Part shown: piece by piece, positions 1-64,000 of the stretch
Layout: each line of letters begins with the position of its first letter
How positions within the stretch are numbered: the stretch's first letter is position 1
Assembly: GCA_964016885.1 (NCBI GenBank)
Contig: OZ024742.1
Span: 282,286,001 to 282,350,000, forward strand
DNA: 64,000 nucleotides
Direction: 5' to 3'
Source of the DNA: Eledone cirrhosa
Taxonomy: Eukaryota
Made by a program: the position numbers and the translations under genes
The notes under the pieces: model-generated
Told to the model about the DNA's origin: nothing
Seen by the model: only the letters and a program-made list of their open reading frames with translations
The model's database searches: none

Positions 1-14
1 ATAATCTAGAGAGT

Positions 15-200
<186 letters not shown>

Positions 201-202
201 GA

Positions 203-500
203 GTAATATGGGACATGAAAAAGAAGGCCTGAACAGTAGTGGAAATCAGCTGCCCAGCAGATGTTAATAAAGAGGAGAATATTTATGCCAACTTAATGAG
301 TAACCTGCAGATACTCCAACCAGATAGCTTTAGATTTATACCTGTGATTATTGAGGCACTTAGATATGTTACTAACTGCCTCAATACAAATGTTGAGAAT
401 TTGGGCTTAAATAAACCGCAGTGAGTGAGGTTAATTGGAAAAATGCAAGTACAGTCGATAAATAGAACTGGGAAAATATGTCGTAAAACATTCCAGAAAT
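203..500 (+). pseudogene. Decayed C-terminal restriction-like endonuclease (RLE) domain of a non-LTR retrotransposon (R4/Dong/R2-like)
   Basis: The frame from 203 reads VIWDMKKKA*TVVEISCPADVNKEENIYANLMSNLQILQPDSFRFIPVIIEALRYVTNCLNTNVENLGL. This resembles the (PD)..IWD...VEISCP...K..KY..L...IPIIIGALG pattern of RLE domains. It has an in-frame stop and is 5'-truncated at the CA tract. Family assigned from memory, not by search. Confidence 0.7.
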
Positions 501-747
501 GTAGCATATAATAACTGGATATAAATGCATATAGACATACAGACATACAAACACATATAGACATACATACACACACACTTACACACATATATATATATAA
601 TAAGGGTTGACGGACCCACCATATTTATCAATGCCAGCACCGGTTGTATCTCAGCGCACTCAATGGGCAATGTAAGATACATTACCAGAGTATACACATA
701 GTTATTTGCCTCAACACAACACACGTAAAACGGGTGCCTATAAGGTT

Positions 748-857
748 CCCGGACTCGAGTTTCTGCAGCACTAATGCAGCAGTAAGGTGAGCTGCACCAT
801 CTGTCTGCATATATTATGCAACAATGCTCAATCGGCTTATGCAGTTTCATCAGCGGG
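748..857 (-). ncRNA. Type I hammerhead ribozyme motif with large branched stem II
   Basis: Minus strand: CCCG-CTGATGA(853-847)-~83 nt-GAAAC(763-759)-TCGA-GTC-CGGG. Stem I is CCCG/CGGG, stem III is the palindrome ACTCGAGT, and the cleavage triplet is GUC. The base of stem II pairs imperfectly. Confidence 0.7.
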
Positions 858-895
858 TATCGCCTAATCAATAACCAATCGATCGACATGATCCA

Positions 896-913
896 ATATA
901 TATATATATATAT

Positions 914-969
<56 letters not shown>

Positions 970-1000
970 TGTGTGAGAGAGACAGAGAGTGAGAGAGAGA
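896..1000. repeat. Compound (TA)n(GA)n microsatellite
   Basis: Directly visible. Confidence 0.95.
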
Positions 1001-1019
1001 GCAATGGACTGCTGCTGTC

Positions 1020-1158
1020 TCCGTCTACCAAATGTCACTGATTCACAAGACATTGATTGGGCAAGTAAATACTTACCCAATATGCCACTCAATGGGAGTA
1101 AACGCGAAACTAAACTATATGATTGTGAGGCGAACTCTTTAACCACGCATCTAAGCCT
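1020..1158 (-). mobile_element. Old tRNA-derived SINE, 5' part (resembles octopus SINE families)
   Basis: ACTTACCCAATATGCCACTCAATGGGAGTAAACGCGAAAC...CTCTTTAACCAC is a degenerate reverse complement of a SINE tRNA head plus central ACTTGCCCAAGGTGCC-type domain. Recognised from memory. Confidence 0.55.
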
Positions 1159-1390
1159 CTGCTTATAATTAATTGAATGTTATAAGAAAAATCTTCCTAC
1201 ATTAATATGTGAATATATTTTCTTTTGAGGGCAGATTGTTGACAGTAATGTCTATTGTTATAAGATTACAACTTACACTAATGAATAAGACGTTTTCTAT
1301 TATGGTAATTAGTTAGTTTAATGTACTTATTGATTTAAATGTTTCCTTCTTAACGTTGAGTCTTCAAAATTTAGTAATGAATTGTTATAT

Positions 1391-1580
1391 TAATAATTGT
1401 TTCTACTTTTGGCTCAAGGCCAGTAATTACCGCAGTGCATTGCACCAGTAATGGTGCTTTATTTTATCGACCCCGTAAGGATGAAAGGCAAAGTTAACCT
1501 CGGCGGGATTTGAACTCAGAATGGCAAGGGCCGTAACTCTATGCGTCAATGCATGGCGTCCGACCCTCTACCGATACTGA
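1391..1580 (-). mobile_element. tRNA-derived SINE with conserved central domain (octopus/Meta-SINE-like)
   Basis: Minus strand has B-box GAGTTCAAATCCC, central GCCTTTCATCCTTACGGGGTCGATAAAAT and tail AAAAGTAGAAACAATTATT. It is colinear with the copy at 57687-57865. Confidence 0.85.
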
Positions 1581-1584
1581 TATT

Positions 1585-1693
1585 AATAATTGTTTCTACT
1601 TTTGGCACAAGGCCAGCAATTAACCAGTGTATTACTGGTACTTTATTTTATCGATCCCGTAAGGATGAAAGGCAAAGTTAACCTCGGCGGAAT
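1585..1693 (-). mobile_element. Second, 5'-truncated tandem copy of the same SINE
   Basis: Repeats TAATAATTGTTTCTACTTTTGGC...CCCGTAAGGATGAAAGGCAAAGTTAACCTCGGCGG about 183-194 bp downstream of the first copy. Confidence 0.85.
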
Positions 1694-1740
1694 GTCGTGG
1701 CAATACCCTAGGAATTTATACTGAATGATTATTATTGTAT

Positions 1741-1870
1741 GGATAGGTAGAATTGTTAGAGTCTCAGATAAAATGAATTGTAGCATTTTATTACGGGCTT
1801 TTTTCTTCTGAGTTCAAATGATACCGAGCTCTATGAGATTTAATATTAATCACGTTCTGGTGTCAATAAA
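1741..1870 (+). mobile_element. Degenerate SINE
   Basis: A-box-like GGTAGAATTGTTAG, B-box-like TTCTGAGTTCAAAT, and an end TGGTGTCAATAAA resembling the central domain of the neighbouring SINEs. Confidence 0.5.
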
Positions 1871-1879
1871 TCTGTTCAT

Positions 1880-1898
1880 CTATCTATCTATCTGTCAG

Positions 1899-1977
<79 letters not shown>

Positions 1978-2477
1978 TGTGTATGGCTGTGTGTGTTTGT
2001 GAGTCTGTATGATAGTTAGATAGATAGATAGGTTGGTAGGTAGAATTAATCATCGTAATTTAGCGCGTATATATTTGTTAATGATTATAGAAACAACTTA
2101 TTGTAATAGATTAAAATGAAAGTAAAAATGAAATGTGGCAGTGATCGGATGGATAAGCGGGAGAAGATCCTTGCAACTTTATTTAGAGAGATATAATCAA
2201 AGAATTACTAAATGAAGTACTTTTTTAGCATAAAGCGTGCATTTTTAACAGGTACTACCATATATGTATATACACATGCATACATATACCCGCACATACA
2301 CATACACACACATATATATATATATATGTGTGTGTGTGTTTATGTGCTTATATATATATATATAAATGTATACGGGATTCATAGTAAACACTATATCTAT
2401 AGCTATTTCTCAGTATATTTCTGTCGCTCTCTTTCTCTCTGTCTCTCCATCTCTCTCTAACTCTCTCCCTCTCTCCT

Positions 2478-2555
<78 letters not shown>

Positions 2556-2575
2556 TTTTTCTCTCTCTCTCTCTT
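1880..2575. repeat. Microsatellite cluster: (CTAT)n, (TA)n, (TG)n, (GATA)n, (CT)n
   Basis: Directly visible runs separated by AT-rich unique sequence. Confidence 0.9.
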
Positions 2576-3035
2576 ACCGCTCCCTCGCTCTCTCTGTTTC
2601 TCCTACTTTCTTTCGCCCCCTCTGTCATGTCAGTTAACTCTTCCTCACACTTCCACTCACTCACTCACTGTTTCTCCTCTTCTCACTTCACCCCGTTCGC
2701 GACGAAATCATTTTCTCTCTTTCTCACATTTGAATTCGCTCCCGAAAGGTCTTTTTTCTAAGCGCTCATATATTCACCTAGCTTATGCTAACAGAATAAC
2801 TATGAAGCTTGTTCCCTTCCTTCTACGGTTAGTTATCCTCTTTGTTGTTATCTTGTTTCACTCGCTTTACGCGTTTTAATTGTCCTAATAACTTAATTTA
2901 GTTATTATTGCACCGACGTGAGGTATATGATTTTTAATGCAATGAAATATCTATGATCGTCGGCAAATCACTGATGAGGGGATTATTTTATTACATGTTA
3001 TCCATGAGCAACCAGCAGTATTCTTCTCCCCATTT

Positions 3036-3039
<4 letters not shown>

Positions 3040-3098
<59 letters not shown>

Positions 3099-3325
3099 TA
3101 TATATATATATATAGACATATATACATAAATACATATATACGTATACATACATATGTGTGTGTATGCGTGTGTTAATTCACACCTTTTAAAATCACTCTT
3201 GTTTTACCACCATCTTGTATCTACTTATATATATGAGAGTGTGTGGATGTATCACAGTGTATGTACACGTCCGCGTGTGTATGTGTGTGTATGTGTGCAC
3301 TCGTGTATGTATGTTTATGTGTGTA
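3040..3325. repeat. (TA)n followed by degenerate RY-alternating sequence
   Basis: Directly visible. Confidence 0.9.
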
Positions 3326-6300
3326 TTACTTTTCTAATTACAACGAACGAAAGGTAAAAAAAGATAATAAATATTTACTTTCTTTCACTATTTTCCTTCC
3401 CTTTGTATTTTTTCGTTCGTTGATTTCTCGTTTAATGTTTTGTTTACATTTTTTTTTTGTTTGTTTTGTATGTTTGGGTATTTTAGACTTGTTATTTTAG
3501 TTTTTTGGGGTTTTTTTTCTTATATTTCCTTCTTTTTCAATTTATTTTTAATTCTGCGGATTGTCATTTTTATCAGGGTATTTTACTGTGTATTTTACTC
3601 TTGTTATTTTAGTTTTGGGGTTTTTTTTCCTTATATTTCCTTCTTTTTCAATATATTTTTAATTCTGCGGATTGTCATTTTTATTAGGGTATTTTACTGT
3701 GTCTTTAACTCTTGTTATTTTAGTGTTTCGATTTTTTTATTATTATATTTCTTTCTTTTTCAATTTATATTTAATTCTGCGGATTGTCATTTTTATCAGG
3801 GTATTTTACTGTATCTTTTACACTCGTTATTTTAGTTTTTTGGGTGGGGGGGGGCTTCTTACATTTCCTTTTTCCATTTATTTTTTATTCTGCGGATTTT
3901 CACTTTTATCCGGGTATTTTACTGTGTCTTTACTCTTGTTATTTTAGTGTTTCGATTTTATTATTCTTATATTTCCTTCTTTTTCAATTTATTTTTAATT
4001 CTGCGGATTGTCATTTTTATCAGTGTATTTTACTGTGTCTTTTATTCTTGTTATTTTAGTTTTGGGTTGTTTTTATTCTTATATTTCTTTCTTTTTCAAT
4101 TTATATTTAATTCTGCGGATTGTCATTTTTATCAGGGTATTTAACTGTGTCTTTTACTCTCGTTATTTTAGTTTTTTTTTTTTGGGGGGGGGGTTCTTAC
4201 ATTTCCTTTTCCTATTTATTTTTTATTCTGCGGATTGTCATTTTTATCCGGGTATTTTACTGTGTCTTTTACTTTTGTTATTTTAGTTTTTGTGTTTTTT
4301 TATTCTTATATTTCCTTCTTTTTCAATTTATTTTTAATTCTGCGGATTGACATTTTTATCAGGGTATTTTACTTTATATTTTACTCTTGTTATTTAAGTT
4401 TTGGGAGCTTTTTTCTTATATTTCCTTTTTTTTCAATTTATTTTTAATTCTGCGGATTGTCATATTTATCACTGTATTTTACTGTGTCTTTTACTCTTGT
4501 TATTTTAGTTTTGGATTGTTTTTATTCTTATATTTCTATCTTTTTCAATTTATATTTAATTCAGCGGATTGTCATTTTTATCAGGGTATTTTACTGTGTA
4601 TTTACTCTCGTTATTTTAGTTTTTTTTTTGGGGGGGGGGTTTCTTACATTTCCTTTTTTAATTTATTTTTTACTCTGCGGATTGTCATTTTTATCAGGGT
4701 ATATTAATGTGTATTTTACTCTTGTTATTTTAGGTTTTGGGGTTTTTTCCTCATATTTCCTTCTTTTTCAATTTATTTTTAATTCTGCGCATTGTCATTT
4801 TATCAGGGTATTATGCTGTCTATTTCACTTTTGTTAATTTAATTTTGGTGTTTTTTTACTTATATTTCCTTCTATTTCAATTTATTTTTAATTCTGCGGA
4901 TTGTCATTTTTATCAGGGTATTTTACTTTTTCTTTTACTCTTGTTATTTTAGGTTCGGAGATTTTGATTCTTATATTTCCTTCTTTTTCATTTTTTTTTA
5001 ATTCTGCGGATTGTCATTTTTATCAGGGTATTTTACTGTGTATTTTACGCTTGTTATTTTAATTTTTGGGTTTTTTACCTCATATTTCCTTCATTTTCAA
5101 TTTATTTTTAATTCTGCGGATCGTAATTTTTATCAGGGTATTTTACTTTATATTTTACTCTTGTTATTTTTGGTTTTGGGGGCTTTTTTCTTATATTTCC
5201 TTCTTTTTCAATTTATATTTAATTCTGCGGGTTGTCATTTTTGTCAAGTTATTTTACTGTGTCGTTTACTCTCATTATTTTAGTTTTGGGGGGTTTTTTT
5301 CTTACATTTGTTTTTCAATTTATTTTTAATTCTGCTTATTGTCATTTTTATCAGGGTATTTTAATGTGTATTTTACTCTTGTTATTTTAGGTTTGGAGTT
5401 TTTTATTCTCATATTTCCTTCTTTTTCAATTTATTTTTAATTCTGCGAATTGTCATTTTTATCAGGGTATTTTCCGGTGTATTTTACTTGGTTATTTTAG
5501 TTTTTGGGGTTTTTTTTCTTATATTTCCTTCTTTATCAATATATTTTTAATTCTGCGGACTGTCATTTTTATCAGGGTATTTTACTGTGTCTTTTACTCT
5601 TGTTATTTTAGTTTTGGGGGTTTTTATTCTTATATTTCCTTCTTTTTCAATTTATTTTTAATTCTGCGGATTGTCATTTTTATCAGGGTATTTTACTGTG
5701 TCTTTTACTCTTGTTATTTTAGTTTTGGTGGTTTTTTATTTAATATTTCCTTCTTTTTCAATTATTTTTAATTCTGCGGATTGTCATCTTTATCAGGGTA
5801 TTTTACTGTCTCTTTTACTCTTATTATTTCAGGTTTGGAGTCTTTTCTTCTTATATTTCCTTCTTTTTCAATTTATTTTTAATTCTGCGGATTGTCGTTT
5901 TTATCAGGGTATTTTACTGTGTATTTTACTCTTGTTATTTTAGGTTTTGTGGGTCTTTTTCTTATATTTCCTTCTTTTTCAATTTATTTTTAATTCTGCG
6001 GATTGTCATTTTTATCAGTGTTTTTTGCTCTGTATGTTACTCTTGTTATTTTAGTTTTGGGGTTTTTTTATATCATGTTTCATTCTTTTTCAATTTATTT
6101 TTAATTCTGTGGATTGTCATTTTTATCAGGATTTTTTACTGTGTATTTTGCTCTTGTTATTTTAGTTTTTAGGGGTTTTTTTTCTTATATTTCCTTCTTT
6201 TTCAATTTATTTTTAATTCTGCGGATTGTCATTTTTATCAGGGTATTTCACTATGTCTTTTACTCTTGATATTTTAGTTATGGGTTTTTTTTATTCTTAT

Positions 6301-9300
6301 ATTTCTTTCTTTTTCAATTATTTTTAATTCTGCGGATTGTCATTTTTATCAGGGTATTTTACTGTGTCTTTTACTCTTGTTATTTTAGTTTTGGGCGGGT
6401 TTTTTATTCCTATATTTCTTTCTCTTCAATTTATATTTAATTCTGTGGATTGTCATTTTTATCAGGGTACTTTACTGTGTATTTTACACTCGTTATTTTA
6501 GTTCGTTTTTTTGGGGAGGGGGGGGTTCTTACATTTCCTTTTTCCATATATATTTTATTCTGCGGATTGTCATTTTTATCCGGGTATTTTACTGTGTCTT
6601 TTACTCTTGTTATTTTAGTGTTTCGATTTTATTATTCTTATATTTCCTTCTTTTTCAATTTATTTTTAATTCTGCGGATTGTCATATTTATCAGTGTATT
6701 TTACTGTGTCTTTTACTCTTGTTATTTAAGTTTTGGGTTGTTTTTATTCTTATATTTCTTTCATTTTCAATTTATATTTAATTCAGCGGATTGTCATATT
6801 TATCAGGGTATTTTACTGTGTATTTACTCTCGTTATTTTAGTTATTGGGGTTTTTTTTCTTACATTTCCTTTTTCTATTTATTTTTATTCTGCGGATTGT
6901 CATTTTATATCAGGGTATTTTAATGTGTATTTTACTCTTGTTATTTTAGGTTTTGGGGTTTTTTCCTCATATTTCCTTCTTTTTCAATTTATTTTTAATT
7001 CTGCGCGTTGTCATTTTTATCAGGGTATTATGCTGTTTATTTCACTTTTGTTAATTTAATTTTGGTGTTTTTTTTCTAATATATCCTTCTTTTTTAATTT
7101 ATTTTTAATTCTGCGGATTTTCATTTTGAGCAGGGTATTTTACTGTTTCTTTTACTCTTGTTATTTTAGGTTCGGAGTTTTTTATTCTCATATTTCCTTC
7201 TTTTTCATTTTATTTTAATTCTGCGGATTGTCATTTTTATCAGGGTATTTTACTTTATATTTTACTCTTGTAATTTTAGTTTTGGGTTTTTCTATATCAT
7301 ATTTCATTCTTTTTCAATGTATTTTTAATTCTGCGGATTGTCATTTTTATCAGGGTATTTTACTGTCTCTTTTACTCTTGTTACTTTAGGTTGGGAGTTT
7401 TTATTCTTATATTTCCTTCTTTTTCAATTTATTTTTAATTCTGTGGATTGTCATTTTTATCAGGGTATTTTACTGTTTCTTTTACTCTTGTTACTTTAGG
7501 TTGGGAGTTTTTATTCTTATGTTTCCTTCTTTTTCAATTTATTATTAATTCTGGGGATTGTCATTTTTATCAGGGTTATTTTACTGCGTATTTTACGATC
7601 GTTATTTTAATTTTGGGATTTTTTTATTCTGCGGATTGTCATTTTTATCAGGTTATTTTAATGTGTATTTTATTCTTGTTATTTTAGGTTTTGGCGTTTT
7701 TTCCTCCTATTTCCTTCTTTTTCAATTTATTTTTTATTCTGCGGATTGTCATTTTATCAGGGTATTGTGCTGTCTATTTCACTTTTGTTAATTTAATTTT
7801 GGTTTTTTTTTTTTCTCATATTTCCTTCTTTTTCAATTTATTTTTAATTCTGCGGATTGTCATTTTTATCAGGTTATTTTACTGTTTCTTTTTCTCTTGT
7901 TATTTTAGGTTCGGAGTTTTTGATTCTTATATTTGCTTCTTTTTTATTTTTTTTTTAATTCTGCGGATAGTCATTTTTATCAGGGTATTTTAATGTGTAT
8001 TTTACGCTTGTTATTTTAATTTTTGGGTTTTTTTCCTTATATTTCCTTCATTTTCAATTTATTTTTAATTCTGCGGATTGTAATTTTTATCAAGGTATTT
8101 TACTTTATATTTTACTCTTGTTATTTTAGGTTTTCGGGGCTTTTTTCTTATATTTCCTTCTTTTTCAATTTATATTTAATTCTGCGGATTGTCATTTTTA
8201 TCAGGGTATTTTACTGTCTTTTACTCTTGTTATTTTAGTTTTGTGGCTTTTTATTCTTATATTTCCTTCTTTTTCAATTTATTTTTAATTCTGCGGATTC
8301 TCATTTTTATCAGGGTATTTTACTGTCTTTTATTCTTTTTAATTTACTTTTAGACTTTTTTTTTCTTATATTTCCTTCTTTTTCAATATATTTTTAATTC
8401 TGCGGATGGCCATTTTTATCAGGGTATTTTACTCTTGTTATTTTAGGTTTTGGGGTTTCTTTTCTTATATTTCGTTCTTTTTCAATTTATTTTTAATTCT
8501 GCGGATTCTCATATTTATCAGTGTATTTTACTGTGTCTTTTACTCTTGTTATTTTGGTTTTTGTGTTTTTTATTCTTATATTTCCTTCTTTTTCAATTTA
8601 TTTTTAATTCTGCGGATTGTCATTTTTATCAGACTATTTTACTGTCTTTTACTCTTGTTATTTCAGGTTTGGAGTTTTTTATTCTTATATTTCCTTCTTT
8701 TTCAATTTATTTTTTAATCTGAGGATTGTCGTTTTTATCAGGGTATTTTACTGTGTATTTTACTCTTGTTATTTTAGCTTTTGTGGGCTTTTTTCTTATA
8801 TTTCCTTCTTTATCAATTTATTTTTAATTCTGCTGATTGTCATATTTATCAGAGTATTTTACTGTGTATTTTACTGTTGTGAATTTAATTTTGGGGTTTT
8901 TTATTCTTATATTTCCTTCTTTTTCAATTTATTTTTAATTCTGCGGATTGTCATTTTTATCAGGGTATTTTACTGTCTCTTTTACTCTTGTTACTTTAGG
9001 TTGGGAGTTTTTTATTCTTATATTTCCTTCTTTTTCAATTTATTTTTAATACTGCGGATTGTCATTTTTATCAGGGTATTTTACTGTTTCTTTTACTCTT
9101 GTTATTTTAGGTTCGGAGTTTTTTGTTCTTATATTTCCTTCTTTTTCATTTTATTATTAATTCTGCGGATTGTCATTTTTATCAGGGTATTTTTACTGTG
9201 TATTTTACTCTTGCTATTTTAATTTTGGGTTTTTTTTATATTATATTTCCTTCTTTTCAATTTATTTTTAATTCTGAGGATTGTCGTTTTTATCAGGATT

Positions 9301-12300
9301 TTTTACTGTGTATTTCACTCTTGTTATTTTAGGTTTTAGGTTTTCTTTTCTTATATTTCGTTCTTTTTCAATTTATTTTTAATTCTGCGGATTCTCATAT
9401 TTATCAGGGTTATTTTACTGTGTATTTTACACTTGTTATTTTAATTTTTGGGTTTTTTTACTTATATTTCCTTCATTTCAATTTATTTTTAATTCTGCAG
9501 ATTCTCATTTTATCAGGGTATTTTACTCTGTATTTTACGCTCGTTATTTTAATTTTAGTGTTTTTTTCCTCATATTTCCTTCTTTTTTAATTTATTTTTA
9601 GTTCTGCGGATTGTCATTTTTATCAGGGTTTTTTTACTGTGTATTTTACTCTTGCTATTTTAATTTTGGGTTTTTTTTATATTATATTTCCTTCTTTTTC
9701 AATTTATTTTTAATTCTGAGGATTGTCGTTTTTATCAGGATTTTTTACTGTGTATTTCACTCTTGTTATTTTAATTTTTTGGGTTTTTTTTTCTTATATT
9801 TCCTTCTTTTTCAATTTATTTTTAATTCTCCGGATTGTCATTTTTATCAGGGTATTTTACTGTTTCTTTTACTCTTGTTATTTTAGGTTGGGAGTTTTTT
9901 ATTCTTATATTTCCTTCTTTTTCATTTTATTTTTAATTCTGCGGATTGTCATTTTTATCAGAGTATTTTACTGTGTATTTTAGTCTTGTTATTTTACCTT
10001 TTGGGAATATTTTTCTCATATTTCCTTTTTTTTTTGAAATTATTTTTAATTCTGCGGATTGTCATTTTTATCAGGGTATTTTACTATGTCTTTTACTCTT
10101 GTTATTTTAGTTATGGGGGATTTTCTTCTTATATTTCCTTCTTTTTCAATTATTTTTAAATCTGCGGATTGTCATTTTTATCAGGGTATTTTACTGTCTT
10201 TTACACTTGTTATTTTAGTGTTTCGATTATTTTATTCTTATATTTCTTTCTTTTTCAATTTATATTTAATTCTGCGGATTGTCATTTTTATCAGGGTATT
10301 TTACTTTATATTTTACTCTTGTTATTTTAGGTTGGGAGTTTTTTATTCTTATATTTCCTTCTTTTTCATTTTATTTTTAATTCTGCGGATTGTCATCTTT
10401 ATCAGAGTATTTTACTGTGTATTTTAGTCTTGTTATTTTACCTTTTGGGAATATTTTTCTCATATTTCCTTTTTTTTTTGAAATTATTTTTAATTCTGCG
10501 GATTGTCATTTTTATCAGGGTATTTTACTATGTCTTTTACTCTTGTTATTTTAGTTATGGGGGATTTTATTCTTATATTTCCTTCTTTTTCAATTATTTT
10601 TAATTCTGCGGATTGTCATTTTTATCAGGGTATTTTACTGTGTCTTTTACTCTCGTTATTTTAGTTTTGGGGGTATTTTTCTTACATTTGTATTTCAATT
10701 TATTTTTAATTCTGCGGATTGTCATTTTTATCAAGGTATTTTCCGGTGTATTTCACTTTGTTATTTTAGTTTTTTGGGTTTATTTTCTTATATTTCCTTA
10801 TTTATCAATTTATTTTTTATTCTGCGGACTGTCATATTTATCAGGGTATTTTACTGTGTCTTTTACTCTTGTTATTTTAGTTTTGTGGTTTTTTATTCTT
10901 ATATTTCCTTCTTTTTCAATTCATTTTTAATTCTGCGAATTGTCATTTTTATCAGGGTATTTTATTGTGTCTTTTACTCTTGTTATTTTAGGTCTGGAGT
11001 TTTTTATTCTTATATTTGCTTCTTTTTCAATTTATATTTAATTCTGCGGATTGTCATTTTTATCAGGGTGTTTTACTGTCTTTTATTCTTTTTATTTTAC
11101 TTTTTTGCTTTTTTTTTTCTTATATTTCCTTCTTTTTCAATATATTTTTAAATCTGCGGATGGCCATTTTTACCAGGGTATTTTACGTTATATTTTACTC
11201 TTGTTATTTTAGGTTTTGGGTTTTCTTTTCTTATATTTCGTTCTTTTTCAATTTATTTTTAATTCTGCGGATTCTCATATTTATCAGTGTATTTTACTGT
11301 GTCTTTTACTCTTGTTATTTTAGTTTTTGTGTTTTTTATTCTTATATTTCCTTCTTTTTCAATATATTTTTAATTCTGCGGATTGTCATTTTTATCAGGC
11401 TATTTTACTGTGTCTTTTACTCTTGTTATTTCAGGTTTGGAGTTTTTTATTCTTATATTTCCTTCTTCTTCAATTTAATTTTAATTCTGCGGATTGTCAT
11501 TTTTATCAGAGTATTTTACTGTGTATTTTACTGTTGTGAATTTAATTTTGGGGGTTTTTATTCTTATATTTCCTTCTTTTTCAATTTATTTTTAATTCTG
11601 CGGATTGTCATTTTTATCAGGGTATTTTACTGTTTCTTTTACTCTTGTTATTTTAGGTTCGGAGTTTTTTGTTCTTATATTTCCTTCTTTTTCATTTTAT
11701 TATTAATTCTGCGGATTGTCATTTTTATCAGGGTTATTTTACTGTGTATTTTACACTTGTTATTTTACTTTTGGGGGTTTTTTCCTTATATTTCCTTCAT
11801 TTCAATTTATTTTTAATTCTGCAGATTCTCATTTTATCAGGGTATTTTACTGTGTATTTTACGCTCGTTATTTTAATTTTAGGGTTTTTTTCCTTATATT
11901 TCCTTATTTTTTAATTTATTTTTTGTTCTGCGGATTGTCATTTTTATCAGGGTTTTTTACTGTGTATTTTACTCTTGCTATTTTAATTTTGTTTTTTTTT
12001 TATATTATATTTCCTTCTTTTTCAACTTAATTTTAATTCTGCGGATTGTCATATTTTTCAGAGTATTTTACTATGTATTTTACTGTTGTGAATTTAATTT
12101 TGGGGTTTTTTATTCTTATATTTCCTTCTTTTTCAATTTATTTTTAATTCTGCGGATTGTCATTTTTATCAGTGTTTATTACACTGTATTTAACTCTTGT
12201 TATTTTAGTTTTTGGGGTTTTTCATATCATATTTCCTTCTTTTTCAATTAATTTTTAATTCTGCGGATTGTCATTTTTATCAGGGTATTTTACTGTCTCT

Positions 12301-15300
12301 TTTACTCTTGTTACTTTAGGTTGGGAGTTTTTTATTCTTATATTTCCTTCTTTTTCAATTTATTTTTAATACTGCGGATTGTCATTTTTATCAGGGTATT
12401 TTACTGTTTCTTTTACTCTTGTTATTTTAGGTTCGGAGTTTTTTTGTTCTTATATTTCCTTCTTTTTCATTTTATTATTAATTCTGCGGATTGTCATTTT
12501 TATCAGGGTATTTTTACTGTGTATTTTACTCTTGCTATTTTAATTTTGGTTTTTTTTTATATTATATTTCCTTCTTTTTCAATTTATTTTTAATTCTGCG
12601 GATTGTCATTTTTATCAGTGTTTATTACACTGTATTTAACTCTTGTTATTTTAGTTTTGGGGATTTCTTTTCTTATATTTCGTTCTTTTTCAATTTATTT
12701 TTAATTCTGCAGATTCTCATTTTATCAGGGTATTTTACTCTGTATTTTACGCTCGTTATTTTAATTTTAGTGTTTTTTTCCTCATATTTCCTTCTTTTTT
12801 AATTTATTTTTAGTTCTGCGGATTGTCATTTTTATCAGGGTTTTTTTACTGTGTATTTTACTCTTGCTATTTTAATTTTGGGTTTTTTTTATATTATATT
12901 TCCTTCTTTTTCAATTTATTTTTAATTCTGAGGATTGTCGTTTTTATCAGGATTTTTTACTATGTATTTCACTCTTGTTATTTTAATTTTTGGGGGTTTT
13001 TTTCTTATATTTCCTTCTTTTTCAATTTATTTTTAATTCTCCGGATTGTCATTTTTATCAGGGTATTTTACTGTTTCTTTTACTCTTGTTATTTTAGGTT
13101 GGGAGTTTTTTATTCTTATATTTCCTTCTTTTTCATTTTATTTTTAATTCTGCGGATTGTCATTTTTATCAGAGTATTTTACTGTGTATTTTAGTCTTGT
13201 TATTTTACCTTTTGGGAATATTTTTCTCATATTTCCTTTTTTTTTTAAAATTATTTTTAATTCTGCGGATTGTCATTTTTATCAGGGTATTTTACTATGT
13301 CTTTTACTCTTGTTATTTTAGTTATGGAGGATTTTATTCTTATATTTCCTGCTTTTTCAATTTATATTTAATTCTGCGGATTGTCATTTTTATCAGGGTA
13401 TTTTACTGTCTTTTACACTTGTTATTTTAGTGTTTCGATTTTTTTATTCTTATATTTCTTTCTTTTTCAATTTATATTTAATTCTGCGGATTGTCATTTT
13501 TATCAGGGTATTTCACTGTCTTTTATTCTTTTTATTTTACTTTTTGGCTTTTTTTTTCTTATATTTCCTTCTTTTTCAATATATTTTTAATTCTGCGGAT
13601 GGCCATTTTTATCAGGGTATTTTACTTTATATTTTACTCTTGTTATTTTAGGTTTTGGGGTTTCTTTTCTTATATTTCGTTCTTTTACAATTTATTTTTA
13701 ATTCTGCGGATTCTCATATTTATCAGTGTATTTTACTGTGTCTTTTACTCTTGTTATTTTAGTTTTTGTGTTTTTTATTCTTATATTTCCTTCTTTTTCA
13801 AATTATCTTTAATTCTGCGGATTGTCATTTTTATCAGACTATTTTACTGTGTCTTTTACTCTTGTTATTTCAGGTTTGGAGTTTTTTATTCTTATATTTC
13901 CTTCTTTTTCAATTTATTTTTTATTCTGAGGATTGTCGTTTTTATCAGGGTATTTTACTGTGTATTTTACTCTTGTTATTTTAGCTTTCGTGGGCTTTTT
14001 TCTTATATTTCCTTCTTTATCAATTTATTTTTAATTCTGCGGATTGTCATATTTATCAGAGTATTTTACTGTGTATTTTACTGTTGTGAATTTAATTTTG
14101 GGGTTTTTTATTCTTATATTTCCTTCTTTTTCAATTATTTTTAATTCTGCGGATTGTCATTTTTATCAGGGTATTTTACTGTGTCTTTTACTCTCGTTAT
14201 TTTAGTTTTGGGGGTATTTTTCTTACATTTGTATTTCAATTTATTTTTAATTCTGCGGATTGTCATTTTTATCAAGGTATTTTCCGGTGTATTTTACTTT
14301 GTTATTTTAGTTTTTTGGGTTTATTTTCTTATATTTCCTTCTTTATCAATTTATTTTTTATTCTGCGGACTGTCATATTTATCAGGGTATTTTACTGTGT
14401 CTTTTACTCTTGTTATTTTAGTTTTGTGGTTTTTTATTCTTATATTTCCTTCTTTTTCAATTCATTTTTAATTCTGCGAATTGTCATTTTTATCAGGGTA
14501 TTTTATTGTGTCTTTTACTCTTGTTATTTTAGGTCTGGAGTTTTTTATTCTTATATTTGCTTCTTTTTCAATTTATATTTAATTCTGCGGATTGTCATTT
14601 TTATCAGGGTATTTTACTGTCTTTTATTCTTTTTATTTTACTTTTTTTCTATTTTTTTCTTATATTTCCTTCTTTTTCAATATATTTTTAATTCTGCGGA
14701 TGGCCATTTTTATCAGGGTATTTTACGTTATATTTTACTCTTGTTATTTTAGGTTTTGGGTTTTCTTTTCTTATATTTCGTTCTTTTTCAATTTATTTTT
14801 AATTCTGCGGATTCTCATATTTATCAGTGTATTTTACTGTGTCTTTTACTCTTGTTATTTTAGTTTTTGTGTTTTTTTATTCTTATATTTCCTTCTTTTT
14901 CAATATATTTTTAATTCTGCGGATTGTCATTTTTAGCAGGCTATTTTACTGTGTCTTTTACTCTTGTTATTTCAGGTTTGGAGTTTTTTATTCTTATATT
15001 TCCTTCTTCTTCAATTTAATTTTAATTCTGCGGATTGTCATTTTTATCAGAGTATTTTACTGTGTATTTTACTGTTGTGAATTTAATTTTTGGGGTTTTT
15101 ATTCTTATATTTCCTTCTTTTTCAATTTACTTTTAATTCTGCGGATTGTCATTTTTATCAGGGTATTTTACTGTTTCTTTTACTCTTGTTATTTTAGGTT
15201 CGGAGTTTTTTGTTCTTATATTTCCTTCTTTTTCATTTTATTATTAATTCTGCGGATTGTCATTTTTATCAGGGTTATTTTACTGTGTATTTTACACTTG

Positions 15301-18300
15301 TTATTTTACTTTTGGGGGTTTTTTCCTTATATTTCCTTCATTTCAATTTATTTTTAATTCTGCAGATTCTCATTTTATCAGGGTATTTTCCTGTGTATTT
15401 TACGCTCGTTATTTTAATTTTAGGGTTTTTTTCCTCATATTTGCTTATTTTTTAATTTATTTTTAGTTCTGCGAATTGTCATTTTTATCAGGGTTTTTTA
15501 CTGTGTATTTTACTCTTGCTATTTTAATTTTGTTTTTTTTTTATATTATATTTCCTTCTTTTTCAATTTAATTTTAATTCTGCGGATTGTCATATTTTTC
15601 AGAGTATTTTACTGTGTATTTTACTGTTGTGAATTTAATTTTGGGGTTTTTTATTCTTATATTTCCTTCTTTTTCAATTTATTTTTAATTCTGCGGATTG
15701 TCATTTTTATCAGTGTTTATTACACTGTATTTAACTCTTGTTATTTTAGTTTTTGGGGTTTTTCATATCATATTTCCTTCTTTTTCAATTAATTTTTAAT
15801 TCTGCGGATTGTCATTTTTATCAGGGTATTTTACTGTCTCTTTTACTCTTGTTACTTTAGGTTGGGAGTTTTTTATTCTTATATTTCCTTCTTTTTCAAT
15901 TTATTTTTAATACTGCGGATTGTCATTTTTATCAGGGTATTTTACTGTTTCTTTTACTCTTGTTATTTTAGGTTCGGAGTTTTTTTGTTCTTATATTTCC
16001 TTCTTTTTCATTTTATTATTAATTCTGCGGATTGTCATTTTTATCAGGGTATTTTTACTGTGTATTTTACTCTTGCTATTTTAATTTTGGTTTTTTTTTA
16101 TATTATATTTCCTTCTTTTTCAATTTATTTTTAATTCTGAGGATTGTCGTTTTTATGAGGATTTTTTACTGTGTATTTCACTCTTGTTATTTTAGGCTTT
16201 GGGTTTTCTTTTCTTATATTTCGTTCTTTTTCAATTTATTTTTAATTCTGCAAATTCTCATTTTTTGGGGTTTTTATTTTACTGTCTTTTACACTTGTTA
16301 TTTTAGTGTTTCGATTTTTTTATTCTTATATTTCTTTCTTTTTCAATTTATATTTAATTCTGCGGATTGTCATTTTTATCAGGGTATTTTACTGTCTTTT
16401 ATTCTTTTTATTTTACTTTTTGGCTTTTTTTTTCTTATATTTCCTTCTTTTTCAATATATTTTTAATTCTGCGGATGGCCATTTTTATCAGGGTATTTTA
16501 CTTTATATGTTACTCTTGTTATTTTAGGTTTTGGGATTTCTTTTCTTATATTTCGTTCTTTTACAATTTATTTTTAATTCTGCGGATTCTCATATTTATC
16601 AGTGTATTTTACTGTGTCTTTTACTCTTGTTATTTTAGTTTTTGTGTTTTTTATTCTTATATTTCCTTCTTTTTCAAATTATCTTTAATTCTGCGGATTG
16701 TCATTTTTATCAGACTATTTTACTGTGTCTTTTACTCTTGTTATTTCAGGTTTGGAGTTTTTTATTCTTATATTTCCTTCTTTTTCAATTTATTTTTTAT
16801 TCTGAGGATTGTCGTTTTTATCAGGGTATTTTACTGTGTATTTTACTCTTGTTATTTTAGCTTTCGTGGGCTTTTTTCTTATATTTCCTTCTTTATCAAT
16901 TTATTTTTAATTCTGCGGATTGTCATATTTATCAGAGTATTTTACTGTGTATTTTACTGTTGTGAATTTAATTTTGGGGTTTTTTATTCTTATATTTCCT
17001 TCTTTTTCAATTTATTTTTAATTCTGCGGATTGTCATTTTTATCAGGGTTTTTTACACTGTATTTAACTCTTGTTATTTTAGTTTTTTGGGTTTTTCATA
17101 TCATATTTCCTTCTTTTTCAATTTATTTTTAATTCTGCGGATTGTCATTTTTATCAGGGTATTTTACTGTCTCTTTTACTCTTGTTACTTTAGGTTGGGA
17201 GTTTTTTATTCTTATATTTCCTTCTTTTTCAATTTATTTTTAATTCTGCGGATTGTCATTTTTATCAGGGTATTTTACTGTTTCTTTTACTCTTGTTATT
17301 TTAGGTTCGGAGATTTTGTTCTTATATTTCCTTCTTTTTCATTTTATTATTAATTCTGCGGATTGTCATTTTTATCAGGGTATTTTTACTGTGTATTTTA
17401 CTCTTGCTATTTTAATTTTTTATATTATATTTCCTTCTTTTTCAATTTATTTTTAATTCTGAGGATTGTCGTTTTTATCACGATTTTTTACTGTGTCTTT
17501 TACTCTCGTTATTTTAGTTTGGTGGTGGTGGTGGGGGGGGGGGGGGGTTCTTACATTTCTTTTTTCAATTTATTTTTTATTCTGCGGATTGTCATTTTTA
17601 TCCGGGTATTTTACTGTGTCTTTTACTCTTGTTATTTTAGTTTTGGGTTGTTTTTACTCTTATATTTCTTTGTTTTTCAATTTATATGTAATTCAGCGGA
17701 TTGTCATTTTTATCAGGGTATTTTACTGTATATTTACTCTCGTTATTTTAGTTTTGGGGTTTTTTTTTCTTACATTTCCTTTTTCTATTTATTTTTTATT
17801 CTGCGGATTGTCATTTTTATCAGGTTATTTTAATGTGCATTTTATTCTTGGTATTTTAGGTTTTGGGGTTTTTTCCTCCTATTTCCTTCTTTTTCAATTT
17901 ATTTTTAATTCTGCGGATCGTCATTTTTATCAGGGTATTTTTCTGTTTCTTTTAAGCTTGTTATTTTAGGTTCGGAATTTTTTTATTCTCATATTTCCTT
18001 CTTTTTCATTTTATTTTTAATTCTGCGGATCGTCATTTTTATCAGGGTATTTTACTGTGTATTTTACGCTTGTTATTTTAATTTTGGGGTTCTTTTCTTT
18101 ATATTTCCTTCATTTTCAATTTATTTTTAATTCTGCGGATTTTCATTTTCATCAGCGTATTTTACTGTGTATTTTACGCTTGATATTTTAATTTTGGGGT
18201 TTTTTCCCTTATATTTCATTCATTTTCAATTTATTTTTAATTCTGCGTTTTGTCAATTTTATCAGTGTATTTTACTGTGTCTTTTACTCTTGTTATTTTA

Positions 18301-21300
18301 GTTTTGGGTTGATTTTATTCTTATATTTCTTTCTTTTTTTTTCTTATATTTTCTTCTATTTCAATTTACTTTTAATTCTTCGGATTGTCATTTTTATCAG
18401 GGTATTTTAATGTGTATATTACTCTTGTTATTTTAGGTTTTGTTTTTTTTTCTCATATTTCCTTCTTTTTCAATTTATTTATAATTCTGCGGATTGTCAA
18501 TTTTTATCAGGGTTTTTACTGCGTATTTTACACTTGTTATTATATATTTTGTTTTTTTTTATATTATATTTCCTTCTTTTTCAATTTCTTTCTAATTCTA
18601 GGGATTGTCATTTTTATCAGGGTATTTTACTGCGTATTTTACTCTTGTTATTTTAGTTTTTTGGTTTTTCTTTCTCATATTTCCTTCTTTTTCAATTTAT
18701 TTTTAATTCTGGGGATTGTCATTTTTATCAGGGTATTTTACTTTATATTTTACTCTTGTTATTTTAGCTTTGGGGGGCTTTTTCTTATATTTCCTTCTTT
18801 TTCAATTTATTTTTAATACTGCGTATTGTCATATTTATCGGTGTATTTTACTGTGTCTTTTACTCTAGTTATTTTAGTTTTGGGGTTTTTTCCATATATT
18901 TCCTTCTTTTTCAATTTATTTTTTATTCTGCGGATTGTCATTTTTATCAGGTTATTTTAATGTGTATTTTACTCTTGTCATTTATGGTTTTGGGAGTTTT
19001 TTCCTCATATTTCCTTCTTTTTCAATTTATTTTTAATTCTGCGGATCGTCATTTTTATCAGGGTATTTTACTGTGTATTTTACACTTGTTATTTAAATTT
19101 TTAGGTTTTTTTCCTTATATTTCCTTCATTTTCAATTTATTTTTAATTCTGTGGATTCTCATTTTCATCAGGGTATTTTACTTTGTATTTTACGCTTGTC
19201 ATTTTAATTTTAGTGTTTTTTTCCTTATATTTCATTCTTTTTCAATTTATTATTAATTATGCGGATTGTCATTTTTATTAGGGTATTTTACTGTTTCTAT
19301 TAATCTTGTTATTTTAGGTTCGGAGTTTTTTATTCTTATATTTCCTTCTTTTTCATTCTATTTTTAATTCTGCGGATTCTCATTTTTATCAGGGTATTTT
19401 ACTGTGTATTTTACGCTTGTTATTTTAATTTTAGTGTTTTGTTCCCTTATATTTCATTCTTTTTCAATTTATTTTTAATTCTGCGGATTGTCATTTTTAT
19501 CATAGTATTTTACTCTTGTTATTTTACTTTTTGGTTTTTTCTCTTATATATCCTTCTTTTATAATTTATTTTTAATTCTGCCGATTGTCATTTTTATCAA
19601 GCTAATTTACTGTGTATTTTACTCTTGTTATTTTAGGTTTGGGGTTTTTTTTCTTATATTTCCTTCTATTTCAATTTATTTTTAATTCTGCGGATTGTCA
19701 TTTTTATCAGGGTATTTTAATGTGTAATTTACTCTTGTTATTTTAGGTTTTGGGTTTTTTTTCTCATATTTCCTTCTTTTTCAATTTATTTTTAATTCTG
19801 CGGATTGTCAATTTTTATCTGGGTTTTTACTGTGTATTTTACTCTTGTTGTTTTAGTTTTTTTTTTTATATTATATTTCCTTATTTTTCAATTTCTTTTT
19901 AATTCTAGGGATTGTCATTTTTATCAGGGTATTTTACTGCGTATTTTACTCTTGTTATTTTAGTTTTTCGGGGTTTTTTTCTTATATTTCCTTCTTACTC
20001 AATTTATTTTTAATTCTGCGGATTGTCATTTTTATCAGGGTATTTTACTGTGTGTTTTACTCTTCTTATTTTACCTTTTGGATTTTTTTCTTTTATTTAC
20101 TTCTTTTTTATTTTATTTTTTATTCTGCGGATTGTCATTTTCATCAGTGTATTTTACCGTGTATTTTACGCTTGTTATTTTAATTTTTGGGTTTTTTTCC
20201 TTATATTTCCTTTATTTTCAATTTATTTTTAATTCTGCGGATTCTCATTTTCATCAGAGTATTTTACAGTCTCTTTTACGCTCGATATTTTAATTTTAGG
20301 GTTTTTTCCTTATATTTCCTTCTTTTTCAATTTATTTTTAATTCTGCGGATTGTCATTTTTATCAGGGTATTTTACTGTGTACTTTACGCTTTTTATTTT
20401 AATTTTTGGGTTTTTTCCCTTATATTTCCTTCATTTTCAATTTATTTTTAATTCTGCGTATTGTCATTTTTATCAGAGTATTTTACTTTATATATTACTC
20501 TTGTTATTTTAGGTTTTGGGGGCTTTTTTCTTATATTTCCTTCTTTTTCAATTTATTTTTTATTCTGCGGATTGTCATATTTATCAGTGTATTTTACTGT
20601 CTTTTACTCTTGTTATTTTAGTTTTGGGTTGTTTTTATTCTTATATTTCTTTCTTTTTCAACTTACATTTAATTCTGCGGATCGTCATATTTATCAGTGT
20701 ATTTTACTGTGTATTTTACTCTAGTTATTTTAGTTTTGGGGTTTGTTTCCTTATATTTCCTTCTTTTTCAATTTATTTTTTATTCTGCGGATTGTCATTT
20801 TTATCAGGGTATTTTAATGTGTATTTTACTCTTGTTATTTATGGTTTTGGGGGTTTTCTCCTCATATTTCCTTCTTTTTAAATTTATTTTTAATTCTGCT
20901 TATTGTCATTTTTATCAGGGTATTTTACTGTGTATTTTACGCTTGTTATTTTAATTTTGGGTTTTTTTTCCTTATATTTCCTTCATTTTCAATTTATTTT
21001 TAATTCTGCGGATTCTCATTTTTATCAGGGTATTTTACTTTGTATTTTACGCTTGTTATTTTAATTTTAGTGTTTTTTTCCTTATATTTCATTCTTTTTC
21101 AATTTATTTTTAATTCTGCGGATTGTCATTTTTATCAGGGTATTTTACTGTGTGTTTTACTCTTGTTATTGTAGGGGGTGGGTTATATTTCCTTCTTTTT
21201 CAATTTACTTTTAATTCTGCAGATTGTCATTTTTATCAGGCATTTTTACTGTGTATTTTATTCTTGTTATTTTAGTTTTGGTGCTTTTTCATATTATATT

Positions 21301-23099
21301 TCCCTCTTTTTCAATTTATTTTTAATTTTGCGGATTGTCATTTTTACAAGGGTATTTTACTGTGTATTTTACGCTTGTTATTTTAATTTTGGGGTTTTTT
21401 CCCTTATATTTCCGTCTCTTTCAAATTATTTTTAATTCTGCGGATTCTCATTTTAATAAGGGTTTTTTACTGTGTATTTTACTCTTGTTATATTACTTTT
21501 GTTTTTTTTTCCCATATTTCCCTCTTTTTCAATTTATTTTTAATTCTGCGGATTGTCATTTTTATCAGGGTATTTTACTATGTATTTTACGCTTGTTATT
21601 TTAATTTTGGGTTTTTTTTCCTTATATTTCCTTTTTTTTCAATTTATTTTTAATTCTGCAGATTGTCATTTTTATCAGGGTATTTTACTGTGTATTTTAC
21701 GCTTGTTATTTTAATTTTAGGGGTTTTTTCCTCATATTTCCTTCTTCTTCAATTTATTTTTAATTCTGCGGATTGACATTTTTATCACGTTATTTTACTG
21801 TTTATTTTACGCTTGTTATTTTAATTCTGGGGTTATTTTTTTCTCATATTTCCATCTTTTTCAATTTATTTTTAATTTTGCGGATTGTCATTTTTATCAG
21901 TATATTTTACTGTGTCTTTTACTCTTGTTATTTTAGTTTTTGTGTTTTCTATTCTTATATTTCCTTCTTTATCAATTTATTTTTAATTCTGCGGATTCTC
22001 ATTTTTATCAGTGTATTTTACTGTGTATTTTACGCTTGTTATTTTAATTTTAGTATTTTTTCCTTATATTTCATTCTTTTTGAATTTATTTTTAATTCTG
22101 CGGATTGTCATTTTTATCAGGGTATTTTACTCTTGTTATTTTACCTTTCGGGTTTTTTTTCTTATATTTCCTTCTTTTACAATTTATTTTTAATTCTACG
22201 GATTTTCATTTTTATCAGGGTATTTTATTCTGTACTTTGCGCTTTTTGTTTTAATCTTTGGGTTTTTTCCCTTATATTTCCTTCATTTTCAATTTATTTT
22301 TATTCTGCGGATTGTCATTTTCATCAGGGTATTTTACTTTGTATTTTACGCTTGTTATTTTAATTTTAGTGTTTTTTTCCTTATATTTCATTCTTTTTCA
22401 ATTTATTATTAATTATGCGGATTGTCATTTTTATCAGGGTATTTTATTCTGTACTTTACGCTTTTTGTTTTAATTTTTGGGTTTTTTCCCTTATATTTCC
22501 TTCATTTTCAATTTATTTTTATTCTGCGTATTGTCATTTTTATCAGAGTATTTTACTTTATATATTACTCTTGTTATTTTAGGTTTTGGGGGCTTTTTTC
22601 TTATATTTCCCTCTTTTTCAATTTATTTTTAATTCTGCGGATTGTCATTTTTATCAGGGTATTTTATTCTGTATTTTACGCTTGTTATTTTAATTTTAGT
22701 GTTTTTTTCCTTATATTTAATTCTTTTTCAACTTATTATTAATTATGCGGATTGTCATTTTTATCAGGGTATTTTATTGTTTCTATTAATCTTGTTATTT
22801 TAGGTTCGGAGTTTTTATTCTTATATTTCCTTCTTTTTCATTCTATTTTTAATTCTGCGGATTCTCATTTTAATAAGGGTTTTTTACTGTGTATTTTACT
22901 CTTGTTATTTTACTTTTGGGGCTTTTTTCTCATATTTCCCTCTTTTTCAATTTATTTTTAATTCTGCGGATTGTCATTTTTATCAGGGTATTTTATTCTG
23001 TACTTTACGCTTTTTGTTTTAATTTTTGGGTTTTTTCCCTTATATTTCCTTAATTTTCAATTTATTTTTAATTCTGCATATTGTCATTTTTATCAGAGT

Positions 23100-26000
23100 A
23101 TTTTACGGTGTATTTTAAGCTTGTTATTTTAATTTTAGGGGTTTTTTCCTCATATTTCCTTCTTTTTCAATTTATTTTTAATTCTGCGTATTGTCATTTT
23201 TATCAGGGTTTTTTACTGTGTATTTTACGCTTGTTATTTTAATTTTGGGGTTGTTTTTTTCTTATATTTCCTTTATTTTAAAATTTATTGAGAATTCTGC
23301 GGATTGTCATTTTTATCAGGGTATTTTACTATGTATTTTACTCTTGTTATTTTAGGTTTTGGGGGTTTTTTTCTTATATTTCCTTCTTTATCAATTATTT
23401 TTAATTCTGCGGATTGTACTTTTCATCAGGGTATTTTGCTGTGTATTTTACTGTTGTTATTTTAATTTTGGGGTTTTTTTCTTTTATTTCCTTCTTTTTC
23501 AATTTATTTTTAATTTTGCGGATTATCATTTTTATCAGGGTTTTTTACTGAGTATCTTACTCTTGTTATTCTTGGTTTTGTTTTTTTTTTAATATTATAT
23601 TTCCTTATTTTTCAATTTATTTTTAATTCTGCGGATTGTCATTTTTATCAGGGTTTTTTACTGTGTATTTTATTCTTGTTATTTTAGTTTTTGGGTTTTT
23701 TTTCTTATATTTCCGTCTCTTTCAATTTATTTTTAATTCTGCGGATTGTCATATTTATAAGGGTTTTTACTCTTGTTATTTTAGTTTTGGGGGTTTTTTT
23801 TCTCATATTTCCTTTTTCACTTATTTTTAATTCTGCGGATTGTCATTTTTATCAGGGTATTTTACAGTGTATTTTACTCTTGTTCTTTTATTTTTGTGTG
23901 GTTTATTTTCTTATGTTTCCTTCTTTTTCAATTCATTTTTAATTCTGTGGATTGTCATTTTTATCAGGGTATTTTACTGTGTATTTTACTCTTGTTATTT
24001 TAGTTTTTTTTTGGGGGGGGGTTATATTTCGTTCTTTTTGAATTTATTCTTAATTCTGGAGATTGTCATTTTTCATCAGGGTATTTTACTGTGTATTTTA
24101 CTCTTTATTTTATTTTTTTGTGGTTTTTTAACTTATATTTCCTTCTATTTCAAATCATTTTTAATTCTGCGGATTGTTATCTTTATCAGGGTATTTTACA
24201 GTGTATTTTACTCTTGTTATTTTATTTTTGTGTGATTTATTTTCTTATGTTTCCTTCTTTTTCAATTCATTTTTAATTCTGTGGATTGTCATTTTTCTCA
24301 GGGTATTTTACTGTGTATTTTACGCTTGTTATTTCAATTTTGGTTTTTTTTTCTTATATTTCCTTCTTTTTCAATTTATTTTTAATTCTGCGGATTGTCA
24401 TTTTTATCAGGGTTTTTTTCGTGTGTATTTTACTCTAGTTATTTTAGTTTTTGTTTTTTTTTTAATTTATATTTCTTTCTTTTTCAATTTATTTTTAATT
24501 GTGCGGATTGTCATTTTTATCAGGGTATTTTACTGTGTATTTTACTCTTGTTATTTTAGTTTTGGGGTTTTTTTTCTTATATTTCCGTCTCTTTCAATTT
24601 ATTTTTAATTCTGCGGATTGTCATTTTCATAAGGGTTTTTTACTGTTGTTCTTTACTCTTGTTATTTTAGTTTTTTGGGGTTTTTTTTCTCATATTTCCT
24701 TTTTCACTTATTTTTAATTCTGCGGATTGTCATTTTTATCAGGGTATTTTACAGTGTATTTTACTCTTGTTATTTTATTTTTGTGTGGTTTATTTTCTTA
24801 TGTTTCCTTCTTTTTCAATTCATTTTTAATTCTGTGGATTGTCATTTTTATCAGGGTATTTTACTGTGTATTTTACTCTTGTTATTTTAGTTTTTTTTTT
24901 GGGGGGGGGGGGGTTTATATTTCGTTCTTTTTCAATTTATTTTTAATTCTGCAGATTGTCATTTTTTATCAGGGTATTTTACAGTGTATTTTACTCTTTA
25001 TTTTATTTTTTTGTGGTTTTTTAACTTATATTTCCTTCTATTTCAATTCATTTTTAATTCTGCGGATTGTTATTTTTGTCAGTGTATTTTACTGTGTATT
25101 TTACGCTTGTTATTTCAATTTTGGGGTTTTTTTTACTTATATTTCCTTCTTTTTCAATTTATTTTTAAATCTGCGGATTGTCATTTTTATCAGGGTTTTT
25201 TAGTGTGTATTTTACTCTTGTTATTTTAGTTATTGTTTTTTTTTAAATTTATATTTCTTTCTTTTTCAATTTATTTTTAATTGTGCGGATTGTCATTTTT
25301 ATCAGGGTATTTTACTGTGTATTTTACTCTTGTTATTTTAGTTTTGGGGTGTTTTTTCTTATATTTCCGTCTCTTTCAATTAATTTTTTATTCTGCAGAT
25401 TGTCACTTTTATCAGGGTTTTTTACTGTTGTACTTTACTTTTGTTATTTTAGTTTTTTGGGGTTTTTTTTCTCATATTTCCTTCTTTTTCAATTTATTTT
25501 AAAATTTGCGGTTTGTCATTTTTATCAGGGTATTTTACTGTGTATTTTACTCTTGTTATTTTATTTTTGTGTGGTTTATTTTCTTATATTTCCTTCTTAT
25601 TCAATTTATTTTCGATTCTGCGGATTAGCATTTTTATCAGGGTTTTTTACTGTTGTACTTTACTCTTGTTATTTTAATTTTGGGGTTGTTTTTTTCTTAT
25701 ATTTCCTTTATTTTAAAATTTATTGAGAATTCTGCGGATTGTCATTTTTATCAGGGTATTTTACTATGTATTTTACTCTTGTTATTTTAGGTTTTGGGGT
25801 TTTTTTTCTTATATTTCCTTCTTTATCAATTATTTTTAATTCTGCGGATTGTACTTTTCATCAGGGTATTTTGCTGTGTATTTTACTGTTGTTATTTTAA
25901 TTTTGGGGTTTTTTTCTTTTATTTCCTTCTTTTTCAATTTATTTTTAATTTTGCGGATTATCATTTTTATCAGGGTTTTTTACTGAGTATCTTACTCTTG

Positions 26001-29000
26001 TTATTCTTGTTTTTGTTTTTTTTTTAATATTATATTTCCTTATTTTTCAATTTATTTTTAATTCTGCGGATTGTCATTTTTATCAGGGTTTTTTACTGTG
26101 TATTTTACTCTTGTTATTTTAGTTTTTGGGTTTTTTTTCTTATATTTCCGTCTCTTTCAATTTATTTTTAATTCTGCGGATTGTCATATTTATAAGGGTT
26201 TTTTACTGTTGTTCTTTACTCTTGTTATTTTAGTTTTTGGTGTTTTTTTTCTCATATTTCCTTTTTCACTTATTTTTAATTCTGCGGATTGTCATTTTTA
26301 TCAGGGTTTTTTACTGTGTATTTTATTCTTGTTATTTTAGTTTTTGGGTTTTTTTTCTTATATTTCCGTCTCTTTCAATTTATTTTTAATTCTGCGGATT
26401 GTCATATTTATAAGGGTTTTTTACTGTTGTTCTTTACTCTTGTTATTTTAGTTTTGGGGGGTTTTTTTCTCATATTTCCTTTTTCACTTATTTTTAATTC
26501 TGCGGATTGTCATTTTTATCAGGGTATTTTACAGTGTATTTTACTCTTGTTCTTTTATTTTTGTGTGGTTTATTTTCTTATGTTTCCTTCTTTTTCAATT
26601 CATTTTTAATTCTGTGGATTGTCATTTTTATCAGGGTATTTTACTGTGTATTTTACTCTTGTTATTTTAGTTTTTTTTTGTGGGGGGGGGTATATTTCGT
26701 TCTTTTTGAATTTATTTTTAATTCTGGAGATTGTCATTTTTTATCAGGGTATTTTACTGTGTATTTTACTCTTTATTTTATTTTTTTGTGGTTTTTTAAC
26801 TTATATTTCCTTCTATTTCAAATCATTTTTAATTCTGCGGATTGTTATCTTTATCAGGGTATTTTACAGTGTATTTTACTCTTGTTATTTTATTTTTGTG
26901 TGATTTATTTTCTTATGTTTCCTTCTTTTTCAATTCATTTTTAATTCTGTGGATTGTCATTTTTCTCAGGGTATTTTACTGTGTATTTTACGCTTGTTAT
27001 TTCAATTTTGGTTTTTTTTTCTTATATTTCCTTCTTTTTCAATTTATTTTTAATTCTGCGGATTGTCATTTTTATCAGGGTTTTTTTCGTGTGTATTTTA
27101 CTCTTGTTATTTTAGTTTTTGTTTTTTTTTTAATTTATATTTCTTTCTTTTTCAATTTATTTTTAATTGTGCGGATCGTCATTTTTATCAGGGTATTTTA
27201 CTGTGTATTTTACTCTTGTTATTTTAGTTTTGGGGTTTTTTTTCTTATATTTCCGTCTCTTTCAATTTATTTTTAATTCTGCGGATTGTCATTTTCATAA
27301 GGGTTTTTTACTGTTGTTCTTTACTCTTGTTATTTTAGTTTTTTGGGGTTTTTTTCCTCATATTTCCTTTTTCACTTATTTTTAATTCTGCGGATTGTCA
27401 TTTTTATCAGGGTATTTTACAGTGTATTTTACTCTTGTTATTTTATTTTTGTGTGGTTTATTTTCTTATGTTTCCTTCTTTTTCAATTCATTTTTAATTC
27501 TGTGGATTGTCATTTTTATCAGGGTATTTTACTGTGTATTTTACTCTTGTTATTTTAGTTTTTTTTTTGGGGGGGGGGAGGTTTATATTTCGTTCTTTTT
27601 CAATTTATTTTTAATTCTGCAGATTGTCATTTTTTATCAGGGTATTTTACAGTGTATTTTACTCTTTATTTTATTTTTTTGTGGTTTTTTAACTTATATT
27701 TCCTTCTATTTCAATTCATTTTTAATTCTGCGGATTGTTATTTTTGTCAGTGTATTTTACTGTGTATTTTACGCTTGTTATTTCAATTTTGGGGTTTTTT
27801 TTACTTATATTTCCTTCTTTTTCAATTTATTTTTAAATCTGCGGATTGTCATTTTTATCAGGGTTTTTTAGTGTGTATTTTACTCTTGTTATTTTAGTTA
27901 TTGTTTTTTTTTAAATTTATATTTCTTTCTTTTTCAATTTATTTTTAATTGTGCGGATTGTCATTTTTATCAGGGTATTTTACTGTGTATTTTACTCTTG
28001 TTATTTTAGTTTTGGGGTGTTTTTTCTTATATTTCCGTCTCTTTCAATTAATTTTTTATTCTGCAGATTGTCACTTTTATCAGGGTTTTTTACTGTTGTA
28101 CTTTACTTTTGTTATTTTAGTTTTTTTGGGTTTTTTTTCTCATATTTCCTTCTTTTTCAATGTATTTTAAAATTTGCGGATTGTCATTTTTATCAGGGTA
28201 TTTTACTGTGTATTTTACTCTTGTTATTTTATTTTTGTGTGGTTTATTTTCTTATATTTCCTTCTTATTCAATTTATTTTCGATTCTGCGGATTAGCATT
28301 TTTATCAGGGTTTTTTACTGTTGTACTTTACTCTTGTTATTTTAATTTTGGCGTTGTTTTTTTCTTATATTTCCTTTATTTTAAAATTTATTGAGAATTC
28401 TGCGGATTGTCATTTTTATCAGGGTATTTTACTATGTATTTTACTCTTGTTATTTTAGGTTTTGGGGTTTTTTTTCTTATATTTCCTTCTTTATCAATTA
28501 TTTTTAATTCTGCGGATTGTACTTTTCATCAGGGTATTTTGCTGTGTATTTTACTGTTGTTATTTTAATTTTGGGGTTTTTTTCTTTTATTTCCTTCTTT
28601 TTCAATTTATTTTTAATTTTGCGGATTATCATTTTTATCAGGGGTTTTTACTGAGTATCTTACTCTTGTTATTCTTGTTTTTGTTTTTTTTTTAATATTA
28701 TATTTCCTTATTTTTCAATTTATTTTTAATTCTGCGGATTGTCATTTTTATCAGGGTTTTTTACTGTGTATTTTACTCTTGTTATTTTAGTTTTTGGGTT
28801 TTTTTTCTTATATTTCCGTCTCTTTCAATTTATTTTTAATTCTGCGGATTGTCATATTTATAAGGGTTTTTTATTGTTGTTCTTTACTCTTGTTATTTTA
28901 GTTTTTGGTGTTTTTTTTCTCATATTTCCTTTTTCACTTATTTTTAATTCTGCGGATTGTCATTTTTATCAGGGTATTTTACAGTGTATTTTACTCTTGT

Positions 29001-32000
29001 TCTTTTATTTTTGTGTGGTTTATTTTCTTATGTTTCCTTCTTTTTCAATTCATTTTTAATTCTGTGGATTGTCATTATTATCAGGGTATTTTACTGTGTA
29101 TTTTACTCTTGTTATTTTAGTTGTTTTTTTTTGGGGGGGGGGTTATATTTCGTTCTTTTTGAATTTATTTTTAATTCTGGAGATTGTCATTTTTTATCAG
29201 GGTATTTTACTGTGTATTTTACTCTTTATTTTATTTTTTTGTGGTTTTTTAACTTATATTTCCTTCTATTTCAAATCATTTTTAATTCTGCGGATTGTTA
29301 TCTTTATCAGGCTATTTTACAGTGTATTTTACTCTTGTTATTTTATTTTTGTGTGATTTATTTTCTTATGTTTCCTTCTTTTTCATTCTATTTTTAATTC
29401 TGCGGATTCTCATTTTAATAAGGGTTTTTTACTGTGTATTTTACTCTTGTTATTTTACTTTTGGGGCTTTTTTCTCATATTTCCCTCTTTTTCAATTTAT
29501 TTTTAATTCTGCGGATTGTCATTTTTATCAGGGTATTTTATTCTGTACTTTACGCTTTTTGTTTTAATTTTTGGGTTTTTTCCCTTATATTTCCTTCATT
29601 TTCAATTTATTTTTAATTCTGCATATTGTCATTTTTATCAGAGTATTTTAGGGTGTATTTTAAGCTTGTTATTTTAATTTTAGGGGTTTTTTCCTCATAT
29701 TTCCTTCTTTTTCAATTTATTTTTAATTCTGCGTATTGTCATTTTTATCAGGGTTTTTTTACTGTGTATTTTACGCTTGTTATTTTAATTTTAGGGTTGT
29801 TTTTTTCTTATATTTCCTTTATTTTAAAATTTATTGAGAATTCTGCGGATTGTCATTTTTATCAGGGTATTTTACTATGTATTTTACTCTTGTTATTTTA
29901 GGTTTTGGGGTTTTTTTTCTTATATTTCCTTCTTTATCAATTATTTTTAATTCTGCGGATTGTACTTTTCATCAGGGTATTTTGCTGTGTATTTTACTGT
30001 TGTTATTTTAATTTTGGGGTTTTTTTCTTTTATTTCCTTCTTTTTCAATTTATTTTTAATTTTGCGGATTATCATTTTTATCAGGGTTTTTTACTGAGTA
30101 TCTTACTCTTGTTATTCTTGTTTTTTTTTTTTTTTTAATATTATATTTCCTTATTTTTCAATTTATTTTTAATTCTGCGGATTGTCATTTTTATCAGGGT
30201 TTTTTACTGTGTATTTTATTCTTGTTATTTTAGTTTTTGGGTTTTTTTTCTTATATTTCCGTCTCTTTCAATTTATTTTTAATTCTGCGGATTGTCATAT
30301 TTATAAGGGTTTTTTACTGTTGTTCTTTACTCTTGTTATTTTAGTTTTGGGGGGTTTTTTTCTCATATTTCCTTTTTCACTTATTTTTAATTCTGCGGAT
30401 TGTCATTTTTATCAGGGTATTTTACAGTGTATTTTACTCTTGTTCTTTTATTTTTGTGTGGTTTATTTTCTTATGTTTCCTTCTTTTTCAATTCATTTTT
30501 AATTCTGTGGATTGTCATTTTTATCAGGGTATTTTACTGTGTATTTTACTCTTGTTATTTTAGTTTTTTTTTGGGGGGGGGGTTTATTTCGTTCTTTTTG
30601 AATTTATTTTTAATTCTGGAGATTGTCATTTTTCATCAGGGTATTTTACTGTGTATTTTACTCTTTATTTTATTTTTTTGTGGTTTTTTAACTTATATTT
30701 CCTTCTATTTCAAATCATTTTTAATTCTGCGGATTGTTATCTTTATCAGGGTATTTTACAGTGTATTTTACTCTTGTTATTTTATTTTTGTGTGATTTAT
30801 TTTCTTATGTTTCCTTCTTTTTCAATTCATTTTTAATTCTGTGGATTGTCATTTTTCTCAGGGTATTTTACTGTGTATTTTACGCTTGTTATTTCAATTT
30901 TGGTTTTTTTCTTCTTATATTTCCTTCTTTTTCAATTTATTTTTAATTCTGCGGATTGTCATTTTTATCAGGGTTTTTTTCGTGTGTATTTTACTCTTGT
31001 TATTTTAGTTTTTGTTTTTTTTTTAATTTATATTTCTTTCTTTTTCAATTTATTTTTAATTGTGCGGATTGTCATTTTTATCAGGGTATTTTACTGTGTA
31101 TTTTACTCTTGTTATTTTAGTTTTGGGGGTTTTTTTCTTATATTTCCGTCTCTTTCAATTTATTTTTAATTCTGCGGATTGTCATTTTCATAAGGGTTTT
31201 TTACTGTTGTTCTTTACTCTTGTTATTTTAGTTTTTTGGGGTTTTTTTTCTCATATTTCCTTTTTCACTTATTTTTAATTCTGCGGATTGTCATTTTTAT
31301 CAGGGTATTTTACAGTGTATTTTACTCTTGTTATTTTATTTTTGTGTGGTTTATTTTCTTATGTTTCCTTCTTTTTCAATTCATTTTTAATTCTGTGGAT
31401 TGTCATTTTTATCAGGGTATTTTACTGTGTATTTTACTCTTGTTATTTTAGTTTTTTATTTTTTTGGGGGGGGGTTTATATTTCGTTCTTTTTCAATTTA
31501 TTTTTAATTCTGCAGATTGTCATTTTTTATCAGGGTATTTTAGAGTGTATTTTACTCTTTATTTTATTTTTTTGTGGTTTTTTAACTTATATTTCCTTCT
31601 ATTTCAATTCATTTTTAATTCTGCGGATTGTTATTTTTGTCAGTGTATTTTACTGTGTATTTTACGCTTGTTATTTCAATTTTGGGGTTTTTTTTACTTA
31701 TATTTCCTTCTTTTTCAATTTATTTTTAAATCTGCGGATTGTCATTTTTATCAGGGTTTTTTAGTGTGTATTTTACTCTTGTTATTTTAGTTTTTGTTTT
31801 TTTTTTAATTTATATTTCTTTCTTTTTCAATTTATTTTTAATTCTGCGGATTGTCATATTTATAAGGGTTTTTTACTGTTGTTCTTTACTCTTGTTATTT
31901 TAGTTTTTGGTGTTTTTTTTCTCATATTTCCTTTTTCACTTATTTTTAATTCTGCGGATTGTCATTTTTATCAGGGTTTTTTACTGTGTATTTTATTCTT

Positions 32001-35000
32001 GTTATTTTAGTTTTTGGGTTTTTTTTCTTATATTTCCGTCTCTTTCAATTTATTTTTAATTCTGCGGATTGTCATATTTATAAGGGTTTTTTACTGTTGT
32101 TCTTTACTCTTGTTATTTTAGTTTTGGGGGGTTTTTTTCTCATATTTCCTTTTTCACTTATTTTTAATTCTGCGGATTGTCATTTTTATCAGGGTATTTT
32201 ACAGTGTATTTTACTCTTGTTCTTTTATTTTTGTGTGGTTTATTTTCTTATGTTTCCTTCTTTTTCAATTCATTTTTAATTCTGTGGATTGTCATTTTTA
32301 TCAGGGTATTTTACTGTGTATTTTACTCTTGTTATTTTAGTTTTTTTTGTGGGGGGGGGGGTATATTTCGTTCATTTTGAATTTATTTTTAATTCTGGAG
32401 ATTGTCATTTTTTATCAGGGTATTTTACTGTGTATTTTACTCTTTATTTTATTTTTTTGTGGTTTTTTAACTTATATTTCCTTCTATTTCAAATCATTTT
32501 TAATTCTGCGGATTGTTATCTTTATCAGGGTATTTTACAGTGTATTTTACTCTTGTTATTTTATTTTTGTGTGATTTATTTTCTTATGTTTCCTTCTTTT
32601 TCAATTCATTTTTAATTCTGTGGATTGTCATTTTTCTCAGGGTATTTTACTGTGTATTTTACGCTTGTTATTTCAATTTTGGTTTTTTTTTCTTATATTT
32701 CCTTCTTTTTCAATTTATTTTTAATTCTGCGGATTGTCATTTTTATCAGGGTTTTTTTCGTGTGTATTTTACTCTTGTTATTTTAGTTTTTGTTTTTTTT
32801 TTAATTTATATTTCTTTCTTTTTCAATTTATTTTTAATTGTGCGGATTGTCATTTTTATCAGGGTATTTTACTGTGTATTTTACTCTTGTTATTTTAGTT
32901 TTGGGGTTTTTTTTCTTATATTTCCGTCTCTTTCAATTTATTTTTAATTCTGCGGATTGTCATTTTCATAAGGGTTTTTTACTGTTGTTCTTTACTCTTG
33001 TTATTTTAGTTTTTTGGGGTTTTTTCCTCATATTTCCTTTTTCACTTATTTTTAATTCTGCGGATTGTCATTTTTATCAGGGTATTTTACAGTGTATTTT
33101 ACTCTTGTTATTTTATTTTTGTGTGGTTTATTTTCTTATGTTTCCTTCTTTTTCAATTCATTTTTAATTCTGTGGATTGTCATTTTTATCAGGGTATTTT
33201 ACTGTGTATTTTACTCTTGTTATTTTAGTTTTTTTTTTGGGGGGGGGGGGTTATATTTCGTTCTTTTTCAATTTATTTTTAATTCTGCAGATTGTCATTT
33301 TTTATCAGGGTATTTTACAGTGTATTTTACTCTTTATTTTATTTTTTTGTGGTTTTTTAACTTATATTTCCTTCTATTTCAATTCATTTTTAATTCTGCG
33401 GATTGTTATTTTTGTCAGTGTATTTTACTGTGTATTTTACGCTTGTTATTTCAATTTTGGGGGTTTTTTTACTTATATTTCCTTCTTTTTCAATTTATTT
33501 TTAAATCTGCGGATTGTCATTTTTATCAGGGTTTTTTAGTGTGTATTTTACTCTTGTTATTTTAGTTATTCTTTTTTTTTAAATTTATATTTCTTTCTTT
33601 TTCAATTTATTTTTAATTGTGCGGATTGTCATTTTTATCAGGGTATTTTACTGTGTATTTTACTCTTGTTATTTTAGTTTTGGGGTGTTTTTTCTTATAT
33701 TTCCGTCTCTTTCAATTAATTTTTTATTCTGCAGATTGTCACTTTTATCAGGGTTTTTTACTGTTGTACTTTACTTTTGTTATTTTAGTTTTTTGGGGGT
33801 TTTTTTCTCATATTTCCTTCTTTTTCAATGTATTTTAAAATTTGCGGATTGTCATTTTTATCAGGGTATTTTACTGTGTATTTTACTCTTGTTATTTTAT
33901 TTTTGTGTGGTTTATTTTCTTATATTTCCTTCTTATTCAATTTATTTTCGATTCTGCGGATTAGCATTTTTATCAGGGTTTTTTACTGTTGTACTTTACT
34001 CTTGTTATTTTAATTTTGGCGTTGTTTTTTTCTTATATTTCCTTTATTTTAAAATTTATTGAGAATTCTGCGGATTGTCATTTTTATCAGGGTATTTTAC
34101 TATGTATTTTACTCTTGTTATTTTAGGTTTTGGGGTTTTTTATCTTATATTTCCTTCTTTATCAATTATTTTTAATTCTGCGGATTGTACTTTTCATCAG
34201 GGTATTTTGCTGTGTATTTTACTGTTGTTATTTTAATTTTGGGGTTTTTTTCTTTTATTTCCTTCTTTTTCAATTTATTTTTAATTTTGCGGATTATCAT
34301 TTTTATCAGGGGTTTTTACTGAGTATCTTACTCTTGTTATTCTTGTTTTTGTTTATTTTTTAATATTATATTTCCTTATTTTTCAATTTATTTTTAATTC
34401 TGCGGATTGTCATTTTTATCAGGGTTTTTTACTGTGTATTTTACTCTTGTTATTTTAGTTTTTGGGTTTTTTTTCTTATATTTCCGTCTCTTTCAATTTA
34501 TTTTTAATTCTGCGGATTGTCATATTTATAAGGGTTTTTTACTGTTGTTCTTTACTCTTGTTATTTTAGTTTTTGGTGTTTTTTTTCTCATATTTCCTTT
34601 TTCACTTATTTTTAATTCTGCGGATTGTCATTTTTATCAGGGTATTTTACAGTGTATTTTACTCTTGTTCTTTTATTTTTGTGTGGTTTATTTTCTTATG
34701 TTTCCTTCTTTTTCAATTCATTTTTAATTCTGTGGATTGTCATTATTATCAGGGTATTTTACTGTGTATTTTACTCTTGTTATTTTAGTTGTTTTTTTTT
34801 GGGGGGGGGGGGGTTATATTTCGTTCTTTTTGAATTTATTTTTAATTCTGGAGATTGTCATTTTTTATCAGGGTATTTTACTGTGTATTTTACTCTTTAT
34901 TTTATTTTTTTGTGGTTTTTTAACTTATATTTCCTTCTATTTCAAATCATTTTTAATTCTGCGGATTGTTATCTTTATCAGGGTATTTTACAGTGTATTT

Positions 35001-38000
35001 TACTCTTGTTATTTTATTTTTGTGTGATTTATTTTCTTATGTTTCCTTCTTTTTCAATTCATTTTTAATTCTGTGGATTGTCATTTTTCTCAGGGTATTT
35101 TACTGTGTATTTTACGCTTGTTATTTCAATTTTGGTTTTTTTTTCTTATATTTCCTTCTTTTTCAATTTATTTTTAATTCTGCGGATTGTCATTTTTATC
35201 AGGGTTTTTTTCGTGTGTATTTTACTCTTGTTATTTTAGTTTTTGTTTTTTTTTTAATTTATATTTCTTTCTTTTTCAATTTATTTTTAATTGTGCGGAT
35301 TGTCATTTTTATCAGGGTATTTTACTGTGTATTTTACTCTTGTTATTTTAGTTTTGGGGGTTTTTTTCTTATATTTCCGTCTCTTTCAATTTATTTTTAA
35401 TTCTGCGGATTGTCATTTTCATAAGGGTTTTTTACTGTTGTTCTTTACTCTTGTTATTTTAGTTTTTTGGGGTTTTTTTTCTCATATTTCCTTTTTCACT
35501 TATTTTTAATTCTGCGGATTGTCATTTTTATCAGGGTATTTTACAGTGTATTTTACTCTTGTTATTTTATTTTTGTGTGGTTTATTTTCTTATGTTTCCT
35601 TCTTTTTCAATTCATTTTTAATTCTGTGGATTGTCATTTTTATCAGGGTATTTTACTGTGTATTTTACTCTTGTTATTTTAGTTTTTTTTTTTTTGGGGG
35701 GGGGGGGTTTATATTTCGTTCTTTTTCAATTTATTTTTAATTCTGCAGATTGTCATTTTTTATCAGGGTATTTTACAGTGTATTTTACTCTTTATTTTAT
35801 TTTTTTGTGGTTTTTTAACTTATATTTCCTTCTATTTCAATTCATTTTTAATTCTGCGGATTGTTATTTTTGTCAGTGTATTTTACTGTGTATTTTACGC
35901 TTGTTATTTCAATTTTGGGGTTTTTTTTACTTATATTTCCTTCTTTTTCAATTTATTTTTAAATCTGCGGATTGTCATTTTTATCAGGGTTTTTTAGTGT
36001 GTATTTTACTCTTGTTATTTTAGTTATTGTTTTTTTTTAAATTTATATTTCTTTCTTTTTCAATTTATTTTTAATTGTGCGGATTGTCATTTTTATCAGG
36101 GTATTTTACTGTGTATTTTACTCTTGTTATTTTAGTTTTGGGGTGTTTTTTCTTATATTTCCGTCTCTTTCAATTAATTTTTTATTCTGCAGATTGTCAC
36201 TTTTATCAGGGTTTTTTACTGTTGTACTTTACTTTTGTTATTTTAGTTTTTTGGGGTTTTTTTTCTCATATTTCCTTCTTTTTCAATTTATTTTAAAATT
36301 TGCGGTTTGTCATTTTTATCAGGGTATTTTACTGTGTATTTTACTCTTGTTATTTTATTTTTGTGTGGTTTATTTTCTTATATTTCCTTCTTATTCAATT
36401 TATTTTCGATTCTGCGGATTAGCATTTTTATCAGGGTTTTTTACTGTTGTACTTTACTCTTGTTATTTTAATTTTGGGGTTGTTTTTTTCTTATATTTCC
36501 TTTATTTTAAAATTTATTGAGAATTCTGCGGATTGTCATTTTTATCAGGGTATTTTACTATGTATTTTACTCTTGTTATTTTAGGTTTTGGGGTTTTTTT
36601 TCTTATATTTCCTTCTTTATCAATTATTTTTAATTCTGCGGATTGTACTTTTCATCAGGGTATTTTGCTGTGTATTTTACTGTTGTTATTTTAATTTTGG
36701 GGTTTTTTTCTTTTATTTCCTTCTTTTTCAATTTATTTTTAATTTTGCGGATTATCATTTTTATCAGGGTTTTTTACTGAGTATCTTACTCTTGTTATTC
36801 TTGTTTTTGTTTTTTTTTAATATTATATTTCCTTATTTTTCAATTTATTTTTAATTCTGCGGATTGTCATTTTTATCAGGGTTTTTTACTGTGTATTTTA
36901 CTCTTGTTATTTTAGTTTTTGGGTTTTTTTTCTTATATTTCCGTCTCTTTCAATTTATTTTTAATTCTGCGGATTGTCATATTTATAAGGGTTTTTTACT
37001 GTTGTTCTTTACTCTTGTTATTTTAGTTTTTGGTGTTTTTTTTCTCATATTTCCTTTTTCACTTATTTTTAATTCTGCGGATTGTCATTTTTATCAGGGT
37101 TTTTTACTGTGTATTTTATTCTTGTTATTTTAGTTTTTGGGTTTTTTTTCTTATATTTCCGTCTCTTTCAATTTATTTTTAATTCTGCGGATTGTCATAT
37201 TTATAAGGGTTTTTTACTGTTGTTCTTTACTCTTGTTATTTTAGTTTTGGGGGTTTTTTTTCTCATATTTCCTTTTTCACTTATTTTTAATTCTGCGGAT
37301 TGTCATTTTTATCAGGGTATTTTACAGTGTATTTTACTCTTGTTCTTTTATTTTTGTGTGGTTTATTTTCTTATGTTTCCTTCTTTTTCAATTCATTTTT
37401 AATTCTGTGGATTGTCATTTTTATCAGGGTATTTTACTGTGTATTTTACTCTTGTTATTTTAGTTTTTTTTGTGGGGGGGGGGGTATATTTCGTTCTTTT
37501 TGAATTTATTTTTAATTCTGGAGATTGTCATTTTTTATCAGGGTATTTTACTGTGTATTTTACTCTTTATTTTATTTTTTTGTGGTTTTTTAACTTATAT
37601 TTCCTTCTATTTCAAATCATTTTTAATTCTGCGGATTGTTATCTTTATCAGGGTATTTTACAGTGTATTTTACTCTTGTTATTTTATTTTTGTGTGATTT
37701 ATTTTCTTATGTTTCCTTCTTTTTCAATTCATTTTTAATTCTGTGGATCGTCATTTTTCTCAGGGTATTTTACTGTGTATTTTACGCTTGTTATTTCAAT
37801 TTTGGTTTTTTTTTCTTATATTTCCTTCTTTTTCAATTTATTTTTAATTCTGCGGATTGTCATTTTTATCAGGGTTTTTTTCGTGTGTATTTTACTCTTG
37901 TTATTTTAGTTTTTGTTTTTTTTTTAATTTATATTTCTTTCTTTTTCAATTTATTTTTAATTGTGCGGATTGTCATTTTTATCAGGGTATTTTACTGTGT

Positions 38001-41000
38001 ATTTTACTCTTGTTATTTTAGTTTTGGGGTTTTTTTTCTTATATTTCCGTCTCTTTCAATTTATTTTTAATTCTGCGGATTGTCATTTTCATAAGGGTTT
38101 TTTACTGTTGTTCTTTACTCTTGTTATTTTAGTTTTTTGGGGTTTTTTTCCTCATATTTCCTTTTTCACTTATTTTTAATTCTGCGGATTGTCATTTTTA
38201 TCAGGGTATTTTACAGTGTATTTTACTCTTGTTATTTTATTTTTGTGTGGTTTATTTTCTTATGTTTCCTTCTTTTTCAATTCATTTTTAATTCTGTGGA
38301 TTGTCATTTTTATCAGGGTATTTTACTGTGTATTTTACTCTTGTTATTTTAGTTTTTTTTTGGGGGGGGGGGAGGTTTATATTTCGTTCTTTTTCAATTT
38401 ATTTTTAATTCTGCAGATTGTCATTTTTTATCAGGGTATTTTACAGTGTATTTTACTCTTTATTTTATTTTTTTGTGGTTTTTTAACTTATATTTCCTTC
38501 TATTTCAATTCATTTTTAATTCTGCGGATTGTTATTTTTGTCAGTGTATTTTACTGTGTATTTTACGCTTGTTATTTCAATATTGGGGTTTTTTTTACTT
38601 ATATTTCCTTCTTTTTCAATTTATTTTTAAATCTGCGGATTGTCATTTTTATCAGGGTTTTTTAGTGTGTATTTTACTCTTGTTATTTTAGTTATTGTTT
38701 TTTTTTAAATTTATATTTCTTTCTTTTTCAATTTATTTTTAATTGTGCGGATTGTCATTTTTATCAGGGTATTTTACTGTGTATTTTACTCTTGTTATTT
38801 TAGTTTTGGGGTGTCTTTTCTTATATTTCCGTCTCTTTCAATTAATTTTTTATTCTGCAGATTGTCACTTTTATCAGGGTTTTTTACTGTTGTACTTTAC
38901 TTTTGTTATTTTAGTTTTTTGGGGTTTTTTTTCTCATATTTCCTTCTTTTTCAATGTATTTTAAAATTTGCGGATTGTCATTTTTATCAGGGTATTTTAC
39001 TGTGTATTTTACTCTTGTTATTTTATTTTTGTGTGGTTTATTTTCTTATATTTCCTTCTTATTCAATTTATTTTCGATTCTGCGGATTAGCATTTTTATC
39101 AGGGTTTTTTACTGTTGTACTTTACTCTTGTTATTTTAATTTTGGGGTTGTTTTTTTCTTATATTTCCTTTATTTTAAAATTTATTGAGAATTCTGCGGA
39201 TTGTCATTTTTATCAGGGTATTTTACTATGTATTTTACTCTTGTTATTTTAGGTTTTGGGGTTTTTTTTCTTATATTTCCTTCTTTATCAATTATTTTTA
39301 ATTCTGCGGATTGTACTTTTCATCAGGGTATTTTGCTGTGTATTTTACTGTTGTTATTTTAATTTTGGGGTTTTTTTCTTTTATTTCCTTCTTTTTCAAT
39401 TTATTTTTAATTTTGCGGATTATCATTTTTATCAGGGTTTTTTACTGAGTATCTTACTCTTGTTATTCTTGTTTTTGTTTTTTTTTTAATATTATATTTC
39501 CTTATTTTTCAATTTATTTTTAATTCTGCGGATTGTCATTTTTATCAGGGTTTTTTACTGTGTATTTTACTCTTGTTATTTTAGTTTTGGGGTTTTTTTT
39601 CTTATATTTCCGTCTCTTTCAATTTATTTTTAATTCTGCGGATTGTCATATTTATAAGGGTTTTTTACTGTTGTTCTTTACTCTTGTTATTTTAGTTTTT
39701 GGTGTTTTTTTTCTCATATTTCCTTTTTCACTTATTTTTAATTCTGCGGATTGTCATTTTTATCAGGGTATTTTACAGTGTATTTTACTCTTGTTCTTTT
39801 ATTTTTGTGTGGTTTATTTTCTTATGTTTCCTTCTTTTTCAATTCATTTTTAATTCTGTGGATTGTCATTATTATCAGGGTATTTTACTGTGTATTTTAC
39901 TCTTGTTATTTTAGTTGTTTTTTTTTGGGGGGGGGGTTATATTTCGTTCTTTTTGAATTTATTTTTAATTCTGGAGATTGTCATTTTTTATCAGGGTATT
40001 TTACTGTGTATTTTACTCTTTATTTTATTTTTTTGTGGTTTTTTAACTTATATTTCCTTCTATTTCAAATCATTTTTAATTCTGCGGATTGTTATCTTTA
40101 TCAGGCTATTTTACAGTGTATTTTACTCTTGTTATTTTATTTTTGTGTGATTTATTTTCTTATGTTTCCTTCTTTTTCAATTCATTTTTAATTCTGTGGA
40201 TTGTCATTTTTCTCAGGGTATTTTACTGTGTATTTTACGCTTGTTATTTCAATTTTGGTTTTTTTTTCTTATATTTCCTTCTTTTTCAATTTATTTTTAA
40301 TTCTGCGGATTGTCATATTTTTCAGGGTTTTTTAGTGTGTATTTTACTCTTGTTATTTTAGTTTTTGTTTTTTTTTTAATTTATATTTCTTTCTTTTTCA
40401 ATTTATTTTTAATTGTGCGGATTGTCATTTTTATCAGGGTATTTTACTGTGTATTTTACTCTTGTTATTTTAGTTTTTGGGGTTTTTTTCTTATATTTCC
40501 GTCTCTTTCAATTTATTTTTAATTCTGCGGATTGTCATTTTCATAAGGGTTTTTTACTGTTGTTCTTTACTCTTGTTATTTTAGTTTTTTGGGGGTTTTT
40601 TTCTCATATTTCCTTTTTCACTTATTTTTAATTCTGCGGATTGTCATTTTTATCAGGGTATTTTACAGTGTATTTTACTCTTGTTATTTTATTTTTGTGT
40701 GGTTTATTTTCTTATGTTTCCTTCTTTTTCAATTCATTTTTAATTCTGTGGATTGTCATTTTTATCAGGGTATTTTACTGTGTATTTTACTCTTGTTATT
40801 TTAGTTTTTTTTTTGGGGGGGGGTTATATTTCGTTCTTTTTCAATTTATTTTTAATTCTGCAGATTGTCATTTTTTATCAGGGTATTTTACAGTGTATTT
40901 TACTCTTTATTTTATTTTTGTGTGGTTTTTTAACTTATATTTCCTTCTATTTCAATTCATTTTTAATTCTGCGGATTGTTATTTTTGTCAGTGTATTTTA

Positions 41001-41400
41001 CTGTGTATTTTACGCTTGTTATTTCAATTTTGGGGGTTTTTTTACTTACATTTCCTTCTTTTTCAATTTATTTTTAAATCTGCGGATTGTCATTTTTATC
41101 AGGGTTTTTTACTGTTGTACTTTACTTTTGTTATTTTAGTTTTTTGGGGTTTTTTTTCTCATATTTCCTTCTTTTTCAATTTATTTTAAAATTTGCGGAT
41201 TGTCATTTTTATCAGGGTATTTTACTGTGTATTTTACTCTTGTTATTTTATTTTTGTGTGGTTTATTTTCTTATATTTCCTTCTTATTCAATTTATTTTC
41301 GATTCTGCGGATTAGCATTTTTATCAGGGTTTTTTACTGTTGTACTTTACTCTTGTTATTTTAGTTTTTGGGGGTTTTTTTTTCATATTTCCTTCTTTTT
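23100..41400. repeat. Higher-order repeat domain, ~2.45/2.67-kb units (~22/24 monomers)
   Basis: A marker ORF (MLSLSGYFTV...CDLFSYV) recurs at 24174, 26842, 29295, 30734, 32513, 34966, 37636 and 40089. Confidence 0.9.
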
Positions 41401-42499
41401 CAATTTATTTTTAATTCTGCGTATTGTCATATTTATCAGAGTAATTTACGGTGTATTTTAAGCTTGTTATTTCAATCTTGGTTTTTTTTTACATATATTT
41501 CCTTCTCTTTCAATATATTTATAATTCTGCGGATTGTTATTTTTATCAGGGCATTTTAATGTGTAGTTTACTCTTGTTATTTTAGGTTTTCGTTTTTTTT
41601 CCTCATATTTCTTCTTTTTCAATTTATTTTTAATTCTGCGGATTGTCAATTTTTATCAGGGTTTTTACTGTGTATTTTACACTTGTTATTTTAGTTTTTG
41701 CTTTTTTTTATATTATATTTCCTTCTTTTTCAATTTATTTCTTATTCTAGGGATTGTCATTTTTTATCAGGGTATTTTACTGCGTAATTTACTCTTGTTA
41801 TTTTAGTTTTTTGGGTTTTTCTTCTAATATTTCCTTCTTTTTCAATTTATTTTTAATTCTGCGGATTGTCATTTTTATCAGGGTATCTTACTCATACTAG
41901 TTTACTTTTGGGAGATTTTTTTCTTATGTTTCCACTTTTTCAATTTATTTTTAATTCTGCGGATTGTCATTTTTATCAGGGTATTTTAATGTGTATTTTA
42001 CTCTTGTTATTTTAGGTTTTGGTTTTTTCTTCTCATATTTCCTTCTTTTTTAATTTATTTTTAATTCTGCGGATTGTCAATTTTAGCAGGGTATTTTACT
42101 CATATTAGTTTACTTTTGGGAGATTTTTTTTCTTATGTTTCCACTTTTTCAATTTATTTTTAATTCTGGGGATTGTCATTTTTATCAGGGTATTTTACTG
42201 TGTATTTTACTCTTGTTATTTTATGTTTTGGTGTTTTTTTTCTTATGTTTGCTTCTTTATCAATTATTTTTAATTCTGCGGATTGTCATTTTTATCAGGG
42301 TATATTACTCATATTAGTTTACTTTTGGGAGATTTTTTTTTTTATGTTTCCACTTTTTCAATTTATTTTTAATTCTGCGGATTGTCAATTTTTATCAGGG
42401 TTTTTACTGTGTATTTTACACTTGTTATTTTAGTTTTTGCTTTTTTTTATATTATATTTCCTTCTTTTTCAATTTATTTCTTATTCTAGGGATTGTCAT

Positions 42500-45400
42500 A
42501 TTTATCAAGGTATTTTACTGCATATTTTACTCTTGTTATTTTAGTTTTTTTTTTTGGGGGGGGGGTTCTTATATTTCCTTCTTTTTCAATTTATTTTTAA
42601 TTCTGCGGATTGTCATTTTTATCAGGGTATTTTACTCATATTAGTTTACTTTTGGGAGATTTTATTTCTTATGTTTCCACTTTTTCAATTTATTTTTAAT
42701 TCTGCGGATTGTCATTTTTATCAGGTTATTTTACTGTGTATTTTACTCTTGTTATTTTAGGTTTTGGTGTTTTTTGTCTTATGTTTCCTTCTTTATCAAT
42801 TATTTTTAATTCTGCGGATTGTCATTTTTATCAGGGTTTTTTACTGTTGTACTTTACTCTTGTTATTTTAGTTTTTGGGGGTATTTTCTCATATTTCTTT
42901 CTTTTTCAATTTATTTTTAATTCTGCGGATTGTCATTTTTATCAGGGTTTTTTACTGTGTATTTTAATCTTGTTATTTCAATTTAGGGTTATTTTTTACT
43001 TATATATCCTCTCTTTCATTTTATTTTTAATTCTGCCGATTGTCATTTTTATCAGGGTTTTTTACTCTGTATTTTAATCTTGTTATTTTAGTTTTTGTAT
43101 GTTTTTAATATTATATTTCCTTCTTTTTCAATTTATTTTTAATTCTGCTGATTGTCATTTTTATCAGGGTATCTTACTGGGTATTTTACTCTTGTTATTT
43201 TAGTTTTGGGGTTTTTTTTCTCATATTTCCTTCTTTTTCAATTTATTTTTTATTCTGCGGATTGTAATTTTTTATCAGGGTATTTTACTGTGTATTTCAC
43301 TCTTTATTTTATTATTTTGTGGTTTTTTAACTGATATTTCCTTCTTTTTCAATTTATTTTTAATTCTGTGAATGGTCAATTTTATCAGGGTATTTTACAG
43401 TGTATTTTACGCTTATTATTTCAATTTAGGGTTATTTTTTACTTATATTTACTCTCTTTCAATTTATTTTTAATTCTGCAGATTGTCATTTTTATCAGGG
43501 TTTTTTTACGATGTATTTTACTCTTGTTATTTTAGTTTTTGTTTTTTTTAAATATTATATTTCCTCTCTTTCAATTTATTTTTAATTCTGCGGATTGTCA
43601 TTTTTATCAGGGTTTTTTTACGATGTATTTTACTCTTGTTATTTCAATTTTGGTTTTTTTTTTACATATATTTCCTTCTCTTTCAATATATTTATAATTC
43701 TGCGGATTGTCACTTGTATCAGGGTATATTGCTGTGTATTTTACTCTTGTTATTTTAATTTTGGGTTTTTTTTCTTATATTTCCTTCTTTTTCAATTTAT
43801 TTTTAATTCTGCGGATTGTCATTTTTATCAGGGTATTTTACTGTGTCTTTTACTCTTGTTATTTTAGTTTTTGGAGTTTTTTATTCTTATATTTCCTTAT
43901 TTTTCAATTTAGTTTTAATTCTGCTGGTTGTCATTTTTATCAGGGTAATTTACTGTGTATTTTATGCTTGTTATTTTAATTTTTGTGTTTTTTTACTTAT
44001 ATTTCCTTCTCTTTCAATTTATTTTTAATTCTACGTATTGTCATTTTTATCAGGGTATCTTACGTTGTTTTTTATGCTTGTCATTTTAATTTTTGAGTTT
44101 CTTTCCTTATATTTCCTTTTTTTTTCAATTTACTTTTAATTCTGCGGATTGTCATTTTTATCAGTGTATTTTACTGTGTATTTTACGCTTGTTATTTTAA
44201 TTTTAGGGTTTTTTTTCCTCATATTTCCTGCTTTTTCAATTTATTTTTAATTCTGCGGATTGTCATTTTTATCAGGGTTTTTTTTACTGTGTATTTTACG
44301 CTTGTTATTTTAGTTTTGGGGTTTTTTTTCTTATATTTCCTTCTTTTTTAATTTATTTTTAATTCTGCGGATTGTCATTTTTTATCAGGGTTTTTTGCTG
44401 TTGTATTTTACACTTGTTATTTGATTTTTTGGTGTTTTTTTATTATATTTCCTTCTCTTTCAATTTATTTTTAATTCTGCGGATTGTCATTTTTATTAAG
44501 TTATTTTACGGTGTATTTTACTCTTGTTATTTTATGTTTTGGGGATTTTTTTCTTATATTTCCTTCTCTTTCAATTTATTTTTAATTCTGTGGATTGTCA
44601 TTTTTATCAGGGTATTTTACGGTGTATTTTACTCTTTTTATTTTTATTTTTGGGGTTTATTTCTAATATTCCTTCTTTCTCAATTTATTTTTAATTCTGC
44701 GGATTGTCATTTTTATCAGGGTTTTTTACTGTGTATTCTACTCTTGTTATTTTACTTTTGGGGGTTTTTTTCTCATATTTTCTCCCTTTTCAATTTATTT
44801 TTATTTCTGCGGATTGTCATTTTTATCAGGGTATTTTACTGTGTATTTTACGCTTGTTATTTTAATTTTAGGGTTTTTTTCCTTATATTTCCTTCTTTTT
44901 TAATTTATTTTTAATTCTGCGGATTGTCATTTTTAGCAGGGTATTTTACTCATATTAGTTTACTTTTGGGAGATTTTTTTTCTTATGTTTCCACTTCTTC
45001 AATTTATTTTTAATTCTGCGGATTGTCATTTTTATCAGGGTATTTTACTGTGTATTTTACTCTTGTTATTTTAGGTTTTGGTGTTTTTTTTCTTATGTTT
45101 CCGTCTTTATCAATTATTTTTAATTCTGCGGATTGTCATTTTCATCAGGGTTTTTTTACTGTTGTACTTTACTCTTGTTATTTTAGTTTTTGGGGGTTTT
45201 TTTTGTCATATCTCCTTCTTTTTCAAATTATTTTTAATTCTGCGGATTGTCATTTTTATCAGGGTTTTTTACTGTGTATTTTAATCTTGTTATTTCAATT
45301 TAGGGTTATTTTTTATTTATATTTCCTCTCTTTCAATTTATTTTTCATTCTGCGGATTGTCAATTATATCAGGGTTTTTTACTGTGTATTTTAATCTTGT

Positions 45401-48400
45401 TATTGTTGTTTTTGTATTTTTTTAATATTATATTTCCTTCTTTTTCAATTTATTTTTAATTCTGCTGATTGTCATTTTTATCAGGGTATTTTACTGGGTA
45501 TTTTACTCTTGCTATTTTAGTTTTGGGTTTTTTTTTCTTATATTTCCTTCTTTTTCAATTTATTTTTTATTCTGCGGATTGTCATTTTTTATCAAGGTAT
45601 TTTACTGTGTATTTTACTCTTTATTTTATTATTTTATGGTTTTTTAACTTATATTTCCTTCTTTTTCAATTTATTTTTAATTATGTGGATTGTCAATTTT
45701 ATCAGGGAATTTTACTGTGTATTTTACGCTTATTATTTCAATTTAGAGTTATTTTTTACTTATATTTCCTCTCTTTCAATTTATTTATAATTCTGCGGAT
45801 TGTCACTTTTATCAGGGTATTTTGCTGTGTATTTTACTCTTGTTATTTTAATTTTGGGGTTGTTTTCTTATATTTCCTTCTTTTCAATTTATTTTTAATT
45901 CTGCGGATTGTCATTTTTATCAGGGTATTTTACTGTGTCTTTTACTCTTGTTATTTTAGTTTTTTGAGTTTTTTATTCTTATATTTCCTTCTTTTTCAAT
46001 TTAGTTTTAATTCTGCCGGTTGTCATTTATATCAGGGTATTTTACTGTGTATTTTAAGCTTGTTATTTTAATTTTTGTGTTTTTTTACTTATATTTCCTT
46101 CTCTCTAAATTTATTTTTAATTCTACGTATTCTCATTTTTATCAGGGTATTTTACGTTGTTTTTTACGCTTGTTATTTTAATTTTTGAGTTTTTTCCTTA
46201 TATTTCCTTTTTTTCAATTTATTTTTAATTCTGCGGATTGTCATTTTTATCAGTGTATTTTACTGTGTATTTTACGGTTGTTATTTTAATTTTAGGGCTT
46301 TTTTCCTCATATTTCCTTCTTTTTAAATTTATTTTTAATTCTGCGGATTGTCATTTTTATCAGGGTTTTTTTACTGTGTATTTTACGCTTGTTATTTTAA
46401 TTTTGGGGTTGTTTTTTTCTTATATTTCCTTCTTTTACAATTTATTGAGAATTCTGCGGATTGTCACTTTTATCAGGGTATTTTACTGTGTATTTTACTC
46501 TTGTTATTTTAGGTTTTGGGTTTTTTTTTCTCATATTTCCTTCATTATCAATTATTTTTAATTCTTCGGATTGTCATTTTTATCAAGGTATTTTACTGCA
46601 TATTTTACTCTTGTTATTTTAGTTTTTTTTTTTGGGGGGGGGGGTTCTTATATTTCCTTCTTTTTCAATTTATTTTTAATTCTGCGGATTGTCATTTTTA
46701 TCAGGGTATTTTACTCATATTAGTTTACTTTTGGGAGATTTTATTTCTTATGTTTCCACTTTTTCAATTTATTTTTAATTCTGCGGATTGTCATTTTTAT
46801 CAGGGTATTTTACTGTGTATTTTACTCTTGTTATTTTAGGTTTTGGTGTTTTTTGTCTTATGTTTCCTTCTTTATCAATTATTTTTAATTCTGCGGATTG
46901 TCATTTTTATCAGGGTTTTTTACTGTTGTACTTTACTCTTGTTATTTTAGTTTTTGGGGGTATTTTCTCATATTTCTTTCTTTTTCAAATTATTTTTAAT
47001 TCTGCGGATTGTCATTTTTATCAGGGTTTTTTACTGTGTATTTTAATCTTGTTATTTCAATTTAGGGTTATTTTTTACTTATATATCCTCTCTTTCATTT
47101 TATTTTTAATTCTGCCGATTGTCATTTTTATCAGGGTTTTTTACTGTGTATTTTAATCTTGTTATTTTAGTTTTTGTATGTTTTTAATATTATATTTCCT
47201 TCTTTTTCAATTTATTTTTAATTCTGCTGATTGTCATTTTTATCAGGGTATCTTACTGGGTATTTTACTCTTGTTATTTTAGTTTTGGGGTTTTTTTTCT
47301 CATATTTCCTTCTTTTTCAATTTATTTTTTATTCTGCGGATTGTAATTTTTTATCAGGGTATTTTACTGTGTATTTCACTCTTTATTTTATTATTTTGTG
47401 GTTTTTTAACTGATATTTCCTTCTTTTTCAATTTATTTTTAATTCTGTGAATGGTCAATTTTATCAGGGTATTTTACAGTGTATTTTACGCTTATTATTT
47501 CAATTTAGGGTTATTTTTTACTTATATTTACTCTCTTTCAATTTATTTTTAATTCTGCAGATTGTCATTTTTATCAGGGTTTTTTTACGATGTATTTTAC
47601 TCTTGTTATTTTAGTTTTTGTTTTTTTTAAATATTATATTTCCTCTCTTTCAATTTATTTTTAATTCTGCGGATTGTCATTTTTATCAGGGTTTTTTTAC
47701 GATGTATTTTACTCTTGTTATTTCAATTTTGGTTTTTTTTTTACATATATTTCCTTCTCTTTCAATATATTTATAATTCTGCGGATTGTCACTTGTATCA
47801 GGGTATATTGCTGTGTATTTTACTCTTGTTATTTTAATTTTGGGTTTTTTTTCTTATATTTCCTTCTTTTTCAATTTATTTTTAATTCTGCGGATTGTCA
47901 TTTTTATCAGGGTATTTTACTGTGTCTTTTACTCTTGTTATTTTAGTTTTTGGAGTTTTTTATTCTTATATTTCCTTATTTTTCAATTTAGTTTTAATTC
48001 TGCTGGTTGTCATTTTTATCAGGGTAATTTACTGTGTATTTTATGCTTGTTATTTTAATTTTTGTGTTTTTTTACTTATATTTCCTTCTCTTTCAATTTA
48101 TTTTTAATTCTACGTATTGTCATTTTTATCAGGGTATCTTACGTTGTTTTTTATGCTTGTCATTTTAATTTTTGAGTTTCTTTCCTTATATTTCCTTTTT
48201 TTTTCAATTTACTTTTAATTCTGCGGATTGTCATTTTTATCAGTGTATTTTACTGTGTATTTTACGCTTGTTATTTTAATTTTAGGGTTTTTTTTCCTCA
48301 TATTTCCTGCTTTTTCAATTTATTTTTAATTCTGCGGATTGTCATTTTTATCAGGGTTTTTTTACTGTGTATTTTACGCTTGTTATTTTAGTTTTGGGGT

Positions 48401-51400
48401 TTTTTTTCTTATATTTCCTTCTTTTTTAATTTATTTTTAATTCTGCGGATTGTCATTTTTTATCAGGGTTTTTTGCTGTTGTATTTTACACTTGTTATTT
48501 GATTTTTTGGTGTTTTTTTATTATATTTCCTTCTCTTTCAATTTATTTTTAATTCTGCGGATTGTCATTTTTATTAAGTTATTTTACGGTGTATTTTACT
48601 CTTGTTATTTTATGTTTTGGGGATTTTTTTCTTATATTTCCTTCTCTTTCAATTTATTTTTAATTCTGTGGATTGTCATTTTTATCAGGGTATTTTACGG
48701 TGTATTTTACTCTTTTTATTTTAATTTTTGGGGTTTATTTCTAATATTCCTTCTTTCTCAATTTATTTTTAATTCTGCGGATTGTCATTTTTATCAGGGT
48801 TTTTTACTGTGTATTCTACTCTTGTTATTTTACTTTTGGGGGTTTTTTTCTCATATTTTCTCCATTTTCAATTTATTTTTATTTCTGCGGATTGTCATTT
48901 TTATCAGGGTATTTTACTGTGTATTTTACGCTTGTTATTTTAATTTTAGGGTTTTTTTCCTTATATTTCCTTCTTTTTTAATTTATTTTTAATTCTGCGG
49001 ATTGTCATTTTTAGCAGGGTATTTTACTCATATTAGTTTACTTTTGGGAGATTTTTTTTCTTATGTTTCCACTTCTTCAATTTATTTTTAATTCTGCGGA
49101 TTGTCATTTTTATCAGGGTATTTTACTGTGTATTTTACTCTTGTTATTTTAGGTTTTGGTGTTTTTTTTCTTATGTTTCCGTCTTTATCAATTATTTTTA
49201 ATTCTGCGGATTGTCATTTTTATCAGGGTTTTTTTACTGTTGTACTTTACTCTTGTTATTTTAGTTTTTGGGGGGTTTTTTTGTCATATCTCCTTCTTTT
49301 TCAAATTATTTTTAATTCTGCGGATTGTCATTTTTATCAGGGTTTTTTACTGTGTATTTTAATCTTGTTATTTCAATTTAGGGTTATTTTTTATTTATAT
49401 TTCCTCTCTTTCAATTTATTTTTCATTCTGCGGATTGTCAATTATATCAGGGTTTTTTACTGTGTATTTTAATCTTGTTATTTTAGTTTTTGTATTTTTT
49501 TAATATTATATTTCCTTCTTTTTCAATTTATTTTTAATTCTGCTGATTGTCATTTTTATCAGGGTATTTTACTGGGTATTTTACTCTTGTTATTTTAGTT
49601 TTGGGTTTTTTTTTCTTATATTTCCTTCTTTTTCAATTTATTTTTTATTCTGCGGATTGTCATTTTTTATCAGGGTATTTTACTGTGTATTTTACTCTTT
49701 ATTTTATTATTTTATGGTTTTTTAACTTATATTTCCTTCTTTTTCAATTTATTTTTAATTATGTGGATTGTCAATTTTATCAGGGAATTTTACTGTGTAT
49801 TTTACGCTTATTATTTCAATTTAGAGTTATTTTTTACTTATATTTCCTCTCTTTCAATTTATTTATAATTCTGCGGATTGTCACTTTTATCAGGGTATTT
49901 TGCTGTGTATTTTACTCTTGTTATTTTAATTTTGGGGTTGTTTTCTTATATTTCCTTCTTTTCAATTTATTTTTAATTCTGCGGATTGTCATTTTTATCA
50001 GGGTATTTTACTGTGTCTTTTACTCTTGTTATTTTAGTTTTTTGAGTTTTTTATTCTTATATTTCCTTCTTTTTCAATTTAGTTTTAATTCTGCCGTTTG
50101 TCATTTATATCAGGGTATTTTACTGTGTATTTTAAGCTTGTTATTTTAATTTTTGTGTTTTTTTACTTATATTTCCTTCTCTCTAAATTTATTTTTAATT
50201 CTACGTATTCTCATTTTTATCAGGGTATTTTACGTTGTTTTTTACGCTTGTTATTTTAATTTTTGAGTTTTTTCCTTATATTTCCTTTTTTTCAATTTAT
50301 TTTTAATTCTGCGGATTGTCATTTTTATCAGTGTATTTTACTGTGTATTTTACGGTTGTTATTTTAATTTTAGGGCTTTTTTCCTCATATTTCCTTCTTT
50401 TTAAATTTATTTTTAATTCTGCGGATTGTCATTTTTATCAGGGTTTTTTTACTGTGTATTTTACGCTTGTTATTTTAATTTTGGGGTTGTTTTTTTCTTA
50501 TATTTCCTTCTTTTACAATTTATTGAGAATTCTGCGGATTGTCACTTTTATCAGGGTATTTTACTGTGTATTTTACTCTTGTTATTTTAGGTTTTGGGGT
50601 TTTTTTTCTCATATTTCCTTCATTATCAATTATTTTTAATTCTTCGGATTGTCATTTTTATCAAGGTATTTTACTGCATATTTTACTCTTGTTATTTTAG
50701 TTTTTTTTTTGGGGGGGGGGGTTCTTATATTTCCTTCTTTTTCAATTTATTTTTAATTCTGCGGATTGTCATTTTTATCAGGGTATTTTACTCATATTAG
50801 TTTACTTTTGGGAGATTTTATTTCTTATGTTTCCACTTTTTCAATTTATTTTTAATTCTGCGGATTGTCATTTTTATCAGGGTATTTTACTGTGTATTTT
50901 ACTCTTGTTATTTTAGGTTTTGGTGTTTTTTGTCTTATGTTTCCTTCTTTATCAATTATTTTTAATTCTGCGGATTGTCATTTTTATCAGGGTTTCTTAC
51001 TGTTGTACTTTACTCTTGTTATTTTAGTTTTTGGGGGTATTTTCTCATATTTCTTTCTTTTTCAAATTATTTTTAATTCTGCGGATTGTCATTTTTATCA
51101 GGGTTTTTTACTGTGTATTTTAATCTTGTTATTTCAATTTAGGGTTATTTTTTACTTATATATCCTCTCTTTCATTTTATTTTTAATTCTGCCGATTGTC
51201 ATTTTTATCAGGGTTTTTTACTGTGTATTTTAATCTTGTTATTTTAGTTTTTGTATGTTTTTAATATTATATTTCCTTCTTTTTCAATTTATTTTTAATT
51301 CTGCTGATTGTCATTTTTATCAGGGTATCTTACTGGGTATTTTACTCTTGTTATTTTAGTTTTGGGGTTTTTTTTCTCATATTTCCTTCTTTTTCAATTT

Positions 51401-54400
51401 ATTTTTTATTCTGCGGATTGTAATTTTTTATCAGGGTATTTTACTGTGTATTTCACTCTTTATTTTATTATTTTGTGGTTTTTTAACTGATATTTCCTTC
51501 TTTTTCAATTTATTTTTAATTCTGTGAATGGTCAATTTTATCAGGGTATTTTACAGTGTATTTTACGCTTATTATTTCAATTTAGGGTTATTTTTTACTT
51601 ATATTTACTCTCTTTCAATTTATTTTTAATTCTGCAGATTGTCATTTTTATCAGGGTTTTTTTACGATGTATTTTACTCTTGTTATTTTAGTTTTTGTTT
51701 TTTTTAAATATTATATTTCCTCTCTTTCAATTTATTTTTAATTCTGCGGATTGTCATTTTTATCAGGGTTTTTTTACGATGTATTTTACTCTTGTTATTT
51801 CAATTTTGGTTTTTTTTTTACATATATTTCCTTCTCTTTCAATATATTTATAATTCTGCGGATTGTCACTTGTATCAGGGTATATTGCTGTGTATTTTAC
51901 TCTTGTTATTTTAATTTTGGGTTTTTTTTCTTATATTTCCTTCTTTTTCAATTTATTTTTAATTCTGCGGATTGTCATTTTTATCAGGGTATTTTACTGT
52001 GTCTTTTACTCTTGTTATTTTAGTTTTTGGAGTTTTTTATTCTTATATTTCCTTATTTTTCAATTTAGTTTTAATTCTGCTGGTTGTCATTTTTATCAGG
52101 GTAATTTACTGTGTATTTTATGCTTGTTATTTTAATTTTTGTGTTTTTTTACTTATATTTCCTTCTCTTTCAATTTATTTTTAATTCTACGTATTGTCAT
52201 TTTTATCAGGGTATCTTACGTTGTTTTTTATGCTTGTCATTTTAATTTTTGAGTTTCTTTCCTTATATTTCCTTTTTTTTTCAATTTACTTTTAATTCTG
52301 CGGATTGTCATTTTTATCAGTGTATTTTACTGTGTATTTTACGCTTGTTATTTTAATTTTAGGGTTTTTTTTCCTCATATTTCCTGCTTTTTCAATTTAT
52401 TTTTAATTCTGCGGATTGTCATTTTTATCAGGGTTTTTTTACTGTGTATTTTACGCTTGTTATTTTAGTTTTGGGGTTTTTTTTCTTATATTTCCTTCTT
52501 TTTTAATTTATTTTTAATTCTGCGGATTGTCATTTTTTATCAGGGTTTTTTGCTGTTGTATTTTACACTTGTTATTTGATTTTTTGGTGTTTTTTTATTA
52601 TATTTCCTTCTCTTTCAATTTATTTTTAATTCTGCGGATTGTCATTTTTATTAAGTTATTTTACGGTGTATTTTACTCTTGTTATTTTATGTTTTGGGGA
52701 CTTTTTTCTTATATTTCCTTCTCTTTCAATTTATTTTTAATTCTGTGGATTGTCATTTTTATCAGGGTATTTTACGGTGTATTTTACTCTTTTTATTTTA
52801 ATTTTTGGGGTTTATTTCTAATATTCCTTCTTTCTCAATTTATTTTTAATTCTGCGGATTGTCATTTTTATCAGGGTTTTTTACTGTGTATTCTACTCTT
52901 GTTATTTTACTTTTGGGGGTTTTTTTCTCATATTTTCTCCATTTTCAATTTATTTTTATTTCTGCGGATTGTCATTTTTATCAGGGTATTTTACTGTGTA
53001 TTTTACGCTTGTTATTTTAATTTTAGGGTTTTTTTCCTTATATTTCCTTCTTTTTTAATTTATTTTTAATTCTGCGGATTGTCATTTTTAGCAGGGTATT
53101 TTACTCATATTAGTTTACTTTTGGGAGATTTTTTTTCTTATGTTTCCACTTCTTCAATTTATTTTTAATTCTGCGGATTGTCATTTTTATCAGGGTATTT
53201 TACTGTGTATTTTACTCTTGTTATTTTAGGTTTTGGTGTTTTTTAGTTTACTTTTGGGAGATTGGTGTTTATTAGTTTACTTTTGGGAGATTTTTTTTCT
53301 TATGTTTCCGTCTTTATCAATTATTTTTATTAGTTTACTTTTGGGAGATTGGTGTTTATTAGTTTACTTTTGGGAGATTTTTTTTCTTATGTTTCCGTCT
53401 TTATCAATTATTTTTAATTCTGCGGATTGTCATTTTTATCAGGGTTTTTTTACTGTTGTACTTTACTCTTGTTATTTTAGTTTTTGGGGGTTTTTTTTGT
53501 CATATCTCCTTCTTTTTCAAATTATTTTTAATTCTGCGGATTGTCATTTTTATCAGGGTTTTTTACTGTGTATTTTAATCTTGTTATTTCAATTTAGGGT
53601 TATTTTTTATTTATATTTCCTCTCTTTCAATTTATTTTTCATTCTGCGGATTGTCAATTATATCAGGGTTTTTTACTGTGTATTTTAATCTTGTTATTTT
53701 AGTTTTTGTATTTTTTTAATATTATATTTCCTTCTTTTTCAATTTATTTTTAATTCTGCTGATTGTCATTTTTATCAGGGTATTTTACTGGGTATTTTAC
53801 TCTTGTTATTTTAGTTTTGGGTTTTTTTTTCTTATATTTCCTTCTTTTTCAATTTATTTTTTATTCTGCGGATTGTCATTTTTTATCAGGGTATTTTACT
53901 GTGTATTTTACTCTTTATTTTATTATTTTATGGTTTTTTTAACTTATATTTCCTTCTTTTTCAATTTATTTTTAATTATGTGGATTGTCAATTTTATCAG
54001 GGAATTTTACTGTGTATTTTACGCTTATTATTTCAATTTAGAGTTATTTTTTACTTATATTTCCTCTCTTTCAATTTATTTATAATTCTGCGGATTGTCA
54101 CTTTTATCAGGGTATTTTGCTGTGTATTTTACTCTTGTTATTTTAATTTTGGGGTTGTTTTCTTATATTTCCTTCTTTTCAATTTATTTTTAATTCTGCG
54201 GATTGTCATTTTTATCAGGGTATATTACTGTGTCTTTTACTCTTGTTATTTTAGTTTTTTGAGTTTTTTATTCTTATATTTCCTTCTTTTTCAATTTAGT
54301 TTTAATTCTGCCGGTTGTCATTTATATCAGGGTATTTTACTGTGTATTTTAAGCTTGTTATTTTAATTTTTGTGTTTTTTTACTTATATTTCCTTCTCTC

Positions 54401-54860
54401 TAAATTTATTTTTAATTCTACGTATTGTCATTTTTATCAGGGTATTTTACGTTGTTTTTTACGCTTGTTATTTTAATTTTTGAGTTTTTTCCTTATATTT
54501 CCTTTTTTTCAATTTATTTTTAATTCTGCGGATTGTCATTTTTATCAGTGTATTTTACTGTGTATTTTACGGTTGTTATTTTAATTTTAGGGCTTTTTTC
54601 CTCATATTTCCTTCTTTTTAAATTTATTTTTAATTCTGCGGATTGTCATTTTTATCAGGGTTTTTTTACTGTGTATTTTACGCTTGTTATTTTAATTTTG
54701 GGGTTGTTTTTTTCTTATATTTCCTTCTTTTACAATTTATTGAGAATTCTGCGGATTGTCACTTTTATCAGGGTATTTTACTGTGTATTTTACTCTTGTT
54801 ATTTTAGGTTTTGGGTTTTTTTTTCTCATATTTCCTTCTTTATCAATTATTTTTAATTCT
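42500..54860. repeat. Higher-order repeat domain, ~4078-bp unit (~37 monomers) x3
   Basis: Near-identical marker ORFs at 42709/46788/50865, 43152/47231/51308 and 44372/48450/52527. Confidence 0.95.
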
Positions 54861-55459
54861 TCGGATTGTCATTTTTATCAGGGTATGTTACTGTGTATTT
54901 TACTCTTGTTATTTTAGTTTTGGGGGTTTTTTTCTCATATTTCCTTCTTTTTCAATTTATTTTTAATTCTGCGGATTGTCATTTTTTATCAGGGTATTTT
55001 ACTGTGTATTTTACTCTTCATTTTATTTTTTTGTGGTTTTTTAACTTATATTTCCTTGTTTTTCAATTTATTTTTAATTCTGCGGATTGTCATTTTTATC
55101 AGGGTTTTTTGCTGTTGTATTTTACACTTGTTATTTTATTTTTTGGTGTTTTTTTTCTTATATTTCCTTCTCTTTCAATTTATTGTTAATTCTGCGGATT
55201 GTCGTTTTTATTAGGTTATTTTACGGTATATTTTACTCTTGTTAGTTTAGGTTTTGGGGATTTTTTTCTTATATTTCCTTCTCTTTCAATTATTTTTTAA
55301 TTCTGCGGATTCTCATTTTTGTCAGGGTATTTTACTGTGTATTTTACACTTGTTATTTTACTTTTGGGGGAATTTTTCTTTTATTTCCTTCTTTTTTCAA
55401 TTTAGTTTTAATTCTACGGATTTTCATTTTTATCAGGGTTTTTTTTCTTCTTCAAAATT

Positions 55460-55815
55460 CCTCCTCATCATCATCATAATCACCGTCATGATCACCATCA
55501 TCATCGTCGTCATCATCATCATTCTTATCATCATCATTCAACTCTCATCATCTTCTTCATGATACATCATCATCATCATTATCATCATCATCACCGCCAT
55601 CATCACCATCATGATCGTCATTAATCATCATCACCATCACCATTATCACCATCATCATCACCATCATCATCACCATCATGACCATCATCATCATCATCAT
55701 CCTCATCATTACCGTCATTCATCATGATCATCATGATCATGATCGTCATTCATGATCATGATCATCATCATCATCATGATCATCATCAGCAGCAGCGGCA
55801 ACAGCAGCAGCATCG

Positions 55816-55851
<36 letters not shown>

Positions 55852-55931
55852 CCATCATTATCATCACCATCATTATCATCACCATCATCATCCTTATCAT
55901 CATCAGCCTCATCATCATCATCATCATCACT

Positions 55932-55965
<34 letters not shown>

Positions 55966-56267
55966 CCATCATCATCATTCGTCATCCTCATCATCATCAT
56001 CATCATCATCATCATTCCTCTTCATCATCATCATCGTCATCATCATCATCGTCAACATCTCCACAACCACAAATAACATCATCATCAACATCATCAACCC
56101 CCTCAGCATAACCCCATCAGCTTTCTTCGTTATCATCATCGCCCTCATTATCATCGCCCTCCTTGTCATCGTCCTCATTTTCATCATCTATCTCATCATC
56201 ATCATTGCCATCATCATTGTCATCATTGTCATCATTGTCATCATTGTCATCAACAAACAACATCCCT

Positions 56268-56325
<58 letters not shown>

Positions 56326-56450
56326 ACAGCAGCAGCAACAGCAGCAGCAGCAGCATCTTAAGCCTAATGATCTTTACTATTCCAGGCCCTATCATCATGA
56401 CGATCTTCATTACATCTTCACCACCATCATCATTTTCATCACTACCGCTA
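55460..56450. repeat. Imperfect (CAT)n/(CAG)n trinucleotide field
   Basis: About 1 kb of CAT with CAC/CGT/CAG variants abutting the satellite end. Confidence 0.95.
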
Positions 56451-56759
56451 ATAACGTTACCTCTCTCCACAGCGCCAATGTTGTTCACGGTAAATACAAA
56501 GGCCTATATATATATATCACATTGCTGGGGAATTCTAAACCTAAAATATCATAACAGATATCGCAAGGCATCTCGTCCATCGCTCTAACATGTACACAAA
56601 GCCTCCGCCTTTAATTCATACTTTATTTATCTACCCCAAATGGTGAAGTGCAAAGTGTTGGAATAAATACCACAACATATTTGCGTCCGACGCCTATAGA
56701 AATATGTATTCGTTAATCTATGATCATTGTTTTATTTTCCGAAACTGCAGTGATACCCA

Positions 56760-57310
56760 GAGAGAGGTTGATTGAGTAGAAGGGAATGTCCATTTTTCGC
56801 TGTTTTTCCGCTCCCTTTGTCCTATGCGCGCCCCCGTTTTGAATATATATATTAGAAAGTGAGGTTTTTTTACAAAATGAAAAAAAAACGAGGTGTCCTA
56901 CACGAGTGAAAGTATAAGGAAAAAAGATGAAATCGAAAATGCAACTGGAGTCTTTTTTTATATATATATATATTTATTTGATTCCTTTCGCAGTTCTTGT
57001 GCTTTTCAAAAGTAGAATTGAGATGGAGGGTTTGTGGTTTTTCTCACATCTGGTTGGTGTTTGAGAATGTTACTTCTGTTTTATATGGGAAAAAGTGGCT
57101 CGAAATGCCAGGTTTTTCGAGAAGTAATTTAGTTGGTTGGTGAATAAGTATAAATTTCGCGCCAGTTCGCGTTACAAAGTTCTTATTATATTTGCCTTCA
57201 AAAAAAGGGGGGCTCAGGTTGTTTTTTCATATATAAGTGAAGTTTGGTTGGTTGATGCAGTCACGTGAATAAGCACATCAGCTTTCGCGCCAGTTATTGT
57301 TTGAATTTCT
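56760..57310. promoter_or_regulatory. Possible promoter-like region with E2F-type, E-box and CHR-type motifs
   Basis: TTTCGCGCC at 57155 and 57283, GTCACGTGA at 57260, TTTGAA at 57300, and local CpG enrichment. No associated exon was identified. Confidence 0.3.
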
Positions 57311-57365
57311 TTTTATTTAAAAAAGAGTGAGCCACTTTTTTTTAAGTAAAAAGAAATTAAAAAAA

Positions 57366-57396
<31 letters not shown>

Positions 57397-57473
57397 CATA
57401 ACGGGGAGCGCGCATAGGACAAAGATATATATATAGTACAAAGACGAATGTTTTCTCCCTTCATTACCTTTAT

Positions 57474-57661
57474 GTGACACGCGTTTCGCTACTGATCAGC
57501 TGTAGGTTCGATCTGTATCGATCAGTCCCGACTCTGGAATCAAAAGCTCGTCGGACATCTGTCATTACTACTACAGACATCCGACGAGCTTTTGATTCCA
57601 GAGTCGGGTCAGATCAATATAGATCAAACCTTCAGCTGATCAGTAGCGAAACGCGCGTCAC
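57474..57661. mobile_element. Fold-back element, 89-bp arms and 10-nt loop, with degenerate hammerhead-like ends
   Basis: 57474-57562 is the reverse complement of 57573-57661 with 9 mismatches and no indel. Outer pairing CCTTCATTAC/GTAATGAAGG extends it to ~57456-57685. Confidence 0.85.
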
Positions 57662-57686
57662 CAACCAATAAACGTAATGAAGGAGT

Positions 57687-57865
57687 GATTGGCAGTATCG
57701 GTCGAGGGTCGGACGCCATGCTTTGCAGCAAAGAGTTGCGGTCCTTTATGGTCTGAGTTCAAATCCCGCCGAGGTTAACTTTGCCTTTACGGGGTCAATA
57801 AAATGAAGTACTAGTAATGCACTGGGTAATTGCTGGCCTTGTGCCAAAAGTAGAAACAATTATTA
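57687..57865 (+). mobile_element. Near full-length tRNA-derived SINE, same family as 1391-1580
   Basis: A-box TGGCAGTATCGG, B-box GAGTTCAAATCCC, central GAGGTTAACTTTGCCTTT..CGGGGTCAATAAAAT, tail GGCCTTGTGCCAAAAGTAGAAACAATTATT. Confidence 0.88.
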
Positions 57866-58889
57866 TATAACACTCTGTCTAGCTCTACACCTCGATACTG
57901 ACGTGAACCTAAACATCGAGTGCTTTGTTTACATTGTCCGTAAAATTTACTTTCTTTTTGTCTAGCTTGTTGAATTATATTAGTTTTGAAATTTGTAGAT
58001 AATAATATACAGACTAACATGAAACTATATAAACAAGTAAATACAGAAGTAAATATAACCTTCAGTAAATTAATGAAATTAACTTTTGTGAGTAAATGTA
58101 ACTGCAGTTTAATCCTAGAAATTAAATGAAAATTAAAGAATAGTGAAGATTTTATACAGAGAATATCATAATTTGAGTAATATATGATCTAAATATATTA
58201 TATGTATTGATGGTGACTTATGTATGGTATTAGATTTTAATACATATGTAATAATTATTCAAATACGCTTTAATGATTAATTCTTTTAAAGTTGTTACAA
58301 AATATTTATAGAATATCTTACCTTAAAATTAAAAATAATAATCTATAATGAGTTAAATTAAATTATATAAATGTTTAATTAAACTATATATGTGATTGCT
58401 ATAGAAAATAATGTATACTGATTAATTTTGATATAATATAGAAGTATAATTAGCTAATGCATAATCAAATACTAAAGATATTCAATTGTTTAGTTGAATT
58501 GATCCAGTATTTGAAAACAACGGTTTTTTCTCTATGCCCCTCTATTTGATGTTTCCTTTATTTTCTTTATTTTCTCTACTCCCCTCTGTTCCATTTACTT
58601 TCCTTGCACCTTACCTCTTTTGTCGTTATTCCTCTTTTCTTTTTTATATATTTCTTTTACTCATTCATCCTTTTATTTTTTATTCTTTATTCATTTATCT
58701 GTTTATGCATGTATTTTTGTTTTGCCTTTCCTCTTCTTTACACCCTCTCTCATATCTCTAATTTGCTATACGTCCTTTTCTTCTTTAAGTTTATCATATT
58801 ATTTGTGGTATATAAACATTGAGATTTGATGAAATAAATCACTGCCAATACTGGAATTGTATAATCAAGACCGTAGCGGTATGTCATGT

Positions 58890-58977
58890 ATCAAATCATA
58901 TATTTTATCTGATGAAGATATTGAAAAAACAACACAGTACCTTTGAAATATATATATAATAAAGCATATATTTTGAT
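58890..58977 (+). ncRNA. Type I hammerhead ribozyme motif (AT-rich)
   Basis: TTTTAT-CTGATGA(58909-15)-AGATATTG..CAGTACCT-TT-GAAA(58945-48)-TATATATA-TA-ATAAAG. Stem III is palindromic (AT)5, the triplet is AUA, and stem I extends ATCAAA..ATATAT / ATATAT.TTTGAT. Confidence 0.5.
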
Positions 58978-59009
58978 TATGTGAATATACTTTATTTGTT
59001 AATATTTTG

Positions 59010-59068
<59 letters not shown>

Positions 59069-59162
59069 AAAAAAAGGAAAAGAATGACTTCACTTGTAGT
59101 GTTGAAACATTTTTTGATTTAATTTTATATTATAATATTATGAGTTGGTAGATCCAGTATAC

Positions 59163-59424
59163 TGCAATACACTGTATGGTTAATTTAAAGCATTTTGAAG
59201 ACCATACGATATTATTACTGGAATTCTATAAGAATCCAACTCACATAATTTTCATCAAACAGGGAGAGTAGTGAGCTTTGATAAGTACCAAGACGTACGA
59301 AACAGAGCTCTGTCAGCTTATCTGCCCTGTTTGCTCAATATTTAAGTAAGTGACATTGTTACTACTTTAAAACAATAGCGTATGGTCTTCAAAATGCTTT
59401 TAATTAAGCATACAGTGTATTGCA
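59163..59424. mobile_element. Element with ~54-bp terminal inverted repeats enclosing a hammerhead
   Basis: 59163-59216 matches the reverse complement of 59371-59424 with about 4 mismatches. Confidence 0.85.
59256..59333 (+). ncRNA. Type I hammerhead ribozyme, U3-A8 core variant
   Basis: CAAACAGGG..TGAGCT-TTGATAA(59278-84)-GTAC-CAAGAC-GTAC-GAA-ACAGAGCTCTGT-C(59314)-AGCTTA..CCCTGTTTG. All three stems pair and the triplet is GUC. Confidence 0.8.
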
Positions 59425-59477
59425 AAATACACTATATATACATTCATATATATATCACTATTTCAGAGCACCAATTC

Positions 59478-59509
<32 letters not shown>

Positions 59510-59512
<3 letters not shown>

Positions 59513-59686
59513 ACTAAAGAAATTAAAGAAATGATTTAGCCTGATAGTGGGGTTAAGAACCCTCGGATAAATGGAAAAAGATAAGTATTGACGTACATGT
59601 ACGTCAATACTCATCTTTTTCCATTTCTCCGAGGGTTCTTAACCCCACTATTAGGCTAAATTAATTTCTTTACTTTCTTTAGTCAA
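59510..59686. mobile_element. Loopless ~177-bp palindrome (fold-back)
   Basis: Centre ACGTACA|TGTACGT at 59597/59598, with ~88-bp arms carrying a few substitutions and one indel. The left end abuts (TA)n. Confidence 0.9.
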
Positions 59687-59752
59687 AATACGGCGATAGC
59701 TTACATTTCTAATAATTTCAAACCCACTCGCTGTTTCGAAAATATTCTTACT

Positions 59753-59928
<176 letters not shown>

Positions 59929-60023
59929 GTAATAATAAATTTGAAGACTAAAAACCAAAGAGGGTGAATTTAAGGGTGAAAGCAGCGATTCTTTGCTTAA
60001 ACTTTAATCTGTTATTTTAATAA

Positions 60024-60073
<50 letters not shown>

Positions 60074-60204
60074 AAGTCCAAAATTAAGATAAATGAATTA
60101 AATAAATTTAATCTAAATCGAAATCATGGCTGTCATGACATAATGCATGCGCCATATATCCTGAGAATTTAAGCTCAAAGATAAATAAATCTGAGCATAT
60201 TATA

Positions 60205-60847
60205 ATAACTAGAGATTGATTAACATATAAAAATACATGAATAATCACAGGAGATAATTTAAGCTTGCGTGTAACCACGCATAGCTAGTTTAGGCAATAT
60301 TTACCTTTAAGTGTGATTAACTTTCCTTGTATATATCCCATTAAAGAAATATATTTCACCAATTAATCAGATGGTAAGTCACAGAAAGTGGATATTATTG
60401 GATTGTCAACAAGGAAATGGATAATATCCAGCTATCCGCGCTTACAGAGTGAGATCAAATCTTCAACTATCCGTCACCACGTGTTGCGTCCACACGAGAT
60501 AGCGGTTTCGTTTCAGTGGCGTGAAAAGGTATTCGACAACTAGAAATAGCAGTCAAAATTCGTCTCAACAGAAATAGCTCTACAATTAAGGAGCCGTATA
60601 TATTGATCTCGCTCTGTAAGCTGGATATTATCCCTTTCCTTGTTGACAATCCAATAATATCCACTTTCCGTGACTTACCATCTGATTAATTGTTGAAATA
60701 TATTTCTTTAATGGGATATATACAAGGAAAGTTAATCACACTTAAAGGTAAATATTGCCTAAACTAGCTATGCGCGGTTACACGCAAGCTTAAATTATCT
60801 CCTGTGATTATTCATGTATTTTTATATGTTAATCAATCTCTAGTTAT
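60205..60847. mobile_element. Fold-back element with ~250-bp inverted arms and ~145-bp spacer
   Basis: 60205-60458 matches the reverse complement of 60603-60847 with about 5 substitutions and a 9-bp indel (~60432-60440). Confidence 0.93.
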
Positions 60848-60856
60848 GATATATAT

Positions 60857-60910
<54 letters not shown>

Positions 60911-60914
<4 letters not shown>

Positions 60915-61673
60915 ATAGAGAAATTAATGTGAGCAAGAAGCCAACAGTAATTTATAATATATAAGTGACTATTACGTCAAGATAGAAAATATTTAACGTA
61001 AGATATGGGTAAATAATTCAATCTCAATTCAAAAAAAGTCAAGACAGGAATTTTATCCACAGATCTTGTGTAATGCAGGGAAAAAAAACCAATAGAGTCT
61101 TAACTCAGAATAAAATTAAGGGTAAATACTTATCCTTCAATTTGGAAAAATCTACAAATGCTCTATATAGTCTTCAAAAGACTATTTCACGAAATTTTTC
61201 AGTGGGGTTAGTCACGGTTGGCACCGTTCATCAGTAGAGCTCAAACACGATAACCAAATACCACTGCTAAAATATGCCAGAAAGGGAATTTAAAAGCAGG
61301 CTAGTTACACCTCGTGTGGAATAAAGATAATAAATACACATGAAGAACAGGGCTAGTGACGTCAGAATGAGACGAATGAGTGTTTACAAGAAACAGCAGT
61401 CAAAACATTCCGAAAAAAAACTCAACAAAAGGTATGGAGTTCAGCATAAAGCAATATTATCGCGGTTTTTTTTTTAACCGGGATTAATCACAAATAATTT
61501 TAAGCATCTAGGAAAAATTCCGAGTATAAATATAAATGAAAATAGAGAAATTAATGTGAGCAATAAGCCAACAGTAATTCATACATATAAGTGACTATTA
61601 CGTCAAGATTGAAAATATTTAACGTAAGATATGGGAAAATAATTCAATCTCAATTCCAAAAAAGTCAAGACAG
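60911..61673 (-). mobile_element. ~760-bp non-coding element with ~137-bp direct terminal repeats and an internal hammerhead (retrozyme/PLE-like)
   Basis: 60911-61047 is repeated at 61538-61673 (offset ~627) with few differences. (TA)n flanks both sides, and no ORF of 60 aa or more lies inside. Confidence 0.8.
61160..61240 (-). ncRNA. Type I hammerhead ribozyme, canonical core
   Basis: Minus strand: GCTCTA-CTGATGA(61234-28)-ACG..33 nt..CGT-GAAA(61188-85)-TAGTCTT-TTG-AAGACTA-TA-TAGAGC. Stem I has 6 bp, stem III has 8 bp, and the triplet is AUA. Confidence 0.82.
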
Positions 61674-61708
<35 letters not shown>

Positions 61709-61801
61709 GAATATAAAAGAGAGATAATCACCTGATATAAACATACATGTGTTCAAATTGTGAGGGACCAAGTGCGCTAAAGTGAAAACAATACTAACTA
61801 T

Positions 61802-61862
<61 letters not shown>

Positions 61863-61946
61863 GAAGGTTGCTTAGATGCGTCCATAGGCGGTATGCCGGT
61901 TGAGCACTCGGAAATTGAGACGGAAGATTTGCCTCAAAATCGCTTG

Positions 61947-62039
61947 ACGTATCTGAGGAACGTGCGAATCCAGAGTCAGGTTCGATCCACAAATAGATCG
62001 TAACTCGACCTGTTCGCCGGAGAAACAATTGTAATATGT
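61947..62039 (+). ncRNA. Type I hammerhead motif with long rod-like stem II
   Basis: ACGTAT-CTGAGGA(61953-59)-[GCGAA..CAG..GTC..GTT.CGATC/GATCG.AAC..GAC.CTG.TTCGC]-GAAAC(62022-26)-AATT-GTA-ATATGT. Stem III is the palindrome ACAATTGT. The base of stem II is mismatched. Confidence 0.65.
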
Positions 62040-62123
62040 AAATAAATTCGATGCATCTCAATTGTAATATGTAAATAAATTCGATGCATCCCAATTGTAA
62101 TATGTAAGTAAATTCGATGCATC
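62026..62123. repeat. 33-bp tandem repeat x3
   Basis: CAATTGTAATATGTAAATAAATTCGATGCATC(T/C) at 62026, 62059 and 62092. Confidence 0.95.
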
Positions 62124-62379
62124 ACTGATTCTTGGTTTTCTATAATATATATATATATAAGTATCATCCAATCTGATTGATTAGTCAATGAATTTGTCAA
62201 ATATACTAAAGCATTTCTCTGACGGAAATCGAAAATGCTTTATAAGGAGGAGCTAATATTTAGATTGAAAACTACTGATCTAAATATAATGATACTCTAG
62301 AATTGTCTGGCTTCTGATGATTTCTGTTGGCATGAATAGGAATGGAATTCTATTGTTTTATATATGATATATCAATAGA

Positions 62380-63515
<1,136 letters not shown>

Positions 63516-63619
63516 GAAAAGAACTGAGAGTACGAAAGCTAATACGTCAGAAGTATCTTTGATTGACATTTTGTAAATAGGGAGCTGATGGTGCCGGAAA
63601 GGGATTTGGACATTTCTAT

Positions 63620-63819
63620 AGTGGTGGTGGTGGTGAAGGTGGTTCTCCTGGTCTGCTTGACATGATGGTGGTGGGAATGTTGGATATGGTGGTGGTGATG
63701 AAGTATGTGAGGATGGAGATGATGATGGTGGTGGTAGTGGGAAAGGAGGGTATGCTAATAGTGATTGTGTCATGATGGTGATGGTGGTGGTGGTGGTGGT
63801 TGTAAAGCGGTTATGGTGA

Positions 63820-63868
<49 letters not shown>

Positions 63869-63924
63869 GGTGGTGGTGGTGGTGGTGGTGGTGGTAGTCG
63901 TAGTGGTGGTGATGGAAGTGGTGG

Positions 63925-63955
<31 letters not shown>

Positions 63956-64000
63956 AGTGGTGGTGGTGGACTGGTGGTGGTGAAGGTGGAGGTGTTGTTG
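63620..64000. repeat. Imperfect (GGT)n/(GTT)n trinucleotide field
   Basis: Directly visible; runs off the window edge. Confidence 0.9.

What the first reader, a model, noticed from the sequence alone, without database searches (positions are those of the whole stretch)
60911..61673. 1.2-unit element (627-bp period) with intact hammerhead: footprint of a circular or tandem RNA template?
Seen: ~137-bp direct repeats bound a non-coding interior containing a canonical hammerhead (61160-61240, minus strand), and the whole is embedded in (TA)n. The repeats lack TG...CA ends and I see no primer binding site. The ribozyme lies outside the repeats. Inference: a partial tandem duplication is expected from reverse transcription past the start of a ~627-nt circular RNA or from PLE-type integration. 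This monomer is larger than the few-hundred-nt metazoan retrozymes I know of.
Basis: partly seen in the sequence, partly recalled or inferred. Interest (0 to 1): 0.8.

Follow-up and report, generated by a model that had tools for sequence, protein, structure and literature searches.

The report
Hammerhead retroelement inserted in TA repeat
This is one aged copy of a common, non-coding jumping element that carries a self-cutting RNA (hammerhead ribozyme) and lands in TA microsatellites the way Penelope-like retrotransposons do, a known kind of element whose ribozyme here has an unusual extra pairing.

Summary
In detail: two ~140-bp direct repeats 627 bp apart (130/137 identical), (TA)n on both sides, and one type I hammerhead on the minus strand that Rfam misses. 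It is not a one-off duplication: 2,045 and 1,882 contig pieces from one sample, 2,911 reads from another and 31 pieces from a second organism lay on it. The data point to a shared ribozyme-sense 3' end next to (TA)n, a family-wide head-to-tail junction and an unshared 5' end. That fits a non-autonomous Penelope-like element / non-LTR retrozyme copied from a fixed internal start for 1.22 units (0.75). Circle versus linear tandem template is undecided; no RNA data. The distinctive part is a long loop II predicted to pair 14 bp with the 5' flank. New member of a known kind; interest 0.38.

The parts
60911..61677 (-). Whole element, 767 bp = 1.22 units of 627 bp; sense strand taken as the ribozyme strand
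60849..60910 (.). (TA)n target array at the element's 3' (sense) end
60911..61051 (-). 3' repeat (pLTR-like); its outer end is the inferred reverse-transcription start shared by family copies
   Evidence: loose ends at the equivalent place 61525
61052..61159 (-). Spacer between ribozyme and 3' repeat; part of a predicted long hairpin
   Evidence: prediction only
61160..61240 (-). Type I hammerhead: stem I, core, short stem II with long loop II, stable stem III; predicted cut 61166/61165, 255 nt from the 3' end
61200..61215 (-). Loop II strand of the predicted pseudoknot
61250..61266 (-). 5'-flank strand of the predicted pseudoknot (6 + 8 bp, -15.7 kcal/mol; best other site in the unit -9.9 among 505 windows)
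   Evidence: 6-bp helix kept in loose-end variants of runs X1, X4, X5
61214..61227 (-). Competing 5-bp hairpin of this copy; depends on the base at 61224, where ~85% of laid depth reads another letter
61357..61364 (.). Perfect CRE-type palindrome, possible internal promoter element (name recalled; function untested)
61525..61537 (-). TA-like 13-mer at the head-to-tail junction (11/13 identical to pure TA); replaced by pure (TA)n at the outer 3' end; candidate target-pairing site
61538..61677 (-). 5' repeat = the 0.22 extra unit, ending with 2-4 nt of identity to the (TA)n flank; inferred truncation point
61676..61704 (.). (TA)n array at the 5' (sense) end

Best explanation
A non-autonomous retroelement family with a ~627-nt non-coding unit and one type I hammerhead per unit (non-LTR retrozyme type), mobilised in trans by a (TA)n-targeting Penelope-like element (Hydra or Neptune type most likely). 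SHOWN: unit, ribozyme motif, (TA)n site, many diverged copies in two organisms. INDICATED by short contigs: shared 3' end at the TA-like 13-mer, head-to-tail junction in other copies, unshared 5' end. INFERRED: a master of at least 1.53 units is transcribed; the helper's GIY-YIG endonuclease nicks (TA)n; its RT primes at a fixed site inside the RNA 255-268 nt downstream of the ribozyme cut site, copies through the uncut or re-ligated ribozyme site, passes its own start and stops after 1.22 units. The template was either a ligated monomer circle or an uncut linear tandem transcript; I put these near even (about 0.4 vs 0.5, template jump 0.1). This copy is a dead-end product: one ribozyme, repeats 5% diverged, stem II weakened.
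For: Family: 2045 (X1), 1882 (X2, same sample), 31 (X4, second organism) contig pieces and 2911 reads (X5) laid; 30 of 30 bins covered in X1, X2, X5 and 25 of 30 in X4. 3' end: loose ends ending in (TA)n before 61525 in 16 contigs of X2 (largest of the 6 X2 rows shown) and 1 of X4. Junction: X2 record 15 bridges 61524/25 with 70 and 38 letters and 13 substitutions + 6 gaps, so it is another copy; an X4 contig continues from the interior into a diverged repeat. 5' end unshared: depth in the last bin is 2.5%, 2.8% and 0.8% of depth at the equivalent repeat-to-interior junction in X1, X2, X5. Only 0-1% of X1/X2 pieces run on into unlike sequence, so no attached ORF is visible. Ribozyme under constraint: two large X5 read stacks (341 and 301 reads) carry the two halves of an A-U to G-C change in stem I; the common change at 61175 falls in loop III. 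Unit folded as a circle: z = -3.2, 0 of 60 shuffles as stable. Literature: internal RT initiation at AT-rich nicks in a PLE (PMC11167929); (TA)n insertion and canonical hammerheads near the 3' end in Hydra-clade PLEs, including an octopus family (PMC8557442); retrozymes as PLE derivatives.
Against: No whole genome, so no second full copy with flanks was seen and no dimer with two ribozymes is shown. Summed contig depth over the repeat is ~6 times the interior mean in X1 (108,000 vs 17,000), which a TRIM with solo LTRs would also give; raw RAD reads give 0.9; the tool warns depth is no copy number. In X4 the last bin is not depleted (7.3 vs 12.9; 31 pieces only). The two halves of the stem I change are on different read stacks, not one molecule. 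The antisense strand folds about as well (z = -3.0). No sequence link to a helper: 0 relevant matches of 10 short window words (9 sense-strand) in the Naiad/Chlamys/Hydra consensus files. No expression or cleavage data.
Confidence: 0.75

Rival explanations
1. A TRIM (miniature LTR retrotransposon) with 137-bp TG...CA LTRs and a ribozyme in its internal region.
For: TG...CA can be drawn at 60910-61046 and 61537-61672; size under 1 kb; repeat region ~6-fold deeper than interior in X1 contigs.
Against: No PBS or PPT in either orientation (purine fraction 0.55-0.6), both of which TRIMs carry; identity continues 5 nt past the CA, 3 of them not explained by the TA flank; right end not shared among copies; repeat/interior ratio 0.9 in raw reads; the T of TG belongs to the TA run and a CA that near the end has ~42% chance; a TSD cannot be read in (TA)n.
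Confidence: 0.1
2. The terminal (3' UTR / pLTR) region of an autonomous PLE, truncated and partly duplicated, not an independent non-coding family.
For: Hydra-clade PLEs have (TA)n targets and hammerheads with a stable stem III near the 3' end; 18 of 26 listed Hydra-clade motifs have U before GAA as here; retrozymes resemble pLTRs.
Against: No ORF over 74 aa and no Pfam hit at cut-off in 9 nearby frames; 0-1% of X1/X2 pieces run into unlike sequence and the interior continues into the repeat in other copies; no likeness by eye or short words to the published octopus Naiad and Hydra ends.
Confidence: 0.08
3. Two independent 5'-truncated insertions of the same TA-targeting element into one microsatellite, or a local DNA duplication, with the TA-like 13-mer as leftover target.
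For: The junction is TA-like (11/13); the region is full of elements inserted in (TA)n.
Against: The same junction occurs in at least one other copy in X2 and in a diverged form in the second organism.
Confidence: 0.05

Closest known systems
Metazoan non-LTR retrozymes (Cervera & de la Pena 2020, PMC7229834; Li, Clavereau & Pollet 2026, bioRxiv 10.64898/2026.07.22.740005)
   Same: Non-coding, GC 32%, type I hammerhead with stable stem III, head-to-tail organisation, no PBS/PPT, high copy, structured unit; size inside the 51-972 bp range of the 2026 preprint.
   Different: Only 1.22 units and one ribozyme here (the preprint's 'active' definition needs two); larger than the 170-400-nt circles shown experimentally; long loop II with a predicted 14-bp flank pairing in place of the usual loop 1-loop 2 contacts; circles not shown.
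Endonuclease-bearing Penelope-like elements, Hydra clade (also Neptune, Naiad) (Craig et al. 2021, PMC8557442); PAc mechanism (Frangieh et al. 2024, PMC11167929)
   Same: Partial-tandem insertion forming pLTRs, (TA)n target, fixed 3' end downstream of the hammerhead, variable 5' end; non-autonomous PLEs with pLTRs are described (MRC1).
   Different: No RT/GIY-YIG ORF; ribozyme lies outside the duplicated part in this copy; no sequence match to Hydra-1_Obim or the octopus Naiads; start is 255-268 nt from the cut site versus about 85-92 nt in PAc.
Pseudoknotted hammerheads (Perreault et al. 2011, PMC3088659)
   Same: Base-paired contact between the stem I side and stem II side; about 40% of hammerheads surveyed use one.
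   Different: Here 6 + 8 bp between a 31-nt loop II and the 5' flank of a type I motif in an animal retroelement; predicted, not probed.
TRIMs and plant LTR retrozymes
   Same: Short non-coding element with terminal direct repeats.
   Different: No PBS/PPT, type I not type III ribozyme, ribozyme not in the repeats, right end unshared.

Membership tests
Non-LTR retrozyme | Type I hammerhead with conserved core | tested here: met
   0 of 5000 and 0 of 100 resampled controls
Non-LTR retrozyme | Non-coding, under 50% GC, no PBS or PPT | tested here: met
Non-LTR retrozyme | Repeated family with head-to-tail units | tested here: met
   thousands of pieces; junction bridged in another copy
Non-LTR retrozyme | At least two consecutive ribozyme-bearing units (active element) | tested here: inconclusive
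   Not met by this copy (1.22 units; 1.53 needed); not visible for the family because laid pieces are at most ~250 nt
Non-LTR retrozyme | Self-cleavage and monomeric circular RNA in vivo | not testable with these tools
   no RNA holder listed
Non-autonomous Penelope-like element | Partial-tandem insertion with fixed 3' end and variable 5' end | tested here: inconclusive
   Favoured by 16+1 contigs ending in (TA)n at 61525 and by right-end depth of 1-3%, but no full second copy seen
Non-autonomous Penelope-like element | Microsatellite / AT-rich target | tested here: met
Non-autonomous Penelope-like element | Sequence shared with an autonomous PLE end | tested here: inconclusive
   No match to the published Naiad/Chlamys/Hydra consensus set by 10 short words and by eye; other PLE families and the host assembly not searchable
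Non-autonomous Penelope-like element | 30-40-bp tail / inverted 5' copy | tested here: inconclusive
   No inverted copy here; a tail needs several full copies
TRIM | TG...CA terminal repeats | tested here: inconclusive
   Can be drawn but near chance; identity runs past the CA
TRIM | PBS and PPT inside the repeats | tested here: not met
TRIM | Both ends fixed with 4-6-bp TSD | tested here: not met
   Right end unshared in 3 of 4 runs; TSD unreadable in (TA)n
Autonomous PLE | RT and GIY-YIG ORF | tested here: not met

The most novel reading that the evidence does not exclude
An abundant, probably cephalopod, retrozyme family whose ~627-nt circular RNA is copied by a PLE reverse transcriptase primed at an internal TA-like motif that pairs with the nicked (TA)n target, and whose hammerhead is a long-loop-II form held or switched by a 14-bp pseudoknot that Rfam and short-loop descriptors miss. 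Copy lengths and sites of private mutation would then give a genomic record of rolling reverse transcription on a circle, the step of the retrozyme cycle that is still only proposed.
Probability: 0.2. Interest if true: 0.62.

Novelty: new member of a known kind. Interest (0 to 1): 0.38.

Why it matters
Animal retrozymes are proposed to be mobilised by Penelope-like elements through circles, but the priming site and template are not established. A high-copy family with a defined 3' start, a TA-like priming candidate and an identifiable class of (TA)n-targeting helpers is a good test case. The long-loop ribozyme shows that such families can be missed by Rfam. This locus itself is most likely an inert old insertion.

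Tried and rejected
Own genome: none held. Six exact-pattern scans with two ribozyme patterns in viral, prokaryote-genome and metagenome contigs: 0 hits each. Rfam: 0 hits at gathering score in the window; 7 weak non-hammerhead hits at E<=10. Run search: no RNA holder listed, which is no evidence on expression. The joints '61655 goes back 625/622' and '60986 skips 625' were rejected as evidence for multimers or circles: they follow from the reference holding two copies of the repeat. No other copy in the window. Pfam on 9 frames in and near the element: 3 hits, all below cut-off. Idea that this ribozyme is the Naiad 'half-core' motif (35-50-nt spacing): by eye the 3' ends of Naiad_Ovul and Naiad_Obim have a different arrangement and share no words, so dropped. 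Earlier scan notes by sequence and place: none. The supplement of PMC7229834 could not be read, bioRxiv supplements are closed, and PMC5785218 is not held; any of them, and Repbase/Dfam or the O. vulgaris repeat library, may already list this family.

Full report
OBSERVATION. The window is AT-rich animal-type DNA: a 111-bp satellite spans 4206-55444 and the rest is microsatellites and small repeats. The element lies between (TA)n arrays at 60849-60910 and 61676-61704. Its repeats align with 130 identities, 7 mismatches and one gap, and identity runs to 61051/61677, giving 767 bp or 1.22 units of 627. The minus strand holds a type I hammerhead with a full core, 6-bp stem I, 3-4-bp stem II, and a stem III long enough for a monomer; the predicted cut is 61166/61165. 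A strict descriptor, fitted after the fact, found it once in the window and in 0 of 5000 resampled 764-mers and 0 of 100 resampled windows; a looser one also gave one AT-rich hit at 58909. Rfam did not detect it. No frame exceeds 74 aa, and none of 9 frames tested reached a Pfam cut-off.

THE RIBOZYME. Thirty-nine nt separate the two core halves because loop II is long. Loop II can pair with the sequence 5' of stem I in two helices of 6 and 8 bp (-15.7 kcal/mol; best of 505 other windows in the unit -9.9). The 6-bp helix is kept in loose-end variants from X1 and X4 and, through a G-U pair, from X5 (read by eye). Two large X5 stacks (341 and 301 reads) carry the two halves of an A-U to G-C change in the first pair of stem I; they are separate stacks, so linkage is inferred. 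Against 'intact': the nested MFE of this copy uses a competing hairpin (61214-61227, -5.5 kcal/mol) and the hammerhead fold is about 7 kcal/mol worse when the pseudoknot is ignored. That hairpin depends on position 61224, where about 85% of X1 and X2 depth reads another base, as does about 95% at 61222; so the defect looks private to this copy. Pseudoknots between the stem I and stem II sides are known in about 40% of hammerheads (PMC3088659, passages).

THE FAMILY. No assembly is held and six collection scans were empty. Seven public runs were listed, none RNA; I laid 4 of the 7 at 80% likeness: 2045 and 1882 contig pieces (X1, X2, one sample, possibly the window's own source), 31 pieces from a second organism (X4), and 2911 RAD reads (X5). 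All 30 bins are covered in X1, X2 and X5, 25 in X4; most X1/X2 pieces are 90-99% alike. The duplication is therefore one copy of a dispersed family. In the interior, 16 of the displayed positions differ from the X1 majority (at least 3.4%), comparable to half the 5% distance between the two repeats, as expected if both aged from near-identical sequences. Ends: (TA)n-ending loose letters precede 61525 in 16 X2 contigs and 1 X4 contig, which marks a shared sense-strand 3' end at the TA-like 13-mer. The interior-to-repeat junction is bridged by a diverged X2 record (70 and 38 letters either side) and continues into a diverged repeat in one X4 contig. The right end has 2.5%, 2.8% and 0.8% of the depth at the equivalent internal point in X1, X2, X5, but is not depleted in the 31 X4 pieces. 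Limits: only 24 of 531 loose-end rows, 40 of 155 variant rows and 24 of 3974 pieces were shown; pieces are at most about 250 nt; depth is not copy number; X1 depth over the repeat is about 6 times the interior while X5 gives 0.9. The 622-625-nt joints are mapping ambiguity between the two repeats and were not counted.

MECHANISM. In sense orientation the copy reads: 140 nt of unit end, TA-like 13-mer, unit body with ribozyme, unit end, (TA)n. Reverse transcription therefore started 255-268 nt downstream of the cut site, crossed it, passed its own start and stopped 140 nt later with a few nt of identity to the target. A cut linear monomer cannot give this without a jump; a ligated circle or an uncut tandem transcript can. 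The anole PLE PAc nicks AT-rich DNA, starts reverse transcription inside its RNA downstream of the hammerhead, and uses uncut RNA as its main template in vitro (PMC11167929, parts 1-2 of 4); retrozyme circles as templates are proposed but not shown (PMC7229834, parts 2-4 of 6; PMC4209133, parts 1-2 of 4; PMC7761336, passages). Both models predict this DNA, so the circle remains open. A fixed internal start means permuted starts are not expected even from a circle. This copy cannot make a monomer: two ribozymes need 1.53 units. Pairing of the nicked (TA)n with the internal TA-like 13-mer is my inference; PAc starts without such homology. The unit folded as a circle is more stable than shuffles (z -3.2, 0 of 60), but so is its complement (z -3.0).

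HELPER AND HOST. I recall the SINE at 1383-1693 and 57693-57872 (one search shows the copies) as an octopus SINE; no call names the host. Hydra-clade PLEs nearly all insert in (TA)n and carry hammerheads with a real stem III near the 3' end, and one is described from Octopus bimaculoides; Naiads also target (TA)n but lack canonical hammerheads and are old in cephalopods (PMC8557442: passages, section 11, supplement parts 1, 2, 24, 52 and word searches). Ten short window words gave no relevant match in those consensus files, so the helper is inferred from target and ribozyme style only. Penelope-like elements cover 6.83% of O. vulgaris in 190 families, 31 recently active; that paper's text and supplement do not mention ribozymes (PMC13282606, passages and supplement search).

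RIVALS. The end of an autonomous PLE, or two insertions in one microsatellite, fit less well with a junction shared among copies and the absence of pieces running into other sequence (0-1% in X1/X2).

NOVELTY. Non-LTR retrozymes and their PLE link are published, with units of 51-972 bp and many monomer copies (bioRxiv 10.64898/2026.07.22.740005, parts 1-3 of 5), so the size is not exceptional. Eight literature searches listed no description of an octopus retrozyme or of this ribozyme shape; 'octopus' with 'hammerhead ribozyme' gave 5 papers, 4 listed, of which I read passages of two. Repeat databases and several supplements were out of reach. Earlier scan notes report similar partial-tandem non-coding units in other genomes (unchecked). 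Verdict: real, a new member of a known kind, with an interesting predicted ribozyme variant; interest 0.38.

Noticed in passing
window 60197-60856: MITE-like element with ~260-bp terminal inverted repeats (94%; core 233 bp at 98%) directly beside the finding, abutting the same (TA)n array.
   Followed up: no
window 59506-59690, 59157-59430, 57458-57683, 57297-57365: Four separate palindromic or inverted-repeat elements (92%, 72%, 84%, 84%), mostly next to TA runs; a cluster of hairpin-forming insertions.
   Followed up: no
window 4206-55444: About 51 kb array of a 110-111-bp AT-rich satellite (~460 copies) with strong strand skew and signs of higher-order repeats of about 2.7 kb.
   Followed up: no
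window 1383-1579, 1580-1693, 57693-57872: Three copies of a dispersed SINE-like repeat (83-87% alike), recalled as an octopus SINE; name not from a call.
   Followed up: partly
window 61857-62124: GC-richer piece between TA runs ending in three 33-bp tandem copies; may be the 3' end of another retroelement; no Pfam hit.
   Followed up: partly
window 56815-56852 and 57386-57424: 39-bp inverted pair (90%) about 570 bp apart, possibly the ends of another small DNA element.
   Followed up: no
published Naiad_Ovul and Naiad_Obim 3' ends (PMC8557442 supplement): By eye both keep a conserved stem with a long loop that could pair with downstream sequence around the 'half-core' words; may be a structured RNA of its own. 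Not folded or tested.
   Followed up: no
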